Source: a virus
Taxonomy: Duplodnaviria > Caudoviricetes
Length of the DNA: 64,000 nt
Virus record (IMG/VR): IMGVR_UViG_2974673286_000001
Coordinates: 89,269 to 153,268 of that record
Strand: one strand, 5' to 3'
The translations under genes were made by a program, and so were the position numbers. Of the stretch, positions 1 to 64,000 are shown piece after piece. Numbering within the stretch: position 1 is the stretch's first letter; the number at the start of each line of letters is the position of its first letter. The notes under the pieces are model-generated. The model was not told the origin of the DNA. It ran no database searches and saw only the letters and a list, made by a program, of their open reading frames with translations.

Positions 1-1455
1 GAAAACGCCACTAAAGGTGTTGTAGGGGTAATGAAGCTTCTAGATAATGCATTCCGCTACGCAGATCAAATGGGGCAGCGACAAGGATCAGGTGCAGCGT
101 ACCTAAACATCTTCCACAGGGACATTAATGACTTCTTAGACACTAAGAAAATTTCTGCTGATGAAGATGTACGTGTTAAGACCCTTTCTATTGGGGTAGT
201 CATCCCAGATAAGTTCGTTGAGCTTGCACGAGAAGATAAAGATGCTTACGTGTTCTACCCTCATACTGTCTATCAAGAGTACGGGCAGCACATGGATGAG
301 ATGGACATGAACGAGATGTATGACAAGTTAGTTGATAACCCTAATGTCAAAAAAGAGGCTGTAAATGCCCGCAAGCTTCTTGAAAAGATGGCAATGTTAA
401 GATCAGAGTCCGGGTACCCGTACATTATGTTCCAAGACAACGTGAATAAGGTACATGCTAACAACAATATCTCAAAAGTCAAATTCTCCAACCTCTGCTC
501 AGAAGTTCTTCAAGCATCTCAAGTTTCGAACTACACTGACTATGGTGAAGAGGATGAAATTGGATTAGATATTTCTTGTAACTTAGGTTCTATCAACATT
601 CTGAATGTAATGAACCATAAGACTATTAAAGAGACTGTTAAGCTGGCTACTGACTCATTAACGAGAGTTACTGATACTACACGTATTGTTAACGCACCAG
701 CAGTAAACCGTGGAAACCAGTTAATGAAGTCTATTGGTTTAGGCGCAATGAACCTACATGGGTACCTCGCTACTAACGGAATTGCATATGAAAGCCCTAT
801 TGCTCGTGAATTTGCTAACGTATTCTTCGCTGCTGTAAACTTCTATTCCATCGAGCGTTCAAATGAGATCGCTGTAGAGACAGGAGAGACATACGAAGGC
901 TTTGAGGGCTCCACATACGCTTCAGGTGAGTATTTTGATAAGTACATTAATAACAGCTTCCTACCAGAGTCAGATAAGATTAAAGAGCTATTTGAGGGTA
1001 TGGAACTTCCAACTAAAGAAGACTGGGCAGCTCTTAAAGAGAAAGTCATGAAGGGGGGCATGTATCATAGTTACAGACTATGTATTGCCCCTACAGGATC
1101 AATCTCTTATGTACAGTCTAGTACAGCTTCTGTAATGCCTATCATGGAGAGAATTGAGGAGCGTACATACGGAAACAGCAAAACATATTACCCAATGCCG
1201 GGATTGTCCTCTAATAACTGGTTCTTCTTTAAAGAGGCATACGACATGGATATGTTTAACGTAGTAGATATGATTGCTACAATTCAGCAGCACATTGACC
1301 AAGGAATTAGTTTTACGCTGTTCCTTAAAGATACAATGACTACTAGAGACTTAAACCGCATTGACTTATACGCACACCACAAAGGCATCAAAACAATTTA
1401 CTATGCTCGGACAAAAGACACCGGACAGGAGAGCTGCCTATCATGCGTAGTATGA
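1..1455 (+). CDS. nrdE: Ribonucleotide reductase class Ib alpha subunit (5' truncated by window)
   Basis: SNLCSE radical-cysteine motif, IAPTGSIS, YY pair and C-terminal CLSC; frame open from base 1. Confidence 0.96.
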   Translation, partial: ENATKGVVGVMKLLDNAFRYADQMGQRQGSGAAYLNIFHRDINDFLDTKKISADEDVRVKTLSIGVVIPDKFVELAREDKDAYVFYPHTVYQEYGQHMDEMDMNEMYDKLVDNPNVKKEAVNARKLLEKMAMLRSESGYPYIMFQDNVNKVHANNNISKVKFSNLCSEVLQASQVSNYTDYGEEDEIGLDISCNLGSINILNVMNHKTIKETVKLATDSLTRVTDTTRIVNAPAVNRGNQLMKSIGLGAMNLHGYLATNGIAYESPIAREFANVFFAAVNFYSIERSNEIAVETGETYEGFEGSTYASGEYFDKYINNSFLPESDKIKELFEGMELPTKEDWAALKEKVMKGGMYHSYRLCIAPTGSISYVQSSTASVMPIMERIEERTYGNSKTYYPMPGLSSNNWFFFKEAYDMDMFNVVDMIATIQQHIDQGISFTLFLKDTMTTRDLNRIDLYAHHKGIKTIYYARTKDTGQESCLSCVV

Positions 1456-1574
1456 CCACTTTTGAAAAGATGGTGGAGCGTATTGAGGAAAATAAGGTTG
1501 AACACTTTAAAAATCTCCATAAGGAGAATGAGATGAAAAGGAAACACAGGGAGGACAACTTAGATGACAAATAA
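1452..1574 (+). CDS. Small hypothetical protein (40 aa) between nrdE and nrdF
   Basis: ATG overlaps nrdE stop (ATGA); [18 protein letters not shown]... fills the gap. Confidence 0.4.
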
Positions 1575-2547
1575 GGTATACACCGCAGCGGACTGGTCAA
1601 AACCAGATGATGACTTTACACAGATGTTCTACAACCAGAATGTTAAACAGTTCTGGCTGCCAGAAGAGGTTGCCCTTAATGGGGATTTGCTCACTTGGAA
1701 AGCTCTAGGAGTAAACGAACAAGACACCTATATGAAAGTTCTGGCTGGGCTTACACTGCTGGATACGGAGCAGGGAGACACTGGAATGCCTGCTATCGCA
1801 GAACATGTAGAGGGACACCAACGAAAAGCAGTACTAAACTTTATGGCAATGATGGAGAACTCAGTACATGCTAAGTCTTACAGCAACATTTTTATGACTC
1901 TAGCACCTACAGAGAAAATAAATGAAGTGTTTGAGTGGGTAAAGAACAACAAATACTTACAGAAAAAAGCCCAGATCATCGTTTCAATCTACAATGACAT
2001 TAAAAAAGGTGATGACTTCTCTTTATTTAAAGCAATGGTAGCCTCGGTATTCCTTGAGAGTTTCTTGTTCTATAGCGGGTTCTACTACCCATTATATTTC
2101 TATGGGCAAGGTAAACTCATGCAGTCGGGGGAAATTATCAACCTGATCATCCGGGATGAGGCTATTCATGGAACTTATGTAGGGCTTCTTGCACAGGAAG
2201 TTTATAATAGACAAGACGAAGAGACACAGCAGGCATATAAAGGGTTCGCTACTAGTTTACTTCAGCAGCTGTATGAGAACGAGATGGATTATACAGCCGA
2301 TGTGTACGACTCTGTAGGGCTGACAGCAGACGTTAAGAAATTCGTTCGATACAACGCAAATAAGGCTCTAGATAACTTAGGTTTCGACCACTGGTTTGAG
2401 GAAGAAGACGTTAACCCTATCGTACTGAACGGGTTAAGCACAAAGACAAAATCCTTTGACTTCTTCTCAATGAAGGGTAACGGGTACAAGAAGGCTACAG
2501 TAGAGCCGCTACAAAACGAAGATTTCTATTTTGGGGAGAGAGACTAA
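1564..2547 (+). CDS. nrdF: Ribonucleotide reductase class Ib beta subunit
   Basis: [26 protein letters not shown] and RDEAIH dimetal motifs. Confidence 0.96.
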
Positions 2548-2783
2548 TGAGTAAACTTATTCTTTTGAAAAAGCACAACTGTACAGGGTGTGAGCTGGTA
2601 GACCTGTACTTAACAAATGAAGGGGCAGATTACCGCACATACAACGTAGAAGAGGCGCCGGAGATTGCCGCACAGTATGGAGTAATGTCTGTACCAGTCC
2701 TTATCAAGTTAGACGATGAGGGGAACGAGCAGGAGCGCATTGTAGGGTACGCCCCTAGTGCTATAAGTGAAATGATTGAATAA
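2547..2783 (+). CDS. Thioredoxin/NrdH-like redoxin
   Basis: CTGC motif and SVP cis-proline; follows nrdF. Confidence 0.85.
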   Translation: MSKLILLKKHNCTGCELVDLYLTNEGADYRTYNVEEAPEIAAQYGVMSVPVLIKLDDEGNEQERIVGYAPSAISEMIE

Positions 2784-2786
2784 ACA

Positions 2787-2821
2787 AGGGAGCAGGACTT
2801 TATGTCTTGCTCTTTTTTTTT
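2787..2821 (+). terminator. Intrinsic terminator
   Basis: GAGCAGGAC...GTCTTGCTC hairpin plus long T run. Confidence 0.8.
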
Positions 2822-2822
2822 G

Positions 2823-2851
2823 TTGACAGGAAGGTTATACCATGGTAGACT
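2823..2851 (+). promoter_or_regulatory. sigmaA-type promoter of the Apyc1 operon
   Basis: TTGACA-17-TAGACT with TG extension. Confidence 0.75.
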
Positions 2852-2883
2852 GTAACTATCTTATAAAATACAGGAGGGTATTC

Positions 2884-3081
2884 ATGGCGTATAATAACAT
2901 GAACGGCAAGCTAACTGATCCTAAAGTCAGCGACTACATCAAGCTTCTTCAGGACCACATGGAATTCTACGGAGATACTCGTGTTAGGGCTTACTTTGAA
3001 AATGAACTGGTGCACCCTGAAGTTCAAGCAGAACACTATAAGAACGTTTTAGTGCTTAATTTTAGGGAGGAAGAGGAGTGA
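2884..3081 (+). CDS. Hypothetical protein
   Basis: AGGAGG RBS before ATG 2884. Confidence 0.7.
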   Translation: MAYNNMNGKLTDPKVSDYIKLLQDHMEFYGDTRVRAYFENELVHPEVQAEHYKNVLVLNFREEEE

Positions 3082-3257
3082 AGTACCTTATATTGCAGGA
3101 GAACATGGTTGATGATGATGGGATTGTTATTTTCGAGGCGGATATTCCTTATGCAGTAGAATATGAAAGTATAATGAATGAAAATGAAGTAGAAGTTCTT
3201 TTGGAAGAGATATGGGTAGACTATACAATATTTCATACCGTACAGGAGGAGATTTAA
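3078..3257 (+). CDS. Small acidic hypothetical protein (59 aa)
   Basis: GTG start with GGAGG; [14 protein letters not shown]...; stop overlaps next ATG (TAATG). Confidence 0.65.
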
Positions 3258-4027
3258 TGTTACACACTACGCAGATTAGGATGGTGGGAACAGGATCGGC
3301 GTTCTCGAAAAAGTTTTATAATAACAGCGCTTTAGTTACATTCACAAATGGCTACAACTTACTTATTGACTGCGGACACTCTGTACCGAAAGGTCTTCAT
3401 GACGCAGACATCCCGTTAGAAAGTATTGATGGTATCCTTATCACTCATACGCATGCAGACCACATCGGAGGCTTAGAAGAAGTAGCCTTGTATAATAAAT
3501 TCGTTTTAGGTGGAAGAAAAATTGATCTCCTCGTACCAAATACGCTAGTAGAATCCTTATGGGAGAATAGCTTAAAAGGTGGACTTCGTTATTCAGATAC
3601 GTATGATGATCTTAGTTTAAGTGATTATTTCACGGTCCGCAGCTTAAAAACGTTTACCTCGGGGGCAGCCCGCACACAACTTGAAGAGAATATAGCTATC
3701 AAACTATACCCCACATTCCATGTTTCGCATATGGCTAGTTATGCTGTAGGGCTAGAGGATCGTGGAGAGGATAAGGTATTCTATTCCTCAGACACTATAT
3801 TTGACGAATACCTCATTGACTATGCTCTAACCTACTCGTGGGTCTTTCACGACTGCCAGTTTTTCACTGGAGGGGTACATGCTAGTCTAGATGAGCTTCT
3901 TAACTATATTCCTGAAGAGGATCAAGACCGAGTGTTCCTCATGCACTATGGAGACAACATGGAAGACTTCTTTACTAAAACAGGTCGGATGAGGTTTGCG
4001 TTGCAAGGACGGACATACATTCTTTAA
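3257..4027 (+). CDS. apyc1: Anti-Pycsar protein Apyc1, MBL-fold cCMP/cUMP phosphodiesterase
   Basis: [31 protein letters not shown] (HxHxDH), YSSDT, FHDCQ, VHA, LMHYGD; AGGAGG RBS before ATG 3257; matches my recollection of Bacillus phage Apyc1. Confidence 0.9.
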
Positions 4028-4042
4028 GGAGGTTACACACTA

Positions 4043-4234
4043 ATGGGAACACAATTAAACACGGAAGAAATTTTCAAAAGTAAAGGTTTGATGTTGATCA
4101 TTACAGGAGCAACAGCATTAGTTGAAGAAGAAGGGATGACACCTCGGGAGGCTCTAGAACAGTTAGAGAGGGTTAAAAATACGATCTGGGGCGCTCTTAA
4201 TGAAATCCACGCAGAGCAGGGCGGTACAAAGTAA
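4043..4234 (+). CDS. Hypothetical protein
   Basis: AAGGAGG RBS, operon packing. Confidence 0.7.
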   Translation: MGTQLNTEEIFKSKGLMLIITGATALVEEEGMTPREALEQLERVKNTIWGALNEIHAEQGGTK

Positions 4235-4389
4235 TGAGGGAGTTCCCTTGTATTAAATGCGGGAGGATGACGGATGCAGACATGACAATGTGCTGCGATG
4301 GTTGGGAGTGTGGCTGCATGGGACTTCCTATCCATCCGCCTCTGTGTAAAGAGTGCGAAGAGTCATTTTTTGAGGAGGGTGTGAAGTGA
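4234..4389 (+). CDS. Cys-rich small protein (51 aa), probably metal-binding
   Basis: MREFPCIKCG...CCDGWECGCMGLPIHPPLCKEC; overlaps both neighbours. Confidence 0.7.
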   Translation: MREFPCIKCGRMTDADMTMCCDGWECGCMGLPIHPPLCKECEESFFEEGVK

Positions 4390-4580
4390 GAGGTAAAGCG
4401 GTCTATCTAACCAGAGAAGAAATGAGACTGATTGAATTGTGCTTGGATAACATAGAGGCAAATGATTTCATTGAACCCGACAAGCACGCCAAGGACTTCG
4501 AACCCGATCATAAAGCATACAAAGCATGGCATTCAGTAGCAGATAAGGTTTCCAAAGCACTAAGGGAGGGTGCGGAGTGA
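4386..4580 (+). CDS. Hypothetical protein
   Basis: GAGGAGG RBS, overlapping stop/start. Confidence 0.65.
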   Translation: MRGKAVYLTREEMRLIELCLDNIEANDFIEPDKHAKDFEPDHKAYKAWHSVADKVSKALREGAE

Positions 4581-4795
4581 TTGAGGTTATCGTAAAAAGT
4601 AAAATTAGCGGCAGATTAAAAAGAGGACTATTCACCGCAAGGCAGTTACTAGACACCTATGAGGATGACCTTGTCTGTACCCTGACGGAATGTAATTGCC
4701 AGCCTGTAGGGGAAACATACGTAGTAGACTGCAATTGCTGTGAAGAGTGGGAAGACTACGAGATTACATTTAATATTGAGAACAAGGGGGAGTAA
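4577..4795 (+). CDS. Hypothetical Cys-containing protein
   Basis: GGAGG RBS; CNC...CNCC. Confidence 0.65.
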   Translation: MIEVIVKSKISGRLKRGLFTARQLLDTYEDDLVCTLTECNCQPVGETYVVDCNCCEEWEDYEITFNIENKGE

Positions 4796-4797
4796 AA

Positions 4798-5178
4798 ATG
4801 AAAATGTTAAAACTATCAGAACTACCTGATGACACAGAGCTGGGGGTTGACGGGTCTGGCATAGTCCAAACAGTGGCTGAGATAAAGTGGGGAATACAGA
4901 AATACGGAGAACCTTACCACTTGGAGGGGGACTGGTATACAATCAAACGGAAAAAGTGGCGTCCCGATGCAACTAGGATGTTAGAAGGTTACATTTATGA
5001 TGAACTGGAGGATATGTATGACGATTGGGATGAACGAGCTTGGGACTGCCTCCCGGATGAAGTAGTAAGTAAAATTCAGGGTATACTGAACGAAGCTTTT
5101 AAAGGAGACTATGCTACAGCATACTGGACCTACGAGCAGCCTGTGGATATTGATATTTACCCTCACCAGAAAGGATGA
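4798..5178 (+). CDS. Hypothetical protein
   Basis: RBS and operon packing. Confidence 0.7.
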   Translation: MKMLKLSELPDDTELGVDGSGIVQTVAEIKWGIQKYGEPYHLEGDWYTIKRKKWRPDATRMLEGYIYDELEDMYDDWDERAWDCLPDEVVSKIQGILNEAFKGDYATAYWTYEQPVDIDIYPHQKG

Positions 5179-5184
5179 TTACAA

Positions 5185-5433
5185 ATGAAGTATACACAAA
5201 GATACCTATTATTCCGTTATTCTAATTACTACCCTAGTGGTGGTCTACACGATGTGGACCTTGCATTTGACAACTTTGAAGAGTTCGAAAATTGGTACAA
5301 GGAAAACATTGATAGGCTATATGGTGAATACACTGAATTGTTTGACTTTGAAAAACGGGAAATCATTTACGAGGATAAGGACACTGTGGACTTAGATAAA
5401 GTTAGAGAATTATTAAAGGGTGATGAGGATTGA
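5185..5433 (+). CDS. Hypothetical protein (YYPSGG motif)
   Basis: RBS; YYPxGG motif common in small phage proteins. Confidence 0.7.
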   Translation: MKYTQRYLLFRYSNYYPSGGLHDVDLAFDNFEEFENWYKENIDRLYGEYTELFDFEKREIIYEDKDTVDLDKVRELLKGDED

Positions 5434-5642
5434 AAACAGAACTAACCATTGACGGAGGTAACATCATTATCACCAGCATAGATGGTACATTCAGTGCTAC
5501 AGTAGAGGTACAGACCGGGGAAGTTCTGCACTTTGAATACACTGAAGCTACTGTGCACCAGATCGCAACTTTTGCTAATAAAGTGAAGACAAGATACAAT
5601 AAATTTCTCCAGAGCAAGGAGATAGATAATTTTATTAACTAA
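5430..5642 (+). CDS. Hypothetical protein
   Basis: TTG start overlapping upstream stop; ends at terminator. Confidence 0.6.
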   Translation: MKTELTIDGGNIIITSIDGTFSATVEVQTGEVLHFEYTEATVHQIATFANKVKTRYNKFLQSKEIDNFIN

Positions 5643-5673
5643 GTAGAGGGTTTTCTCCACCTCTACTTTTTTT
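5641..5673 (+). terminator. Intrinsic terminator
   Basis: AAGTAGAGG...CCTCTACTT hairpin plus T run. Confidence 0.8.
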
Positions 5674-5743
5674 AATCTGTGCTATAATGATGGTATAGGA
5701 AATTCACAAAATTCTGAATACTACATAGATTGGACGGATTAAA

Positions 5744-6517
5744 ATGACGAGAAAGAAGAGTTTGAACATCCATAATACTGATCGTCTCTTCAACCTCAAC
5801 CTGACAACTAAACAGGACGAAAGCCAGTTTATCAAGGTTACACGGTTGAATGAGAAGCAGATCGAGAAAGAGATGGATGAGCTGAAGGCACAGTCCCGGA
5901 GGTTCAATAAAAGAAATGAAAAGAGTTATATGTTGTACAAGCAGCGGTACGGTAATGACACTGTACAAGAGAAGGTTTTTGATCATGGAGGCTATATTTA
6001 CTACTACACTACGGACCGGGTCCCAGTTCCGATTATAAACAAGTTAGCTGCGGTCCCTCAGTCAGAAGTTATTTACAGCTGTAAAAAAGAGTTTACTTTG
6101 GATGAAATCAATAATGTACACCTAGTATCTATGGCAACTAAAGTATCTGTAGATGTACCTATTGTGCTGCCGGATATTAACCCCTACGATTATTTATTCT
6201 CCCTAGCTCCACTAAGATACCATGTGGATAAAGTCCGTATCTCGTTCCCAGCACTAAGAGAGGAGGAGCTACAGGATAGGCATAAGCAATATTACGTGTT
6301 CTATAATGGGATGTACCACCTACGATCCAAATATAAGTACGATTGCTTTAAATATTTACAGGAGACACTATCTACTTGGAAAATGAATATCTGGCTAGTC
6401 TGTGATTCAAAGAATGATATGCACTCAGTAGAACGAATGGTGGTAAGAGATAATAAGCGATTTAAGAACTCCACTTCTCCAGATCAAGGAGGTAGTAACA
6501 GTGGCATTGAATCGTAA
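5744..6517 (+). CDS. Conserved herellevirus-type hypothetical protein upstream of HU/DNA polymerase
   Basis: 257-aa ORF; position in the replication block. Confidence 0.75.
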   Translation: MTRKKSLNIHNTDRLFNLNLTTKQDESQFIKVTRLNEKQIEKEMDELKAQSRRFNKRNEKSYMLYKQRYGNDTVQEKVFDHGGYIYYYTTDRVPVPIINKLAAVPQSEVIYSCKKEFTLDEINNVHLVSMATKVSVDVPIVLPDINPYDYLFSLAPLRYHVDKVRISFPALREEELQDRHKQYYVFYNGMYHLRSKYKYDCFKYLQETLSTWKMNIWLVCDSKNDMHSVERMVVRDNKRFKNSTSPDQGGSNSGIES

Positions 6518-6797
6518 AGAAATTGCCCGGCGTATAGCACTTGAAGGCGGTTATAATATTGGTGATATTGAGCATGTACTAGAAGTATATGAAGACGTTA
6601 TAGAAGCTGCACTAAAAAATGGAGAAGAGGTCAAACAAGGGAAGCTGTACAAAATCATTTTTCAAGAGCTACCGGAGAAGAAGGCATACGATGGACTTAA
6701 TAAAAAATATTTTGTACGCAAAGCGAAGAAAGTTCCTAAGTTTAAGCCACTAACACGTATAACGAATATAGAGTTGCCTGTTACAGAAGAGGAGTAA
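6501..6797 (+). CDS. HU/IHF-like DNA-binding protein
   Basis: LNRKEIARRIA...ALKNGEEV...KKVPKFKP pattern. Confidence 0.8.
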   Translation: MALNRKEIARRIALEGGYNIGDIEHVLEVYEDVIEAALKNGEEVKQGKLYKIIFQELPEKKAYDGLNKKYFVRKAKKVPKFKPLTRITNIELPVTEEE

Positions 6798-6879
6798 ATA
6801 TACTCCTCTTTTTCATGTTGACAGACCGTATATGTTATAGTATGATTATAGCTGTAATACAAAAGGGAGGGATCGTGTA

Positions 6880-9800
6880 TTGAAAGTTTTGTTTTTACAA
6901 GAGTACATCCGTGAGAACCATATGAAAAAGACAGCAGAGAATACCTTAGCCAATGTTTTTTTCCAAACAAAGGGAGGGAAAATTCTTAAGAACCTTATCG
7001 AGAATGGGTTACACCTTGACAGGAGCCAGTACTATATTGACTACGCATATGGGTTGGTGCCAAAGGTTATAGCTCGGGATAAGTTTAACAGAGCAACAAA
7101 GTATAAAGCACCTACCCAGAAAGAAGCAAGCCCGGAGTATGAACGTTTGTTCCAGAGGATTGTTAAAGAGAAGCCGGATATCATCATCCCTACAGGTAAC
7201 TTAGGCTGCAAAGCACTAATTGGAAAAGCATCTATCTCATCTCAAAGAGGTGTACCCCAGAAAGTCGTTGTTAGAGCTAAGCAGCAGCAAACAACAGGAC
7301 CATCTCGTGAAGAGGAGATTGTTACGCAATTAAAATCTCTGCGTAAAGAGTTAGAAGTAACACAGCAGGATATGCACCATCTTTTTTCAGGAGACCCCGA
7401 CTTATACTACTTCTTAAGCGGAAAAGGTCTACTGTTGGAGAATCACAGCCATTCCACATTAGAAGAAGCCGTCAACTATGCCTATGTGGTTTTGAATGAC
7501 CGAGCTGGTATGCTAGATCAGCAGATTCGAGAATTAGAAGCTTTAGGTATAGACGAAGAGCTCTATGAAGACGAAGGGCTGCTAAGACAGGCACAGGAAG
7601 AAGAACAGGAACACGAATGTTGGGTACTGCCAATGTACAGTATGGAATACATGCTGGTAAACCCAAATATCCAGAATCTAATTGAAGCGGACTTTGTTAC
7701 TCTGAAGAAATACATTGATCAAGGTGAGTCCGCTTTTGAAGCAGCTCCAGTGGACTATGAGTTCGTAGACAAAATTGAGAGAGTCCGAGAAATCTTTAAA
7801 GAGAAGGTTCCTAAGGCTCCCATTGTCGCATGGGACTTAGAGACCAATACACTACGACCAGAAAGCTTTGGTGCTAAGCCGCTAGTCATCTCTCTTTCTT
7901 GGGAAGAGGGTACCGGATGTACGATCCCACTGGAACACAAGGAGTTTCAATGGCTTCCCGGAGAACTGGCTGAAATTTATGGGTACATAGAGGAGTTTGT
8001 AGGTAACCCAGATATAATAAAAGTCGGTCATAACATACAGTATGATATCCGGTTCTTACGCCTTGTTAGAGGATTCAATAAGTTTGAGAACCACCGAGAC
8101 ACCAAGATCATGTACTACTTACTAGTCAACCAAGAGGTTGAGAGTTCCCTTCGCTTAAGCGATCTCAGCTACGAGCTTACTGATATGGGTGGATATGACA
8201 AAGCATTAGAAGACTACAAGAAGAAGTATGTTACAGATTACATTGCTAACGAGAAAGTTCGTATCGCTAAGATGAAGGAAGACTACAAAACAGAGGTAGC
8301 AAACAGAAAAGCTCAAGCAAAGGAATTAGGAATAAAAGGAGTAGAGCTCCCGCCTAAACCAGATTTCCCTAAAGCAGAAGCCCCTAAGAACGAAGTTGAC
8401 GGTAGTGACTTTAACTATGAGTGGATTCCGCTTGTTTCTATGCTATCTCCATATGCCGCAGGAGACGTAGATGCCTGCTTACGTATCCATAATAAACTAG
8501 ATGCCATTGGTTTAAAACCAGAGAATGCCAGAGTCAGAGCTTTGTATACCACACACTATACTCAGCTGACTGTAGCGTTAGCTAAGATTGAGGCAAATGG
8601 GGTTAAGATGGATACGAAGTATACTGAGGGGCTCATAGATCGGTATACTGAGGAAGAGAATCGCATTCTTGAAGAGATGCGTAAGGTTCCTGAAGTACAG
8701 ATGTTAGAGGAAGAACATCGAGCACTGTACCAGAAAGGGTTAGAAGAATGGGCAAAACCAAAAGCAATGCGAGACCTAGAAGTCGCAAAGCTAAGAGACA
8801 AGTACAAGAGCAAACTTGTTTTTAACCCTAACTCTCCAGAAGACAAGAAGAAGGTACTGTTTTACTACACAGGGAATACTCTACCATATAACAAAGAGTA
8901 TATCGTCAAGTCTGCTTTCGAAGATGGTATTCCTGAAGATCAGATTGAATGGTACCATTACGGAGCGGATAAACATGCTCTAGCCTACGTTAAGGAGAAC
9001 TACGAAGCATCCGCCCACTTAGCGGACCTGCTATTAACACACTCCTTGGTTAAAACCCGGAAGCAGAACTTTACATACAAGCTTTTAGGAATGGTAGACC
9101 GTTTAGGAAGACTACATGGAGGATTTAACCCAACAGGTACTGCAACAACACGTCTTTCCTCTCAGAGTCCTAACTTACAGCAGATGCCACGTAAAACAGG
9201 GGATGTGACCCGGTTTGACTACAAGCACCCAATTAAACGGATGTTTGTAACAAGTTTCCCGGGAGGAGCTCTGCTTCAGCTTGACTACAGCTCTCTAGAA
9301 TCTCGTGTACTGGCACTTGTAGCTAAGGATGAGAAGATGACACAAGCCTTCTTGGATGGCGAGGACGTGCATAAGGATACTGCATCTATGGTATTTAACG
9401 TACCAATTGACAAGGTTACAGATGACCAACGTTCAGATGCAAAGTCTACAACGTTCGGTATCGCCTATGGGGAGACTCCATTCTCATATTATGCTAAGCA
9501 CAACATGACTTTAGAGCAGGCAGAGAAGCTCTTTGACGACTTCTTTAGAAACAAGCCACGTATCAAGAACTTTATTGATGAGACCCATGAGCAAGTTAAG
9601 CGGGATGGATATGTTGAGTGTATGCAAGGATTCAGACGGAGTCTACGAGACGTGTACTCTCAAGACAAGTCTAAGCGTAATGCTGCACTAAGACAGTCTG
9701 TAAACACCAAGATTCAGGGTTCAGGTGCTTTCTTAACAAACACATCAGTTATTCATATCATTAAGTTCATTGAGGAGCACAACTTACGTTCTAAGGTTAT

Positions 9801-10173
9801 CCTGACAGTACATGACTCCATTGTAATTGACTGCCCACCTGAAGAAATCCACATCATGGCTGAGGCAGCTAAACACATCATGGAGAACTTGCCGATTGAC
9901 TGGTTGTTCATTGACTGGAAAGGTGAAAAACTCCGTTACCCTATTGCCGCAGATGTTGAGATTGGGGTTAACTACAATGACATGGTAGGCTACGATAAGG
10001 AAGAGCTTGATTCTTTTAGCAGTGTAGCGGGCTACTGTAAGTATCATTTAGACCTGAAGAACGTCAAGAACTATAAGAACTCCAAGGTGATTACAGAAGA
10101 GAAGTTTGAAGAGCTCACAGAGGTTATTAAGAGCAAGAAAAACGTGTATCAAAATTTAGGCGCTATAGCATAA
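6880..10173 (+). CDS. polA: DNA polymerase family A with N-terminal UDG-like domain and 3'-5' exonuclease
   Basis: WDLET and GHNIQYD exonuclease motifs, TTRLSSQSPNLQQ, LDYSSLESR, RSDAKSTTFGIAYG, TVHDS. Confidence 0.95.
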   Translation: MKVLFLQEYIRENHMKKTAENTLANVFFQTKGGKILKNLIENGLHLDRSQYYIDYAYGLVPKVIARDKFNRATKYKAPTQKEASPEYERLFQRIVKEKPDIIIPTGNLGCKALIGKASISSQRGVPQKVVVRAKQQQTTGPSREEEIVTQLKSLRKELEVTQQDMHHLFSGDPDLYYFLSGKGLLLENHSHSTLEEAVNYAYVVLNDRAGMLDQQIRELEALGIDEELYEDEGLLRQAQEEEQEHECWVLPMYSMEYMLVNPNIQNLIEADFVTLKKYIDQGESAFEAAPVDYEFVDKIERVREIFKEKVPKAPIVAWDLETNTLRPESFGAKPLVISLSWEEGTGCTIPLEHKEFQWLPGELAEIYGYIEEFVGNPDIIKVGHNIQYDIRFLRLVRGFNKFENHRDTKIMYYLLVNQEVESSLRLSDLSYELTDMGGYDKALEDYKKKYVTDYIANEKVRIAKMKEDYKTEVANRKAQAKELGIKGVELPPKPDFPKAEAPKNEVDGSDFNYEWIPLVSMLSPYAAGDVDACLRIHNKLDAIGLKPENARVRALYTTHYTQLTVALAKIEANGVKMDTKYTEGLIDRYTEEENRILEEMRKVPEVQMLEEEHRALYQKGLEEWAKPKAMRDLEVAKLRDKYKSKLVFNPNSPEDKKKVLFYYTGNTLPYNKEYIVKSAFEDGIPEDQIEWYHYGADKHALAYVKENYEASAHLADLLLTHSLVKTRKQNFTYKLLGMVDRLGRLHGGFNPTGTATTRLSSQSPNLQQMPRKTGDVTRFDYKHPIKRMFVTSFPGGALLQLDYSSLESRVLALVAKDEKMTQAFLDGEDVHKDTASMVFNVPIDKVTDDQRSDAKSTTFGIAYGETPFSYYAKHNMTLEQAEKLFDDFFRNKPRIKNFIDETHEQVKRDGYVECMQGFRRSLRDVYSQDKSKRNAALRQSVNTKIQGSGAFLTNTSVIHIIKFIEEHNLRSKVILTVHDSIVIDCPPEEIHIMAEAAKHIMENLPIDWLFIDWKGEKLRYPIAADVEIGVNYNDMVGYDKEELDSFSSVAGYCKYHLDLKNVKNYKNSKVITEEKFEELTEVIKSKKNVYQNLGAIA

Positions 10174-10290
10174 AAAAGTTTGTGGAATATAGTTGACACA
10201 CAGACATAGTTATAGTAAGATATAGATACAGAGGGAGGGCAGCCGGAACCTTCACTGCTTTCTCTTTGTTTCTAGCATAAGTGAGGTGAG

Positions 10291-10803
10291 ATGGTGTTAG
10301 ACGTTAAGATCGACAGTCTAGATTTTTATTTACTCAAACTAATAGACGAGAACGGAGAATTTCAGGAGTATGACCTCCGAGAGGAGCTGGCTGTAAATGA
10401 GGACAACTTTGAAGTTGAAATGATTGAGCAGCCTGCTAAGTACATCTACTGGTCCTCTATCTTAGAGAAGCTAAAAATGTTCCAAGAGAGCGTAGAACTA
10501 GAGCTAGAAGTAGTAGTAGCTAGATTAGACCAGCAAGCCCGAGATGCTCTAAAGGAAACTGCAACAAAGCCAACAAAGGACATGGTGGACTCTTATATAA
10601 AGAGACAACCGGAGTACGAGAAGGCTAAGAAGAAAGAGATTTACTATAACTATGTTGTAGGTCGTATTCAGCGGATCGTAAAGTCTTTCGAACAACGTAA
10701 AGACATGTTACAGTCTTATGGAAAACAGGTGCTAGAGAGTAAACAGTATGGTCAAGGGGCAGGTTCAAAGCTAGTTAACCCGCAAGTCCCGGGGCAGTAT
10801 TAA
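10291..10803 (+). CDS. UvsY-like recombination mediator (helical protein)
   Basis: Helical ORF with QPAKYIYW...FEQRKDML; lies between pol and SSB/recA. Confidence 0.6.
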   Translation: MVLDVKIDSLDFYLLKLIDENGEFQEYDLREELAVNEDNFEVEMIEQPAKYIYWSSILEKLKMFQESVELELEVVVARLDQQARDALKETATKPTKDMVDSYIKRQPEYEKAKKKEIYYNYVVGRIQRIVKSFEQRKDMLQSYGKQVLESKQYGQGAGSKLVNPQVPGQY

Positions 10804-10914
10804 TAAAAATATTGAGCTATAACTCACTTAAAATAGTTGACATATGATATAATGTATGTTAGACTGTTTTTATAGAAACAAAAAAAAATACCTACACAGG
10901 AGGAGAAAATTTAT

Positions 10915-12252
10915 ATGTCATTCCAAGACTTATTGAATGAAGAATCCAAAATTTTAGACGAGCAGCAGAAAGGCGAAGGTGTAAAATATCCAAAAACAAA
11001 GCATGATCGTTTGTTCTTTGGTAAAAACTCTCCGCAGCACTTCGTTCAAGTGCTTCCGGCAGCTGACTTACATAGCAAATTTGCCGTACCAACAAGAAAA
11101 ATCTTTTTGTCTACTAGAAGTTCTCAAGGTAAAGAAATTAATGCCAACTTCACACTAGATGCTTCACCTAACCCGGGCTCTTTACTGGAGCAGAAAATTA
11201 CTGAGTGGGCAGATAGACAAATGATCCCTTCCGGTTATGGCGGACAGCAAGCACCTCGTGTCGTATACTTACTCAACGTTGTTAAGGTAGGTCAAGATAA
11301 CGCAGGTAACTGGTTCCAAGAACGAGATGAACAAGGTAACCTTGTGGTACGTGTTCTTGAATTACCTCAGTCAGGATACCGTAACCTAGTTAATAAATTG
11401 AAGGACCCTTTACTTAATCAGTCTAAAACTGATCTTTCTTTCCTTGACATTAACAGAGCATCACCTATTCGTATCTCTAAACCAGCTAAGAATCAAAAAG
11501 AGTATCCAGTAGAGGTTTACTCCTCTATTAGCCTTCCGCCTCTCGGTCAAGGATGGGAGAGCCAACTTGAGGACTTATACGCTCAGGCTACACCAACAGA
11601 AATGCTTGAAAATGGAGCTAGCTGGGTACAAGCTTTCATTGACATGAAAGAAGGTAGAAAACCAAACGGAGGCGGAAGTGCTGCGCCACAGCAACCACAG
11701 GTTAACCCATTTGCACAGCAACCGCAAGCCAACCAGTTTGCGCCGCAACAACCGCAGACTAATCAGTTTACACAGCAACCGCAAGCCAACCAGTTTGCGC
11801 CGCAACAACCGCAGACTAATCAGTTTGCACAGCAACCGCAGGTTAACCCATTTGGACAACCGCCACAGGCGGAGCCGTTTGCACAACAACAGCAGCAACC
11901 AGCTCCACAGATGCCAAATACGCCTGTAATGAATACACCGCAGCTCCCACCAACAGGAGGGTATGCAGCACAACCGAATATTGAAATGCCTACAGGTATG
12001 AATCAAGCTCCATTACAGACTCCACCTGTAGCTCAACCGGAACAGCCTGCTGCTCCACAGGACGGTTTAATTACTGATGCACTTCCTGAAGACTTTGGTA
12101 TCTCGGCTCCACAAACACAGGCAGCACCAATGCCACCACAGCAGCCGAACGTACCAGCTCCAGAAAATCAAGATAGACCAGCGGCAGACACATTCAATAC
12201 TCAAGGTCTGCCAGATATTGATGCGATGCTGGATAACGAGCTTGGTAGCTAA
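10915..12252 (+). CDS. Putative single-stranded DNA-binding protein with Q/P-rich linker and acidic tail
   Basis: gp32-like N-terminal region, low-complexity linker, C-terminal DIDAMLDNELGS; recA context. Confidence 0.65.
   Translation: MSFQDLLNEESKILDEQQKGEGVKYPKTKHDRLFFGKNSPQHFVQVLPAADLHSKFAVPTRKIFLSTRSSQGKEINANFTLDASPNPGSLLEQKITEWADRQMIPSGYGGQQAPRVVYLLNVVKVGQDNAGNWFQERDEQGNLVVRVLELPQSGYRNLVNKLKDPLLNQSKTDLSFLDINRASPIRISKPAKNQKEYPVEVYSSISLPPLGQGWESQLEDLYAQATPTEMLENGASWVQAFIDMKEGRKPNGGGSAAPQQPQVNPFAQQPQANQFAPQQPQTNQFTQQPQANQFAPQQPQTNQFAQQPQVNPFGQPPQAEPFAQQQQQPAPQMPNTPVMNTPQLPPTGGYAAQPNIEMPTGMNQAPLQTPPVAQPEQPAAPQDGLITDALPEDFGISAPQTQAAPMPPQQPNVPAPENQDRPAADTFNTQGLPDIDAMLDNELGS
11687..11860 (+). 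repeat. Intragenic tandem repeat (57-bp unit twice plus partial copies)
   Basis: CACAGCAACCGCAAGCCAACCAGTTTGCGCCGCAACAACCGCAGACTAATCAGTTT at 11714 and 11771. Confidence 0.9.
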
Positions 12253-12260
12253 AATGAATA

Positions 12261-12286
12261 GAGCCTAGTTTAACGACTAGGCTTTC
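12261..12286 (+). terminator. Hairpin/weak terminator after SSB
   Basis: AGCCTAGT...ACTAGGCT followed by TT. Confidence 0.55.
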
Positions 12287-12313
12287 TATATCAAATACAT
12301 ACAGGAGGAAGTT

Positions 12314-12682
12314 ATGGAAGAGTTAAAACATGAGTTACTGTCTAATGAGCATACGCAAGTGTTTCATGAAGAGGAAGATGAAATGGAGTTCAATGCCCCT
12401 CACCATTTTGTGGTGGTTCCTGCCAAGGGGGAGGGTTTTGTACCTACACTTGCAGAGATAGATTTTCAATCAGGTCCAATCAAAGAAAACGGTGTTAATG
12501 GAGTTATGAATGAGGACCTCCTCGCAATTGTTATTACTCGTCTACAGCATTTTCAGAATAGTGAATTTAGTTGCCGGGAGAATGAAATGGCACTTACAAA
12601 ATTAGAAGAAGCTCTTATGTGGCTCAATAAGCGTAGAGACGAACGAAAACAACGTGGCGTATTAGGTACAAACGAGAAGTAA
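12314..12682 (+). CDS. tad1: Thoeris anti-defence protein Tad1 (immune-signal sponge)
   Basis: IDFQSGPIKENGVNGVMNEDLLAIVITRLQHFQ...FSCRENEMALTKLEEALMWLNKRRDERKQRGVLGT is the Tad1 family signature; AGGAGG RBS. Confidence 0.9.
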   Translation: MEELKHELLSNEHTQVFHEEEDEMEFNAPHHFVVVPAKGEGFVPTLAEIDFQSGPIKENGVNGVMNEDLLAIVITRLQHFQNSEFSCRENEMALTKLEEALMWLNKRRDERKQRGVLGTNEK

Positions 12683-12704
12683 TTCAACACTGGAGGGAAC
12701 AAGA

Positions 12705-13907
12705 TTGGCTAAGAAAAAACAACATAATAAAAAATCAGTAGAGCTAAACTTACAGGAGCTAGGAGAAGATGTAGGCTTAACTTTGCTTAGAGATTCCGAT
12801 TATGCTATGGTATTTGACCGTTTACCTCTATTCCTACCGAAGATTGATAAGCAGTTCGGAGGAGGTCTCCCATTTGGACGTATGGTGGAGGTAGCAGGAA
12901 AGAACGCAGGAGGTAAATCGACTCTTGCTTTCCACGCAGCTAGGGTAGCTACAAAGCTTGGTTGTATTGTAGTACTAATTGACGTAGAAGGCACAGCAGA
13001 TCGAGTTCGCCTAGCTCATTTGGGAGTAGATATTAACAGTGTTTTTGTTAAGCAGCCTGACGAGTCTAAGGGAATCCGCCTTACTGTAGAGGAAATTGGT
13101 CGTACAATCGAGAGCACCCTAGAAGTGTTCAAGAGTAAGTACCCTGAGGTGCCTGTCATTTACATCTGGGACTCCCTAGGGCAAACTCCTTCAGAAACAG
13201 AACTGGAAAAAGATTATGGAGAGCACAATGTAGGTGCCCGAGCTAAAGCGATCACTCAGCTCATCACTAAAATCGCCCCTCAACTCTCTGAAACTAAGTC
13301 TATGCTGCTAGCAATTAACCAAATTCGAGATGACATCGGGGGTAACCCTAAGTTTGCTACAGTAAAAGTTCCGGGAGGGAAGTCTTGGGAACACTTTGCT
13401 TCACTTCGTATTGAAATTAAGAAGAAGAATGCAATTACAAAAGGAGATACCAAGATCGGACACATCATGGGCGTAAAAGTCAACAAGTCAAAAGTGTCTC
13501 GACCACATACTGAAGAGAATGCATACCTCATTTCTGATAACGGCATCGACTATGAATATAACATTGCAAAAATGGCTGAAGACGCCAAGGTTCTTGGAGG
13601 AACTACGCAGAGTTACGAATACATAGACTCAAATGGAGAACGACATAAAAAGAAGAAAGATGACTTTATTGAGTGGATGCGTACTCCAGAAGGGCAGCAT
13701 GTTCGTGAGGAACTGTTGAACAAGCTTGTAAGTATTGAGTTCCCTGAAGGTTATGTCGCACTCAAGAATAAGACATTGGACATCTCTGGTTGGATTGACA
13801 CTGTTCATGAAGTCGGGCTAACTCCTATGTCTGAACTGCCTGAGAGCACTGGTTCGGATACAGATGATATTTTAGCAGAAGTACATAATGAGATTAACGG
13901 GGAGTGA
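12705..13907 (+). CDS. recA: RecA/UvsX-like recombinase
   Basis: GGGLPFGRMVEVAGKNAGGKST Walker A, IDVE, IWDS, INQIR, PGG. Confidence 0.93.
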   Translation: MAKKKQHNKKSVELNLQELGEDVGLTLLRDSDYAMVFDRLPLFLPKIDKQFGGGLPFGRMVEVAGKNAGGKSTLAFHAARVATKLGCIVVLIDVEGTADRVRLAHLGVDINSVFVKQPDESKGIRLTVEEIGRTIESTLEVFKSKYPEVPVIYIWDSLGQTPSETELEKDYGEHNVGARAKAITQLITKIAPQLSETKSMLLAINQIRDDIGGNPKFATVKVPGGKSWEHFASLRIEIKKKNAITKGDTKIGHIMGVKVNKSKVSRPHTEENAYLISDNGIDYEYNIAKMAEDAKVLGGTTQSYEYIDSNGERHKKKKDDFIEWMRTPEGQHVREELLNKLVSIEFPEGYVALKNKTLDISGWIDTVHEVGLTPMSELPESTGSDTDDILAEVHNEINGE

Positions 13908-13954
13908 GGCTAACGCCTCCCCCTTCACTAAAATTTGAAAGGGTGGGTTCAGGA

Positions 13955-14320
13955 ATGCAGCAAAAGAATAACAACCATGGTGATATTGTAGCAAACACCC
14001 TACAGTACTACCGGGAAAGAACAAGCAGCAGCGGCACCCGAACCCCTAACCCCTATCTGGACATCAAGAAGGAGCTAGAGAAAACCATGAAAGAGGGTAA
14101 GCGTGTCTTAATTGATATTAGAGACTCTTACAGCGTTCAAACGGTGGTCTTGCGCTTCGACCGTGTTTATGACAGATGGGCAAAGGGGAGTTCGGTTTGC
14201 TATTTGGAAGGTAAAGAAGTTGAGGTGCCCTATACAATCCATTACTCTGACATCATTTGCAGTCGAATGAAAGTCAAGGTAATCACGGAGGGGGATAACC
14301 CATTTGAGCAGAGACATTGA
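13955..14320 (+). CDS. Conserved hypothetical protein between recA and sigma
   Basis: ORF with RBS; core-gene position. Confidence 0.7.
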   Translation: MQQKNNNHGDIVANTLQYYRERTSSSGTRTPNPYLDIKKELEKTMKEGKRVLIDIRDSYSVQTVVLRFDRVYDRWAKGSSVCYLEGKEVEVPYTIHYSDIICSRMKVKVITEGDNPFEQRH

Positions 14321-14939
14321 GAAAGAGCAAGATCAGATACTGAACGGAAATCGTTTTATGGTAAACACTAGTGAGACACGGGGAGTATTCCTTCGGGATG
14401 TGGATAAGCTCATGCACCAGTACCGGAACTTGCGGTTAAGTGTCTTTAACCAGTATAAAGACTCCCTACCAGACCCTGTATCCCAAGACGAGCTTAGAAG
14501 TTACATAGATGAACAGTTTGTCCGCCTTGTCAAAGAGTATGACATCAATGGTCCCGTAGATTTCCCGGGGTATATTAAGACAAAGCTCACCTATCGAGTG
14601 AAGCATTCTTATATCAAGGGAGAGTACAGAGATCGTCATAGGGTGTTTGTTACCCGTAATGATTTCGATGTTTCTAACCTGATTGAGAAAACTCCTCTTA
14701 TTGATGAAGAGCTAGATTACTATGAAGTACTGGAATACGCTTTACATGATGTCAAACTCACAGAGCTTGAGAAGGAAATTCTGTTTTATATCCTGCAAGA
14801 GATGACTGATGCCCAGATAGAAAGAAAAGTAAAAGAGAACCACAGGCAGGATAAAGTTAGTGCAGCCTGTATTAGAGACACACTAAAGAACATGCAGATG
14901 TTCTTGAAGACCAAGTTACAAGAGGCTCTAGAGGGGTAA
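14304..14939 (+). CDS. Phage RNA polymerase sigma factor (late-type)
   Basis: QDELRSYIDEQFVRLVKEYDINGPVDFPGYIK region-2-like segment; region-4-like C-terminus. Confidence 0.75.
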   Translation: MSRDIEKEQDQILNGNRFMVNTSETRGVFLRDVDKLMHQYRNLRLSVFNQYKDSLPDPVSQDELRSYIDEQFVRLVKEYDINGPVDFPGYIKTKLTYRVKHSYIKGEYRDRHRVFVTRNDFDVSNLIEKTPLIDEELDYYEVLEYALHDVKLTELEKEILFYILQEMTDAQIERKVKENHRQDKVSAACIRDTLKNMQMFLKTKLQEALEG

Positions 14940-14950
14940 GTGCTATATTA
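14938..14950 (+). promoter_or_regulatory. Putative late promoter
   Basis: AAGTGCTATATTA resembles the herellevirus late motif TGTTATATTA; precedes holin. Confidence 0.5.
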
Positions 14951-14974
14951 TATAAGCAAATAACAATAGAAAGG

Positions 14975-15295
14975 ATGGTAACAATGGCTAACAGTAACAA
15001 CCCATTAAAGGTAAAAGTCCAATCTGTAGAGGTGCCTACTGAAGCTCCGAAAGTGGAAGCTAAGTTGGTTGTCACTACTATCATTTACCTGATTGCTATT
15101 GTGAATGCTGCTGCTGTTTTCTTAGGATTTGACTTTAATATTCCAACGGATTATGACTTTATCTATGACGGTGTTTCTCTAGTATTCGGTCTAGGTAGTT
15201 TTGTCCATGCTTACTGGAAAAACAACGACATTTCCAAAGAAGCACGTATTAAAGCTCTAGCTGCAAAGCAGATTGAAGTAGACAAAAAGAAGTAA
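14975..15295 (+). CDS. Holin, SPP1-like family
   Basis: Two TM segments and AYWKNNDIS motif. Confidence 0.8.
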   Translation: MVTMANSNNPLKVKVQSVEVPTEAPKVEAKLVVTTIIYLIAIVNAAAVFLGFDFNIPTDYDFIYDGVSLVFGLGSFVHAYWKNNDISKEARIKALAAKQIEVDKKK

Positions 15296-15319
15296 TAAAA
15301 CGAAAGGAGATTTAAACTC

Positions 15320-15847
15320 ATGAAAATTTCAGAAGCTATGAAGCAAGCTACTGTAACCCTCAACGATGGGGATTACTTGGCTGCAAATACAGACTCTGTT
15401 GGATATCTCCCAACATATAAAGACACAAGCGACCTTCACAGAGGTAAATATCTCTTTAAAGTCGTATCTAAAGGGGAGAACGCATTTGATGTTATTCCGG
15501 TGCTCTTAGCAGCAGACGGAAAGTCTTTTGTTGAAGACCCAGAACATCCGGTTGTCTCTCAGTCCGGGAGCACATTAAGCTATGTGACAACTCGTAACGA
15601 TCCTGAGTACAAGGACGGTTACCGCCCACCTAATACTCATGTAGTTAAAGACATTGCAGCAGGTGAAGAAGCTCGCAGCATCTTAGCCGCTTTCATTGCA
15701 TTCGTCAATAGCGAGTATTCTATGGGTGTTAACGACTTCAATATTGAAGGTCCTGATTACTTAAACACTGGTGCAGCTCCAGAGCCTCCACCAGCAGAGG
15801 AATCTGCCCCAACAGAACCTACAGAACCGACAGAACCAACAACTTAA
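15320..15847 (+). CDS. Putative virion-associated protein with PTE-repeat tail
   Basis: Follows holin in the putative late unit; C-terminal (PTE)n. Confidence 0.45.
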   Translation: MKISEAMKQATVTLNDGDYLAANTDSVGYLPTYKDTSDLHRGKYLFKVVSKGENAFDVIPVLLAADGKSFVEDPEHPVVSQSGSTLSYVTTRNDPEYKDGYRPPNTHVVKDIAAGEEARSILAAFIAFVNSEYSMGVNDFNIEGPDYLNTGAAPEPPPAEESAPTEPTEPTEPTT

Positions 15848-15869
15848 TAGGACGAATATCCTATACTAT

Positions 15870-15897
15870 AGAAGGGGCTATACACCCCTTCTTTTTT
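15870..15897 (+). terminator. Intrinsic terminator
   Basis: AGAAGGGG...CCCCTTCT plus T run. Confidence 0.85.
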
Positions 15898-16003
15898 GTT
15901 TGTAAAAAATCTGAAATATTTTTAATATTTTTATTGACTATTGATAGATTGCTTGATAGAATAGGGATACAGGTTATGAAGCCTGTAATAAAGGAGGGAG
16001 TTA

Positions 16004-16948
16004 ATGGATAATAAACCAGTCCTTCGGGTTTTTGTCCCCATGACTTTTGAGGGAGTAACCAGCGTAGCAATTCTCGAAGAGATCACAAGCCCAGATATAC
16101 ATATGGATATACGCTATACAGGGCATTTGGACTTTCGAGAGTATGAGAACTTTTCTGGTGCAGACATGATCATGATTCTTGGAGCCCCTTACAAAGGGTA
16201 TCCACTTCCAGAAGCTTTCTACACTTCGGTAAATGTTCCATTTATGGACTTTATCCACTGCGCTACTCACGGGGAAACCATCGAAGGGGATCACATTATT
16301 TCAATGGTCAACACGGAAGCGGACCCTATCAAGGAAGTCTGCCAGTTCCTTAACTTGCACCCAGAGTCGAGTGTGCTTTCTAAACACCTTACCTTCACAG
16401 ATAAGGCGTGGCAGATGATTGAAGCAGTAAATGCGTACAGAATATGGGATTGGGAGACAAACAACACAACTAAGCTGCTGCTGGCTATGTATCAAGCAAG
16501 CCATAAATGGCTTCCTAACCTGTTAAGAGGCTTAAGTCTCCAAGAAGCTGTAAAGGCATACGCCCCAGTTATCAAGGGTCAGATGGAAAAGATGAAAGAC
16601 TACATCGTCAGAAAACGAGAAATGACAAAAGTATATCATATAACCTTTGAAGGTGTGCCATGTACCTTGAAGGTGGTCTATGCAGACGAATACATAAACG
16701 AATTGGCAAATGAACTGCTGAACCTAGAACCGACCTCTTCTCCAGTTATTGTTTGTGTAGGTAGGACGACTAAGTCTGGAGATGTGCTCTCCATAAGAAC
16801 AAAAGTAGTTAATGCAGGTAAAGTGGCTTATATGATCAACGAAGGTAATGGGAAAGAGACAGTGGCAAGTGTGTTCACTGGAGCGGGTTACGCTGAAATA
16901 TTGGGTAATGCAATAGTAAGGAAACTGATGAGCCATAGCGGAGAGTAA
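16004..16948 (+). CDS. Degenerate DHH/DHHA1 (NrnB-like) protein
   Basis: AVNAYRIWDW, YIVRKREM, VVYADEYINELAN and LSIRT resemble NrnB; catalytic motifs absent. Confidence 0.55.
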   Translation: MDNKPVLRVFVPMTFEGVTSVAILEEITSPDIHMDIRYTGHLDFREYENFSGADMIMILGAPYKGYPLPEAFYTSVNVPFMDFIHCATHGETIEGDHIISMVNTEADPIKEVCQFLNLHPESSVLSKHLTFTDKAWQMIEAVNAYRIWDWETNNTTKLLLAMYQASHKWLPNLLRGLSLQEAVKAYAPVIKGQMEKMKDYIVRKREMTKVYHITFEGVPCTLKVVYADEYINELANELLNLEPTSSPVIVCVGRTTKSGDVLSIRTKVVNAGKVAYMINEGNGKETVASVFTGAGYAEILGNAIVRKLMSHSGE

Positions 16949-16991
16949 GCAGAGCTACTATGTTATAATTTAAAACAGGGAGGAATTTTAC

Positions 16992-17279
16992 ATGGTGGAA
17001 GAACTTGATAAATACGTAGGAACTACAGGAAGCACATTGGATGAATCTTTCAAGAAAATCACAGATATTCTGAATGAGGTTGGGACTGTAATTCATGAAA
17101 ACGAAAATCCCGGGTACTTGTCAGAATTAGTCTATACCCATTATGTGGTAGAGAATAAGGATAATGGTAAAAAGAAAATGTATGGACTGTGGTACCAGAC
17201 ACGTACACCTTTCTCACCTAAACATATGGAGTGCTCATTCGGATTCACTGTAGAAGACCGATTGCCGCTATACAGTTAA
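16992..17279 (+). CDS. Hypothetical protein
   Basis: GGGAGG RBS. Confidence 0.65.
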   Translation: MVEELDKYVGTTGSTLDESFKKITDILNEVGTVIHENENPGYLSELVYTHYVVENKDNGKKKMYGLWYQTRTPFSPKHMECSFGFTVEDRLPLYS

Positions 17280-17300
17280 CCATTAAAGGAGGAACTTTGT

Positions 17301-18611
17301 TTGAACAGACACAACTTAACACAGGAAGAGCAGGAGATGTTGATTACTGAAGCAGGCGCCTACGCAGTAATCATCGGGTATCTTAAGGCAGAAAGAGGGA
17401 AGATCGCTCCAACTATCTTTAATAAGATAGCGGAGCGGTTGGGTTACCCTAAGCTGAAGAAAGTCCAGCTTAAGGAGTTTGCTTTAGAGCTTAAAGAAGA
17501 TGAGGTACTCACCAGCCTGTATAATAAAGGGTATGATCGAATCATCAAGATTGACGACATCCCGACAGCAGGGCAGGAGATCGAGCCTTTCCTAGAAACT
17601 GACATGTTCTCTCAGCTCACAAATTACTTGATTAGTAACGAAGACAACAACGCTAATATCAGAGAACTCCGAAAACTCCAACGACAGGGTATTTACATGG
17701 AGCTGCTGATGAAGGGGTTAAAGGAACATCTCGCAGATGAGCTTAAAGGGATGCCTCGTGCAAAGTATATGAAGTCTGCAAAGGCTAAGCCAAAGAAAGG
17801 CGATAAGAACCTTATCCTATTATTCTCAGACTGGCATATTGGGGCTCTGGTCTATAATGAGGACACAGGGGGTTACAACTTTGAGAAGCTTAAAGGGCAG
17901 CTGCAAGAGATCATCGAGTTTATCTTAAGCTTAATCAAGGACCTAGATATTAAGCAAGTATACATATTCCATGTTGGAGACACTATTGAACATATCTCTA
18001 TGCGTAACGTAAACCAAGCGTATGAGTCTGAGTTCCCGGCAACAGCTCAGATTGCAAAAGGTACAAGGTTACTCATAGACGTACTCAAGGTCGTTTCAGA
18101 TCACGTACCTGTTACATTTGGTATGGTGGCAGGGAACCACGACCGCTTTGAAGGAAATAAGAACGATAAAGTCTATAACGATAATGCTACATACATAATG
18201 CTTGACACCTTACTTATGGTACAGGAGAACTTTGGAGCCCTCCCTAATGTACATATAATTGACAACCGAGAAGATACATACGAATTTTCTATTGAGATTG
18301 CCGGGAAGACTCTAAAGGTTAAACACGGGGACTACGAAAAGAAAAAAGATGATGTAAAAATCCCTAAACATATTAAAGAGAAACCAGTAGATTACTTGAT
18401 TCTCGGTCATATACATACTACTCGAATCGTGCAGGAAGACTATGCTCGATTCCACTTATATGTCGGTTCCACTATGGGGGCTAATAATTACTCAAAAGAA
18501 CTGAATCTTCCGACTACTGCGGCATCTCAGATGGCATTGGTACTAACAGAGGGTAGTGATACTCCATATTTTATTCCGCTAATGTTGGACAAAAAAGGAA
18601 AGCTAAACTAG
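17301..18611 (+). CDS. Calcineurin-like metallophosphoesterase
   Basis: SDWH, GD, GNHD, HGD and GHIH motifs. Confidence 0.88.
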   Translation: MNRHNLTQEEQEMLITEAGAYAVIIGYLKAERGKIAPTIFNKIAERLGYPKLKKVQLKEFALELKEDEVLTSLYNKGYDRIIKIDDIPTAGQEIEPFLETDMFSQLTNYLISNEDNNANIRELRKLQRQGIYMELLMKGLKEHLADELKGMPRAKYMKSAKAKPKKGDKNLILLFSDWHIGALVYNEDTGGYNFEKLKGQLQEIIEFILSLIKDLDIKQVYIFHVGDTIEHISMRNVNQAYESEFPATAQIAKGTRLLIDVLKVVSDHVPVTFGMVAGNHDRFEGNKNDKVYNDNATYIMLDTLLMVQENFGALPNVHIIDNREDTYEFSIEIAGKTLKVKHGDYEKKKDDVKIPKHIKEKPVDYLILGHIHTTRIVQEDYARFHLYVGSTMGANNYSKELNLPTTAASQMALVLTEGSDTPYFIPLMLDKKGKLN

Positions 18612-18623
18612 GAGGTTAAACAT

Positions 18624-19004
18624 ATGGAATTAATGACTCTATTGGCTATAACTATGTACTGTGTTGTGGCTGCAACTCTGGCTATAAACCTACTTCAAGT
18701 AGCTAGAGAAACTAAGCTCTTAAAACAGAAAGGACAAACCCCTCTAACAGCTCGTAACATCACAACTGTAGTTTTAGCAGCTGTTGCTGAGGCTATGACT
18801 GTATTTCTTTTGGTTTTGCTGTATACAGCCTTAAATACACCGTTTAACACATGGACTGCTCCGGGAATGTTTCTGTCTATGTATGTTATGCGGCAACCCG
18901 CAGCATACCTAGTAGCTTGGGGTCTATGGTCTGTGTTTGTACGAGTCGATGCTCGTAAGATGAAAAAGGAGATTGAAAAGGACAAGGAGGAGGCTCTATC
19001 ATAG
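18624..19004 (+). CDS. Membrane protein
   Basis: Several hydrophobic segments; RBS. Confidence 0.7.
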   Translation: MELMTLLAITMYCVVAATLAINLLQVARETKLLKQKGQTPLTARNITTVVLAAVAEAMTVFLLVLLYTALNTPFNTWTAPGMFLSMYVMRQPAAYLVAWGLWSVFVRVDARKMKKEIEKDKEEALS

Positions 19005-19020
19005 AGTCTCTTTTTTTTTT
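18990..19020 (+). terminator. Intrinsic terminator
   Basis: GAGGCTCTA...TAGAGTCTC plus T10. Confidence 0.8.
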
Positions 19021-19100
19021 GTCTTTTACTGTAGACAAGGCGCTGTATCCGTGTTAAAATAAGACTATAACTTACAGATGAAGTATAGGGAGGATAAGGT

Positions 19101-19424
19101 ATGTTTAGTACAAAGACAGTAGCAATTTTAGACCCTAAGGTATTTGTGCCCGGAAGCTTTATAACCTATAAAATAGAAGAGTACGATCATGGGAGTAGGG
19201 ACTATTACTCTAAAGAGGTCGTTAATGGGGTGATTCGATCTTGTGAAGAAAAAAGGATTGTTGTTATGACTGCGCTAGGAGCCACAGCTACTATCTACAT
19301 GGATGAGATAATGGACTCTCCTACTTTTAAACACGGAGTAGACGAAGCAGTCCTGATCCTAGGAGTATCAAGAGAAGTTACAGGGTTCCCTCCCGGTACT
19401 TTCAAAGAAGGTGAACAAAATTGA
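19101..19424 (+). CDS. Hypothetical protein
   Basis: GGGAGG RBS; TAGACA-17-TAAAAT promoter upstream. Confidence 0.7.
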   Translation: MFSTKTVAILDPKVFVPGSFITYKIEEYDHGSRDYYSKEVVNGVIRSCEEKRIVVMTALGATATIYMDEIMDSPTFKHGVDEAVLILGVSREVTGFPPGTFKEGEQN

Positions 19425-20023
19425 ACTTAGAGGATTACGACATTGTAAAGGCTAAAGGAGATCAGTTAACCTATATGCAGCGAGGAGTCCTTTGGGTTAA
19501 TAAAAAGCCAGAGTATATTGTTGAATTGGTGAGAGAGCCTGATTTATCCTATGTGCGGGTCTACGGAGTCCACCCCGGTACTCAAGAAAACCCACAGAAG
19601 CGTGCAGTTGAAAAAGTATCTCAGACAAAAAAGTTCTTGACAAGCACAGCATTAGGTCGATGGGCAGACCAGTTCTTACCAAGTAAAAAGACGAGTAGGC
19701 TACAGGCTGCTCCTCCTCTTTTCATAGCCCCTGTAGTGAAGAATCAAGTTTCTACATTCACAGGTAAACGGGAGGCTGGGTTTTTTGAGAGGGAGCCGGA
19801 TCGGTATACTGTTGAGTTTGGGGAACAAAAGTACATTCGAGGTAGAAACACTGGAGTATTTATTGGGCTATCCTCTATAGTATGGGAGGATAAGAAAACC
19901 ATCTCGACTCAATCCCTCGTAGAGACACTGAAGAAGTATAAGAATGAGCAGCAGTTTTTCGATCTCACAAGTAAAGGCGAGGACAAGAATAACCCACTAT
20001 CTAGTTTGTATAACGAAGATTAA
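19421..20023 (+). CDS. Conserved hypothetical protein
   Basis: 200-aa ORF, TTG start overlapping upstream stop. Confidence 0.7.
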   Translation: MNLEDYDIVKAKGDQLTYMQRGVLWVNKKPEYIVELVREPDLSYVRVYGVHPGTQENPQKRAVEKVSQTKKFLTSTALGRWADQFLPSKKTSRLQAAPPLFIAPVVKNQVSTFTGKREAGFFEREPDRYTVEFGEQKYIRGRNTGVFIGLSSIVWEDKKTISTQSLVETLKKYKNEQQFFDLTSKGEDKNNPLSSLYNED

Positions 20024-20041
20024 TTTTAGGAGGAGATTAGA

Positions 20042-20242
20042 ATGAACATACTGGAACAATATATTGAAGAGGTACACAGTGTAAAGCCGTACACCGAGGA
20101 TTGGACCAAAGAGTTCCCGAACAAGACTTTCGTAGAGGCAGATATTACAACCAATTGCTATGGGCAGAAAAAACGGGCAATCCACGTTTTTGAAGAGGAT
20201 GAATGGGAGACAGCATTGGAAAAAGGATACTACATGGGTTAA
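20042..20242 (+). CDS. Hypothetical protein
   Basis: AGGAGG RBS. Confidence 0.7.
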   Translation: MNILEQYIEEVHSVKPYTEDWTKEFPNKTFVEADITTNCYGQKKRAIHVFEEDEWETALEKGYYMG

Positions 20243-20309
20243 CCCTAGCTGCTAGGCTCCGGCTTAGCAGTTTTTTGTGTATAAATTCAGTATAACGGAG
20301 GGCAAAGAT

Positions 20310-21026
20310 ATGGGAAAGTTATATGAGGCAGAAATTAAAGAATTAATTTTGAAAAAGAGGCATATATTCGTACAGGATGGGTATAATAGTACTGTGGTAT
20401 TCGAAAAGGGCATTGTTATAGGCTCCACCATAGCCGACTGTTTGATCTTTTCTGAAGATAGAGGAATCATCGGAGTGGAGATTAAAACGGAGTATGACAC
20501 AACTAGACGCCTCAACAAGCAGCTCAAGAATTACTCTCTTGTCTGTGACTATGTCTACGTACTATGTCACGACAACCATGTAGATAAGACAGAGGAGATA
20601 TTATTAAAAAATAACCATCATCATGTAGGGATTCTAGCATATACTGAGTTTAGAGGGGAAGCAGTTCTTGGGGTTTACAAAGAACCTTTCCGGTCTCCAA
20701 CAAAGCAGGCTAAGATGGCTTACCAGATGCTATGGCGAGAAGAAATATCTAACCTCCTCGGTAGTTTCAAAAAACAGGTCAAGACGTTAGAGGATGAGGG
20801 TCTAAAGGTTGATGTTGCTAAGAGCAGGTCTAACGGACTCCACGGGCTCTATACTAAGTCGAATGCATCCAAAAAGTACTTAAGGAAGGGGGATATGATT
20901 AACATGATTATAGCTCGAATAGGTGAAGAAGCAGCTAATAAGTTACTGTGTGACATCTTTATTTCAGGGCGGATGCACCCAGAGAAGAACCTAAAATTTC
21001 ATTACTTTAGAGAGTCCGGTAAATAG
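20310..21026 (+). CDS. PD-(D/E)XK nuclease-like protein (sce7726-like)
   Basis: FEK...IADCL...GVEIKTEYDTTRRLNKQLKNY. Confidence 0.65.
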   Translation: MGKLYEAEIKELILKKRHIFVQDGYNSTVVFEKGIVIGSTIADCLIFSEDRGIIGVEIKTEYDTTRRLNKQLKNYSLVCDYVYVLCHDNHVDKTEEILLKNNHHHVGILAYTEFRGEAVLGVYKEPFRSPTKQAKMAYQMLWREEISNLLGSFKKQVKTLEDEGLKVDVAKSRSNGLHGLYTKSNASKKYLRKGDMINMIIARIGEEAANKLLCDIFISGRMHPEKNLKFHYFRESGK

Positions 21027-21116
21027 AGGAAGTTTACTTCAAGGTTACACAATGTTATACTTTAACTAAAGAGACATAGAAAACATAGAAAAAAAAAGAG
21101 AAGGGATGTAATAATA

Positions 21117-21668
21117 ATGAGAATGAACTTAGTGAAATATGCAGGAGACTTTTGGGTAACTTTAGCGGACTATACACTGACTAGAAGTACAAAAGGGTAC
21201 TCTGACCATGCCTCTATAAAGTCAGCAATTAGAACACAAGTTGTAAGACAGAGTCCTGAGAAGTACATCGCCTTCCGTGGGGAGGCACAAATTAAAAACA
21301 TTATTCAAGAAAATAGACACAACCATCTATTTAATCCCGATGATTTTCAAGGGCATACACGAACAGCTCTAATTCATTGGACCATGTTAGAACCACTAAA
21401 TGAACGTTTTCCAGTTGATAAGGGGGCAGAAGATGAGTTTAATCAGTTCATGGAAGAAGCTGAAGAAATTATTGAGGACTACGGCGTAGGTGCTAAAACT
21501 GTATCTGATGAAGATACTTTAGTCGAAGGTAGGTCGGCTATGCTGAGACAGTTACGAAGTGAGCTCGCTACCATCGACAAACTAATTGAAACCAGCTTAA
21601 GCAATAAAGAAAAAATTCAACAAGCAATTAATGCTCTAGAGAGCTTAGAGTTAGAGAACTTACAGTAA
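21117..21668 (+). CDS. Hypothetical protein with C-terminal coiled coil
   Basis: ORF with promoter and RBS. Confidence 0.7.
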   Translation: MRMNLVKYAGDFWVTLADYTLTRSTKGYSDHASIKSAIRTQVVRQSPEKYIAFRGEAQIKNIIQENRHNHLFNPDDFQGHTRTALIHWTMLEPLNERFPVDKGAEDEFNQFMEEAEEIIEDYGVGAKTVSDEDTLVEGRSAMLRQLRSELATIDKLIETSLSNKEKIQQAINALESLELENLQ

Positions 21669-21782
21669 TTATGATACAATATAGATACAGCTAGATCGAG
21701 GGTGACATTTTGTGAATACAGTGTTGCCCTTTTTCTTTTTATGCTGTATAATATACATAAGACATACAGGTGGTTACAGACT

Positions 21783-22310
21783 ATGGCAAAAAAATCTAAA
21801 CCAAACTCAGTTTCCCGTTCGATGTCTAGGGGTGCCGGAGCCCGGGGAACATCAGCTATACCTAATTCCGGCAGAGAAGCTTATACAAAGTCTCGGCAGA
21901 GCACCAGGGGGCACTACAGGATCGAGTTCACTCAGGTGTATGAGAACATGACTGAGAAGGACGTGGAGCTGCGTAAAGTGTACGGGGTAGACTTAGTTGC
22001 AGGGAACCTTGGTGTACCTATTGACATGATTACACTGAAAGCTAAAAAGAAGACAGCACAGACATTAACTTCTTTAGACGAAGTGTTTTATGTTAAAGTC
22101 GGGCAGGATACCTGTGGAAAGCTCTCTATACGTACACAGAGGCTCTGGAAAGGGAGCATCCTTATCTTTGTATTCCAGAAGAAGAAAACAGCTATAAAGC
22201 CGCCACAGAAGGCATTTAGCCGCAACAAGGGGTATAAGAAGAGGACAGCAAGCCAGAAGAGTCAAGCAAGTAGAAATTCTTACAACAAACGAAGAGGAGG
22301 AACACGTTGA
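21783..22310 (+). CDS. Basic conserved hypothetical protein
   Basis: AGGTGG RBS before ATG 21783; K/R-rich. Confidence 0.7.
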   Translation: MAKKSKPNSVSRSMSRGAGARGTSAIPNSGREAYTKSRQSTRGHYRIEFTQVYENMTEKDVELRKVYGVDLVAGNLGVPIDMITLKAKKKTAQTLTSLDEVFYVKVGQDTCGKLSIRTQRLWKGSILIFVFQKKKTAIKPPQKAFSRNKGYKKRTASQKSQASRNSYNKRRGGTR

Positions 22311-22603
22311 TGGCAAAGTTAGACATGGATACTTTTTTTACTGTACCTTTTGAAGACAACCTGTACCCAGTTAGTATGAGAGAGATAACCCGAATAGAAC
22401 AGGACCTTGCATACAGAGACCCTACACAGTTACCGGAGTTGGAGGAAAGAGCAGGGTATATCATCCGGTCTGTGGATGGAGAAGAGTTTCGGCTTTTATA
22501 CCCTCGGGATGCAGCTAAATTCTGTGTAGCTGCAACAAAAATGTATCACGCAATGCTAGAGATTAGTGGGCAGCTCTGCAAAGATGAGGAGGACGAGAAA
22601 TAA
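22307..22603 (+). CDS. Hypothetical protein
   Basis: GAGGAGG RBS, overlap. Confidence 0.7.
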   Translation: MMAKLDMDTFFTVPFEDNLYPVSMREITRIEQDLAYRDPTQLPELEERAGYIIRSVDGEEFRLLYPRDAAKFCVAATKMYHAMLEISGQLCKDEEDEK

Positions 22604-23463
22604 TGATACGAGGAAATTTAACAGGAATCAAAGCACACACATCTAACTTGAAGAAGCTTAATAACCTCTTAGAGGACAAGGATCAAGTAGTATACGGGGT
22701 TTACTACACCAATTCCTTCTTAAATCAACGGTATCTCTGCCGCCAGCATGTACTGTCTAACACTGTGGATATTCAGAATAACGATATTGAACTTAAGATC
22801 GTTACTAGGGTAGAAGAAGCAGGGCTGCTGGAGATTGAGAACACATTGGATGTTTTACTACACCACGCTGCGGGATTCATCCCGGGGGCTACTCCAGAAG
22901 AGTCTTACACAGGTGCCGCACCTATGCCAACCCCTGAGTTAGTCTCTGCGGATCAACGCCTTTATAGCATAGATTTAGTTTTGAATATGAAGGACCCTGA
23001 GGTTACATACCAGAACTTTACACTAGCAGGGTCGAAGTTTACTCTGGTTGACCTCTACCAAAGACTTGATGAAGAGTTTGGGCATTCTGTTTCATTACTT
23101 TTTGGTGAAGATAAAGGTCTTTACTTATTCTCTCATCTATGCAATAAAGACCTAACAGTTAGAGACATGAAGCTTGCACTGGACTTGATCATGAATGAGA
23201 ATATTACAGGTAAAGCTATTAAAGGCATCAAGCTTGAAACATCCTCAGGACTGACTAGTGGAGTGTTCCCTTATGAGGAGTTAATCAGCGCTTATAATAA
23301 CACTAACGGAGACTACATTTTCGGTACCGCAGCAGGGTATATCAGAATACCTAAAGAGGATATCGGAAATTATAAGTTCGAGTGTAACCCTGAGGGAGTT
23401 CCGGGAGCTTTTCAGTTAGTGTTAAAGAGCAGTAAAAATACTGTACGGTTGTACACAGAGTAG
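22603..23463 (+). CDS. Conserved hypothetical protein
   Basis: 286-aa ORF, TAATG coupling. Confidence 0.75.
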   Translation: MIRGNLTGIKAHTSNLKKLNNLLEDKDQVVYGVYYTNSFLNQRYLCRQHVLSNTVDIQNNDIELKIVTRVEEAGLLEIENTLDVLLHHAAGFIPGATPEESYTGAAPMPTPELVSADQRLYSIDLVLNMKDPEVTYQNFTLAGSKFTLVDLYQRLDEEFGHSVSLLFGEDKGLYLFSHLCNKDLTVRDMKLALDLIMNENITGKAIKGIKLETSSGLTSGVFPYEELISAYNNTNGDYIFGTAAGYIRIPKEDIGNYKFECNPEGVPGAFQLVLKSSKNTVRLYTE

Positions 23464-23475
23464 GGAGGAGAGCTT

Positions 23476-23640
23476 ATGTCTCATAAACGAGCCCGGCTTA
23501 TCCCTATTACGGTTACTAACCCGGAGCTGCTGGAAACACTGGTAAAAGAAAAATCCAATACTGAAGCTGCTAAGCGAGTTAGGAAAGAACTGAAAGCTTA
23601 CCGGGAAGCAAAGAAGAAAAGGCAGGATAGGACTGAGTAA
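23476..23640 (+). CDS. Small basic protein (54 aa)
   Basis: GGAGG RBS; MSHKRARLIP...; followed by terminator. Confidence 0.6.
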   Translation: MSHKRARLIPITVTNPELLETLVKEKSNTEAAKRVRKELKAYREAKKKRQDRTE

Positions 23641-23652
23641 TCGGTCCTTTTT
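23628..23652 (+). terminator. Intrinsic terminator
   Basis: AGGACTGA...TCGGTCCT plus T run. Confidence 0.75.
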
Positions 23653-23938
23653 CTTTGTTTAAAAGCGGGTCCAAGAAATAAAAAAGTGAACAAAATAGTG
23701 TATAATAGAGTTAGAGATTAAACAGTGTTTTTTGGTTTTAGCTTAAACAAATGGTGTGCGTTCAATATTTAGGTATATATCTTATTGGCTAAAAGTCAAC
23801 AATATAGTATCCTTTTTGGCTAAATTTACTGAATATTAAAAATACTGTGAACGATTCACTATATTAAGGTAGAACCCTTGATACACATGGCTTTGCCGCT
23901 ATTTAATACATACACTATTTTGGAAGGATTGAATTAAA

Positions 23939-24670
23939 ATGGCAGATAAGAAAGATATTAAAAAGAAGTCCATCAGCTCAAGCAGCGTACTTGTGCAGCT
24001 GTATAACAACAGGAAGTTAGCAACGAAGGTAGACAATATGCTTGACGAAGGGCAAACTTACGATTATATTATAGACTTCTGTAAGGAAAACGGGTTGAGC
24101 ATTTCAAAAGCTTCTCTAACCAATTATAAAAAGAAAAGAGAAGAAGCAATCCGTACAGGTAAACCGCTGCTGCAACTTTTAGACAAGAGAGCTAAAGACA
24201 ATGTTACATACATTTCTGATAAGGAAGTACAGGCTTTTAAAGAGCGGAAAGCCGAGAAGGAAACCAGTGGGGAGCCTAAAGGCACAGTGACCAACCTAAG
24301 TAAAGTGGACTCCATTTACCACGATATTGAGCTACTAGATGAGATCATTCAAAAAGGAGCAAAAGGGCTCCGGCAGTTTGATGTGGTAGATACCCCTCTT
24401 GCGATGAAAGCTATTGAGCTGAAAGCCAAAATTACAAATAACCAGCTCAGCGGACTTTCAATTGCAGGTCTTCGTGAGTTGAAGTTGCGGCAGCAAGCCC
24501 GGGAGTCTGCACTTACTGAAGTGATCATGAAGTACGTTCCTGAAGAGCAGCACGATTCCTTATTTGCAGATATGGAAGAAGCACAGCAGCGGTTCTATGA
24601 GAACCTCGACCTTTCAGACGAGGATAGACGCATTTCCCAAGCTTTAAAACAATCAGGGATTGACCTATAA
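23939..24670 (+). CDS. Conserved protein with N-terminal HTH-like segment
   Basis: VDNMLDEGQTYDYIIDFCKENGLSISKASLTNYKKK. Confidence 0.65.
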   Translation: MADKKDIKKKSISSSSVLVQLYNNRKLATKVDNMLDEGQTYDYIIDFCKENGLSISKASLTNYKKKREEAIRTGKPLLQLLDKRAKDNVTYISDKEVQAFKERKAEKETSGEPKGTVTNLSKVDSIYHDIELLDEIIQKGAKGLRQFDVVDTPLAMKAIELKAKITNNQLSGLSIAGLRELKLRQQARESALTEVIMKYVPEEQHDSLFADMEEAQQRFYENLDLSDEDRRISQALKQSGIDL

Positions 24671-24679
24671 GAAAGGAGA

Positions 24680-25162
24680 ATGAATATGGCTACTTTGGAC
24701 CCAACACAGTATACCCTCGTACCTTTTGTTCTGTATGACACGCTACCTGAAAAGATGCAGGCACTACTTAATGGGGAGTCGTTGCTGATTAAAGCTTTTG
24801 AACAACGAGAAAAACGAGATGTACTCATTCGGTTAGAACAAAAGAAATTCACAGTAGCACAGATGTCGTATGATGTTTACCAATCAGAAGACGACCCTCG
24901 ATATTGGATCACGTATAACATCGGGATTAATGACCTCTCTCTATTCACTTGTTTCAAGTTTGAAGAGAACACATTTGAGCTAGGGAATCGGTATATGATC
25001 AATGACGTAGTTCTGTATGTGAGTGAGGATGGAAAAACAGATACAGCAATTGTAGAAGAGGTTTATGTGTCCAATCTGGACCCTTCTCAGTTCGCTTACA
25101 GACTCTCCCGAGATGACGGTCTGTACGCAGAGGAAGACTTATTGCAGCATAAGTATATGTAA
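24680..25162 (+). CDS. Hypothetical protein
   Basis: AAGGAG RBS. Confidence 0.7.
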   Translation: MNMATLDPTQYTLVPFVLYDTLPEKMQALLNGESLLIKAFEQREKRDVLIRLEQKKFTVAQMSYDVYQSEDDPRYWITYNIGINDLSLFTCFKFEENTFELGNRYMINDVVLYVSEDGKTDTAIVEEVYVSNLDPSQFAYRLSRDDGLYAEEDLLQHKYM

Positions 25163-25168
25163 GAGAGT

Positions 25169-25200
25169 GCAGGGCAGGTATACGCCCTGTATTTTTTTTT
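25169..25200 (+). terminator. Intrinsic terminator
   Basis: GCAGGGC...GCCCTGT plus T run. Confidence 0.75.
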
Positions 25201-25279
25201 GTTAAAATCTGTTGACGTAACCGATCCTATATGATATTCTCTGAATATAGCAATACATACTATGAAACGGGAGGAAAAA

Positions 25280-25921
25280 ATGATGGACGATAAATCACGA
25301 GACCTTGATCCAGAACTAGACTTTACTGAAGAAGAGGAAGCTATTATGCGACCTAATATATTCACGCCTAAACTGTCAGATGAGTTACGGTTGGCAAGTA
25401 AAGTAGCTCAGCAGTATAAGGCAGGAGTGTCAGCAACTAAAATCATGAAAGACAATAGTATCTCAGCAGGAAAGATGTATGAGATTCTTCGTAAGAAAGG
25501 TGTTCCATTACGCTCAAACCGATATGCAACAAAGTCCACCCTTAGAACAATGATGATGACAGAACAGGAGAAGAACAGCCTCATTGCAGATTATCAGAGC
25601 GGAGTGCCGTTAGAGACTATCTATAACAAGTATAAGATCAATAAAAATGGCTGCTACTCTATTCTAGACGAGGCAAATGTGGCGAGACGAGAGAAAGCAG
25701 GTCTGGTGGAGCAGAAGCCTAAAAAGCGCAAAACTAAGCGTAAAGGTAAAAAGAAAGCTGCTGAGAAACCGGAAGTTATAGTTCATCTAGGTCCTGTGGA
25801 GGCTGAGCTTGAGGAGGATTGCCTGTACATCACTATTAAGGCGGCTGTAGTTGCCCCAACAGATAAAGTTAAGGTTATGGTCGTCAATGTACCACCGGGA
25901 GAGAGCAATGATCTTTTTTAG
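25280..25921 (+). CDS. DNA-binding protein with tandem HTH repeats
   Basis: Two YxxG...I..K..I....Y.IL...GV repeats. Confidence 0.7.
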   Translation: MMDDKSRDLDPELDFTEEEEAIMRPNIFTPKLSDELRLASKVAQQYKAGVSATKIMKDNSISAGKMYEILRKKGVPLRSNRYATKSTLRTMMMTEQEKNSLIADYQSGVPLETIYNKYKINKNGCYSILDEANVARREKAGLVEQKPKKRKTKRKGKKKAAEKPEVIVHLGPVEAELEEDCLYITIKAAVVAPTDKVKVMVVNVPPGESNDLF

Positions 25922-26162
25922 TGAGTTAGTGGAAGCCTATAGAGAGCTTAATAAGGTAGTGTGCCAGCTGTTCTCTGCTTTAGTGGTAATCGTGACAGCA
26001 ATAGCTCTTGTTGAAAAGGACCCTGATTTAGTAATCTTTGGTGTTATGTTCAGTATCGTCACCGTAGTATCGTTGTACTTTGTTGTCTTTATATTTCAGG
26101 TTGCTTTTGACATCATATTCCTCCTGTCCGATATTTTTTCGGAGATAAGGGATAGAAGGTAA
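25908..26162 (+). CDS. Membrane protein
   Basis: Two hydrophobic segments. Confidence 0.6.
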   Translation: MIFFSELVEAYRELNKVVCQLFSALVVIVTAIALVEKDPDLVIFGVMFSIVTVVSLYFVVFIFQVAFDIIFLLSDIFSEIRDRR

Positions 26163-26298
26163 GTGTCTGGGCAAGTTATACGTACAGACCCTATAACTTG
26201 CCTATAATTTTTTTTTTGAAAAGATGTTGACTTAAAGAAAACAACGTGTTACACTGATGTTAGAGATTAAGTTATAGACTTTTGAGGAGGAAACTAAA

Positions 26299-27009
26299 AT
26301 GACTAAACAGACGGTATTTGTAAATGGAGACGAAACGGCAATCGTAGAAGTTAACAGAGACGGACTAGTTACACTTAAGAGAGGGGAAAGTGTAAGAAAA
26401 TTCAGCAACACAGTAACTTATGAAGACATTGCAGCGGAGCTGGATGCCTACGGCTGGAAAAAAGCAGAGCAAATATCAAAATCATCAACTAAAGAGGAAA
26501 TGGATTCTTTGTACAGCCTGTTGGGCTCTAAAATAGAGAAGCCTGCTGCACCGGATTCTCAAGAAACAGAAAGCCTAGCCAAAGCAGCACAAGCTTCACT
26601 CGATCAGGGTATTCCTTTGGAAATTCAACAAAAGGTTGATGAGTACATCAAATTGCACAAAGAAGCAAATGAACTCAAAAAGAAGTTAGATGAGCTTAAA
26701 ACTCCAATTAAGGCACACATGGAAGCATATGAGTTAAAAGCCATTAAAGGATCAGAATTTGGTACTGTAGCTCTTCAAGACGCTAAAGCATCTAATTCCA
26801 CGTCTATCTATACTGATTATGAGATCGGAGATGTAGCGCCGCTGCTAAGCAAAGAACTCCTCAATAAAGTAACTGAGAACCGTGTAAACGCACAAGTACT
26901 AGATGGGGTGCTTAAGTCAGATGAGACCCTCTCTGAGGATACAATTAAGAAAATCAAAGAACTTAAAATCGTTAAGCCGGGAACACCTCGCTTTGTAGTA
27001 AAGAAGTAG
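26299..27009 (+). CDS. Hypothetical protein with coiled coil
   Basis: TTGACT-17-TACACT promoter and GAGGAGG RBS. Confidence 0.75.
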   Translation: MTKQTVFVNGDETAIVEVNRDGLVTLKRGESVRKFSNTVTYEDIAAELDAYGWKKAEQISKSSTKEEMDSLYSLLGSKIEKPAAPDSQETESLAKAAQASLDQGIPLEIQQKVDEYIKLHKEANELKKKLDELKTPIKAHMEAYELKAIKGSEFGTVALQDAKASNSTSIYTDYEIGDVAPLLSKELLNKVTENRVNAQVLDGVLKSDETLSEDTIKKIKELKIVKPGTPRFVVKK

Positions 27010-27021
27010 GAGGGTCTCTAG

Positions 27022-27174
27022 GTGACACATGAGATTAGGGAACGATACAAAACAGTAAAAATGGTTGAGCGTTTACAACAAATGCTCAACCAAGAAGGTA
27101 TAAACCCGTTAATGGCAACCTGTATTAAGAAAAGAGTGGAAAAACTAACGTTATCTCTAGAGGAGGAATTTTAA
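27022..27174 (+). CDS. Small hypothetical protein
   Basis: AGGAGG RBS, GTG start. Confidence 0.5.
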   Translation: MTHEIRERYKTVKMVERLQQMLNQEGINPLMATCIKKRVEKLTLSLEEEF

Positions 27175-27390
27175 ATGGAAAAGTCGTATAAAGTGGAAGT
27201 AGATATCACGCAGCGTTTTACTACAACGGTTACAGTTACTGGAGACTTCACGAATATTGATGATCCTAGAATTGATAAAGCAGCCAAACAAGAAGCAGAT
27301 CGAATGGATCATGAAGCGTGGGATTGGCAAGACTCAGAATTTGAAATTATGAGCGTGTTGGAGGTAGTAGAGGACGAGGACGGTGAATAA
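27175..27390 (+). CDS. Small acidic protein
   Basis: GAGGAGG RBS. Confidence 0.7.
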   Translation: MEKSYKVEVDITQRFTTTVTVTGDFTNIDDPRIDKAAKQEADRMDHEAWDWQDSEFEIMSVLEVVEDEDGE

Positions 27391-27393
27391 CAT

Positions 27394-27858
27394 TTGTTAA
27401 CATTTCAAGGTAGAAGGACACTCTATTTACGTGCAGAACGAGATATTACAGATGAAAAAGGAAAAATCCTCTTCAAAAAGGACTCTATTTATATAGGTTT
27501 TGGTGAAATGGTAAAAACACTTAAAGAATCAGCGAGGTTTAGCTTCGGTAGTGCCTACTCTGATACCCTTAAGGCGGTCACCCGAGAGCAGAAAGTAGCA
27601 GGAGATATTGTAGACATTGATCTAGACGACTTCTACGTTTTAGAAGAAGAGTGTTCCTTAAGTTGTTATGACCCAGCTGTAGATACTAAGACCCTTGGAG
27701 ACGTACTCGAAGAACTGGATACAAAGGCTGAAACCTCTCGATATCTACGGGGAGGTAAGCGAGGAGACTTTATGACACAAATAGAAAGAAAGTATAAGGA
27801 CCCGGAGACACAAACAGTGAGAACGTTTAAGGTAGTGTATGAAGGGGGAGTGGAGTAA
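27394..27858 (+). CDS. Hypothetical protein
   Basis: Operon packing. Confidence 0.65.
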   Translation: MLTFQGRRTLYLRAERDITDEKGKILFKKDSIYIGFGEMVKTLKESARFSFGSAYSDTLKAVTREQKVAGDIVDIDLDDFYVLEEECSLSCYDPAVDTKTLGDVLEELDTKAETSRYLRGGKRGDFMTQIERKYKDPETQTVRTFKVVYEGGVE

Positions 27859-27859
27859 C

Positions 27860-28078
27860 ATGAGTAAAGAGTACGGACCAGACGCAGTAGTAACGTTTAC
27901 AGTAGATGTAGGTTATGTTGGCTGCATTAAAGAAGAAAAGTTCACTTTAGAGGACTTAGGTATTGTGGATGAGGGTGAAACTATTTCAGAGGAAGTCCTA
28001 GAAAAAGAGCTCGAAGAGGCGTATGAGAACTGGGTATGGGAAAATATTAATTGTAACCACTACGTAGAGGAGGGGTAA
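27860..28078 (+). CDS. Small acidic protein
   Basis: RBS before ATG 27860. Confidence 0.7.
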   Translation: MSKEYGPDAVVTFTVDVGYVGCIKEEKFTLEDLGIVDEGETISEEVLEKELEEAYENWVWENINCNHYVEEG

Positions 28079-28086
28079 GGTTTAAT

Positions 28087-28317
28087 ATGCGTGACTTTAA
28101 AGAGTTTGTTTTAGAAAAGCTGGAAGTTTTACATTTAAAGTTGTTTTATCATAGCTCCTACGATCTTAACTCCTCGATGGGAATAGCAGGGCGCTTACAG
28201 GACTTAACTCGCTATGAGCAGCTTAAGGAAGTTGTAAGAGAGAACCCTGAGTGGGATGATGAAGAGGTGGCTAAGGAGCTATCTAAGAGGATAAACAAGA
28301 GAACATCACTGTACTGA
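28087..28317 (+). CDS. Hypothetical protein
   Basis: RBS; followed by terminator. Confidence 0.65.
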   Translation: MRDFKEFVLEKLEVLHLKLFYHSSYDLNSSMGIAGRLQDLTRYEQLKEVVRENPEWDDEEVAKELSKRINKRTSLY

Positions 28318-28458
28318 AAAGGAGGGCTGCATGCCTTCTTTTTTTTTATTTTTTTTTTGGAAAAAGTTATAAAAAGATGTAGACAGTAATAAGTCTGTAT
28401 GTTACACTTTATTCATACAAAAGATACAGGAACTAAGTATGGAAGGTGGGGTTACAGA

Positions 28459-29496
28459 ATGGGAAATACAAAGCTAAGAATACTTTCTGAAGAGGAAGTA
28501 CAGGACCTATTAGTTCAGATTCGAGAAGGCTCTGAGGAAGCGAAGGAGACCTTAGTAAAACATAGTATGGGTCTTGTGAAGAGTGTAATAAACAAAAGAT
28601 TCAGATATACAGAACATCCAATAGAGGATTTAATTAGTGCAGGGGTAGAAGGGCTTTTGACAGCTATCAATAGATACGATGCAAGTAAGGGTGTAAACTT
28701 CTTTACATATGCTACACCTATGGTGAAGGGGTATACTCGGACATTTGCCTTAGAAAATGGAGCTACGAGAGTCCCTCGAAAGACTAGGGCACTTGCATTT
28801 AAAATTAGGAGTCGAGGACTACTGGATGCACCAGAAGAAAAGGTGGTTGAAGAATTTAATATAGCGGAGGAAGACAGATATAGAGTAAGGGTTGCACAGG
28901 GATATCTACGGAATGGACATAGCCTATTATCAACCAACGTAACGGTCAACCACGGAGAAAGCAGTTCAGATGATACAGATTTATCTGATCTTGCTGACTA
29001 TCGTAACAATGACTTGAACGGAGACCATTGGTTTGATATGGTAGCTATTAAGGTAGAGGCTAGTAAACTTCCAGAGCTACAGCAGCGTATTCTAGAACTA
29101 AGCTTTAATAAAGAGATGTCTCACCCGGAGATTGGAAAACTGCTAGGTATGCCACCACATCAAGTAGGTGTTCAGAAAAGAGCAGCAATAGACGCTTTAA
29201 GGCTAGCGTTCCTTGGGGAAGAGAAGGTAGCCGAGTTAAAACTTAAAGAAAAACGAAAACCGTTTAAAAGGATTACACCAGAGCAGAAGGAGCAAATTAT
29301 TAAGCTGCTAAGAGAAACAACTTTAACTTACGGGGAAATTGGGGAACTAGTTGGGGTTACACACTCTCCAGTTAGTAAACTAGCAAAGGAGCACAGGTCT
29401 CCTGAAGTGATTCAAGCCAACCGGAAGAGAGTCCACCGAAACTTAGCTCAGTACCAGAAAGATAAAAAGAAGAAAGGACAGAAACAAAATGTCTAA
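28459..29496 (+). CDS. SigF/SigG/SigB-like RNA polymerase sigma factor with extra C-terminal HTH
   Basis: GSEEAKETLVKHSMGLV, EDLISAGVEGLLTAINRYDASKGVNFFTYATPMVKG, region 4 LPELQQRILEL...EIGKLLG. Confidence 0.85.
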   Translation: MGNTKLRILSEEEVQDLLVQIREGSEEAKETLVKHSMGLVKSVINKRFRYTEHPIEDLISAGVEGLLTAINRYDASKGVNFFTYATPMVKGYTRTFALENGATRVPRKTRALAFKIRSRGLLDAPEEKVVEEFNIAEEDRYRVRVAQGYLRNGHSLLSTNVTVNHGESSSDDTDLSDLADYRNNDLNGDHWFDMVAIKVEASKLPELQQRILELSFNKEMSHPEIGKLLGMPPHQVGVQKRAAIDALRLAFLGEEKVAELKLKEKRKPFKRITPEQKEQIIKLLRETTLTYGEIGELVGVTHSPVSKLAKEHRSPEVIQANRKRVHRNLAQYQKDKKKKGQKQNV

Positions 29497-29710
29497 AAAA
29501 GATAAGTTTATTGTATGGAAGGTAGACGAGTTAATTCCTATGTGTACAGAAGCAGAACTTAAAATACTAAGTAGGATTGTAGACCGTATTGTACGAAAGC
29601 GAGTAGATGAGGGTAAAAAGCCAGCGAACAGCTATATCGTGATTAGTACTGACGAACCTTATGCAGATGATGTTCGGGAGATTTTGAAGAAGCATGGGGA
29701 CTGGGATTAA
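29489..29710 (+). CDS. Small hypothetical protein
   Basis: Overlaps sigma gene end; YIVISTDEPYA. Confidence 0.7.
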   Translation: MSKKDKFIVWKVDELIPMCTEAELKILSRIVDRIVRKRVDEGKKPANSYIVISTDEPYADDVREILKKHGDWD

Positions 29711-29800
29711 CCCACCCCTAATTTTTTGAGAAAAGTGTTGACACGCAGTCAATTAGGCTGTACAATATAGACATAGATACAGAGAAGAGGAGAGATTACA

Positions 29801-30025
29801 ATGGATTTAGTTAAACTAATGCAGGATAGGAAAGAGAAGATCGAGGAGCAAGAGGAGATTTTAGATGAGCTGGTCTACGGGCTAGAAGGTGCTGAGGTAT
29901 CTTACAAAGGAAAATCCGCAGTAATTAACGATGTTGATTGGGGTGCAGAAGAGGTTGAGCTAAACTACGATGATGAGAACTACGAGTGGGTATCTTTTGC
30001 AGAGGGAGCTGGTAGTGATGAGTAA
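29801..30025 (+). CDS. Small acidic protein
   Basis: TTGACA-17-TACAAT promoter and RBS. Confidence 0.7.
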   Translation: MDLVKLMQDRKEKIEEQEEILDELVYGLEGAEVSYKGKSAVINDVDWGAEEVELNYDDENYEWVSFAEGAGSDE

Positions 30026-30608
30026 GTTTAAAGACGTAGAGAGCTTATTATCGGTGCTCGATGACTGGGTAGACCGCCGGGTGAAGTCGATTGAAAAACG
30101 ACTTCTTCTGATAGATGCTCCCGATATTCCTGTAGGTCAAAAGGAGTTAGAAGTTAAAATACTAGCTGCTGTTGTAGCAGAGATAGAAGGTTACTTGAGA
30201 GATGTCATAGGGGTGGATGTTAATGACCCGAACTGTCCATTACAATACGCAAAAGACACTATTAACCTCATGCTCTCAGAGATACAAGAGTATAAGGACT
30301 TGCCAGTAGAAGATGACGAAGAGGAGCAGACACCAGCGCATAAAAAAGCAACTGAAATGGAATTAGCCATTAAGAGGAGCACAGAAGGACTAGAAAGTGT
30401 AGTTAGCACCTTAATAGACTACGACTCAGGGATTAAAGCCCTACAAAAAGCTCGTACTAAAGCTATGACTCTTAAAGACCTGATGCCATACGACACTAAG
30501 GAAATTCCCGAAGAGCTTCAAGATGTACCTTCTCGTTTGTATACTCTGGTGTCCCGTTTAGATACAGTGATACAGAATAGTACACTAGTAAAGGAGACTG
30601 ATAAGTAA
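30018..30608 (+). CDS. Helical hypothetical protein
   Basis: Operon packing. Confidence 0.7.
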   Translation: MSKFKDVESLLSVLDDWVDRRVKSIEKRLLLIDAPDIPVGQKELEVKILAAVVAEIEGYLRDVIGVDVNDPNCPLQYAKDTINLMLSEIQEYKDLPVEDDEEEQTPAHKKATEMELAIKRSTEGLESVVSTLIDYDSGIKALQKARTKAMTLKDLMPYDTKEIPEELQDVPSRLYTLVSRLDTVIQNSTLVKETDK

Positions 30609-31813
30609 TGATCGAAGTAAAAGGCAAGTATAACTCAGCTAAAATTTTTACAGATAACATTGAAGAAACGGCAATGGGGCAGGTTATTGAACTGTGTAAC
30701 CAAGAGTTCGCAAAAGACAGCAAGATTCGTATTATGCCGGATGTACACGCTGGAGCAGGCTGCACAATTGGGACAACAATGACAATCACAGACAAAGTAG
30801 TTCCAAATTTAGTAGGTGTTGACATTGGGTGTGGCTTGGAAGTTGCGTACATTGACGTGGATAAATCCGAGGTTAACTTCGACCAGCTGGATGATGTTAT
30901 TCGAAAGTATGTGCCTAGCGGTTTTTCTGTCCGAGGTAGGGAGCACCAATACACTGAGTTTGTCCCGCTTAGTTTGGTGAGAGCTCCGATTAATAAAAAC
31001 CGTGCAAAACTAAGCATTGGGACGCTCGGGTCAGGGAATCACTTCATCGAACTTAACGAGGTTGGTCCGGGGAGAGTAGCCCTTGTCATCCATTCAGGGT
31101 CACGAAGCTTAGGCAAGCAGGTCGCTGAGCATTACCAAGACCGAGCTTATGAAGAGCTGATGGATGTTAAAAACGAGCAGCAGCGGATCATTGAAGAATT
31201 AAAGTCTCAAGGAAAGGCTCACGAAATTCACGAAGCTCTCCGAGGTATTAAAAAGCCTAAGATCAAAAAAGACCTTGCATACTTACAAGGGAACTCTTTT
31301 GAAGACTATATGAACGATATGCGTATCGCTCAACGCCACGCTCTTTACAATCGAAAAGCCATGGTACAGCAAATTGTTGAACATATGGGTTGGGGTGCTG
31401 CGTGGCACATAGGGGACTCGTTTACCACGATCCACAACTACATCGACATGGACCACATGATCCTTCGTAAAGGTGCTATTTCCGCCCGGAAAGGTGAGAA
31501 AGTTATTATCCCAATCAATATGAGAGATGGGAGCATCATTGCAGAAGGAACAGGTAATCCCGATTGGAATTTCTCCGGTCCTCACGGAGCTGGTCGAGTA
31601 ATGAGCCGATCTAAAGCTAAGAAGAATCTAAACGTTGAAGACTTTAAGAAATCAATGGAAGGTATCTGGACTTCTTCAGTAAATGAGCACACTCTGGATG
31701 AGGCACCTATGGTTTACAAGCCGCTGGACGAAATCCGAGAGAACATTGAAGAAGGCGGATCAGTCAAAGTGCTGCAAGTTATTAAGCCAGTATATAATTT
31801 CAAAGCGAACTAA
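30608..31813 (+). CDS. rtcB: RtcB family RNA ligase
   Basis: IMPDVHAG, VGVDIGCG, GTLGSGNHFIE, IHSGSR, HRK-like LRKGA, PHGAGR, DEAPMVYK. Confidence 0.95.
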   Translation: MIEVKGKYNSAKIFTDNIEETAMGQVIELCNQEFAKDSKIRIMPDVHAGAGCTIGTTMTITDKVVPNLVGVDIGCGLEVAYIDVDKSEVNFDQLDDVIRKYVPSGFSVRGREHQYTEFVPLSLVRAPINKNRAKLSIGTLGSGNHFIELNEVGPGRVALVIHSGSRSLGKQVAEHYQDRAYEELMDVKNEQQRIIEELKSQGKAHEIHEALRGIKKPKIKKDLAYLQGNSFEDYMNDMRIAQRHALYNRKAMVQQIVEHMGWGAAWHIGDSFTTIHNYIDMDHMILRKGAISARKGEKVIIPINMRDGSIIAEGTGNPDWNFSGPHGAGRVMSRSKAKKNLNVEDFKKSMEGIWTSSVNEHTLDEAPMVYKPLDEIRENIEEGGSVKVLQVIKPVYNFKAN

Positions 31814-31825
31814 GGAGGACGTATT

Positions 31826-32086
31826 ATGGAGTTTAAAAGACCAGAAGGAGCGCATGGGTATGTTCAATGGAAAGGTACAGACGCCTGTATGGATGTGTAC
31901 TGCGCTTGTGGGTACCACGCACACATTGATGACTTGTTTCTTTATCATGTAAAATGCCCTAGATGTGGGCGAGTGTATGCTTGTAACCCACATATTGAAT
32001 TGAAGGAGCTATCAAGTGAGTCAGAGGCAAAACCTGATATAATCAAAGACCTCCCAGACGATGGTGAGTATGAGAAGGACGAATAG
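31826..32086 (+). CDS. Zn-binding hypothetical protein
   Basis: CACGxHxH...CPRCG. Confidence 0.7.
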   Translation: MEFKRPEGAHGYVQWKGTDACMDVYCACGYHAHIDDLFLYHVKCPRCGRVYACNPHIELKELSSESEAKPDIIKDLPDDGEYEKDE

Positions 32087-32100
32087 AAGGAGTGGCAGGC

Positions 32101-32364
32101 ATGGAAGGTATTTTAAAGAATTTACCGATAGGGCAGAACTCTGCTTTTTGGAATGAGGTAGACAAGGCAGTTGTTAAACTGGGGGAGTTCTTAGACCAAG
32201 AGCTCTCAGATAGTGCAAAAGAGGAAGTCATTTTAATCCTCGGAGAGGTTTTAGACGCTGCCGAGAGCATGGCAGATGATGCCTATGATGAGGGTGAAAA
32301 AGCAGGATATTCAGAGGGCTATGAGGAAGGCTATGATATCGCCATAGATATGAACGAAGACTAA
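32101..32364 (+). CDS. Acidic protein with Y-x-E-G repeats
   Basis: AYDEGEKAGYSEGYEEGY; RBS. Confidence 0.65.
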   Translation: MEGILKNLPIGQNSAFWNEVDKAVVKLGEFLDQELSDSAKEEVILILGEVLDAAESMADDAYDEGEKAGYSEGYEEGYDIAIDMNED

Positions 32365-32383
32365 CAAACTAGGAGGAGTTATA

Positions 32384-32641
32384 ATGAGCGATCTTTATTA
32401 TAAAATTATAGGCGGCTGTACTCGTGAAGACGGTAATGAGTACGTAACAGTTGTAACAATGCAATGGTTTGACGAGTATGACTACAATCAGGATAGGTTC
32501 TTCCGAGATGAGGACGGGGATACTCTAATGTTCTATGAAGAAGATGAAGCTATTCAATGGCTATTCGACAACGTTAAAGAAGAATACATTGACCCAGAGT
32601 ACCGTGGCAGAAGATTTAATCAGTCTAAATACATGAAATAA
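32384..32641 (+). CDS. Acidic hypothetical protein
   Basis: AGGAGG RBS. Confidence 0.7.
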   Translation: MSDLYYKIIGGCTREDGNEYVTVVTMQWFDEYDYNQDRFFRDEDGDTLMFYEEDEAIQWLFDNVKEEYIDPEYRGRRFNQSKYMK

Positions 32642-32653
32642 GGAGGACTACAA

Positions 32654-32875
32654 GTGGATAAGAACACCTTAAAAGAGGCTGTAGCTTGTGATGACTCTAT
32701 TTTTCATGCAGCAGAGCGCCTCGCTGAGCTTTTAGATAAGATGGTGGCTGAAGGAAATAAACCTGTAGTTGCTAAGGAATACAGAAAGTTCTTAGAGTCA
32801 ATAGACGAGCAGCTAGAGGAAAAATATATCAGAGGGCAGGATTCAATGAATCGAGACCCCTATGGACCTATGTAA
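32654..32875 (+). CDS. Hypothetical protein
   Basis: AGGAGG RBS, GTG start. Confidence 0.65.
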   Translation: MDKNTLKEAVACDDSIFHAAERLAELLDKMVAEGNKPVVAKEYRKFLESIDEQLEEKYIRGQDSMNRDPYGPM

Positions 32876-33020
32876 AACAAAAAAGGAGAGCAGTACATGT
32901 CACATCCAGTAGCAGTAGTCATCGCATGCATTGTAGGGATTGTCCTAGTAAGGGTAACGATGGATATTCGAGAAAAAGCAAGCAACAAGCGTAAAGGAGA
33001 TAAGTAAGTAGGACAGGAGG

Positions 33021-33224
33021 GTGAAGATAATGCCCAAGTTTAAGGTCACTTGTGAGCATGAGGTTATTAAAATGTACAGGGTCACAGTAGACGCAGACTC
33101 CCTAGAAGAAGCCGTGAGGTTGGTGGAGTACGGAGACTATGATTCATCTAATAAGAGGCTTCTAGATGAAGAAGATATACGTATTAATGTTACTTATGCT
33201 GAGCAACTTGAGGATAAAGACTAA
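33021..33224 (+). CDS. Small acidic protein
   Basis: RBS; VTVDADSLEEA motif. Confidence 0.65.
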   Translation: MKIMPKFKVTCEHEVIKMYRVTVDADSLEEAVRLVEYGDYDSSNKRLLDEEDIRINVTYAEQLEDKD

Positions 33225-33377
33225 TGTTGGACGTGATTACCCAACTTTTCTTTACAGCTGTGGGTTGGTTTATTGGGCACTTCCTAATCTCCAAGCCACT
33301 TATCAGGTGGCTAGAGAGAAGGGACGAGCAGAAACGAAAAGAGAGTATGATACAGTGGAGAGAGGAGATTTAATAAA

Positions 33378-33764
33378 ATGAAATTTTCAGCAGCAGTGGC
33401 TTACTTAGAGGAAGGATTTGTAGTGGAGTCTAACGAAGGAACACTGTACAACAACCTTGGGGATATTCGTAAGGTCTACTTAGATGAAATCCGGGGAAGT
33501 TGGAAGTTGATCGGTCAATGGAAAAAACTAAAGTCTTATGAAGAAGCAGTTGTGGCGCTTACACATAAATACACAGTATGTTCTACATACAACATAGAAG
33601 AAGACTTGTGTGTATACGAAAGTGTCTATGGTCTTATCCACCTTGCTAGCTACGAGACCGAAGAGGACACAGAATGGTGGGTACTCGTTCAGGAAGGAGA
33701 CTGCGAACCTTACCGAGAAGGATGGTTGGCATCAGGAGACCAAGGAGGAGCAAAGAATGACTGA
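33378..33764 (+). CDS. Hypothetical protein
   Basis: GAGGAG RBS. Confidence 0.7.
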   Translation: MKFSAAVAYLEEGFVVESNEGTLYNNLGDIRKVYLDEIRGSWKLIGQWKKLKSYEEAVVALTHKYTVCSTYNIEEDLCVYESVYGLIHLASYETEEDTEWWVLVQEGDCEPYREGWLASGDQGGAKND

Positions 33765-34212
33765 TGCTTTAGATAAGGCGCTATTGTTAAAACGGTTGCA
33801 CTATGTAGACAGAGGTCTTCGCTTGTACAAGGCTGAGCACTCAGAGGAAGTAGCCTTCATCTTAGGAGGTCTCAAGGTCATTAATGAGCTTATAAGACAT
33901 ATTTCAGCAGGAATGTACGATCTTAATTTTAACTCCTCTGGGACCGAAACAGGTCGATTCTCTAGCAGCGAGCCTAACCTAAGTGCAGAGCCTAAGAGCG
34001 AGCCTCCTGTTGTAAACGGGCATGTGCTTTACACCAAGGAGGATTTTAAAGACATGACCGGAGAGAAACTGGAGAGCAGCTATACCGCACACCTTGTCTT
34101 AGATGGCGGTCTCTCTATTTGTAAAATCTGCGGGGAAGGGGAAGCGGGATTAGACAATCCTTGCAAACCAAAGAAGAATCTCAATGACAAGACAAATACG
34201 AAAGGGGAATAA
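33757..34212 (+). CDS. Mosaic protein with Pol-A-like TGRxSSxxPN motif and C-terminal Cys/His cluster
   Basis: AGGAGG RBS; FNSSGTETGRFSSSEPNL; HVLY...CKICG...C. Confidence 0.65.
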   Translation: MTDALDKALLLKRLHYVDRGLRLYKAEHSEEVAFILGGLKVINELIRHISAGMYDLNFNSSGTETGRFSSSEPNLSAEPKSEPPVVNGHVLYTKEDFKDMTGEKLESSYTAHLVLDGGLSICKICGEGEAGLDNPCKPKKNLNDKTNTKGE

Positions 34213-34215
34213 AAA

Positions 34216-34572
34216 ATGAGTCATCAAGCCAAACGTCTGTACAACGACATTTACGCTGACAAGACAATTACACTTGCACAAGAGGCAGCAATTAAAGAGG
34301 TTATTACTCTGTTCCCCAATGATGTACATGCGGTAAACTATGTGATGGAGGAGCATGGACATTTTGAAGATCAAAAACTATATCCACTCAATCACATGAT
34401 GAAAGGTCATATCATCTACATCCTCATGACGGGTAAGTACAACGTTATTAATTCTTTTGAGGAGTACCTAAAGAGTGAGCTTGAACTCACTGATGAGGGT
34501 ACATATGCTTGGCACGCAATCAAAAGGATTCGTACCGAGTATTTCAAAAGAAAAGACAAAGGGGAGTTTTAA
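34216..34572 (+). CDS. Paralog-family protein A
   Basis: Similar to next ORF; both end KRKxKGEF. Confidence 0.7.
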   Translation: MSHQAKRLYNDIYADKTITLAQEAAIKEVITLFPNDVHAVNYVMEEHGHFEDQKLYPLNHMMKGHIIYILMTGKYNVINSFEEYLKSELELTDEGTYAWHAIKRIRTEYFKRKDKGEF

Positions 34573-34573
34573 A

Positions 34574-34924
34574 ATGAGAAAACTACAAAAACTTCCGGGG
34601 ATTGCACTTCCCGAGATCGCACTCACAAGGAAACAAGCCACAGCGATCAAGAAATTGGATAACTCCAGTGGTGGCTTAAGAGACAGTATCGTCTACTTAA
34701 TTGAGGGTCTTGGGAATTTTAAGGATGAATATAAGCCTCTAAACGAGGTACCTCTCAGCTATCTCATTAAAGTACTTGTTACTCGTGAGTACCACGTTGA
34801 GGAAACTTTCGAGGAGTGGCTCGAATGGCAAAAGAACAGGGTTGTGGATGGTACTCCCGCATCATGTGCTTATCAAATTGTTCTCGAAGAGTACAAGAAG
34901 CGCAAAGAGAAAGGGGAGTTTTAG
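34574..34924 (+). CDS. Paralog-family protein B
   Basis: Tandem duplicate of previous ORF. Confidence 0.7.
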   Translation: MRKLQKLPGIALPEIALTRKQATAIKKLDNSSGGLRDSIVYLIEGLGNFKDEYKPLNEVPLSYLIKVLVTREYHVEETFEEWLEWQKNRVVDGTPASCAYQIVLEEYKKRKEKGEF

Positions 34925-34925
34925 G

Positions 34926-35144
34926 ATGACAAAATACTACACAATAATGGGATACTTCCCTATACTAAGAAGAAAGATGGATGCAGAGTTTAAGCGGGTA
35001 GGATTCAAAAACATCAAGGAGAAACGCTGGGTCCTCAACAAAGTCCTCGGTAAAGCGCCTTACTTGAACAGTATGTCTATTGTGGAGATGGAGAGGATTA
35101 TCTCCGAGTTACAAAAGTACAACAGTGTAAGTGAAATCGAATAA
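34926..35144 (+). CDS. Hypothetical protein
   Basis: GGGGAG RBS before ATG 34926. Confidence 0.65.
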   Translation: MTKYYTIMGYFPILRRKMDAEFKRVGFKNIKEKRWVLNKVLGKAPYLNSMSIVEMERIISELQKYNSVSEIE

Positions 35145-35187
35145 GCAGCCCAGATACAGAGGACGAGGAATAAGAGCTTATACCAGT

Positions 35188-35218
35188 AAAAACAAGGGTT
35201 ATCCCCTTGTTTTTTTTT
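35188..35218 (+). terminator. Intrinsic terminator upstream of the ParM cassette
   Basis: AAAACAAGGG...CCCTTGTTTT plus T run. Confidence 0.85.
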
Positions 35219-35228
35219 ATTATGTACA

Positions 35229-35258
35229 GACATAGGATTCCGCATATGCCCATAAAGT
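35229..35258 (+). promoter_or_regulatory. Putative sporulation sigmaE-type promoter
   Basis: GACATA-16 nt-CATAAAGT; no sigmaA -35 box between terminator and parM. Confidence 0.5.
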
Positions 35259-35313
35259 AGAATCACAAGGGTATTACAAAGTATGCGAAGGAATGACAAA
35301 GGAGGAGTTAAGT

Positions 35314-36393
35314 ATGACAAAGTATGCGGGTTTTAATGTAAAAGCGTTGGACGATGGGTACGGGGATGTAAAATTCGACAGCACAGGTTCTCCTAATCTT
35401 ATCCCATCATTCGTCACAAGTTTTAAGGAGAAGCCTAAAAAGGACTTTGGGCAAGACAGTAAGCTGCGGTATGTAGCCAGTGAGATTGATGGAGAAAGAT
35501 ATGTAGTAGGAGACTACGCAATGAAGCTGGACCCCAACATCATCTGGGCTGGAGGGGAAAACAAACACGCTGACAAGAGGTTCCCGGTCTTATTAAAAAC
35601 TACCCTTGGGCTAATGAGCTCGGGAAGACATGAAGTAATCGACACACTTATGATGAACCTTCCTATCAGATACGACACAGAGGAGAGACGGCAGCAGCTT
35701 ACAGAAGTGGCTCAGGGAACCCACACCGTAGCTTTAAGCAGCGATGGAGTAAACTTCATTAAAAGAATGGTCACAGTAAATAACGTGGAGATTAAGAAGC
35801 AGCCGTTCGGTAGCCTGTGTGATGTGATACTAGATGGTAACGGGGACATCATTGATAAGGACACAGCCAAAGGGTTCAACGTCATTGTAGATGTAGGTGC
35901 CCGGACACTAAACATCCTCACTGTAGACGCCTTAGAGGAACAGACAGAGCTTTCACTACAAACGAACGATGGGATGTACACCGCATTCAGTCAGGTAGGC
36001 TCCTATCTAGAGAAGGAGCTTGACGTGATCATCCCGGACGGTAAGCTGCCGCAGATCATTAGTCAAAAGGAAATCAAGAACATGGATATCACACCGCTTA
36101 TTAATAGCACATACGAGAATCATGCCAACACAATACTAGCTGTACTAGACAAGGTGCTAGTCAACTCATGGGGTTTTGTTACTTCTGTTATCTTCACAGG
36201 CGGAGGAGCCGGGAAAGAGCTGCTGAGACCGTATATTGAAAAGCGCTTCAACAGAGTACCTTCTATCTTCTTGGACCGTTATTCGAATGTCAGAGGTCTC
36301 CGCAAGTATGGAATCCGACAATCGAAAAAGAACCCTAAGAAGGTAAATAACATCAAGATTCAGGTGGGCAATCATGAGTACAGTCCGAAGTAA
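35314..36393 (+). CDS. parM: ParM/StbA family actin-like protein
   Basis: LDDGYGDVK, IVDVGARTLN and FTGGGA actin-fold motifs; AAGGAGG RBS. Confidence 0.88.
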   Translation: MTKYAGFNVKALDDGYGDVKFDSTGSPNLIPSFVTSFKEKPKKDFGQDSKLRYVASEIDGERYVVGDYAMKLDPNIIWAGGENKHADKRFPVLLKTTLGLMSSGRHEVIDTLMMNLPIRYDTEERRQQLTEVAQGTHTVALSSDGVNFIKRMVTVNNVEIKKQPFGSLCDVILDGNGDIIDKDTAKGFNVIVDVGARTLNILTVDALEEQTELSLQTNDGMYTAFSQVGSYLEKELDVIIPDGKLPQIISQKEIKNMDITPLINSTYENHANTILAVLDKVLVNSWGFVTSVIFTGGGAGKELLRPYIEKRFNRVPSIFLDRYSNVRGLRKYGIRQSKKNPKKVNNIKIQVGNHEYSPK

Positions 36394-36682
36394 GAAAAAC
36401 AACAGACGAACACTTTACCTTAGTGATAGGAAGGATAAGGACATTCTGGAGTATATTGAGCCGCTTATGGATGAACGCTATGACTTTTCCTTTGTGATCC
36501 GGGAGCTGGTTAGAGATGGGATTAAATACAGAACCTGCCCGACCGCAGCTCCCGTACCACCTACCCAAGTTGTACCACAGGAAAGTGGCATACAAAGTAA
36601 TCCTCCTGAGCTGTCCAATATCGTTTTGAAGAAGAAAGAGTTGTCCGATGCAGACATCGAGGATAGGCTAGATAGCTTCTAA
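36374..36682 (+). CDS. Putative ParR-like DNA-binding adaptor
   Basis: RRTLYL...DKDILEYIE...SFVIRELVRDGI ribbon-helix-helix-like pattern, acidic tail, directly after parM. Confidence 0.65.
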   Translation: MSTVRSKKNNRRTLYLSDRKDKDILEYIEPLMDERYDFSFVIRELVRDGIKYRTCPTAAPVPPTQVVPQESGIQSNPPELSNIVLKKKELSDADIEDRLDSF

Positions 36683-36810
36683 TTTCCCGCTTCTTTCCCA
36701 AAAGCCTTATTTCCGGCGGGAAACGGGAAAAATACAGTAAAAAGCCCGAAAATAGTGTGTTTTTAGAGTGTGGGAATTAAGGAAATAAGGGAAGAAAGAG
36801 GTGAGAAAAG

Positions 36811-37383
36811 GTGGTCAAATACACGATCACTTCACGGTTTCACGATAAAGAGGAATTTAGGGATCACGTACACCAAGGAGTCGATCTGGCGATGCCTGAA
36901 GGAACTGATCTGAAAGCCATAGTCGATGGAGTAATCAGAACAGCAGACTACGGTAGTTCTTCCACAGGAAAAACGGTGTTCATAGACGCAGCCGATGGAA
37001 AGACGTACATCTATGGACACCTGAAGGATTTCTCTGTAAGCGATGGGCAGCCGATACATGTGGGTGATATTTTAGGTCATTCAGGTAACTCTGGTCATGT
37101 TGTAGGTAGCAATGGCGGGTATCATCTCCACTTCGGTATAAAGGAGCACGGAGAATTTATAGACCCGACACCGTACACTTCACTCATTCAGCATATGGAT
37201 CAGTTAAAAGGGGCAGCTCACGCAACCGTTAACTCTGGCTTGGATGCTCTGGAAATGCTAAACCAAGCGCTGAGCCAGTTTACTCAGACGTTATCGGAGA
37301 TGACTCTGAACTGCATCAGTCTATTACTCGAAAATCGTACAGTGTCTCTAATATCCGATATAGTTCTCTCATGGTTATGTTGA
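36811..37383 (+). CDS. M23 family peptidase
   Basis: ITSRF, HQGVD, YGHL, GHSGNSG, HLHF. Confidence 0.9.
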   Translation: MVKYTITSRFHDKEEFRDHVHQGVDLAMPEGTDLKAIVDGVIRTADYGSSSTGKTVFIDAADGKTYIYGHLKDFSVSDGQPIHVGDILGHSGNSGHVVGSNGGYHLHFGIKEHGEFIDPTPYTSLIQHMDQLKGAAHATVNSGLDALEMLNQALSQFTQTLSEMTLNCISLLLENRTVSLISDIVLSWLC

Positions 37384-37543
37384 CATTCTGCTTATCCTGA
37401 ATTGTGTGAAGAACCAGATGATCGACATTCTGCATTTGCTTCTCATATCTGGTCAGCGGTTTAGAGTCAAAGAGCACGGTCGCTACCTCCTTTCAAGAGT
37501 TAGTATGTCCGGTCGAATTTCAATTATACAGGGGGAATTAAAA

Positions 37544-37744
37544 ATGACGAGTATCTTTTTGGCAGTAGGCGGAGTTGCAGTTGTTTGTTCGGCAGGGACT
37601 GGATTAGCAGCAGCTTTGAAGTGGTTCCATAACTACGAGCCAGACGTGGATAAAAAGAAAAAGACCGTTAGAGAAACACGTAACCCGAACAGAAGCCGAC
37701 TAGACGATTTGAGTAAAAAAGTACGTACAGATAATCATCTATAA
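37544..37744 (+). CDS. Small membrane protein
   Basis: AGGGGG RBS; N-terminal TM segment, basic tail. Confidence 0.65.
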   Translation: MTSIFLAVGGVAVVCSAGTGLAAALKWFHNYEPDVDKKKKTVRETRNPNRSRLDDLSKKVRTDNHL

Positions 37745-37757
37745 GGAGGTAACTGAA

Positions 37758-38309
37758 ATGATTATTACAATGTCATCCAGAGAGCTCAATTCAGCCGTCA
37801 GTTACAAGAGTCCGGTACAGCAGTTTAACCTTAAGGAGAAAGTTGAGGACAATGTGCTTTTTATTGCGGACACCCTGCAAAAGGAGGTGATCAAGGGAAC
37901 GACCGGACAGCAAAGAAAAAAGATCAAGCAGCTGAAGAAATTGCTGAAAGGATTCGTTGTGGTTATGGGGGCGGGAATACAAGCAACACCCAAAGCCTTT
38001 GCCGCAGCACCTCTAACCGGAGCAACCACGACAGTAGCAGCCAATCAGATAACACCAGCTCTGGTAATGAAATGGGGTCTGAATTTAGCTTTAATCTCTG
38101 TATCGGTGGGCGTAGCATTGTCGATGACTCTTCTGACGCTAGCCGGGATTTACAGGATGATGAGGAAGCGGAAGGAAGCGGAGGAGTGGAGCGTAGATGT
38201 AATCAAGGGTCTCGTGCAGGTTTTAGTTGCGGTCCCGGTCGTATATCTGCTCTTTTATCTGGCGCAAACGGTATTCAAAAGCTTGCCGATTTTAAGCGGA
38301 CTCTTTTAA
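37758..38309 (+). CDS. Membrane protein, TrbC/VirB2 pilin-like
   Basis: Basic-hydrophobic-AFA leader followed by two TM helices separated by a basic loop. Confidence 0.5.
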   Translation: MIITMSSRELNSAVSYKSPVQQFNLKEKVEDNVLFIADTLQKEVIKGTTGQQRKKIKQLKKLLKGFVVVMGAGIQATPKAFAAAPLTGATTTVAANQITPALVMKWGLNLALISVSVGVALSMTLLTLAGIYRMMRKRKEAEEWSVDVIKGLVQVLVAVPVVYLLFYLAQTVFKSLPILSGLF

Positions 38310-39433
38310 AAGCAGCTACACTGGCACCCGTAGCGGTTCTCTCTTCCGCTGTTGTCTCTTCCATGTCGGCAAAAGCCTACGCACAAGCTACAGATGTAAA
38401 AGCACCCATCGACCTTCTTTTGCTGGGACGTAACAAAGATCAAAATATCCTGACTGCTATACCTGATGCGGTACAGACGTTTAATACAGCTGTAGCTAAA
38501 GTAAATGAGTTCCTTTCAGACCTCCCACACAATATCGCTGAAATGTCCGTCCATTTAATGAGCTGGCTGTATGAACTATGTGCTACACTGATCCTTAAGA
38601 CTCCCTTGTGGCTTTTTAATAACGAGTGGTTTGAGAATACCACTTATCTGTTTAGTTTGCTGGCTATCGGTATCGTTTCCGTTCTGACCGTCATTGAATC
38701 GGTAAAGCTCATGCTCAGCAGAGGAAAGAAAAAGAGATCAGGTCCGATGGATTTTAAACTGATCATGCAACGGTGGGGGATTGTAGCAGCGGCAATGACC
38801 GGAATACCTTTCTGCTTTCAGAAAGCCTTCCAAGGATTGAACAAGATATCAGATGTACTCATCTCAATGGGAGCGAGTACGATGGACGCTATCGCTCTCC
38901 CTACTCATATCTCTGTATGGGATGTGTGCTCGCTGGTGTTATTCGATGTAGTTCTTATTTCTACTATTGTTCCGGTGCTGTGGCAGAATGGCAGAAGATT
39001 TTTTGATGTCATGGTTTTGGGAGTAACAGCTCCGCTGGCACTGACAGCTTGGATATTCGATCCGTACAGACATCTATTCCAGCAGTGGTGGAATAACCTG
39101 AAACACTTGTCTATGGTGCAGGTTTACTATGCGCTCTTTCTACTGATCCTTGGCTGGTTTATATTTGGCGTACCGACACCCAAGGACGTTGTAGGGATCG
39201 TAGTGAAGATGCTTGTAGTAATCGGAGGGTTCACCAGAATGACTTCTCCACCAAGACTTATTGCTAAACATCTGGATAATGGTGGCGGGCTGGATGAAGT
39301 GTACGGCGGAAATAAAAATGATACCATTAAAAAAGTTCAACGGAACTTTAAAGATACAGCCAAGATTCTTATGAAGCCGTCTTCAGCGGCACAGACAGTT
39401 TTCAAGCGTGTTAAAGACATGAAGAAAAAATAG
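38072..39433 (+). CDS. Polytopic membrane protein, TrbL/VirB6-like (start uncertain)
   Basis: Multiple TM segments; RRFFDVMVLGVTAPLALTAWIFDPYRHLFQQWW resembles VirB6-type proteins. Confidence 0.55.
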   Translation: MGSEFSFNLCIGGRSIVDDSSDASRDLQDDEEAEGSGGVERRCNQGSRAGFSCGPGRISALLSGANGIQKLADFKRTLLKAATLAPVAVLSSAVVSSMSAKAYAQATDVKAPIDLLLLGRNKDQNILTAIPDAVQTFNTAVAKVNEFLSDLPHNIAEMSVHLMSWLYELCATLILKTPLWLFNNEWFENTTYLFSLLAIGIVSVLTVIESVKLMLSRGKKKRSGPMDFKLIMQRWGIVAAAMTGIPFCFQKAFQGLNKISDVLISMGASTMDAIALPTHISVWDVCSLVLFDVVLISTIVPVLWQNGRRFFDVMVLGVTAPLALTAWIFDPYRHLFQQWWNNLKHLSMVQVYYALFLLILGWFIFGVPTPKDVVGIVVKMLVVIGGFTRMTSPPRLIAKHLDNGGGLDEVYGGNKNDTIKKVQRNFKDTAKILMKPSSAAQTVFKRVKDMKKK

Positions 39434-39550
39434 GAGGTAAAGTCATGAGTGCAGGCATGCTTATTCTGATTCTGAATACCACGATGCTGCTGACAAACGC
39501 ATTAGTTACATCAGTACAAAGTAGTCTGATTATGAAAGCTGTGAGAGACG

Positions 39551-41785
39551 ATGCTAAAAGTTAATCCAAGTTATCAGAACATTTCCAATTACTTTGTGGA
39601 GACGCAGGATGTGAGTACAGGACTCTCCCGGATCATAAAGGAAGTAACAGATTCTCTGTTTGGAGTAGAGATCATAATGTCTTCAGGGGTGACCACTAAG
39701 TTTCTCATCACCCCTCCTCATGTTCGATTAGGAGAAGATGCCTCAAGCTTTCGAGAATCCTCTGTGAGCGGTTTTACGTTCTATGAAGGGTATTTATCTC
39801 GTCCACACTTTCTACCGCTGTACGGGGCTAATAAGGGGCAATTTTTAAGTGATCTGGAGGACATTGCTTTGTACAATGGAGAGCGGTTGTGTATACAGCT
39901 GCTCTTTAAGAAAAAGTTCCATTGGAAAGAGAAAGCCTTAGACATGTATGCAAGTTACTTAGAAGGGAACGACTACCCGGCATCATTTAGAATCGGCAGG
40001 TTTATTCAGGAGAAGACATTATCTGTACTGAACAGGATAGCTTCTTTTGAATCGGTAAATGAGTACGTGCCAGAAGTGGAGGAAAAGCTGCTCAGTGAGG
40101 GCTTTCAGTTCCAGATGCGGGTAGCGATGCAATCCGAGCGAGAAGACTACTTAAAGAGCAGGGTCACTCAGGTACTGCGGACTTACGATTCCCATAATTC
40201 TATCCGGTTGTATAAACAAAAGCATAAACAAACCGAGACTCAGTATGAAACGTGCATTATGACATCGGAGACAGGAGACCAGATAATAAGTACAAAAGAA
40301 CTCTTCTCCTTATTAGGAAGCCAAAACGTAGTAGCTCCCCAGACGGCATCTGTTTCCCTATCCACACCAACAGTTACGAAAGAAATTATTAAGCTGCTGC
40401 CGGAACATCACAGAGAGGAAGTCCATGCAGATGAGAGCCTCGTTATGAGTATCGCTGAAGCTCTTAAACGGGTAGGGTTGATTAAAATGGCACGAGTCTA
40501 CAATGAATCTGTAACAGCAGGTATTAGATTAACTGTAGTTCAGTGCGACATCCCTAAAGGAAAGAACCTGAGTCATATTGTACAGAAGGGTAAGGACATA
40601 CAGGCAGCACTAGGTGTCCCTTCATTAGGAGTTGAGCAAGGAGATACTGCTGACACAGTTAAGTTTGTCATTCCGAATAACCAACCTGCTATCATCAGCC
40701 TTAGAGAACTGATTGGCACAGCCAACTTCCAAGAGTACAGTAAGAACAATGAACTAGCCTTTGCTGTAGGTGTGGACGAAGTGAACAACCCAATCTATTT
40801 ATCACTGGCTAAGCTTGTTCATCTCATGGTAGCGGGAACTACCGGAAGTGGTAAGTCCGTGTTCCTAAACTCGATGATCACTACACTGCTAGTCAGTTAC
40901 CCTCCTGATAGGTTACGGATGACTCTGATTGACCCTAAGCAGGTAGAGCTACAGCAGTACAAGGGATTCCCTCATGTAGACGATGTGGTCACAGACATGG
41001 GAGGTGCTGCACAAGTATTAGAAGACCTTGTTATGGAAATGGAGAAGCGATACAAAACATTTAAAGATAACGATGTGAAGAACATTACTCTGTACAATCA
41101 GAAGTCAAGTACACCTATGCCTTATACCGTCTGTGTTATAGATGAGTATGCGGACCTCGTGGACACAAATAAGGAAGTCGAAGAATACATTGCTCGCTTA
41201 GGTCAGAAAGCACGGGCAGCAGGTATTCACCTAGTCATCGCCACTCAGAGACCAAGTTCGAATATTCTTAGCGGCAGGATCAAAGCAAACATCCCGAACG
41301 CCATCAGCTTTAACTTAAACACCAGCGTCAATTACAGAACTGTTTTTGGTACGACTATCCCTTATACTGGGTTGTTAGGTAAAGGAGACGGAGTAATGAA
41401 GATTGAGGGATACCCTAAAGAGTTCCAACGCTTCCAGAGTGCTATAATTGCCCCGGATGAGGCGGAGGAGGAGAAAGTATACAAAGACCTTATTGACTAT
41501 TATGGGGGAGCTGAAGTCTCTCCAGAGGCAGAAGAGGTACCGGAACAGCCGGAACAAGAACCTGAAGTGGAGGATGACCACCTATACCGACTAAAGCAAG
41601 TGATAGCTACTACAGAGGAAACCAGAGTAGAGCCACTTAGGAAAGCATTAGGTGTGAAGACTGCAAAGATGAAGGAACTCATGGGTAAATTAGTGGAAGA
41701 AGGTTGGCTTGTTAAGCATAAGGAGCGATCTAAAGGTTACGAGCTGGTCTGTCCCGAGTCAATCTTATCAGAGTGGAGAGAATAA
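39551..41785 (+). CDS. ftsK: FtsK/SpoIIIE family DNA translocase
   Basis: HLMVAGTTGSGKS, LIDPKQVEL, VIDEYAD, QKARAAGIHLVIATQRPS, LLGKGD; wHTH-like C-terminus. Confidence 0.93.
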   Translation: MLKVNPSYQNISNYFVETQDVSTGLSRIIKEVTDSLFGVEIIMSSGVTTKFLITPPHVRLGEDASSFRESSVSGFTFYEGYLSRPHFLPLYGANKGQFLSDLEDIALYNGERLCIQLLFKKKFHWKEKALDMYASYLEGNDYPASFRIGRFIQEKTLSVLNRIASFESVNEYVPEVEEKLLSEGFQFQMRVAMQSEREDYLKSRVTQVLRTYDSHNSIRLYKQKHKQTETQYETCIMTSETGDQIISTKELFSLLGSQNVVAPQTASVSLSTPTVTKEIIKLLPEHHREEVHADESLVMSIAEALKRVGLIKMARVYNESVTAGIRLTVVQCDIPKGKNLSHIVQKGKDIQAALGVPSLGVEQGDTADTVKFVIPNNQPAIISLRELIGTANFQEYSKNNELAFAVGVDEVNNPIYLSLAKLVHLMVAGTTGSGKSVFLNSMITTLLVSYPPDRLRMTLIDPKQVELQQYKGFPHVDDVVTDMGGAAQVLEDLVMEMEKRYKTFKDNDVKNITLYNQKSSTPMPYTVCVIDEYADLVDTNKEVEEYIARLGQKARAAGIHLVIATQRPSSNILSGRIKANIPNAISFNLNTSVNYRTVFGTTIPYTGLLGKGDGVMKIEGYPKEFQRFQSAIIAPDEAEEEKVYKDLIDYYGGAEVSPEAEEVPEQPEQEPEVEDDHLYRLKQVIATTEETRVEPLRKALGVKTAKMKELMGKLVEEGWLVKHKERSKGYELVCPESILSEWRE

Positions 41786-41810
41786 AATTGAATTATTTTG
41801 CATAATGGGG

Positions 41811-41839
41811 TTGACTTTCAGTCAGCTCCTTTTTATACT
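41811..41839 (+). promoter_or_regulatory. sigmaA promoter
   Basis: TTGACT-17-TATACT. Confidence 0.75.
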
Positions 41840-41892
41840 GTGTATAGAAGCTGTAACAAAGGCTATAAAATACAGAGCAGGGAGAGATTACA

Positions 41893-42105
41893 ATGATTTC
41901 AGAACCGCAAGTACACATGTACATGAGTGAAAAGGAGTTCGATAGGCTCGTAGCGGGGGAGACTGCTTATGGGTACTCTGATGGTTTTACCGAATATAAC
42001 ATCCATGTGAGCGTACCTGTACGTTTTGTAAAGGCAGTCACAGATGTTTCTGAGAGTGACAACCTGTATTATGAATACTATGTAAAACATGAGGAGATTG
42101 TCTAA
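41893..42105 (+). CDS. Hypothetical protein
   Basis: RBS. Confidence 0.65.
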   Translation: MISEPQVHMYMSEKEFDRLVAGETAYGYSDGFTEYNIHVSVPVRFVKAVTDVSESDNLYYEYYVKHEEIV

Positions 42106-42282
42106 TGGTAAACCGATTAGGGTACTACTGTGAGTTATGTAAGCAGTTTGTAGACAAAGATGATGTTGAACTCGTAGAGGCATCTGAAGAAGGGGACTGG
42201 CAGCGTAGGCATGGAGATTGTAGAGGTACAGTTATCATCCTCATAAGAGGGAGAAGACAAATTGAAGGAGGAGGACTTTAAT

Positions 42283-42522
42283 ATGGTTGAAAAAGTAACG
42301 ATTGAAATTACAGGTGGGGGAGCAGTTGTTCGATTATTGGATGGAGAAGGAAAAGAGTTGAACCGGGCAGTGCATACGCCAACAGATATGGGGTCAAGTA
42401 CAAGCTACGCCAAAGGTACCTTTGAAGATATGGATGAGGATGTGTTAACCACGCCACTATGGGAAGCCTTAGATAATAACTTTTTTGTCCATGATGTGCT
42501 TAGGGCGTTGTCCAATCAATAA
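42283..42522 (+). CDS. Hypothetical protein
   Basis: GGAGGAGG RBS. Confidence 0.65.
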   Translation: MVEKVTIEITGGGAVVRLLDGEGKELNRAVHTPTDMGSSTSYAKGTFEDMDEDVLTTPLWEALDNNFFVHDVLRALSNQ

Positions 42523-42554
42523 AAAATGATTTTTACTTCGAGAGGGGATTAACA

Positions 42555-43283
42555 ATGAGTAAAAAGACTACAGCATTTGATGATCGGATGAAGTGTTATG
42601 AGAACGCTTATAGAACTTATCTACCTAAACGACTCCCCGTTCTAATCAGGATTGACGGCAAAGCGTTCCACACTTATACAAAAGGAATGGATAAGCCCTT
42701 TGATTCCTCTTTGTTCGGGGCAATGTCAGAAACATGCAAATACCTTGCAAAAAACATTATGGGCTGTAAGTTAGCGTACACCCAGTCAGATGAAATTAGC
42801 TTACTCCTCACTAACGACAGTAAACTAACAACAGAGGCTTGGTTCAATAACAACCTACAAAAGATAGTGTCTATTTCCGCATCGTTAGCTACCGCAAAGT
42901 TTAATGAGCTTATGCGTGAAGTGGCTCCAGAAAGACCCCTTGCTTTATTTGATGCTAGAGCGTGGGTGGTACCTAAAGATGAAGTGTGTAATTACTTCTT
43001 ATGGAGACAGCAGGATGCAACAAAGAACAGTATTTTAACAGTTTCTCAATCCCAGTTCTCCCAGAAACAATTGCAGAATCTAAACACAAGTCAGTTGCAA
43101 GATAAGCTGTTCTTAGAGAAGGGTATTAACTGGAACGATCTACCTACGTGGCAGAAGCGAGGAGTTTGTATCGTAAAACAGAGTTTTGAAAAGAACGGAG
43201 CTCTAAGAAGCAAATGGGAAGTAGACTACGATACTCCTATCTTTTCACAGGATAGACAGTACATTGAGCAGTATGTATACTGA
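42555..43283 (+). CDS. tRNA(His) guanylyltransferase Thg1-like protein
   Basis: IRIDGKAFH, YTQSDEISLL, FDAR, YFLWRQQDA, WNDLP..QKRG. Confidence 0.93.
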   Translation: MSKKTTAFDDRMKCYENAYRTYLPKRLPVLIRIDGKAFHTYTKGMDKPFDSSLFGAMSETCKYLAKNIMGCKLAYTQSDEISLLLTNDSKLTTEAWFNNNLQKIVSISASLATAKFNELMREVAPERPLALFDARAWVVPKDEVCNYFLWRQQDATKNSILTVSQSQFSQKQLQNLNTSQLQDKLFLEKGINWNDLPTWQKRGVCIVKQSFEKNGALRSKWEVDYDTPIFSQDRQYIEQYVY

Positions 43284-43318
43284 GGATGTAGATAATAAAG
43301 ACAGGCGGAGTTGAAGAT

Positions 43319-43525
43319 ATGTTTTACTTTTACATTCTACAGATGGTATTTTGGGGCGCATGCGTGTACCTGTTCGTTACAGACATCATTTTCAAGAGAG
43401 GCACAATACTTGACTATTACGGGGATGCTGCTCTTCTGACATTAGGGTTTTATCTTATTTGGAGGTTAAACCCTGTGTTCTGGGAGCTAGTCGAGAAGTA
43501 TAAAAACAAATGGCGGAGAAAGTAA
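43319..43525 (+). CDS. Small membrane protein
   Basis: Two hydrophobic segments. Confidence 0.6.
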   Translation: MFYFYILQMVFWGACVYLFVTDIIFKRGTILDYYGDAALLTLGFYLIWRLNPVFWELVEKYKNKWRRK

Positions 43526-43548
43526 TTCCGTAGCTAGGAGGAAGCAGA

Positions 43549-43839
43549 GTGGAAGAGAATCTAGAACAGCGACTAGAAGAGCTTGTTTTCGATATGGTTA
43601 GCGAACTGAATCAACTGGAGGGTAAGTCATTAACATACCTCCTTCGAAACTTTAAGTATATAAACGGATTATCCGTTTCTGTATCAGTCTACAAAGACCA
43701 AAAACCTGCCCATCGTGTACTCGGAGAGTTAGTACAGTGGGCGAGGGATAATGGTAAGACTGAATTATTAGACTTGATCAAGGAACTGGAAGATGACATG
43801 AGTTGGAACGAGGAACACCCATTAGAAGATAGGAGGTAA
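43549..43839 (+). CDS. Hypothetical protein
   Basis: AGGAGG RBS. Confidence 0.7.
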   Translation: MEENLEQRLEELVFDMVSELNQLEGKSLTYLLRNFKYINGLSVSVSVYKDQKPAHRVLGELVQWARDNGKTELLDLIKELEDDMSWNEEHPLEDRR

Positions 43840-43843
43840 AGAA

Positions 43844-44188
43844 ATGAGGTCATTAAGGGCAAGAGCGATACTCAGATCGCACGGATATATTAAACGAGCA
43901 AATAGAGAGTATGTCAAAGTACGAGACTGTCACTGGTGTGAGGGGTTTGACCTTTCGGGCTGCTGGCTCTGTGAAGGTACAGGTAAATCATCTGAGAAAA
44001 TTACGGTAGATCATTTCAAAGAGGTCGTTGCCTACAACGGGTACCACACAGAAGTGAGCCCTTGTCAAGGCTGCGGAACCTCCATTAGAGAAGAATATTG
44101 CTGCAACGGCTATTTATGTGGGTGTATGGGGCTACCTATAGAGCCTCCATTGTGTCGAAAATGTATGGAGAAGGAGAGGCTCTGGTGA
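43844..44188 (+). CDS. Cys-rich multi-Zn-binding protein
   Basis: CxxCxG DnaJ-like pair plus CCxGxxCGCMGLP. Confidence 0.7.
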   Translation: MRSLRARAILRSHGYIKRANREYVKVRDCHWCEGFDLSGCWLCEGTGKSSEKITVDHFKEVVAYNGYHTEVSPCQGCGTSIREEYCCNGYLCGCMGLPIEPPLCRKCMEKERLW

Positions 44189-44520
44189 GTGACTATAAGT
44201 TAAAACTAGTGGATCATAAATATGTTTTCCGGGTGTGTATAACAGCAGACATGCACGATGGTGACTCCCTCACCAGTGTCCAGTCTTTTGAGAAGGGGTG
44301 GTTTGAAATATACACCCTACCTGAGATTCAAGAGCTAAAGAAGATTGTAGGTAAGCGAAGGGCATTAGAGGAGTATGTCAGAAATAGACACATAGTATAT
44401 CAGGAACTTGGGCTCGATATCCCTTACGATACCCTGAGCGGGGAACCTTGTCACACCTTAGAGGACATATCTGTAGAGTTCATTGATGCAGACGGCAGAT
44501 TATACGAAGTAATAATTTAA
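44185..44520 (+). CDS. Hypothetical protein
   Basis: GTG start with RBS. Confidence 0.65.
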   Translation: MSDYKLKLVDHKYVFRVCITADMHDGDSLTSVQSFEKGWFEIYTLPEIQELKKIVGKRRALEEYVRNRHIVYQELGLDIPYDTLSGEPCHTLEDISVEFIDADGRLYEVII

Positions 44521-44532
44521 GGAGGGCTGAGA

Positions 44533-44805
44533 ATGAAGCGAGGAAAAAGACTGGACTTGTTAACCACAGGTGTAGCTCCTGCTATCATAGCTGTTATGCT
44601 ATTTCATGGCTCCTACTACCTGTGGTTTGAGAAGGTTCAAACAGAGGTGCTGCTCCACGATATTATCCTACTAGTAGTTATTGCAGTATCTGTTGATCTA
44701 ATTGCAAATTTTGCGTATGTGGAGGGCTATAACGACTTTGCTAAGGAGCTAGATGATGCACTAAATAAGGAAGGGGTAGTAAAATGGAAACGAACAGTAA
44801 AGTAG
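44533..44805 (+). CDS. Membrane protein
   Basis: Two TM segments; AAGGAGG RBS. Confidence 0.7.
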   Translation: MKRGKRLDLLTTGVAPAIIAVMLFHGSYYLWFEKVQTEVLLHDIILLVVIAVSVDLIANFAYVEGYNDFAKELDDALNKEGVVKWKRTVK

Positions 44806-45263
44806 TACTCTGTAAGACTGTAGCAAAAGCATTACAAAAGCAAATAGACGAGGCATCAGATTTTTTAAGGGTTATAAGAAGAGATTCAATAAGTGAGTTT
44901 CTTATTCGGATCAGAACTGTGGGTAGACAAGGTGCAGAGGACATGTACGATCGGTTTTTTAGTGGGGAATTTGGGATTCTTATAGAACAACTTGGTTACC
45001 TAGAGTATATAGACGCCCTACGAGTAGGGATTATAGTAAAGGAAACGCTTGAGGAAAAGTATTTAGACAAGCTACGAAATAGGATTAAGGCTTATAATGG
45101 GTGGATTCTAACGCTCCGTAGAGAAAACCCGGGAGAGTTAAGTACAGATGCCCTGACTAGACTCAAATTCCTAGAAGGTCAAAAAGACGAAGCTGAAAGT
45201 TGTATGCACCTGTTTAAAAACTACCTAGCTGAGAAGGAAATTCAGGAGAAGGAATCCGAGTGA
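44784..45263 (+). CDS. Hypothetical protein
   Basis: RBS, overlap. Confidence 0.7.
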   Translation: METNSKVVLCKTVAKALQKQIDEASDFLRVIRRDSISEFLIRIRTVGRQGAEDMYDRFFSGEFGILIEQLGYLEYIDALRVGIIVKETLEEKYLDKLRNRIKAYNGWILTLRRENPGELSTDALTRLKFLEGQKDEAESCMHLFKNYLAEKEIQEKESE

Positions 45264-45451
45264 GCTTCTTTAGAGACACTTTCTTTAATACCATATATGT
45301 TTGTGGGGGAGTTGCGGCTTTTTTGAATATATGGTTGTTTAATGGGTCTGTAGAATACACGATTATGGCTATCCTCCTTGTTATTATCTTTCGTGTAGGG
45401 TATGTACTAGGAGAATACAGTGGAGAGGCAGGTAAAAAAGACAATGAATAA
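45260..45451 (+). CDS. Small membrane protein
   Basis: Two TM segments. Confidence 0.6.
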   Translation: MSFFRDTFFNTIYVCGGVAAFLNIWLFNGSVEYTIMAILLVIIFRVGYVLGEYSGEAGKKDNE

Positions 45452-45677
45452 GGCTATTGAGGGTAAGTTTAGTAATGCTTTGGAGTTACACTGTTATGTC
45501 AAACACCAGTTGCTAACAAACTTAGAGGAGGCTAGAGAAGAGTTTAAAGATTACTGGGTGTCTTGGTCTCCTCTGAATGGAGATAGCTATGAAGGGGTCC
45601 TAATGTGTATTGAGATGGGAGACGGGGTTGTACTTTGTACGGACGGAGAAGTTAGAATTATGAGTATAGGAAACTAA
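45444..45677 (+). CDS. Hypothetical protein
   Basis: Overlap packing. Confidence 0.6.
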   Translation: MNKAIEGKFSNALELHCYVKHQLLTNLEEAREEFKDYWVSWSPLNGDSYEGVLMCIEMGDGVVLCTDGEVRIMSIGN

Positions 45678-45804
45678 CAGTAGACTGATAAAGTTCGGGA
45701 TTTCTTAAAAACCGGATAAAATAACTACTTACAGGCGTTCTTTGTCTTATATTGAAATAGAGACTGCCTGAAGTAGCCAGAGCGTAAAAAGAGAGGGAAA
45801 ATAG

Positions 45805-46050
45805 ATGGATTACAGCAAGTTAACAGATCAGGAGCTCCTTCAGACGGTCTCGGGGCTGCATGATGTGAACTTGAATGAAGAATGGTTTAGCCGCCATGGG
45901 ATTAACTTTCCGTATCGCTTAGACATTTTCGGTAGGATTCTAAACTGTATGTCTTACCAGATTATGCAAGACAGCGAGTGTGATAAGCTAATTGTCCGGC
46001 AGGCAAACGAGGTTCGTGTTCATAGGCAGCTGACTAACCACAAATACTGA
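45805..46050 (+). CDS. Hypothetical protein
   Basis: GAGGG RBS. Confidence 0.65.
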   Translation: MDYSKLTDQELLQTVSGLHDVNLNEEWFSRHGINFPYRLDIFGRILNCMSYQIMQDSECDKLIVRQANEVRVHRQLTNHKY

Positions 46051-46054
46051 AGGA

Positions 46055-46297
46055 GTGGGCAGGATGCCAAAACGTACCTACAAAATTCATGTGAAGATTA
46101 AGAAAGTATTAGAGGCTAGAGGGCTATCTCAGAAGGACCTTGCAGAAATGACCGGGATTCGGGCTGCTGCTATTTCTGAGATGGCTCAGGGCACTCGTAC
46201 AGTCATTAATAAGTCACACCTGTACAAGATTATGGATGCACTGAACATTACTCGACTAGACGATATTCTAGAGTTGAGTATTGAGGAAGAGTTCTAG
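46055..46297 (+). CDS. XRE-family HTH transcriptional regulator
   Basis: IKKVLEARGLSQKDLAEMTGIRAAAISEM...LYKIMDALNI. Confidence 0.88.
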   Translation: MGRMPKRTYKIHVKIKKVLEARGLSQKDLAEMTGIRAAAISEMAQGTRTVINKSHLYKIMDALNITRLDDILELSIEEEF

Positions 46298-46322
46298 GTG
46301 CTGCCTGTAGGAGGAGACATAG

Positions 46323-46613
46323 ATGGATAAGCAGGAAATGAAAGAATACATATCAGAAGGTAACGACACCATGCTATTTGCAAACGGCTTCGATGAGGCA
46401 CTGATTGGAGTTGTTACTATCGCAGGACCTCAAGGTGCCTATGATACTGCACTCTATGATAGAGGTCGCTGCATTCGTATTCTAATTGAGAGGGATGGCA
46501 TGACGGAGGAAGATGCAGAGGAGTATTTTGAGTTCAATATTGCTAACTCTTACGTAGGAGAAGGTACTCCTGCTTATGCTACGATCTTAGCCAAGGGGGA
46601 CAACTGGGGGTGA
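46323..46613 (+). CDS. Conserved phage hypothetical protein
   Basis: GFDEALIG...AEEYFEFNI..YVGEGTP. Confidence 0.75.
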   Translation: MDKQEMKEYISEGNDTMLFANGFDEALIGVVTIAGPQGAYDTALYDRGRCIRILIERDGMTEEDAEEYFEFNIANSYVGEGTPAYATILAKGDNWG

Positions 46614-46957
46614 GGAGAAGTGAGTTTAGCTAAGTATATTAAAAACTTGATGGAAAACTCTGAGTACTGCCCAGTTCTAGGGAGATATATCCTTAAAAAA
46701 GATCATGAAGATTGTGAATGCAAGCGGAAATAAAGGAGCCCTCAAGGGTTCTTCTACGATATAGGTTACAATATTGACTGGAGGGTCTTTGAGTTGGTTA
46801 CAGTTAAGGACGTTATTGCAGAACTAGAAGAACAGATCAAGTATACTGAAAAGGGCGATGGCTACCAAGAGCAGTTGTCTGAAGCTATTCGAATACTTAG
46901 GGATCATGAGGGGAAGAGGGATTAAAAAAATCCTTCTTTTTTTTTGCATAAAAAGGG

Positions 46958-46986
46958 TAGACAGTACATATTCTGTATGTTATACT
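46958..46986 (+). promoter_or_regulatory. sigmaA-type promoter (TAGACA class)
   Basis: TAGACA-17-TATACT with TG extension; near-identical element at about 28380. Confidence 0.7.
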
Positions 46987-47041
46987 CTGGTTACAGAGTT
47001 AAACGACACCAAGATACAATAATATTATAGGAGGAATATAG

Positions 47042-47626
47042 ATGATCTATGTAAAGAAGTTGAACCTCAAGGAGACAGACAGAACCCCTGTTATTACAAT
47101 GGAGCAAGAGGAGGATTTAAAAAAATTAGTTGAGAAGTTCCCAGATAAGATGTCTGCAATCAAGCACGTAAATACTTACTATGGGGTATACCCAATAGGC
47201 AAAGGTGGACCCTTCGGGGACTACCTTGGTAGTCTGCATGATGTCAGTAAAAGTACTTTAATAGAAATTATTGCTACGGGAAAATATGCTGTGAACAATA
47301 CTTTTGAAGCGGCACTTGAACTCCTTAGACAGAAAGCAGAGGCTGATTTAAAAGAAGCAACCGAACAAAAATGTTTCTCTGAGGATCGCAGATATATTCA
47401 AGGGAATCTTGAAGGGGTTACCCGCTCACAGGAGGTAATCAAAGGGCTACTGTCCCAAAGGGTAGTATTAAGTGACTACTTTAATATCACACAAGACACT
47501 GAGAAGAACATACTAGTCCTTGCTCCTAAAGACGGTACAGACATTAAGGTAGGGAATAACAATACTGTAACTGTCAATCTAAAGTACATGGGTCTAGACT
47601 GGTCAGGTGACTTTGACGAAGAGTAA
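47042..47626 (+). CDS. Paralog-family protein C
   Basis: ITMEQ...IIATGKYAVNNTFE shared with 34216. Confidence 0.7.
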   Translation: MIYVKKLNLKETDRTPVITMEQEEDLKKLVEKFPDKMSAIKHVNTYYGVYPIGKGGPFGDYLGSLHDVSKSTLIEIIATGKYAVNNTFEAALELLRQKAEADLKEATEQKCFSEDRRYIQGNLEGVTRSQEVIKGLLSQRVVLSDYFNITQDTEKNILVLAPKDGTDIKVGNNNTVTVNLKYMGLDWSGDFDEE

Positions 47627-47636
47627 GGAGGGTAAT

Positions 47637-47915
47637 ATGAACGCACTAACAAAGAGACAGCTGGCTGTATTGGTAGGAGCTATGATGGATGCCTTAGCGG
47701 TCAGTATCAGCTCTAACCCAGAGAACGCACCTAGATTAGAAGATTTAAAAAGACTACCTGAGTGCGTTGAACTTATCACCAATATGCAAGGTGTTCCTTT
47801 TACAGAATTTGAAGAGCTATGTAACCTCCTGCTGGATATGTACAATGCAGAAGGGCGGGCAGAAGAGGAGCTGGATTTAATGCACCAGCCTCCTTCTAGC
47901 CCGTACATACACTAA
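47637..47915 (+). CDS. Hypothetical protein
   Basis: AAGGAGG RBS. Confidence 0.7.
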   Translation: MNALTKRQLAVLVGAMMDALAVSISSNPENAPRLEDLKRLPECVELITNMQGVPFTEFEELCNLLLDMYNAEGRAEEELDLMHQPPSSPYIH

Positions 47916-47942
47916 ACCGATTAGTAGAAAAGGAGAATAAAA

Positions 47943-48515
47943 ATGAAAGAACAGTGTAAATGTGCTTGTAGCTGCTACTCTGCTTTCGATCAGAAGCACG
48001 AGGCTATTATCGTAGGTTTTAAGGTACCTAGAGAATACGAAGTTAAACTAGGATTCGGAAGCACTCTTGAAGGTATGTTAGATGGGCTGAGAATTGAGAA
48101 GACAATTAATGATAGAACGTTCAGGAAAATGTATTACTATGATCTGATGGAAGGGGCTGAGGAGTTTGAAATCGCTAAAATAAGTGTGTCCGGTCCCCCT
48201 CATAACGTAGACAGTTTCATTGAGGTGCCTTTTGACAATTCTCGCAAATTTCAAGTGATAAACACCTATAGAAAAGCTGATGGCACTATTGTCTATGTTA
48301 TTGATTACTTTGAAACTGTAGATGCCCCAGAAAAAACATTGGAAGACTATCTCAATGATGTTATTGATAAAGTAAAGTCTAAGCTAAAGAGGGAAGCTAA
48401 CAAAGCTTTGGAAAGCGCAGTTTATGAGAAAGATAAAGAGATTCAGATGCTGAGAAGGCAGGTAGAGGAACTAAAAAAAGCCAAGACTTCGAAGGGCTTT
48501 TGGAAGCGGGGTTAA
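47943..48515 (+). CDS. Hypothetical protein with C-terminal coiled coil
   Basis: AAGGAG RBS. Confidence 0.7.
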   Translation: MKEQCKCACSCYSAFDQKHEAIIVGFKVPREYEVKLGFGSTLEGMLDGLRIEKTINDRTFRKMYYYDLMEGAEEFEIAKISVSGPPHNVDSFIEVPFDNSRKFQVINTYRKADGTIVYVIDYFETVDAPEKTLEDYLNDVIDKVKSKLKREANKALESAVYEKDKEIQMLRRQVEELKKAKTSKGFWKRG

Positions 48516-48672
48516 TAAAATGACCCCAGCTATCTTTTCAGCCATCGGTATTATCCTGTTCCTCTTTTCTGAGACTAAGACTGCCCGAGAATGGGGGCTA
48601 TCTTTGGTCTCAGAGGTTCTATCGGTTGTAACAATTAGTATTGGTTTTGCATTGCTTTTTACTTTATAGGGG

Positions 48673-48984
48673 GTGTATTTAATGAAAAGTAGTTATGAAG
48701 AGACTTATGATAGCTTCTGGAAAGGCATAGTAGAGGAGCCGATTGGTGAACTAGACCTTGATAAAGTGAAGCGAGAGCTTGCGGATTACAAGATTATGCT
48801 AGAAGAGGTTCCTGCTGTCTACGAGGAAGTTGCTGGACTATCGAAGCCTCTAACCCGGTCAGATGTAATTATTACTGCCTTGTACGATAGGTTTATCCAC
48901 AAGGAAGATGCTATATCGGACTTAGAACAAATGGCGGAAGATGGGAAAGTAAGCATTGAGCAGATCAAAGAGTACTTTGGATAA
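48673..48984 (+). CDS. Hypothetical protein
   Basis: RBS; ORF. Confidence 0.7.
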   Translation: MYLMKSSYEETYDSFWKGIVEEPIGELDLDKVKRELADYKIMLEEVPAVYEEVAGLSKPLTRSDVIITALYDRFIHKEDAISDLEQMAEDGKVSIEQIKEYFG

Positions 48985-49003
48985 AATAAAAGGAGGATAA
49001 ACA

Positions 49004-49231
49004 ATGGCACTTGTAAATGTAAACAAGACTATTAATCATAATAACAGAGGAGGAGGGGTAGGGGTTGTTAGTCTCCTTACTCTCATCTTTGTCACGCTGA
49101 AGCTGACTGGACACATCACATGGTCATGGTGGTGGGTACTATCTCCGCTATGGATTTCTGCGGGGCTTGTTATCGCACTTATCGCTGTTGTATTTGTAAT
49201 TGCCTTGATAGCAGCACTGTTAGAAAAATAA
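49004..49231 (+). CDS. Membrane protein (WSWWWV family)
   Basis: LKLTGHITWSWWWVLSPLW. Confidence 0.8.
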   Translation: MALVNVNKTINHNNRGGGVGVVSLLTLIFVTLKLTGHITWSWWWVLSPLWISAGLVIALIAVVFVIALIAALLEK

Positions 49232-49246
49232 GGAGGATCAGGATTA

Positions 49247-49576
49247 ATGAAATACGGACTTATTGTTGAAGGGGTTGTGGTTTCAACATACGACAACCCA
49301 AAAGAAGCTATGGAAGCTGCACAGTTTGCTCTAGAAGAATCGGGAGTGTTCCACCAAGTTAAACCAGTATATGAGTTTTCCAGCAGTGATCGTATCTTTA
49401 AGAAAGAGCTGCTAGAAGATATCGAGAGGTGGAAACAACAAGTTGAGCGGCAGGATAGTTGTCAGTCAGATCATGAGCGTTGTCCACTGTGTAATGAGCA
49501 GCTATTTTTCTGTGAGTGTGCTAAGGAAATGGCAGTAAATATCATGAGAAAACAGTTCGGGTACCCTATTTACTAG
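49247..49576 (+). CDS. Hypothetical protein with CxxC/CxC
   Basis: RBS. Confidence 0.7.
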   Translation: MKYGLIVEGVVVSTYDNPKEAMEAAQFALEESGVFHQVKPVYEFSSSDRIFKKELLEDIERWKQQVERQDSCQSDHERCPLCNEQLFFCECAKEMAVNIMRKQFGYPIY

Positions 49577-49615
49577 TAGCTCACTGGGTAGAGCTTAAAG
49601 GAGGAGAAAGAAGTA

Positions 49616-49972
49616 ATGCCAAATTTATACGGAAGTAACTGGATTCGACAAGCACCCAAGTTTACACATAAACAAGTAGAAGCACTAAAGGAGCTTAGCG
49701 TTATAGGGTCGTCTGATAGAAAACTAGCTGAAAAGTTAGATCACTATGGGTTCTGGACAGGTACACTAGCTGTCTTAAATAAAAAAAGTTTATCAGACAT
49801 ACTTTTCACGCTAAGTACAGGTAGCTATGAGTTAGCTGTTGATGACTATGAGATGTTCTTAATGGAGAAAACAGAATACTGGTGTAATATAAACAAGGAT
49901 AAGCAAACAGCGTATGAAAGAGCCCTTACGGAGTACCGAGAGTTTAAAGAGTTCAAAGAGTCACAACAGTAG
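49616..49972 (+). CDS. Paralog-family protein D
   Basis: FTHKQVEALKEL...LSTGSYEL...AYERALTEY. Confidence 0.7.
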   Translation: MPNLYGSNWIRQAPKFTHKQVEALKELSVIGSSDRKLAEKLDHYGFWTGTLAVLNKKSLSDILFTLSTGSYELAVDDYEMFLMEKTEYWCNINKDKQTAYERALTEYREFKEFKESQQ

Positions 49973-49984
49973 GAGGGACGATTT

Positions 49985-50536
49985 ATGATCGAGGAAATTC
50001 AGTTTTTAAAAGACCTACAGCAAGAGTTAAAGACACAAGACAATGACTGTCAAGCAGCCCCGAGGTTTTGGACATTAATGGACTATCGGTGGGTTGAGAC
50101 TTCCCCTGATGAGTATGAGAGAATATCAATTGTCTTCCCTGAAGAGTATGAGGATTATGTTTTAGACGATCTAGTCAGCGATATCATTAACTATAATCCT
50201 GACTGTTCGTATTGCTATACCGTAGACCACGATGCTATTGATGACTTGCGAGAAATGGTGGACTACTTCATGACCGATGAGGACGAGCTGCTGAAGTGGT
50301 TTCAAACTAACATCGACAGCGAAGCGTATCTTGTCTATACAAAAGAAGAAGAGTTTATTGTCCCTAACACTATGTTCCTTACAAAGCAGGAAGCTAAGAA
50401 CCATATTAAACTTAACCATTACCACTACACTAGTAAGGTACACACATACGCTATGACAGCATGGAGAGCACCTAAAGTAGAGAAGCTGCTGAACATTTTG
50501 GAGAACTTTGACTGGGACTCTCTAAAAGAGGACTAA
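49985..50536 (+). CDS. Conserved acidic phage protein
   Basis: TQDNDCQAAPRFW...FLTKQEAKNHIKLNHYHY. Confidence 0.75.
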   Translation: MIEEIQFLKDLQQELKTQDNDCQAAPRFWTLMDYRWVETSPDEYERISIVFPEEYEDYVLDDLVSDIINYNPDCSYCYTVDHDAIDDLREMVDYFMTDEDELLKWFQTNIDSEAYLVYTKEEEFIVPNTMFLTKQEAKNHIKLNHYHYTSKVHTYAMTAWRAPKVEKLLNILENFDWDSLKED

Positions 50537-50582
50537 ACCCTTAGTAGCTCGCTGGATGAAATATGATCGGAGGAGATAGTTG

Positions 50583-50753
50583 ATGTCAATTGAACTATAT
50601 TTAAGGAACCGCAACCGTGGGAAGTCGATGGAAGAGGTTCAAAAGAAGTACGGGTTAAGTGAAGGTTCGGTCTACACTCTAGAGCTGGGGTACCAGTGCT
50701 ACTTAAAGGGGCTTCCCTTAGATAGTGCTATAGAAGTTATTAAACGCTACTAA
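50583..50753 (+). CDS. Small HTH-like protein (56 aa)
   Basis: GGAGG RBS; GKSMEEVQKKYGLSEGSVYTLE. Confidence 0.6.
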   Translation: MSIELYLRNRNRGKSMEEVQKKYGLSEGSVYTLELGYQCYLKGLPLDSAIEVIKRY

Positions 50754-50801
50754 ACTTTAGTAGCTCATTGGATTGACAATAAACGAAGGGCGGAAACAGT
50801 T

Positions 50802-51044
50802 ATGCAAGCATTTAGAGTGACCTATAATATTGGAGGCAGCTCAGGTAAGCAGGAAGTTCTATTACTTCAGTCTTACCCTCCGCCTACAAACGAAGACTTA
50901 GAACATGCACTAAGTAAAAAAGACCCACTGTTTGATCCGAGTTTTCCCTTTTGCAAGGTTACAAAGAAACAGGAGCTGTCAATGGATCAGGTAAAGATTA
51001 CAGACCTATCAATTACTGAGATGCAGATACTTTTTGGTCTTTAA
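50802..51044 (+). CDS. Hypothetical protein
   Basis: Bounded by repeat motifs. Confidence 0.7.
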   Translation: MQAFRVTYNIGGSSGKQEVLLLQSYPPPTNEDLEHALSKKDPLFDPSFPFCKVTKKQELSMDQVKITDLSITEMQILFGL

Positions 51045-51087
51045 ACCTTAGTAGCTCACTGGATCAAACTTGATTGAGGTGACAATA

Positions 51088-51261
51088 ATGAAAGAGATTA
51101 GACCTAAGGAGATTACACTAGAGACTGAAGAGGATGTACAGCGATTCTGTGATCTGTTCGATGGTACTAAGCTATCTCCGGGAATACTACGAGCACGAGA
51201 GATGCTAAAAAATCATAGGTCCGTTCCGTTTATTAATAAGGATAAAAACCCTAAAACGTAA
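51088..51261 (+). CDS. Hypothetical protein
   Basis: GAGGTG RBS; bounded by repeat motifs. Confidence 0.65.
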   Translation: MKEIRPKEITLETEEDVQRFCDLFDGTKLSPGILRAREMLKNHRSVPFINKDKNPKT

Positions 51262-51304
51262 GTAGCTCCCTGTATGAGGTTCAATCGAAGGAGGAAATGT
51301 TAAT

Positions 51305-51706
51305 ATGAAAAAGAAACTTGTAACGTTGTTTGTTGGTCTTGCGGCAATTATCTCACTGGCAGGCTGCTCTTCAGAATCAGATGTTGTATCAGAAAACCTG
51401 TCAAAGTCTGCTGATTCATTTGAGGTGCAGCGGAGAGTTGTATTCTTTAATGGAATCACTGACAAGTACCTACTGACTATTGAGGGGCTTTGTGCGCTAG
51501 ACACTAGTAGCTCAAAGAAACTAACTGTCACTTGTAAAATTGGAAAAGATCAGTACAAGAAGCACTACCTTGGACTAAGTGACAATGTTAGTTACTTTGT
51601 AGAGCAGACAGACGCTAAGTATGAGGATGCTTTCCACTATAAGGTGCTATTCCGTCCAGAGCAGATTGTCCCAGACATTGACCTACAAACAAGTAAAGGT
51701 AAGTAA
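51305..51706 (+). CDS. Lipoprotein
   Basis: Lipobox LAGC; conserved RRVVFFNGITDKY. Confidence 0.85.
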   Translation: MKKKLVTLFVGLAAIISLAGCSSESDVVSENLSKSADSFEVQRRVVFFNGITDKYLLTIEGLCALDTSSSKKLTVTCKIGKDQYKKHYLGLSDNVSYFVEQTDAKYEDAFHYKVLFRPEQIVPDIDLQTSKGK

Positions 51707-51750
51707 AACCTTAGTAGCTCATTGGATTGGGCTTGACTGGAGGTGATAAT

Positions 51751-51960
51751 ATGGAAAAGAAGAGCGAGGAAAAAGTAGTATTTATGCTCAAAGATCAAGT
51801 TATTGCTGTATCATCTCAGCAGCCAGAAGCAAATATCCGCACTGGTGAGATTTGTACTATGTGTAAGAAAGGGGTAATGTGCAAAACATCCGAAGACAGT
51901 ACAATTAAGTGGTGCGATAATTGTTCTATGGGGGTGATAGGAGAAATGAAGAAACCTTAG
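51751..51960 (+). CDS. Zn-ribbon protein
   Basis: CTMC...CDNC; GGAGGTG RBS. Confidence 0.7.
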   Translation: MEKKSEEKVVFMLKDQVIAVSSQQPEANIRTGEICTMCKKGVMCKTSEDSTIKWCDNCSMGVIGEMKKP

Positions 51961-51999
51961 TAGCTCCCTGTACAGAGGTCAATCGAAGGAGGTGACACA

Positions 52000-52155
52000 A
52001 TGGAAGACAAAAAGACGACTGTAGAGTTTAGACCTATTGAGTTTAACATTAGAACAGACGAGCCATGCCCTTTTTGTAGTAAAGGTGTAATGTATAAAAC
52101 TGACGAAGAAGGCATTGATACGAAGAAGTGTAACACCTGCCACATAGCGCTTTAG
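52000..52155 (+). CDS. Zn-ribbon protein (51 aa), paralog of previous
   Basis: NIRTDEPCPFCSKGVMYKT...CNTC; AAGGAGGTG RBS. Confidence 0.7.
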   Translation: MEDKKTTVEFRPIEFNIRTDEPCPFCSKGVMYKTDEEGIDTKKCNTCHIAL

Positions 52156-52191
52156 GAGTGGACAGACGTAAACTGTAGTAGCTCACTGCAC

Positions 52192-52245
52192 AGACCTTGA
52201 TTGACCTTAGTAGCTCCCTGCAACGAGGTCGATTGAGGTCTTTTT
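52192..52245 (+). terminator. Long hairpin terminator with the repeat motif in its loop
   Basis: 16-bp stem 52192-52207/52226-52241 (three G-U pairs) plus T run. Confidence 0.7.
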
Positions 52246-52341
52246 CATATTTTCAAAAGAAAAAAAAATATTAAAAAAGGTGTTGACCAATCGTCAATAT
52301 CATTATATACTAGAGTCAAGAAAGCAAGGGAGGGATTAATC

Positions 52342-52518
52342 GTGACACTAAATGAAAAGCGGGAACAAAAGAGAACAAAGAAATACAATAAACGCATAAA
52401 GCTATGTTTTCTCATTATACTGTGTGTAATTTGCTACTATGTAGGGTTCGGGCATGGGCAAGCATCCGCATATTTAAAGAAGCATGACGATGTGAACCTA
52501 GCTCCTAGATCAAAATAA
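52342..52518 (+). CDS. Small membrane protein (58 aa)
   Basis: GGGAGG RBS, GTG start; basic N-terminus plus one TM segment. Confidence 0.65.
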   Translation: MTLNEKREQKRTKKYNKRIKLCFLIILCVICYYVGFGHGQASAYLKKHDDVNLAPRSK

Positions 52519-52641
52519 AAAGAGGTACTAACACAAGGCTAGTACCTTCCAAGCAAGGAACTGGTATTCATCCAGTACAATGAGGGCAAGAGGGCGTTAC
52601 GTCATACATAAGGAATACGTCAGATGGTTGCTAACGCCCTC
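52517..52641 (-). ncRNA. Putative structured small RNA (about 125 nt)
   Basis: Minus-strand TTGACA(52674-52669)-17-TGnTATTTT promoter, two hairpins, terminator hairpin AGGTACTA/TAGTACCT plus U run. Confidence 0.6.
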
Positions 52642-52699
52642 TGATAAAATAACATCTACTATAGAAGTTGTCAAGTATCGAAAGGAGGTTCCACTATAC

Positions 52700-52894
52700 A
52701 TGGCTTGGTTCGGTGGAGATAAGGAGATGCAGGAAAAACTATTTCAAAGGCTACTAAAAGCAGGTAGAAAATCTTATGTAGTAGAAGCTCACGCAGACGG
52801 TATGCTTGAATATGCAAAGTCTAGAGGGGTTGAACTTCATAAGAGTAAGATAAACTTTCTACACGTTCTAGATGTTAAACAAAAAAGGTGTTGA
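52700..52894 (+). CDS. Hypothetical protein
   Basis: AAAGGAGGT RBS before ATG 52700. Confidence 0.7.
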   Translation: MAWFGGDKEMQEKLFQRLLKAGRKSYVVEAHADGMLEYAKSRGVELHKSKINFLHVLDVKQKRC

Positions 52895-52956
52895 CTTTTA
52901 ATCAACTAAGTGATATACTAGAGCTAAGGTTAAGTTAAACAAGGAGGAGTAACTCT

Positions 52957-53238
52957 ATGTTAAAAATTACTTTATATGATGATGGTAGGTTTGAGACTGA
53001 AGAGGTTGAACACTCTGATTACTTGGATAGAATGGAAAATAAATCTGTTGGTGGGTATCAGTTCGTCTATGGCACAGAGAGCGGCGAGGTTATTCTCCTA
53101 GACGGTGACAAAAAGGAATATCATTTTAATAGGATCATGAAATCAAAATTCAGGGAAGTTGACAAGGAAATAAAAAGGTTAGAACAAACTAAGAAAGAGT
53201 TATTGAAAATCGGTCAAGAAATTAGTAAAGTTTTTTAA
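52957..53238 (+). CDS. Early hypothetical protein
   Basis: Own promoter and RBS. Confidence 0.75.
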   Translation: MLKITLYDDGRFETEEVEHSDYLDRMENKSVGGYQFVYGTESGEVILLDGDKKEYHFNRIMKSKFREVDKEIKRLEQTKKELLKIGQEISKVF

Positions 53239-53306
53239 AAAAGGTGTTGACTTTTAATCAATAAGGTAGTATACTTAAGTTATCAAATACAGGGAGCTGA
53301 TTTTAA

Positions 53307-53675
53307 ATGGAAACAAACGAATTGAAATGGGAAGCATACGGAGACGTTAATCCTTTTGATCATGGAGGTCTTTGGGTTCTACCCAATAAAGATACTAACA
53401 CAGACTTCTTCATTGTAAGAGTCATCCCAATGGAAGCCTATAGAGAGGGAACAGATTATCTTGTAGAGGATGTAAGAATTGACTTGAAAGACCGCTGGAT
53501 TGAGTTGGACAGTGTAAAGGACTATATCGGGGCAGATGAAAACACTGATAATATTCAGTTAGCAATCGGAGTTCTCGACTATTATGGAGCTGAAAACTGT
53601 GGCGGCAGTGTACTACGGTTTGCTACTGAGGAAGAAGCTAGGGCAGACGTAGAAGCGCATGGGATTGATCTTTAA
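53307..53675 (+). CDS. Early acidic protein
   Basis: Own promoter and RBS; GDVNPFDHGG. Confidence 0.75.
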   Translation: METNELKWEAYGDVNPFDHGGLWVLPNKDTNTDFFIVRVIPMEAYREGTDYLVEDVRIDLKDRWIELDSVKDYIGADENTDNIQLAIGVLDYYGAENCGGSVLRFATEEEARADVEAHGIDL

Positions 53676-53780
53676 TTGGATAGGGGCTTAAAAAGCTCCT
53701 AACTTATTTTAAAAAAGGGTGTTGACTTTAGATCAATACCCTGATATACTTAAGTCATACCAAACAAGGGAGAGGTTAAG

Positions 53781-54050
53781 ATGAGCTGGACTTCATTTAC
53801 AGACACAGGACGTAGTATTGCAGAAGATATTGTTAAGGCTATTGAGTTAAAAGGTGTTCCTGCGAGGATTGACAGAATATACTGGGATGAAGGTGCAGGT
53901 GTTAAAATTGATACCATTGTTACAGAGAGCCAAATGGAGAATACAAAAGGGATGGAGTTTCAGTTACTAAACCCTGCGGACATAGAGAAAATGAATGACG
54001 GCACTATAACAACAGAAGAAATTACTGAGATAACATCAAGAATGTTTTAA
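53781..54050 (+). CDS. Early hypothetical protein
   Basis: Own promoter and RBS. Confidence 0.75.
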   Translation: MSWTSFTDTGRSIAEDIVKAIELKGVPARIDRIYWDEGAGVKIDTIVTESQMENTKGMEFQLLNPADIEKMNDGTITTEEITEITSRMF

Positions 54051-54148
54051 AAAACTTTAAAAAGGGTGTTGACTTTAAATCAATACCCTGATATACTTAA
54101 GTTATAGCAAGGAAACATTACATAAAAACAAAAAAGGGAGAGGTTAAC

Positions 54149-55060
54149 ATGGAAAACAAGAAAATGAGTACAGAGGAAATTTATGCAGCGGTACAGAACA
54201 TTTTAGGGCAGCACTCTTACGTAGAGGACAACGGAGACGGAACATACGCAGTAGAGGTTTATGTAGACCACACTGACGAGTTGGGAGATGCTCAGTTAGA
54301 AGCTATCTCACAGGCAGATAACCCACATGATGCGTTTATCGAGTCATTAGACGAGTACGTTTTCGAGTGCGAGGAGTATGCTAAATTTGCATTGTTTGAT
54401 GATATTAAAAGTGAATGGGATGAAGAAAAACACGGATACTTTGGAGATGTTAGAGATGCTGTCCTAGACTTTCTTGATACAAATGTACATGCAGACTTTC
54501 CTTATGAGCATTTCTTACAACAGAAGGTGTTGGTTAACCTTGTAGTAGACGCAGGAGATGCGGACTATGACTACACACTCAACTGCTTTGCACACAGTTT
54601 CTACTATGACGATGATCAGTTATCACCGGAAAGCGGTCTTGTATGGTTAGTAAAACAGCAAGGGCACAGTGTAGAAGAATTGATTGACGTGATCAACAGT
54701 GAAGAAGGGAACGGAAATAAGTTTATTGATTCTATTGTAAATGAATCTGCTAATGTTACAACTTCAATGAACGCACTAGCATTCAGTGTACAAATGAGCT
54801 TAGAGGATTTCATCAAGATTAAAGAAAACAAAGTTGATCTGACTTTAGGAAAGAGTACAACAGCAGGGCTTGTAGATTATTGGAGTGGTGCTGGAAGTGT
54901 GCATGACATCCAACTAGATAAAGAAGTTACATTGCCGCATAACATGTATGATGCCCATATTGATGGGGCACGAGGTTATGGAATTATGGAGATATACGGT
55001 GTAGGCTCTGACTTTTGGACTAACACGGTTGTCTCTATGGAGGTGAAAGGCAATGAGTAA
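54149..55060 (+). CDS. Early highly acidic protein
   Basis: Own promoter and RBS; D/E-rich 303 aa. Confidence 0.8.
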   Translation: MENKKMSTEEIYAAVQNILGQHSYVEDNGDGTYAVEVYVDHTDELGDAQLEAISQADNPHDAFIESLDEYVFECEEYAKFALFDDIKSEWDEEKHGYFGDVRDAVLDFLDTNVHADFPYEHFLQQKVLVNLVVDAGDADYDYTLNCFAHSFYYDDDQLSPESGLVWLVKQQGHSVEELIDVINSEEGNGNKFIDSIVNESANVTTSMNALAFSVQMSLEDFIKIKENKVDLTLGKSTTAGLVDYWSGAGSVHDIQLDKEVTLPHNMYDAHIDGARGYGIMEIYGVGSDFWTNTVVSMEVKGNE

Positions 55061-55388
55061 CTTTACGTTACTACCTGTAAATGATATTATAGAGCTATAC
55101 TCTTCCTGTTTAAGGGAGGGTATAGCAGACCAAGAAGAAAAGAACTACAGAACAAAAGATGGCAGTATAACTGTTATTGTATCTCCTTCTAATCATTACA
55201 TTGAAGCCTACTCTAAACACATTAGAGTGGTACGGTTATACTTTATGAAAGATAACATTACATGGGGAAGTGCAATAACAGGAGAAAGCGAAAAATATCA
55301 CCTTGTAGACTTAGCGGCGGCATTGACTTTGTCCTCAAAGTATGAGACAATTAAAATTGAAAAGGGGTTGTATTTCAATGTTCAATAG
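55053..55388 (+). CDS. Hypothetical protein
   Basis: GGAGGTG RBS. Confidence 0.7.
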   Translation: MSNFTLLPVNDIIELYSSCLREGIADQEEKNYRTKDGSITVIVSPSNHYIEAYSKHIRVVRLYFMKDNITWGSAITGESEKYHLVDLAAALTLSSKYETIKIEKGLYFNVQ

Positions 55389-55764
55389 GAGTAACCCTGC
55401 ACCTAAAGATACTGAGGTTGGGCAAATTGTCACTAACTTATTACACACCTCTTTCTTTACAGGATATCGTACAGATAGCGGCTATTACTACCGGACACGG
55501 CAGAAGAACACGACAGAAGCAGGACGAATAGAAACAAGGGACGATGTTATTATTTTATTTCAGAAAGTGGACCAAGAAATTACCGATAATTTTCCAGCAT
55601 GGGGAGCATGGGACCGCTCTTCTGGGAATGTTTACCTATTCAGCCTTGTACACGGAGATATACTAACAGTCAGGAAAGGGAAGGTTATACAGCTAGAAGA
55701 GCCTGCATTACCCTTCTTTACAAAGGCGTCCTTCTTATCTTATATCGACAATCTAAATGTGTAA
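55378..55764 (+). CDS. Hypothetical protein
   Basis: Overlap packing. Confidence 0.65.
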   Translation: MFNRSNPAPKDTEVGQIVTNLLHTSFFTGYRTDSGYYYRTRQKNTTEAGRIETRDDVIILFQKVDQEITDNFPAWGAWDRSSGNVYLFSLVHGDILTVRKGKVIQLEEPALPFFTKASFLSYIDNLNV

Positions 55765-55842
55765 AAAGTTTTTAAAAAGGTATTGACTTTAGATCAACAA
55801 GCTGATATACTATAAGTACAGAAGGAAGAGGAGGAAAAACAA

Positions 55843-56310
55843 ATGGCGTTATCTAATGACAAACAGGTAGACTTACTGGTTGCGCTTTTAGACTGTTATC
55901 CTAATGATCTAACAGCTCTAGAGGGTTGCCGGATTCCTATGCTCGACATTGTGGAGAGGGCGGTAGAGACTGCCGCAGAAACAGGCACAGAGGTTGACCT
56001 TAATACACTTACATGGGCTATGTTTGACATTGCCAAAAGGGAGATACAGGACTATATCAGCACTACAGTAGACTCTTATCGCTTTGCCTTAAAAGAAGGG
56101 GGGCATCCTGAGGTTGGTGAGGAATGGCTTAAAGAAGCGGTAACCGCCGGAGAGCATCTAAACATCTTTTGGGACACAGATAGTAGCCATATAGGATCAG
56201 AAGTGGAGATACATTTTGTTAACAATGCTGATAAGTACAAGAAATACTTTGAGAGCGCACTAGATCACTTTGAAATTCTAACAGGTTATCGGATTGAGGA
56301 CGCAGAATAA
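55843..56310 (+). CDS. Early hypothetical protein
   Basis: Own promoter and RBS. Confidence 0.75.
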   Translation: MALSNDKQVDLLVALLDCYPNDLTALEGCRIPMLDIVERAVETAAETGTEVDLNTLTWAMFDIAKREIQDYISTTVDSYRFALKEGGHPEVGEEWLKEAVTAGEHLNIFWDTDSSHIGSEVEIHFVNNADKYKKYFESALDHFEILTGYRIEDAE

Positions 56311-56388
56311 AAAAACTTTATAAAGGGTGTTGACTTTAAATCAATACCCTGATATACTTAAGATATACCAAGTGAGGGAGAGATTAAA

Positions 56389-56565
56389 ATGAACGAAAAG
56401 TATATTACACTTGAAGGATACAATGACCGTACAGTAAAGTTTTCTAAAGCATGGTTAGAAAAGGCAGTGGCGCCTGACACCTTAGAGGACTTCTTAGATG
56501 AGTATACTTGGGACGATACAGAATACCTAGCAAGACGATATCTAAATTACTTAGGGCAACTTTAA
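56389..56565 (+). CDS. Small acidic protein (58 aa)
   Basis: Own promoter and RBS; MNEKYITLEG...PDTLEDFLDEYTWDD. Confidence 0.7.
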   Translation: MNEKYITLEGYNDRTVKFSKAWLEKAVAPDTLEDFLDEYTWDDTEYLARRYLNYLGQL

Positions 56566-56850
56566 TGAGGGTACATTATACTGACAACGGAATTAACTTG
56601 TTATAGAATAAAATTACGATAAAAAAAACAAAACAGAAGGGATAAATGATAATATGTTTAAAATAACTTGTGAACACTGTGGCAGAGAAAGCAAGGTTGT
56701 TATTTCAAATGGTACAATTGAAACAGATGGATACGTGCATTTTGGAGTAGGGGATGGGACAATAGATACAGTGCATTGCGTCGGTTGTAAAACACAATTA
56801 GATAGCGAAAATGCCTGACACCTTAGAGGACTTCTTAGATGAGTATACTT
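56472..56850 (+). repeat. Perfect 38-bp direct repeat (56472-56509 and 56813-56850)
   Basis: GCCTGACACCTTAGAGGACTTCTTAGATGAGTATACTT twice. Confidence 0.95.
56654..56818 (+). CDS. Zn-ribbon protein (54 aa)
   Basis: MFKITCEHCG...HCVGCK; AAGGGA RBS. Confidence 0.7.
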   Translation: MFKITCEHCGRESKVVISNGTIETDGYVHFGVGDGTIDTVHCVGCKTQLDSENA

Positions 56851-56925
56851 TAATAGAATTATATGATCAACTAAAAACGTATAAGGAGCACTTTTTAGAT
56901 TATAGATAACTAGGAGGGGAACTGT

Positions 56926-57276
56926 ATGTACATGGATTCTATAGTTGAAGAGATTAAACTAGGGTTGCCTAGCCAAAAGATTTTACAGGTAGTCAGTTAT
57001 GGAGGGGTACTGGTGAATGGTAAGCTCATTACCCTAAAGAACAAGGAAGAACTAAAGATACTTAAAAACAAGTTAGTTATACCACAGGAAGAACCAGACA
57101 GCCCGCTTGTATACGATATAGCAACTACCTATAACAAACCTTTTGAAGAAGCAGACTTGGAATTTTTAAAAGGGAAACGGATTATATTCGGGGAAGAAGT
57201 ATTCACCTGTAGAGGACTTAAAGCAATCGTTAAACTGTCTAACACCATTCGTAACCTTAGATATTACTACGAATAA
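56926..57276 (+). CDS. Hypothetical protein
   Basis: AGGAGG RBS. Confidence 0.7.
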   Translation: MYMDSIVEEIKLGLPSQKILQVVSYGGVLVNGKLITLKNKEELKILKNKLVIPQEEPDSPLVYDIATTYNKPFEEADLEFLKGKRIIFGEEVFTCRGLKAIVKLSNTIRNLRYYYE

Positions 57277-57339
57277 AAACATGTAATATAGACACGCCTG
57301 CCGCATATAATGTACTATTAAACAAAGGAGGTATACGCG

Positions 57340-57579
57340 GTGAATCTAAATGGTATCGGTGCCCTATTGTGGCTAATCTGTGGGATTGTGGTTTTGTTCT
57401 TCTTAATCAATATCTATCCGTTTACAATCATCTTACTGTTTTGTATTGTTATTCCTGCCATTGCGGGCTGGGTATGGACAGGAAAACGAATAGAGCAAGA
57501 GAGACAGGCAGAAAACGAGTTTCAGCGGCTACAAGAGGAAAATGAGCGGCTTAAAAGAGAGCTAGACAAAGACAAGTAA
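57340..57579 (+). CDS. Membrane protein with coiled-coil tail
   Basis: Two TM segments; AAGGAGGT RBS. Confidence 0.75.
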   Translation: MNLNGIGALLWLICGIVVLFFLINIYPFTIILLFCIVIPAIAGWVWTGKRIEQERQAENEFQRLQEENERLKRELDKDK

Positions 57580-57662
57580 TTTTTTTTTTAGAAAGTGGTT
57601 GACTTATAGTCAACATGATGATATGATAAGTACGTAAGAAAACCAGAGGAGAGTGAACGAAC

Positions 57663-57938
57663 ATGACAAAAGCAATGTTCGCAATCAGTAACGAAACTTT
57701 GAATACTATGATATCCTTGGCAAATTTGAATAGCATACCTTATGAGTTTTTCGAGGGATGCCTTCAGGATAACGTTATCTTTTATGACGCTGAGGATATT
57801 CATATTGACGGTGTGAGTGCAACATACATTATTGTAAAAGAAAAGTATGTAAATGAGTGGTCAAGCGAGCTTGTGGCTATCCTAACAGATTCGTTTGAAG
57901 AGGTGCAGGACTTTGAAGAGGTTGTGAACATGTTCTAA
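57663..57938 (+). CDS. Early acidic protein
   Basis: EGCLQDN...IKEKYVNEWSS; own promoter. Confidence 0.75.
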   Translation: MTKAMFAISNETLNTMISLANLNSIPYEFFEGCLQDNVIFYDAEDIHIDGVSATYIIVKEKYVNEWSSELVAILTDSFEEVQDFEEVVNMF

Positions 57939-58005
57939 AAATGTGTTGACTTTAAATCAACTAGATGTTATAATGAAGTTAAGTTAAAATAAAGGAGAGA
58001 TAACA

Positions 58006-58209
58006 ATGAAGCAACTAGACTTAGACCTAGTGAGAAGTTTACAACGTCTGACACAGTTAAAGGATGCAGGGTGGAAGTTCCTACCGGAAGGAGAAACGGG
58101 GTACTACCTAGCAGTAAAGCAGGATCAAGTGGTTATTATTGAAGAGCTTGGGGACTTACAAGAGTGTATGCAGATTGAGAATACAATGAGTGTGGGAGGG
58201 GTAGCGTAA
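58006..58209 (+). CDS. Early hypothetical protein
   Basis: Own promoter and RBS. Confidence 0.7.
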   Translation: MKQLDLDLVRSLQRLTQLKDAGWKFLPEGETGYYLAVKQDQVVIIEELGDLQECMQIENTMSVGGVA

Positions 58210-58415
58210 TGGGTTATGTAGCAGTATTAAAAACAGAAGTACAGGAGGAACAGCAGAGCCTAGCCTTAAACGAGGAGCAGGCAATGGCTCTCTATATGCA
58301 GATTGGTTCTTATGAGGGAAAGATCAATAGATACGCCAATCCACAGAACTGGGGCAAGTGGGATAAGTACACTAGATTAAAGCGTAAAATACTACAGTGG
58401 CAACAAAATATATAG
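58209..58415 (+). CDS. Hypothetical protein
   Basis: TAATG coupling. Confidence 0.65.
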   Translation: MGYVAVLKTEVQEEQQSLALNEEQAMALYMQIGSYEGKINRYANPQNWGKWDKYTRLKRKILQWQQNI

Positions 58416-58502
58416 TACATAAGACCTACAAAAATATATAAAAAAGATGTTGACAGGATGTCAATAGCTTGATAAGATTAAGGTATAGAAAGGAGCTAGC
58501 AA

Positions 58503-58681
58503 ATGAATATCGACATAAAAGCACTACAGCGGCGCATAGAGAGCCGCACAGGGCAAAGGGTAGACATAGTATTCGTAGACTACATAAAGCCACACACACA
58601 ACAGCACAGATTGAATTTAGCCACTACAAGAAATTAGAACACCAATTAAAAGAGACAGGGGAGAAGTTAAATGACAACTAA
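58503..58681 (+). pseudogene. Early gene apparently frameshifted at a (CA)5 tract
   Basis: AAGGAG-ATG 58503 ORF stops at 58637; removing one CA at 58591-58600 extends it to 58681, overlapping the next start. Confidence 0.45.
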
Positions 58682-59057
58682 ACTTAGCTTAGAGGTAGCC
58701 TTGGACAACGCATTCTGCATTATGAATGAGTATTCTAATCTAGAAGAAGGCTACCAAGCCGCCTTTAAGTATCTATATAACTGCCCGTTACCTCCTAGGA
58801 CACGAAGCAAATCCTTCAGGGAGTTGGAAGCCGAATTTAATAGGGCTAGCACAGAGGAAGGGTTTCAACAAGTGTATGAGGAGATAGCAGAGGTAAAACA
58901 AATAGCACTGTCCACAGAAAGACAACTAGCACACATCAAAAAGAGTATTGATAACATTGTATGGAGCATTGACGTTAACCGAAAGACACTAGGAGATACT
59001 CGCATGTTATCAGAAGCGTTCAGAGCGCTGAGAAACTTACAGGACGATTACAAATAA
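58671..59057 (+). CDS. Hypothetical protein
   Basis: GGGGAG RBS. Confidence 0.7.
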   Translation: MTTKLSLEVALDNAFCIMNEYSNLEEGYQAAFKYLYNCPLPPRTRSKSFRELEAEFNRASTEEGFQQVYEEIAEVKQIALSTERQLAHIKKSIDNIVWSIDVNRKTLGDTRMLSEAFRALRNLQDDYK

Positions 59058-59072
59058 AATAGTATATAGGGG

Positions 59073-59384
59073 ATGAGAACTATGCCAATAAATTTAAACA
59101 TTAGAAAGAATGAAGCAGACAAACCAAAGGTTCAGGAGATAGAGGACGGTTACTTTGTTAAAATAGATGATGGAGTCTTTGTTGTTAAAATGCTGAGTGG
59201 GGATAGTGTTCCAGAAAATCGGGAGGTTGCCCTTGTAGACTTAGGCACATTCCTTGTGTTTAAATATAAAAGTATGAGTGACCTAAAAAAGAGACTGTCT
59301 ATTAATGACGGTAGGACAGTTGAAGTTATCAGACCCAAGCAAGCAAATGTTAATATCGGTTTTGAGTGGAGAGACGCAAAATAA
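59073..59384 (+). CDS. Hypothetical protein
   Basis: ORF packing. Confidence 0.7.
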   Translation: MRTMPINLNIRKNEADKPKVQEIEDGYFVKIDDGVFVVKMLSGDSVPENREVALVDLGTFLVFKYKSMSDLKKRLSINDGRTVEVIRPKQANVNIGFEWRDAK

Positions 59385-59457
59385 TTTTCAAAAACATGTT
59401 GACAATGAGTCAATAACAGTATATAATAAAACTAACAAATCAAAGGGAGAGATTAAA

Positions 59458-59667
59458 ATGAAAAATGTAACAGCTTATCTATTAGCCGAAGTAACTACTC
59501 AAGAGGAGCTTAATAGATTAACGACTACCGCAGACCGTTTGTTCGCAGATCAGGAAGATATGGGACACCCAGACAGTAACTTATCTTCCTTCTTAGATGA
59601 TGTAGTCACGCTTTTGGAGAACCTTGGAGGAAGAGTAAAAGGTGTAGAGTATAAAGAAGAAAAATAA
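59458..59667 (+). CDS. Early hypothetical protein
   Basis: Own promoter and RBS. Confidence 0.75.
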   Translation: MKNVTAYLLAEVTTQEELNRLTTTADRLFADQEDMGHPDSNLSSFLDDVVTLLENLGGRVKGVEYKEEK

Positions 59668-59738
59668 ATAAAAAACATGTTGACGGTAAGTCAATAACAG
59701 TATATAATAAAATTAACAAATCAAAGGGAGAGATTAAA

Positions 59739-59996
59739 ATGACAAACAATTTTACAGACGGTATCAAAGAAGAACTACTAGCACGAGTTGCGGAGTTTAA
59801 GGACAGTTTTATTGAAGAGCAAGCGCATGATTTTGATGAAGGCGTGTCAGCTTGCTTTGACTTCCTACAATACGGTATCCGCAACGGCAACCCAAGTATT
59901 ATTGCCGCAGTATATGACCTAACTTACAATGACGATGTACACAATTTTGTAGCAGACATTCTAGAAGAACTAGCAGATAAGGGAATTGTTAGATAG
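59739..59996 (+). CDS. Early acidic protein
   Basis: Own promoter and RBS. Confidence 0.75.
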   Translation: MTNNFTDGIKEELLARVAEFKDSFIEEQAHDFDEGVSACFDFLQYGIRNGNPSIIAAVYDLTYNDDVHNFVADILEELADKGIVR

Positions 59997-60062
59997 AAAG
60001 TGTTGACAATGAGTCAATAATGGTATAAAATAAAATTAACAAATCAAAGGGAGGAATGTAAA

Positions 60063-60731
60063 ATGAATAGTCAAGAAAAAGCAATCAGTACCCATAGCAC
60101 AGTTAAAGCACTACTGGACTTAATTAGAGACCGCACAAAGTCAGATGATATAGCGGAGGTTGCTTTAAAAATAATAGAGGTGTTCCTAGACAAGGATATA
60201 GAAGAAACACAGAAACAAAACGAAGAAACTCAAGATAATGACTCTCATATGTCTGTATATGATCAGGAAAGAGGGTCAGGAAAAACATCTAATGCTATAG
60301 CGGCATTGACTGTGGACAAAAACGCAGTTGCCATAGCAGTAAACGAAGCAATTGCAAATCTGTATCCTAAAGAATTACATGACAGGCTATTATATCCTAA
60401 AAACGGAAATAAATACACTAGGTTCTACTTAAGAGGGCTACTCAATAACAGTGCCTATAAGCATTGTGAACACTTTATTCTAGACGAGGTTACTCAGTTC
60501 AATACAAAAGACCTACTTATGTTCCTTTACTACGCTGGGAAACAGGGGCGCAGGGTGTCCGTACATGGTACTTTACCGGATGATATTCCTTACCCTTCTG
60601 ATGTAGTTAACACTAATGAAGCTTACCATGAAATAAAAGGAGGGCTAGATGATATAAAAGAGGAGATAGATAATATTAAAAATGCACACAAAGAGATAGA
60701 GTATCAAGTAGAAAAACACTTAAAGCCATAA
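60063..60731 (+). CDS. Small P-loop NTPase-like protein
   Basis: RGSGKTS and FILDE motifs. Confidence 0.55.
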   Translation: MNSQEKAISTHSTVKALLDLIRDRTKSDDIAEVALKIIEVFLDKDIEETQKQNEETQDNDSHMSVYDQERGSGKTSNAIAALTVDKNAVAIAVNEAIANLYPKELHDRLLYPKNGNKYTRFYLRGLLNNSAYKHCEHFILDEVTQFNTKDLLMFLYYAGKQGRRVSVHGTLPDDIPYPSDVVNTNEAYHEIKGGLDDIKEEIDNIKNAHKEIEYQVEKHLKP

Positions 60732-60762
60732 ATACAAATATAATATCGAGGGAGAGGTAAAT

Positions 60763-61059
60763 ATGAAAAAATTAATGAAGTCTATTACACTGATAGGGGC
60801 ACTAACACTAGGAGTAACAGGAGTAGCCGCACAAGCTCCACAACAAGCACAAGCCGCTACAGAACATCACGTAAGAGCTAAACTAATCGGTTGGGCTGAT
60901 ATGAACTCATTCGAAGTAAAAACTTCTACAGGGAAAGTATACATCATGCGTACATCAAACACATGGTACTACAAGAACCTAAAAGAGGGGCATTATTACA
61001 CTTACTTCTACACTGTAAACAAGTACGGTCAAAACATTATCACAAAGATCAACAAATAA
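60763..61059 (+). CDS. Secreted protein
   Basis: Sec signal peptide ending AQA. Confidence 0.75.
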   Translation: MKKLMKSITLIGALTLGVTGVAAQAPQQAQAATEHHVRAKLIGWADMNSFEVKTSTGKVYIMRTSNTWYYKNLKEGHYYTYFYTVNKYGQNIITKINK

Positions 61060-61143
61060 GCATAAAACTTTCCAAAATTGTATTGACTGTAAGACAACAT
61101 GATGATACACTTAGATTAACAAAAGCAAAGGAGAGGTTAAACG

Positions 61144-61425
61144 ATGGATACCCTGCATTTAAGTGTCTTACAACTAGGCGGAGAATTGTATCACGATTGG
61201 CGGCAATTGAATGAAAATCCGAGAATCGTTACTTCATTCAAATACTTATTAGATCAAAACATGTTAGAGGAGTATAAAAACGTATTAGAACAAGGGTTTG
61301 TTCTTGAAAGAATGGATTTTATGGGACTATCTACAGATTCAGAAGAGGATTACAATGATTCATTAGAATGCTTCTGTGATGCTATAGACTACTATACATC
61401 AATTCCTAAGAAGGTTAAACAATGA
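61144..61425 (+). CDS. Early hypothetical protein
   Basis: Own promoter and RBS. Confidence 0.7.
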   Translation: MDTLHLSVLQLGGELYHDWRQLNENPRIVTSFKYLLDQNMLEEYKNVLEQGFVLERMDFMGLSTDSEEDYNDSLECFCDAIDYYTSIPKKVKQ

Positions 61426-61540
61426 AAACTGTATTGACTGTAAGACAATGAGCGTATATAATAAAAGCAGAGAGGGGGCGCTAACCACGCTCCCTATACA
61501 TAACACTAACCTACGATCTACAGAATAAGGAGGACATGAC

Positions 61541-61777
61541 ATGCCAATGACTACAGATGAAAGAACAACAATCCGCAATACACTATTGGACATAGTTGAC
61601 CTACTACAGGGATTGAACAACAAAAACCCTACACAAGTACAGGAAATCTACATACTTCTAATAGCAGACAGAATTAACCAGCTGTCTAGTACAATCAAAG
61701 AGCAACAGTCAACCGATCCGAAAGAGTCAGAATTATTACTACCCAAAGTGAACAGCCTTATAGACGAATTGAGATAG
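61541..61777 (+). CDS. Hypothetical protein
   Basis: AAGGAGG RBS. Confidence 0.7.
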   Translation: MPMTTDERTTIRNTLLDIVDLLQGLNNKNPTQVQEIYILLIADRINQLSSTIKEQQSTDPKESELLLPKVNSLIDELR

Positions 61778-61789
61778 GAGGAAAAAACA

Positions 61790-62131
61790 ATGGCATTGAC
61801 AGAAGCAGAACAAAAACGAGCATATGCAACACTAATAGCCTTATCAGATAGTGTAAAAAGTTTGCAGATGTCTGTATCGGTAGATGAACTGGATGATCTC
61901 AGAAGCATAGCAATGTGTATAAACAGGTTAGAGGAGACACTACGTCCCGACAATTACCCATACAGCCATAAGATACGAGTAAACTTCAAGCCCAAACAGA
62001 AAAACCTCTCATGGTTTGACGCATTCCTACTAGGCATGGCAGAAGAAGCCCAAAAGAAAGCAGAAAAGAAACGCAAAAGGAAAGAAAAAATAAGAAAATT
62101 TTTTAGGAGGGGACAGTATGCTAGGAAGTGA
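61790..62131 (+). CDS. Hypothetical protein with basic C-terminus
   Basis: AGGAGG RBS. Confidence 0.7.
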   Translation: MALTEAEQKRAYATLIALSDSVKSLQMSVSVDELDDLRSIAMCINRLEETLRPDNYPYSHKIRVNFKPKQKNLSWFDAFLLGMAEEAQKKAEKKRKRKEKIRKFFRRGQYARK

Positions 62132-62390
62132 AAGCGGAATAGAAGTGATAATGCAAATGGAGCTAGCATTACTACGGCACATCATAAAGGCAGAGAGAGA
62201 ACATTCACCTAATACACATATAGAGGTTAGAATGGGTAAGCCGCTATACTCATATTATAACGCAGTAAAAAACCAATCAGAGAATAAATCACTAGACGGT
62301 ATAGAACCATTAACAGCAGAAGCAACTTTTATTATATGGGAAGTAATAGACGCAGACACAGGAGAACATATAGCACATAGTTACTTCTAA
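62118..62390 (+). CDS. Hypothetical protein
   Basis: AGGAGG RBS. Confidence 0.65.
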   Translation: MLGSESGIEVIMQMELALLRHIIKAEREHSPNTHIEVRMGKPLYSYYNAVKNQSENKSLDGIEPLTAEATFIIWEVIDADTGEHIAHSYF

Positions 62391-62416
62391 ACAATAAGGA
62401 ATAAGGAGGTTACCCA

Positions 62417-62617
62417 ATGAAGGCTAGTAAGGTATTAATCATAACTGCAAACTTACTCATTGCGTTAGGGTGGATTCTTCTACTAGCAGGACACGCAGTA
62501 AACAACCTCACTATAGGGATAACAGCCATCACAGTATTTGTCATCGCAGGTATTACAGGACTCGCAAGTATATCAGTATTATTATATAAGGAGAGAGGTA
62601 ACAATGACAGAGCGTAA
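62417..62617 (+). CDS. Small membrane protein
   Basis: Two TM segments; AAGGAGGT RBS. Confidence 0.7.
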   Translation: MKASKVLIITANLLIALGWILLLAGHAVNNLTIGITAITVFVIAGITGLASISVLLYKERGNNDRA

Positions 62618-62939
62618 GAAATTCCTTGCTATATCGTATAGAGACTTATTAGAAGTATTTAAAGATGCGTACACAATCCACGTCACAATAAGTATATGGA
62701 CGTACCGCAGTAAGAGAAAACAGTTTATCATTCCGCTCTCAAGCACATATAGCCACTTTGACAATGATCTAAACTTTACCTATAAGGACAAAGACTTTGT
62801 ATTCAAAACAGTAGAGGGCAAACAACACAAATTCCACTATACAGACTTAAAGACAGTTAAGGTAGATCATATTGAACTGATACCGCCGCTAGACTATATA
62901 AATGTTAGTATCGTTTCAGATAACGGGGAGGAGAAATAA
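62604..62939 (+). CDS. Hypothetical protein (starts MTERKKF)
   Basis: GAGGT RBS before ATG 62604. Confidence 0.7.
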   Translation: MTERKKFLAISYRDLLEVFKDAYTIHVTISIWTYRSKRKQFIIPLSSTYSHFDNDLNFTYKDKDFVFKTVEGKQHKFHYTDLKTVKVDHIELIPPLDYINVSIVSDNGEEK

Positions 62940-62941
62940 TA

Positions 62942-63316
62942 ATGACAGAACGTAAGAAATTCAAATCAGTTATACCAGACTGGGTAAGAGGAGAAGCTGA
63001 CCGACTTCTAAAGGAGGTAGAAAGAATAGGACTAGAACATCAACAGAAGATGCTTTCTAATGGTACAGAAGTACACAGCAAAAGAGATTGGTCTATAGAT
63101 GCTCAGATCAATAAGCGTGTAGAACAATACAAACATAAGTATAATAAGAAACCAACTTATGTTGTGATGTCTCTACCTGTACACTCAGTTATGATGTCTG
63201 ATTTCCGTACAGCTTTCGAAGATGAAATAGTACCAGCCGATTACCGTATGAACAGCTATAACGACCTAGAAGTAATCGTATTAGAGGTACAGGACATTAT
63301 TCTGCTAGTAGGGTAA
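62942..63316 (+). CDS. Hypothetical protein (starts MTERKKF)
   Basis: GGAGGAG RBS. Confidence 0.7.
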   Translation: MTERKKFKSVIPDWVRGEADRLLKEVERIGLEHQQKMLSNGTEVHSKRDWSIDAQINKRVEQYKHKYNKKPTYVVMSLPVHSVMMSDFRTAFEDEIVPADYRMNSYNDLEVIVLEVQDIILLVG

Positions 63317-63332
63317 GAATAGAGAGGGGAAC

Positions 63333-63596
63333 ATGGAGATGAATAATAAAGAGATAGCCAAAACATTAGTATTAGAACGTTTTACATTAGAAGCAAAACT
63401 AAGTAGCTTACATGAAGCATTAGCAGGGGCAACACATCGAGCAGATATGTATATAGGGGAAGTCACTAGGGCACAACTATTAGCCCTTATAAAAGAATGC
63501 GCTCACTATATAGAAGAAGCATTAGAGACACTACACCCAGACACACAGGACTATATGAACTTACTTACTCATATAGAATTAAAAATGGAGAATTAA
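63333..63596 (+). CDS. Hypothetical protein
   Basis: GAGGGG RBS. Confidence 0.65.
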   Translation: MEMNNKEIAKTLVLERFTLEAKLSSLHEALAGATHRADMYIGEVTRAQLLALIKECAHYIEEALETLHPDTQDYMNLLTHIELKMEN

Positions 63597-63900
63597 ATAC
63601 TGAATCCTTTAGCAGACTAAAGACAATTGAACCCGGGGCGTGTAAATCGGATGCTCTACAAGCTAGACTTTATTGTTCGCATCTTGCAGAGGGGGCGGCG
63701 GGAGAATTTTCATTATTCTAAATATTCTGACAATTTAGGGGGTGTATACAAGTAGTAGACCGCTCCTTTATCAGAATACCGCTCATCCTTCTCAGATTGC
63801 CCTGTAAGCCGTTTTAATAATAATCGAGTATATTTGTTCATATTCGGTGTAAAACGTCTTAAAACGGCTCTAAATTGATTATATTTTTTCATAATAAGTG

Positions 63901-63929
63901 TTGACATACAATACAGACCATGTTACACT
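63901..63929 (+). promoter_or_regulatory. sigmaA promoter
   Basis: TTGACA-17-TACACT with TG extension; AAGGAGGTG RBS and GTG 63971 of a truncated ORF follow. Confidence 0.8.
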
Positions 63930-64000
63930 ATAGTTACAGTAAGATACATACTATAAGGAGGTGACAGTAGGTGGCACGCAATCAAACTGACAAATCCAAA

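Follow-up and report, generated by a model that had tools for sequence, protein, structure and literature searches.

The DNA analysed here (hereafter the window) is a stretch of 64,000 nucleotides, bases 89269-153268 of a virus record that measures 153,268 bp and is estimated to be 97% complete. Megablast comparison shows a genome similar to those of Nitunavirus-type phages of Bacillus subtilis such as Grass, SBSphiJ2 and the Goe phages, the aligned parts being about 76-83% identical. The locus of interest contains an open reading frame of 122 aa with an ATG start (12314..12682, plus strand, stop codon included), hereafter tad1, whose product we assign to the Tad1 family of sponges from PDB, Pfam and PHROG matches and a structural model. 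A Shine-Dalgarno sequence, AGGAGG, can be read directly 5 nt 5' of the ATG (12303..12308, plus strand), and in alignments this site is kept in the tad1-bearing relatives 035JT004, SBSphiJ7 and SPG24. The preliminary description had placed here a 122-aa gene with its own strong ribosome-binding site (RBS), in agreement with this reading, and the three motifs that it quoted can all be located in the encoded protein: FQSGPIKENGVNGVMNEDLL spans residues 51-70, FSCRENEMALTKLEEALMWLNKRRDERKQRGVLGT spans 85-119, and HH stands at residues 30-31.

The genes that flank tad1 are typical of Nitunavirus-like Bacillus phages, and their identities bear out the earlier placement of the gene between SSB and recA. 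The upstream neighbor (10915..12252, plus strand, 445 aa) matches phrog_1867, “single strand DNA binding protein” (E=1.1e-144); a Pfam search of this open reading frame returned no match, and the genes syntenic to it are annotated as SSB in SPG24 and Grass. The downstream neighbor (12705..13907, plus strand, 400 aa, TTG start) encodes a RecA/UvsX-like recombinase, based on matches to Pfam RecA (PF00154, E=3.5e-35) and to phrog_97, “UvsX-like recombinase” (E=2.5e-84), and has a GGAGGG site of its own at 12692-12697 on the plus strand.

A terminator-like hairpin with an 8-bp stem and a 6-nt loop, recognized by a scan and by reading of the sequence, stands just 3' of the SSB stop codon (12262..12283, plus strand). 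The scan called it on the minus strand, with eight pairs of which four are G-C, and its T-rich tail lies on the plus strand. Relatives with and without tad1 share the hairpin, and four tad1-less phages are 98-100% identical to the window across the segment 12252-12296. In the interval from the SSB stop to the tad1 start, a scan confined to sigma-70-type promoters, as opposed to phage-specific types, gave no promoter-like site on the plus strand; its total was four sites versus 6.4 expected.

On sequence and predicted structure, the product of 12314..12682 is a member of the Tad1 family, as the preliminary description had proposed. The profile search against Tad1/Acb2 that it had suggested as a check gave a match to Pfam PF24729 (Acb2_Tad1_hairpin) at 30.7 bits, above the cut-off of 27. 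When phmmer was run against all PDB chains, eight sequences were recovered at E<=1, six of which are Tad1 chain sequences; the top match is CmTad1 (8KBB, E=6.8e-37, query residues 3-121), and the CbTad1 entries (7UAV, 8KBG and others) follow at E=3.4e-18 to 4.3e-18. The PHROG family phrog_2428 matches end to end (E=7.6e-50). With tblastn, homologs were found in 196 phage records out of 50,697, and in 100 of the 196 the match spans 80% or more of the query. In a collection of 5.8 billion proteins, 856 of 860 candidate proteins match at E<=1e-5, and PF24729 is carried by all of the best 120 of these 856 matches. Chance resemblance is excluded by the strength of the matches to the PDB Tad1 and to phrog_2428 and by the 856 of 860 candidates recovered. 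The protein is also small and encoded in a virus record, as is the rule for Tad1. A Pfam match to CRISPR_Cas2 (E=0.02, 15.5 bits versus a cut-off of 23.8) overlaps the hairpin and was treated as noise.

An AlphaFold2 model was computed from an alignment of 121 sequences, namely the window protein and the 120 listed homologs (mean pLDDT 93.6, pTM 0.82). The predicted structure has the Tad1 architecture, an N-terminal antiparallel beta-sheet (strands 14-18, 31-36 and 47-51) followed by two long C-terminal helices (66-81 and 88-114). In a Foldseek search against the PDB, apo-CmTad1 (8KBB) ranked first (E=2.7e-14, TMq 0.93), and complexes of CbTad1, the Clostridium botulinum prophage Tad1 (7UAV in the same listing), with 1''-3' and 1''-2' gcADPR were matched at TMq 0.85-0.86. 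The search returned 20 matches at E<=0.001, of which ranks 1-17 were listed and are all Tad1 chains; the next match has E=0.52.

Published ligand contacts were mapped onto the window protein through pairwise phmmer alignments. Six of the seven contacts of the gcADPR/cyclic-dinucleotide pocket are kept: F82, F87, N92, R109, R113 and G120 of CbTad1 correspond to the identical residues F80, F85, N90, R107, R111 and G118. The seventh, R57 of CbTad1, is replaced by I56, which we regard as a subfamily trait and not as decay because isoleucine also occupies this position in CmTad1 and in 118 of the 121 close homologs. Both residues of the cyclic-trinucleotide site of CmTad1, R88 and T95, are identical with the same numbering, and so are K96, E99, M102, W103 and K106 of the hexamer interface, where Q98 of CmTad1 is changed to E98. 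Since the 121 aligned sequences are the closest relatives (55-98% identical by BLASTP), counts taken from them describe the subfamily and not all Tad1: F80, N90, R107, R111, E99 and K106 are invariant (121/121), G118 is found in 120, K96 and W103 in 119 each, T95 in 113 and R88 in 109, and position 85 is occupied by F in 93 sequences, by Y in 26 and by W in 2. Taken with the Pfam domain, the predicted fold and the slot shared with SBSphiJ7, these residues agree with the family identity given in the preliminary description.

The founding member of the family provides the functional background. SBSphiJ7 alone among eight SBSphiJ-group phages is reported to have escaped Thoeris and alone had tad1; the gene expressed by itself abolished Thoeris defense, knock-down restored defense, and the protein sequesters the gcADPR signal (10.1101/2022.05.03.490397). 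Tad1 homologs also bind CBASS cyclic di- and trinucleotides; cADPR isomers and cA3 are bound by every homolog reported, the cyclic-dinucleotide preference flips between homologs, and the affinity of SBS Tad1 for gcADPR is about 0.2-0.3 uM (10.1101/2023.11.15.567273). Both statements of the earlier background, on sequestration of the Thoeris signal and on binding of CBASS cyclic oligonucleotides, are thus in line with these reports. Of 84 sponge homologs surveyed across three families, 19 failed to inhibit any of the seven systems tried (PMC12393519).

By analogy with these proteins, the window protein is most likely a hexameric sponge that sequesters the gcADPR of Thoeris together with cyclic oligonucleotides of CBASS. 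Its action as a stand-alone sponge of the Tad1 family, gcADPR binding included, appears highly probable to us. The N-terminal antiparallel beta-sheet and the two-helix hairpin that follows would support dimers, three of which would associate into a hexamer of D3 symmetry (a trimer of dimers). At the dimer interfaces, six pockets would take up 1''-3' gcADPR (the signal of type I Thoeris) and likewise 1''-2' gcADPR, or else a cyclic dinucleotide, with F80 and F85 providing aromatic stacking, N90 reading the base, R107 and R111 contributed by helix alpha2, and a C-terminal lid (residues 116-122) in which G118 takes part through its backbone. R88 and T95 of neighboring protomers would form two additional pockets, on the three-fold axes, for the CBASS signals cA3 and cAAG. 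With the signals held and not degraded, ThsA and the CBASS effectors would stay inactive and the infected cell would not abort. The gene itself would be expressed from its own RBS within the replication/recombination block, between the SSB and RecA/UvsX genes. We infer the oligomeric state, the binding and spectrum of ligands and the anti-Thoeris activity in vivo from the characterized homologs, and the CBASS cyclic-dinucleotide range of the window protein cannot be predicted in detail because cyclic-dinucleotide spectra differ sharply among them.

Comparison of the two halves of the protein with its relatives shows that tad1 is mosaic within its own coding sequence. P0004, a 142-aa homolog with a long loop (20 residues, as in SBSphiJ7), is identical to the window protein at 43 of 60 positions in the N-terminal half and at all 62 in the C-terminal half. 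The corresponding values are 39/60 and 50/62 for SBSphiJ7 Tad1, which also has the long loop, and 29/59 and 51/62 for the protein of 035JT004, which has the short one. From these half-by-half identities, short and long N-terminal modules and two C-terminal modules occur in nature in all four combinations, represented by the window (short loop, R-K-L), P0004 (long loop, same C-terminal module), 035JT004 (short loop, T-E-E) and SBSphiJ7 (long loop, T-E-E). The letters refer to positions 108, 112 and 117. The combination R108/K112/L117 is confined to three of the 121 sequences, those of the window, P0002 and P0004, whereas T108 is present in 118, E112 in 116 and E117 in 115. All three positions sit on helix alpha2 and the C-terminal lid and are adjacent in sequence to the pocket residues R107 and R111, and the change could alter affinity or the spectrum of ligands. 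In CbTad1, the lid residue L119 stacks on the guanine of 2',3'-cGAMP (10.1101/2023.11.15.567273).

These observations allow a more specific reading, on which we place little weight: the window gene would belong to a rare sub-lineage in which helix alpha2 and the lid have been re-charged and the C-terminal helical module has been swapped by recombination between long- and short-loop N-terminal modules. If this were true, the SSB-RecA slot would be a hot spot of sponge-module shuffling that retunes the captured immune signal, and the candidate signals would be 2',3'- or 3',2'-cGAMP, as for CbTad1 with the same lid leucine, or one not yet assigned to Tad1. A shifted ligand spectrum is given a similarly low rating because CbTad1, with the same leucine, still binds gcADPR. 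In a rival reading built on the same variant, which we consider improbable, the protein would be a Tad1-fold sponge directed mainly at CBASS cyclic di- and trinucleotides or at some other nucleotide signal, with a pocket retuned by R108/K112/L117 and gcADPR bound weakly. The rarity of the variant, the loss of two acidic and gain of two basic side chains, their location in the lid and next to the pocket arginines, the stacking role of the equivalent CbTad1 leucine, the C-terminal VLGTN shared with CbTad1 and unlike that of CmTad1 or SBS Tad1, and the known flips of cyclic-dinucleotide preference among homologs would all be consistent with such retuning. However, all six core gcADPR contacts are intact, CbTad1 is reported to bind gcADPR well with the same lid leucine, and binding of cADPR isomers and cA3 extends to each of the reported homologs.

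We also considered whether the protein might belong to the virion, either as a sponge-like fold in a capsid role or as a protein that is packaged and injected, instead of acting as an intracellular sponge. Several homologs of about 120 aa, from B. cereus-group phages and Lactococcus phage 1706, are labeled “structural protein”, and the minor capsid protein gp184 of phiKZ, resolved in the capsid structure 8Y6V, matches query residues 44-119 with its C-terminal part (E=6.9e-8) and has been described as a packaged, injected Tad1 (10.1101/2025.11.23.690004). The window protein, however, does not have an N-terminal extension comparable to the roughly 150 extra residues of gp184, its gene is located in the replication/recombination block and not among structural genes, and the founding 142-aa ortholog works when expressed alone in cells. 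We therefore regard a virion role as very improbable, and packaging would in any case be compatible with sponge function.

Alignment of occupied and empty sites showed a clean presence/absence polymorphism for the tad1 cassette. In the tad1-less phages SBSphiJ2, 043JT007, 278BB001 and Grass, the gap between SSB and RecA is 83-84 bp. A direct repeat, short and imperfect, flanks the cassette; its 5' copy (12304..12312, plus strand) overlaps the RBS and its 3' copy (12674..12680, plus strand) consists of the last two tad1 codons and the first base of the stop, and the same four phages keep a single repeat copy at the SSB-recA junction. This sequence pattern tentatively favors loss of tad1 over gain, because the single copy in the empty sites reads like the copy at the end of the tad1 coding sequence, although repeat copies of 7-9 nt are too short and too alike to prove a direction. 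Two junction variants, one base apart, occur among the empty sites, so that either one event or two may have taken place. The clean absence of tad1 from four close relatives at this same junction makes the gene dispensable, as would be expected of an inactive relic retained only through its position inside an essential gene block, but we find such a reading hardly credible given the intact frame, the strong RBS, the conserved key residues, the confident model (pLDDT 93.6), the 98%-identical copy (P0002) on another contig of about 153 kb and the C-terminal half that is unchanged (62/62) in P0004, which is encoded on a 5.8-kb contig.

A functional sponge in this phage would have a companion of a different kind. 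The preliminary description had also named Apyc1, and the gene is present in the window (3257..4027, plus strand), encoding an anti-Pycsar cyclic-mononucleotide phosphodiesterase with an MBL fold. The longest open reading frame spans 3212..4027, and the likely start is Met16 at 3257; from this residue the product is identical over 256 of 256 positions to PDB chain 7T28, which is Bsp38 Apyc1 (PMC9117128). Further matches are to Pfam PF23023 (E=2e-59, 201.5 bits versus a cut-off of 50) and to 7U2S (E=4e-57) and 7U2R (E=4.4e-49), both labeled Apyc1. The metal-binding HxHxDH motif of the MBL fold appears as HTHADH in the Apyc1 alignment, and the homolog in Grass has 257 aa. Apyc1 would break down cCMP and cUMP, the messengers used by Pycsar, while the tad1 product would sequester its ligands, giving two modes of action in one phage. 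By analogy with their characterized relatives, Tad1 and Apyc1 together may cover up to three defenses, namely Thoeris, CBASS and Pycsar. Across the 153,268-bp record (estimated 97% complete), a PF24729 profile search found tad1 in a single copy and no second gene, and a search with PF11195 (Tad2-like) found nothing.

Published work already covers the family and how it acts, its dual range across Thoeris and CBASS, and the SSB-recA slot. A 2025 survey collected 1,587 non-redundant Tad1 homologs from IMG/VR v3 (PMC12393519), and its list may already include the window protein. A further confident Tad1 assignment changes little by itself. New here are an indel bounded by a direct repeat, a mosaic of modules and a rare variant of the helix and lid, which we regard as modest leads. 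Four combinations of N- and C-terminal modules and clean empty sites, all within one phage group with a tractable host, amount to a small natural experiment, and the natural module combinations could show which part of Tad1 sets ligand specificity.

There is also some value for annotation: identical entries for the protein already exist in NCBI, UniRef and nr, and the look-up gave no name. Several of the homologs deposited from phages still go under “hypothetical”, “structural protein”, “HNH endonuclease” or “ABC transporter ATPase”. Labels in the PDB vary as well, five of the six matching Tad1 chains being named “Thoeris anti-defense 1” and 7UAV being tabled as “ABC transporter ATPase”.

Among known systems, Acb2 and gp184 are the more distant points of comparison. 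Acb2, a protein of about 90 aa, shares the two-helix hairpin with the window protein, as reflected in their joint Pfam model. We rejected an identification as Acb2 and favor Tad1 because the model has the Tad1-type N-terminal beta-sheet, unlike the hairpin-only Acb2, and because no Acb2-named chain occurs among the eight PDB matches at E<=1. Acb2 is also a hexamer and binds two cyclic trinucleotides (10.1101/2023.11.15.567273). In phiKZ gp184 (8Y6V chain I, 230 aa), only the C-terminal portion of about 75 residues is matched; the N-terminal part is wedged in the capsid vertex complex and the protein is processed by the head protease, whereas the window protein stands alone at 122 aa. The paper on the phiKZ capsid structure mentions neither Tad1 nor Thoeris.

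The solved Tad1 proteins are closer. CbTad1 (7UAV, 7UAW, 8SMD, 8KBE-H; best E=3.4e-18, gcADPR-bound forms at TMq 0.85-0.86) is about 38-40% identical to the window protein and differs in its beta-sheet loops and in the replacement of R57 by I56, whereas L119 is identical along with the six pocket residues listed above. CmTad1, the Tad1 of a Clostridioides mangenotii prophage (8KBB, 8KBC, 8KBD), is the best solved relative (E=6.8e-37, TMq 0.93), with about 50% identity, the same length class and coincident numbering. It shares I56, the two trinucleotide-site residues R88 and T95, and the interface residues K96, E99, M102, W103 and K106 with the window protein. The two differ at Q98 (E98 in the window), at position 91, where packing on the bases of cA3 occurs (A91 in CmTad1, E91 in the window), and in the lid, which reads IEGTSE in CmTad1 versus VLGTNEK in the window.

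Relatives that occupy the same slot are found in three phages. In SPG24, the RefSeq order is “single strand DNA binding protein”, “Tad1”, “UvsX-like recombinase”, and in 035JT004 the gene in this slot encodes a protein of 121 aa, 69% identical and labeled hypothetical. The founding member, SBSphiJ7 Tad1 (OM982674.1, 110354-110782, annotated “Tad1”, 142 aa), is 64% identical over 100% of the query by tblastn. It lies in the same SSB-tad1-recA arrangement, with flanking genes of 1266 and 1197 nt that align with the SSB and RecA genes of the window, the same conserved hairpin upstream and the same RBS layout. The window protein is 20 residues shorter, lacks a loop that follows residue 39 within the beta-sheet region, and has R108/K112/L117/N120 in place of T/E/E/H; a four-way alignment that includes SBSphiJ7 contains 74 invariant columns, among them the pocket, cyclic-trinucleotide and interface residues. 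SBSphiJ7 Tad1 inhibits type I Thoeris (10.1101/2022.05.03.490397) and binds gcADPR, cA3/cAAG, 3',3'-cGAMP and cUA (10.1101/2023.11.15.567273). The tad1 gene of the window is thus the positional ortholog of a characterized anti-defense gene in a known phage group.

The tad1 cassette, lying between the genes for SSB and recA, has as its edges two copies of a short imperfect direct repeat, one overlapping the ribosome-binding site of tad1 (window 12304-12312) and the other formed by the final two tad1 codons and the first base of the stop (window 12674-12680). At the SSB-recA junctions of four tad1-less relatives, SBSphiJ2, 043JT007, 278BB001 and Grass (L005:4255-4365, L007:387-497, L008:387-497 and L009:14178-14288), one repeat copy is left, and these empty sites occur in two variants that differ by one base. 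Judged from these junctions, the absence of tad1 looks like a microhomology deletion, although the direction of the event is not proven.

Towards its C-terminus the SSB carries a tandem-like repeat rich in Q and P, of the pattern (F)(A/T)QQPQ(A/T/V)NQF (window 11650-12000); the repeat also gives rise to long ORFs, judged spurious, in the remaining frames and on the other strand. Downstream of recA are a conserved gene of unknown function (window 13904-14320), which matches phrog_1089 at E=1.5e-49, and a gene for a phage RNA polymerase sigma factor (window 14304-14939), which matches phrog_1025 at E=8e-87, in the same order as in SPG24, Grass and 035JT004. For the anti-Pycsar phosphodiesterase Apyc1 (window 3212-4027), the longest ORF begins at 3212; the identical crystallised chain 7T28 and a 257-aa homologue in Grass each indicate that translation really starts at Met16 (3257).

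As judged by comparison with three homologous proteins (P0004, P0006 and P0007), the tad1 gene itself (window 12314-12682) is a mosaic. The C-terminal half of the 142-aa homologue P0004 is identical to that of the window protein (62/62 residues), and its N-terminal half is SBSphiJ7-like, with 43 of 60 residues identical to the window protein and a 20-residue loop. All four pairings of the two N-modules with the two C-modules are found in nature.

Many Tad1 homologues of ~120 aa in public phage records are labelled “structural protein,” “putative structural protein,” “HNH endonuclease” or “ABC transporter ATPase” (for example, KX961630.1, OK499977.1, JX094431.1, EU081845.1, and MW354667.1). A Tad1-like C-terminal region was also detected in the phiKZ minor capsid protein gp184 (PDB 8y6v chain I, residues 151-226; E=6.9e-8 against the window protein). 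Tad1 goes unmentioned in the phiKZ capsid paper; a later preprint (10.1101/2025.11.23.690004) names gp184 “Tad1” and describes it as packaged and injected.

Codons 108, 112, and 117 of tad1 (window 12635-12664) encode R108, K112, and L117 instead of the near-invariant T/E/E, a combination that just 3 of 121 close homologues have. An identical C-terminal lid, VLGTN, occurs in the distant Clostridium botulinum prophage protein CbTad1, in which the Leu equivalent to the lid Leu of the window protein touches the guanine of 2',3'-cGAMP.

Follow-up and report, generated by a model that had tools for sequence, protein, structure and literature searches.

The window, meaning the whole 64,000-nucleotide stretch of DNA that was analyzed, comes from a Nitunavirus, a virulent phage of Bacillus subtilis with a large genome (153 kb, 97% complete) and ~95% identity to the phages Grass, phiNIT1, and SBSphiJ. 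As shown in Table 1, eight co-directional genes lie on the plus strand between two terminators (35188-41829), and matches to Pfam and PHROG families confirmed the genes that an earlier reading of the DNA without database searches (the sequence-only reading) had placed here. The boundaries it had drawn, a terminator on one side and the next sigma-A promoter on the other, were also recovered. Both terminators are annotated at the equivalent positions of the Grass record, and the T-run of the upstream one is kept in an alignment of the upstream regions of relatives. Region-wide, neither terminator-like sites (10 vs 7.9 in shuffled sequences) nor promoter-like sites (17 vs 19.1) exceeded the shuffles in number. 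The terminator scan found no convincing terminator within the block.

Table 1. Features of the cassette and its borders (positions counted from the first nucleotide of the window)
Feature	Position	Strand	Family match or description
Intrinsic terminator ending the upstream unit	35188..35214	+	hairpin, 11 pairs, plus T-run
Cassette-specific promoter-like element	35224..35258	+	GTACAGACA, 17 nt, CCATAAAGT
Four direct iterons GWATBACAARG	35260..35322	+	starts 35260, 35271, 35291, 35312
Actin-like ParM/Alp ATPase, 359 aa	35314..36393 (ORF from 35293)	+	PF17989, PF21522, phrog_691
RHH-like putative adaptor, 102 aa	36374..36682	+	phrog_3536
Inverted repeat	36683..36730	+	11-nt arms, 26-nt loop; inside 128-nt gap
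M23 (LytM-type) peptidoglycan endopeptidase	36811..37383	+	PF01551 1.7e-23, phrog_7767
DUF7394 membrane protein, 66 aa	37544..37744	+	PF24126 3.2e-33 (Pfam)
VirB2/TrbC-like protein, 183 aa	37758..38309	+	phrog_3528
VirB6/TrbL-like polytopic protein, 5-6 TM	ORF 38072..39433	+	phrog_3750
Single-TM peptide, 39 aa	39445..39564	+	between channel gene and motor gene
FtsK/SpoIIIE-type motor, 744 aa	39551..41785	+	PF01580 2.1e-47
Terminator ending the cassette	41807..41829	+	hairpin, 10 pairs, plus T-run
Next sigma-A-like promoter	41811-41839		TTGACT-17-TATACT; overlaps the preceding terminator

The actin-like ATPase encoded by the first gene matched PF17989 (2.7e-20), PF21522 (4.6e-18), and PF22128 (5.5e-4) in Pfam and the "partition protein" family phrog_691 (7e-101); with the ParM model NF010498 it reached 4.6e-22 and 78.7 bits, far under the cut-off of 417. 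In an alignment of the 102-aa protein, the N-terminal part follows a conserved strand-helix-helix pattern and the C-terminal end (...RLDxF) is invariant, with a variable linker between them. It had no match in Pfam or PDB sequence searches and resembled orf206 of the Bacillus thuringiensis phage 0305phi8-36 (E 4e-4). An atlas comparison gave a lead, and only a lead, to PF10784 Plasmid_stab_B (0.85). An actin ATPase, a small DNA-binding protein, and upstream iterons make up the layout of ParMRC (type II) partition systems, and the phage genes resemble it in that the actin-like ATPase is directly followed by a small protein of DNA-binding type and preceded by iterons overlapping the promoter region. 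They differ in that the ATPase falls far below the ParM model cut-off, the adaptor lacks a family match, the carrier is a virulent phage with no known plasmid state, and the partition unit is linked to a channel and motor set. In phiNIT1, SPG24, and BSP10, HNH endonuclease genes are inserted or annotated in the gap that follows the adaptor gene and holds the inverted repeat, and a contig of run X2 has 766 extra letters at 36692/36810.

With a tight pattern, the promoter-like element upstream of the actin-like gene occurred once in the 153-kb genome, and its blocks were conserved in an alignment of 15 upstream regions. A composite pattern, taken from the same upstream sequences in which it was counted, matched 21 of 32 upstream regions vs 4 of 932 control windows. 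The element had been proposed to be sigma-E-like, and a partial likeness was indeed found: its -10 is of the CATA type, and a relaxed sigma-E-type pattern, based on the sigma-E consensus, fitted 9 of 32 relatives vs 30 of 922 control windows. The element of the window phage itself, however, did not fit this pattern. The adjoining iterons, a putative parC-like centromere or operator, overlap the RBS and start of the ParM-like gene. The iteron pattern, which was built from the four sites themselves, matched 4 times in the window (0.42 expected; 0 of 100 shuffles reached 4) and 6 times in the genome, 4 of them in the array. A related core preceded the actin gene in 31 of 32 loci, with a mean of 1.88 copies vs 0.13 in controls.

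These control signals bear on delivery into the forespore, the main idea of the sequence-only reading: the cassette would become active in the mother cell during sporulation, position the phage genome, and pump it across the sporulation septum into the forespore, giving more phage-carrying spores. We regard this as conceivable but doubtful. It would agree with a single element of this kind in the genome and with the sigma-E-type fit among the relatives, and phage SPO1 makes phage-carrying spores, with its ParM gene having been suggested as an aid (PMC12991052). The misfit of the window's own element speaks against it, and the phage encodes a SigF/G-like sigma factor that could read this element. 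Furthermore, the RNA libraries of two studies contain contigs over the cassette of close relatives; if these represent RNA of growing cultures, expression would not be confined to sporulation, although the contigs prove neither. The named cellular and plasmid hosts of the family (Bacillus, Niallia, Aquibacillus, Virgibacillus, Solibacillus, and Ureibacillus) are all endospore-forming Bacillales, and on a plasmid labelled Arthrobacter a spore-protein gene adjoins the module, both in favor of a link to sporulation, whereas a 6-kb Collinsella contig, a record named for a non-sporulating host, also holds the family.

The M23 translation contains both catalytic motifs, HxxxD and HxH, and a Kyte-Doolittle scan revealed no hydrophobic, TM, or signal segment in it. 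Conjugation wall hydrolases are typically lytic transglycosylases or NlpC/P60 proteins, in contrast to the M23 type of the cassette. The gene occurred in 15 of the 33 viral loci and was absent from 18, and the peptidase can no longer be counted as a constant part of the cassette. The DUF7394 protein has one N-terminal TM segment (residues 1-25) and a basic tail, and in 32 of the 33 viral loci its gene directly precedes the one for the VirB2-like protein. The 39-aa TM ORF is annotated in Grass and 035JT004, and orf202 of 0305phi8-36 is a 39-aa TM ORF in the same position. Of the three membrane proteins named by the sequence-only reading all exist, but with this ORF the number rises to four.

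The 183-aa protein is composed of a 60-aa N-terminal part, a leader-like segment ending in AFAAA, and a two-TM hairpin with a basic loop (residues 100-174 of the model, pLDDT 82-92). The protein itself matched no pilin family in Pfam and other family-model searches, and fold searches with its model returned only generic helical hairpins. Its family alignment matched a Niallia plasmid protein (98.3%, E 1.8e-14; hhalign), which scores 31.0 bits against PF04956 TrbC, over the cut-off of 27.9. Because it is homologous to a plasmid protein passing the Pfam TrbC/VirB2 threshold, we classify the 183-aa protein as VirB2/TrbC-like, an assignment supported by a transitive link at the level of sequence. 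The alignment also matched orf204 of 0305phi8-36 (91.7%, E 8e-7). The ORF of the polytopic protein overlaps the 183-aa gene in another frame; the coordinates given are those of the ORF, and the start is provisional. Its AF2 model (pLDDT 70.6) aligned with chain 7o3v_F of TrwI/VirB6 with Z 12.0 and rmsd 4.9 over 237/261 residues in VIA-align, and the next match had Z 7.8; the tool cautions that a Z of this size can arise from common arrangements when, as here, the model is all-helical. The top 5 Foldseek matches were all VirB6 chains (E 0.04-0.15), distant profile relatives carried TrbL-type Pfam families (4/29 over cut-off), and the protein resembled orf203 of 0305phi8-36 (E 9e-14). The predicted VirB6 fold is supported by the model comparisons and the relationship to the TrbL family by the profiles. 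The gene identities proposed before, including the two boldest, pilin-like and VirB6-like, are supported by these tests.

The motor protein consists of an N-domain (residues ~1-320), an alpha/beta motor (~314-640), an acidic linker, and a C-terminal wHTH-like end, and no TM or hydrophobic segment was detected in a Kyte-Doolittle scan. Among PDB entries it matched FtsK 2ius at 2e-54 and 6o1w, a "DNA translocase coupling protein" that we take to be TcpA, at 1.6e-17; judged by sequence, it is nearer to chromosomal FtsK than to the TcpA type, which would also suit a pump acting at the sporulation septum. All matches to the N-domain (44/44) were FtsK_SpoIIIE proteins of 445-797 aa from the phages and plasmids of this same family; hhalign related this domain to orf201 of 0305phi8-36 (92.4%, E 5e-7), and the Niallia plasmid encodes a full-length motor homologue (E 2e-83). 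The C-terminal wHTH match was weak (E 0.37), that of the homologue in an Aquibacillus prophage-like region (L004) reached MarR at 1e-3, and CedB was matched weakly (E 0.06) in the family-model search. In Streptomyces, TraB, a single FtsK-like protein, suffices to move double-stranded DNA between cells, and the TraB model matched the motor at 7.7e-16, far under its cut-off. SpoIIIE/FtsK pumps and TraB share with the cassette motor the alpha/beta motor domain and the C-terminal wHTH-like end; the cassette motor differs by lacking the N-terminal TM domain and by having its own 320-aa N-domain, and a gamma-domain identity of its end is putative.

No VirB4, Relaxase, Replic_Relax, or tyrosine integrase turned up when the whole 153-kb genome was searched, in agreement with the claimed absence of relaxase, VirB4, and integrase, and a weak AAA_10 match was located inside the FtsK-like gene. 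Nor was an Xer-type recombinase found in the window phage genome. It is very improbable that the motor, tethered to the membrane by the small proteins, works only at septa as they close, removing host DNA or phage concatemers or resolving them without any DNA leaving the cell: the phage has no Xer-type recombinase, and the VirB2-like and VirB6-like proteins and the wall peptidase would be left unexplained. The motor domain is nevertheless a typical FtsK alpha/beta pump, and recombinase genes adjoin temperate versions of the cassette (in L004 a tyrosine recombinase follows FtsK, and L031 has one of the serine type), in keeping with such a role.

The cassette genes other than M23 were present in 30-33 of 33 viral loci, whereas the 12 flanking ORFs lying up to ~2 kb before and ~4 kb after the block were common to only 0-5 of these loci, and co-conservation as a unit, which had been proposed, is thus confirmed. 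The Aquibacillus prophage-like region carries the whole cassette at 38-52% identity with different flanks. Gene order tends to be well conserved in the phage family of the window, which counts against the unit reading. The VirB2/VirB6/FtsK trio also occurs on 12 plasmids, including large Bacillaceae plasmids; large plasmids with the trio were typed as non-mobilizable. No ParM match was found within +/-12 kb in the three plasmid loci examined, which indicates that the two units can work apart. This finding is compatible with two unrelated neighbors, in which ParM and the adaptor would position or support replicating phage DNA in the manner of AlpC/AlpA, an actin-type system of the Corynebacterium prophage CGP3, and the trio would act separately at the membrane, possibly in excluding superinfecting DNA, in DNA uptake, or in anchoring replication. 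A prophage actin-like protein is reported to be required for viral DNA replication (PMC4446434). The opposite strand of the actin gene in L031 and the variable insertion of M23, HNH, Xre-type HTH, and a 331-aa ORF between the two halves point the same way. We nonetheless judge a chance neighborhood to be unlikely: the actin-like gene adjoins the channel and motor genes in 33/33 viral loci (31 detected by tblastn, L041 and L031 as a divergent ALP_N protein) and also in 0305phi8-36 and Aquibacillus, and the block has just one promoter-like element and lacks a convincing terminator inside it.

The opinion that these genes had not been described as one system did not hold. Pathria et al. reported in 2012 a homologous "DNA translocation operon" in 0305phi8-36 (orf200-207), with counterparts in SPO1 (gp27.3/27.4/27.9), and proposed cell-to-cell DNA translocation; deletion of the operon caused no growth defect or phenotype in the laboratory (PMC3357382). 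This kind of cassette is therefore already described in a distant version, with a function that is predicted only. Both phages have the same order of an actin-like gene, a small RHH-like ORF, a ~170-aa two-TM protein, a VirB6-like protein, a 39-aa TM ORF, and a large TM-less ATPase; homology or membership of the same family links five parts to those of the window, in addition to the 39-aa ORF, and both actin genes carry ALP_N plus MreB-like_C. The ATPases differ: that of the window is FtsK_SpoIIIE, whereas orf201 has no Pfam match and was called VirD4/AAA_10-like (PMC3357382), and BLASTP detected no motor similarity between the two. The relaxase-like orf200 has no homologue in the window phage genome, which in turn has M23 and DUF7394 as extra genes. 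A pilin-like protein, an adaptor, iterons, and a promoter are not mentioned in the 2012 report (PMC3357382).

We consider the published proposal, export of phage DNA into neighbors in chains or biofilms as particle-free propagation, distinctly unlikely for the window phage. The conjugation-type parts (VirB2-like, VirB6-like, wall hydrolase) and the TraB precedent argue for it, and on the large plasmids with the trio a relaxase-free transfer of double-stranded DNA would make sense. However, Pfam and genome searches found no adhesin, VirB4, VirB8, or coupling-protein TM domain, and a lytic phage would gain little, as the neighbor is already infectable by particles.

With conjugative T4SS (R388 TrwI/VirB6, TrbC/VirB2), the cassette shares the predicted VirB6 fold, the TrbL-family relatives, and a VirB2/TrbC-family relative; it differs in that the phage lacks VirB4, relaxase, VirB8, and the VirD4 TM anchor. 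Monoderm conjugation with an FtsK-like coupling protein (TcpA of pCW3) is similar in having an FtsK-related ATPase and a wall hydrolase in the operon. The archaeal Ced and Ted systems are reported to need no more than a VirB2-like protein, a VirB6-like protein, and one ATPase to move DNA, and ParA-type genes are often near (PMC9905601). These three-part minimal T4SS derivatives with a single P-loop ATPase resemble the cassette in composition only; their ATPase is VirB4/HerA-like and their direction is import.

Building on the demonstrated gene identities, homologies, sharp boundaries, and co-conservation, we somewhat favor the view that the block forms a single conserved cassette of two joined units and is probably co-transcribed. 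The first would be a ParMRC-type partition set, in which the iteron array over its own promoter region, the actin-like ATPase, and the adaptor cooperate and the conserved C-terminal tail of the adaptor binds the filament. The second would be an envelope conduit derived from the conjugation (type IV) kind and reduced to a minimum, formed by the VirB2/TrbC-like and VirB6/TrbL-like proteins and the two tiny TM proteins, with M23 in some phages, and driven not by VirB4/VirD4 but by the TM-less FtsK/SpoIIIE-type double-strand DNA pump, whose N-terminal domain may dock on the membrane parts and whose C-terminal wHTH may pick the DNA. ParM filaments would bring phage DNA with the iterons to the membrane site; the motor would push the double-stranded DNA through the VirB6/VirB2 conduit across septum or envelope into a forespore or sister cell. 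Several observations weigh against this view: M23 is optional and has no export signal, the motor has no membrane anchor and its docking is only predicted, the phage lacks VirB4, which is the only protein common to all T4SS, the tie to VirB2 is transitive, the plasmid trio occurs without ParM, and monoderm conjugation systems are said to be without pili (PMC9905601). If the proposed cassette is correct, it would be dispensable for ordinary lytic growth, and the 0305phi8-36 deletion, without phenotype in vegetative laboratory culture, is in its favor, as it is for delivery into the forespore; the Ced/Ted parallel supports the cassette as well.

The virus record comprises 153,268 bases, is 97% complete and has the window as its final 64 kb. 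The stretch 35188-41785 was matched in megablast by 49 phage records, all of them Bacillus phages and 33 of them covering at least 80% of it; the closest were SBSphiJ1 (95.8%), Grass (95.6%), and phiNIT1 (95.1%). The Grass record is classified as Herelleviridae, Bastillevirinae, Nitunavirus. The sequence-only reading had placed genes for ParM, a ParR-like protein, an M23 peptidase, a pilin-like and a VirB6-like protein, and FtsK here, and matching genes lie at that place, the ParR-like and pilin-like ones as candidates (see table). The cassette is real and well bounded: terminators lie on both sides at positions where Grass also has annotated ones, and no hairpin with a proper T tail was found inside the block. 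The counts of terminator-like and promoter-like sites across the region were not above those of shuffles.

Features of the cassette and of related loci (window coordinates unless a fetched relative locus, L, is named)
Feature	Position	Strand	Remarks
Phage sigma factor	28399-29496		closest family SigB/F/G, 1e-28; SigG 4.5e-28
RtcB RNA ligase	30608-31813		
Terminator, hairpin + T-run	35188-35214		terminator annotated at equivalent position in Grass
Four direct iterons, 11 nt	35260, 35271, 35291, 35312 (span 35260-35322)		upstream of ParM
Actin-like ParM	35314-36393	+	PF17989 2.7e-20, PF21522 4.6e-18, phrog_691 7e-101
102-aa ORF	36374-36682	+	20-nt overlap with ParM
M23 peptidase	36811-37383	+	no TM segment (hydropathy scan)
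DUF7394	37544-37744	+	one TM
183-aa protein, VirB2-like	37758-38309	+	
Polytopic VirB6-like protein, ORF	38072-39433	+	
39-aa TM peptide	39445-39564	+	absent from the sequence-only list
FtsK/SpoIIIE-like protein, 744 aa	39551-41785	+	PF01580 2.1e-47
Terminator, hairpin + T-run	41807-41829		overlaps TTGACT-17-TATACT site; terminator annotated at equivalent position in Grass
Xre/Cro-type HTH genes	L004 7668-8093; L041 8723-9139; L003 3794-4216; L042 10421-10855; L044 10751-11197		

Contigs of close relatives from RNA libraries (Logan; two studies) span the cassette from 35187/35272 to 41782/42087, but such contigs carry no strand, ends or level, nor proof of RNA origin, and transcription and timing cannot be read from them. 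The missing flank cover in the contigs of runs X3 and X4 was kept out of the evidence. The match of the X3 contig starts at 35272, about 15 nt past the -10-like element, and the preceding letters look like rRNA, which suggests a chimeric join; this start is compatible with a transcript 5' end without proving one. The gap between the 102-aa ORF and the M23 gene (36683-36810) is the insertion site of an HNH homing-endonuclease gene in phiNIT1, SPG24, BSP10, and others, seen as two-piece megablast matches and as 766 extra letters in a contig of run X2; the window phage lacks the insert there.

A profile-anchored scan based on the VirB6-like protein gave 33 distinct viral loci, analyzed with 10-kb flanks, and superseded a single-protein FtsK scan of viral contigs that had returned only 4 close loci. 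The genes for the VirB2-like, VirB6-like and FtsK-like proteins (the trio) were present in all 33 loci, DUF7394 in 32, ParM and the 102-aa ORF in 31, and M23 in 15. In the two loci without a ParM match a different, divergent actin-like gene adjoins the trio, and an actin gene therefore accompanies it in 33/33 loci. The 12 ORFs flanking the block (~2 kb before, ~4 kb after) were common to only 0 to 5 of the 33. The synteny survey thus bore out the proposal that these genes are conserved together, with M23 as an optional member.

The entire cassette was also found in Aquibacillus saliphilus (38-52% identity), followed by a tyrosine recombinase gene and in a region holding portal, virion, polymerase, and integrase genes; among 246 genomes of the bacterial family of Aquibacillus the VirB6-like gene occurred in two, both already known. 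A shorter Virgibacillus contig carries the trio behind an Xre-type HTH gene. By tblastn the VirB6-like protein was detected on 12 plasmids, which range from 121 to 364 kb and are without exception typed as non-mobilizable, and in each of the three inspected an Xre-type HTH gene is followed by the VirB2-like, VirB6-like, and FtsK genes, with no ParM match within 12 kb of the trio. The occurrence of the trio without ParM on plasmids leaves room for the partition half and the trio serving two independent functions.

In the versions from the prophage-like region, viral contigs, and plasmids, an HTH gene of the Xre/Cro type and ~140 aa immediately precedes the DUF7394/VirB2-like genes; at that place it is missing from the version of the virulent Nitunavirus. 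In plasmid CP053689 (locus L043), labelled Arthrobacter citreus, a gene for an alpha/beta-type small acid-soluble spore protein (15447-15647 of the locus) is located ~550 nt downstream of the FtsK-like gene, which suggests a spore-forming host; the record is possibly mislabelled.

The first gene of the cassette encodes an actin-fold ATPase of the ParM/Alp type, as expected for a type II ParMRC system (PF17989, PF21522, phrog_691). Its score with the NCBIfam ParM equivalog (78.7 bits) was far under the cut-off of 417, and the protein is therefore to be regarded as an Alp-family member and not as an orthologue of R1 ParM. The 102-aa ORF has the position and size of a ParR gene and both of its ends are conserved; the family shows a conserved N-terminal strand-helix-helix, then a linker that varies, and a C-terminal end that is invariant. 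Searches of this family against Pfam and PDB profiles gave no family match, and matches to Bcl-2 in the PDB profile search were discarded as chance level (E above 0.2). The Atlas neighbour of the protein was PF10784, the R1-type ParR family, with a score of 0.85, which is at the level of a lead only. The iteron pattern was derived from the four window sites themselves; independently of this, a related core was seen ahead of the actin gene in 31 of the 32 related loci, with a mean of 1.88 copies versus 0.13 in 915 control windows. Judged from sequence, the direct repeats next to the promoter are a candidate centromere of the kind found in ParMRC systems.

A conserved promoter-like element, GTACAGACA - 17 nt - CCATAAAGT, is flanked by the terminator on one side and by the iterons on the other and occurs as a single copy in the genome. 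The composite pattern was found in 21 of 32 upstream regions versus 4 of 932 control windows. Its -10 motif is of the CATA type, a feature of mother-cell sigma factors. The description of this promoter as sigmaE-like is only partly borne out: the relaxed sigma-E pattern was not matched by the window element and fits only 9 of 32 relatives. Genome-wide, sigma-E-type patterns showed no excess over shuffles. Genes for a phage sigma factor and for RtcB are located 4-7 kb upstream of the cassette, and the SigF/G-like sigma factor, ~6 kb away, may be the one that reads the cassette promoter.

The window polytopic protein had no Pfam match, nor did 104 of 105 close homologues. An AlphaFold model was built on 27 sequences and had a pLDDT of 70.6. 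In Foldseek against the PDB each of its best five hits was a TrwI/VirB6 chain from the type IV secretion system (T4SS) of R388, with weak scores (E 0.04-0.15, TM 0.34/0.42). An aligner independent of Foldseek (VIA) aligned 237/261 residues with 7o3v_F, VirB6, at Z 12.0 and rmsd 4.9, followed by Z values of 7.8 (DotA-IcmX, another T4SS) and 7.1. Helical models may reach a Z of ~12 through a common arrangement; the gap of 4 units and the near-full coverage, however, argue for a real relation to VirB6. An exhaustive profile search with the family yielded 169 cluster representatives among 1.84 billion, and in a scanned sample of 29 of the more distant matches the TrbL/VirB6 Pfam families were detected in 4 above the cut-off and in 9 at E<=0.01. 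Model and profiles together point to a polytopic inner-membrane protein of the VirB6/TrbL type.

Within the 38072-38365 part of the VirB6-like ORF a conserved signal-peptide-like segment (ending ...KAYA, then Q) lies upstream of ATG 38363, the first ATG past the overlap with the VirB2-like gene. Upstream of it, canonical starts in frame are limited to GTG 38186, immediately adjacent to a GGAGGA, and ATG 38072, both inside the VirB2-like gene in another frame. This overlap is repeated in relatives; in the Niallia homologue, which has a lipobox, the start lies 64 nt within the VirB2 gene. A -1 frameshift fusing the two ORFs was considered and dropped, as no slippery site was seen by eye.

In the 183-aa protein, an N-terminal part is followed by a leader-like segment with an AxA motif at its end and then by a TM hairpin of two helices, whose loop is basic. 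The protein matched none of the pilin families, fold searches with its model returned generic helical hairpins only, and the PDB profile search gave nothing meaningful. The profile of its family (A2) matched a 165-aa Niallia plasmid protein (98.3%, E 1.8e-14), which in turn passes the threshold of PF04956, TrbC/VirB2 (31.0 bits vs 27.9), and bears the same name from PGAP. A second plasmid homologue gave a TrbC match of 1.5e-4 and a third none; the pBMB26 homologue has no PF04956 match. The designation VirB2-like is thus a transitive link, because it runs via the Niallia plasmid protein. A copy of this protein with 95% identity (P0121) comes from a Bacillus subtilis contig of 4.2 Mb, which could reflect co-assembly of phage DNA, a carrier state, or integration; smaller contigs of B. 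subtilis and of B. licheniformis hold further copies.

Residues ~314-640 of the FtsK-like protein form an alpha/beta motor with a P-loop, as in FtsK/SpoIIIE translocases, and were closest to true FtsK DNA pumps (PDB 2ius, 2.1e-54, two stretches, the best at 323-520). Far weaker matches were obtained for type VII EssC/EccC and for the 6o1w chain 'DNA translocase coupling protein', which we take to be TcpA of pCW3. A hydropathy scan revealed no hydrophobic segment in the 744 residues, and the N-terminal membrane domain of such translocases is missing. Residues 1-320 belong to no known family (Atlas scores of 0.83 or less, no usable lead), and all 44 matches of this domain were FtsK_SpoIIIE proteins of 445-797 aa, originating from Bacillus-type phages or contigs and a few bacterial records. 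At the C-terminal end, where translocases of this type have a gamma wHTH that reads skewed DNA motifs, the last 86 residues matched wHTH regulators weakly (E 0.37), and the homologue in the Aquibacillus prophage-like locus (L004) matched MarR at 1e-3. A SpoIIIE-type 8-mer occurred 10 times on the + strand and 3 times on the - strand, a count confounded by orientation tracking gene strand. The Niallia plasmid motor is homologous along its full length (E 2e-83), and full-length homologues were present in 157 phage records, all but one of them named Bacillus phages. Like the plasmid labelled Arthrobacter citreus, the record 'Xanthomonas phage Xoo-sp15' is possibly mislabelled, as its full-length motor homologue is of the kind typical for phages of the B. 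cereus group.

VirB4 is named in a T4SS study as the one universal component of these systems (PMC4027160). In the whole genome no match was obtained for VirB4 (PF03135), for the relaxase families PF03432 and PF13814, or for a tyrosine integrase, in agreement with the earlier statement that relaxase, VirB4, and integrase are absent; AAA_10 reached only 12.4 bits, inside FtsK. The conjugation ancestry of the parts and the plasmid copies of the trio would favour neighbouring cells as a possible destination of the DNA.

The sequence-only reading knew of no mechanistic description of these genes as one system. That view has to be revised, as a homologous operon is described by Pathria et al. (2012): in 0305phi8-36, a lytic phage of B. 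thuringiensis, orf200-207 were reported as a 'DNA translocation operon' with genes for a relaxase-like protein, a coupling-type ATPase lacking TM segments, a VirB6 homologue, and a protein resembling MreB (PMC3357382). The same paper names counterparts in SPO1, reports that deletion of the operon caused no growth defect, and speculates on cell-to-cell propagation in biofilms (PMC3357382). The window cassette likewise unites a VirB6 homologue, a TM-less ATPase, and an actin-like gene, and the gene order is the same. Similarity was detected between the VirB6-like proteins (E 9e-14), between orf206 and the 102-aa ORF (E 4e-4), between orf204 and the VirB2-like profile (91.7%), and between orf201 and the motor N-domain (92.4%, E 5e-7); orf204 also matches T4SS_pilin (9.7e-4). 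The actin genes belong to the same Pfam families, and a 39-aa TM ORF stands at the same place in both. In contrast, the ATPase domains share no BLASTP similarity, the relaxase-like orf200 (MobC/Replic_Relax type) has no match in the window phage genome, and M23 and DUF7394 are extra in the window cassette. What the window variant adds to the published kind is the FtsK-type motor, the lack of a relaxase, M23, and defined iterons and promoter.

For Bastille-type phages, our literature search, supplements aside, retrieved gene-by-gene mentions of the cassette parts only and no functional study of the cassette. The announcement of Grass describes FtsK/SpoIIIE and ParM as interesting, with role unknown (PMC3853049), and a comparative paper lists a SpoIIIE family that is shared by 21 Bastille-like phages and lies close to a 'plasmid segregation protein' (PMC4528723). 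A 2026 paper demonstrates that SPO1 forms phage-carrying spores and suggests that the ParM gene of this phage may help in entrapment (PMC12991052).

A plausible division of labour would have iterons, adaptor, and ParM position the phage DNA, and the TM-less motor dock on the membrane set via its family-specific N-domain, with two candidate sites: the cytoplasmic tail of the VirB6-like protein, which is strongly conserved, and the basic tail of DUF7394. The motor might then drive double-strand DNA through a VirB6/VirB2 conduit, the wall being opened by M23 where M23 is present. As the archaeal Ced/Ted systems show, VirB2-like and VirB6-like proteins and one ATPase can suffice for DNA movement (PMC9905601). 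The family is confined to phages and plasmids of endospore-formers, and this, together with the CATA type of the promoter, would favour the forespore as a possible destination. In a phage-built septal injector, a sporulation-type sigma factor would read the dedicated promoter after asymmetric division, ParM filaments would push iteron-tagged phage genomes to the septum, and the FtsK-type motor on the VirB6/VirB2 conduit would pump the genome in double-stranded form into the forespore; large plasmids of spore-formers could reach the spore by means of the same trio. We consider this complete scheme rather unlikely.

If it were correct, no earlier DNA-transfer machine would have joined T4SS channel parts with an FtsK pump, and active virospore formation would have its first mechanism. 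If the DNA crosses septa or passes between cells, virulent phages that infect spore-formers would be able to persist without particles or carried in spores, with a bearing on phage ecology, carrier states in Bacillus cultures and fermentations, and the survival of large plasmids through sporulation; the system would then be a bacterial counterpart of the minimal Ced/Ted T4SS derivatives, with a double-strand FtsK pump replacing VirB4. As Grass, phiNIT1, and SBSphiJ with Bacillus subtilis are easy laboratory systems, the question is directly testable. Function aside, the annotation is now fixed for four 'hypothetical' genes in about 157 sequenced Bacillus phages. In Grass, the VirB6-like gene had been left unannotated.
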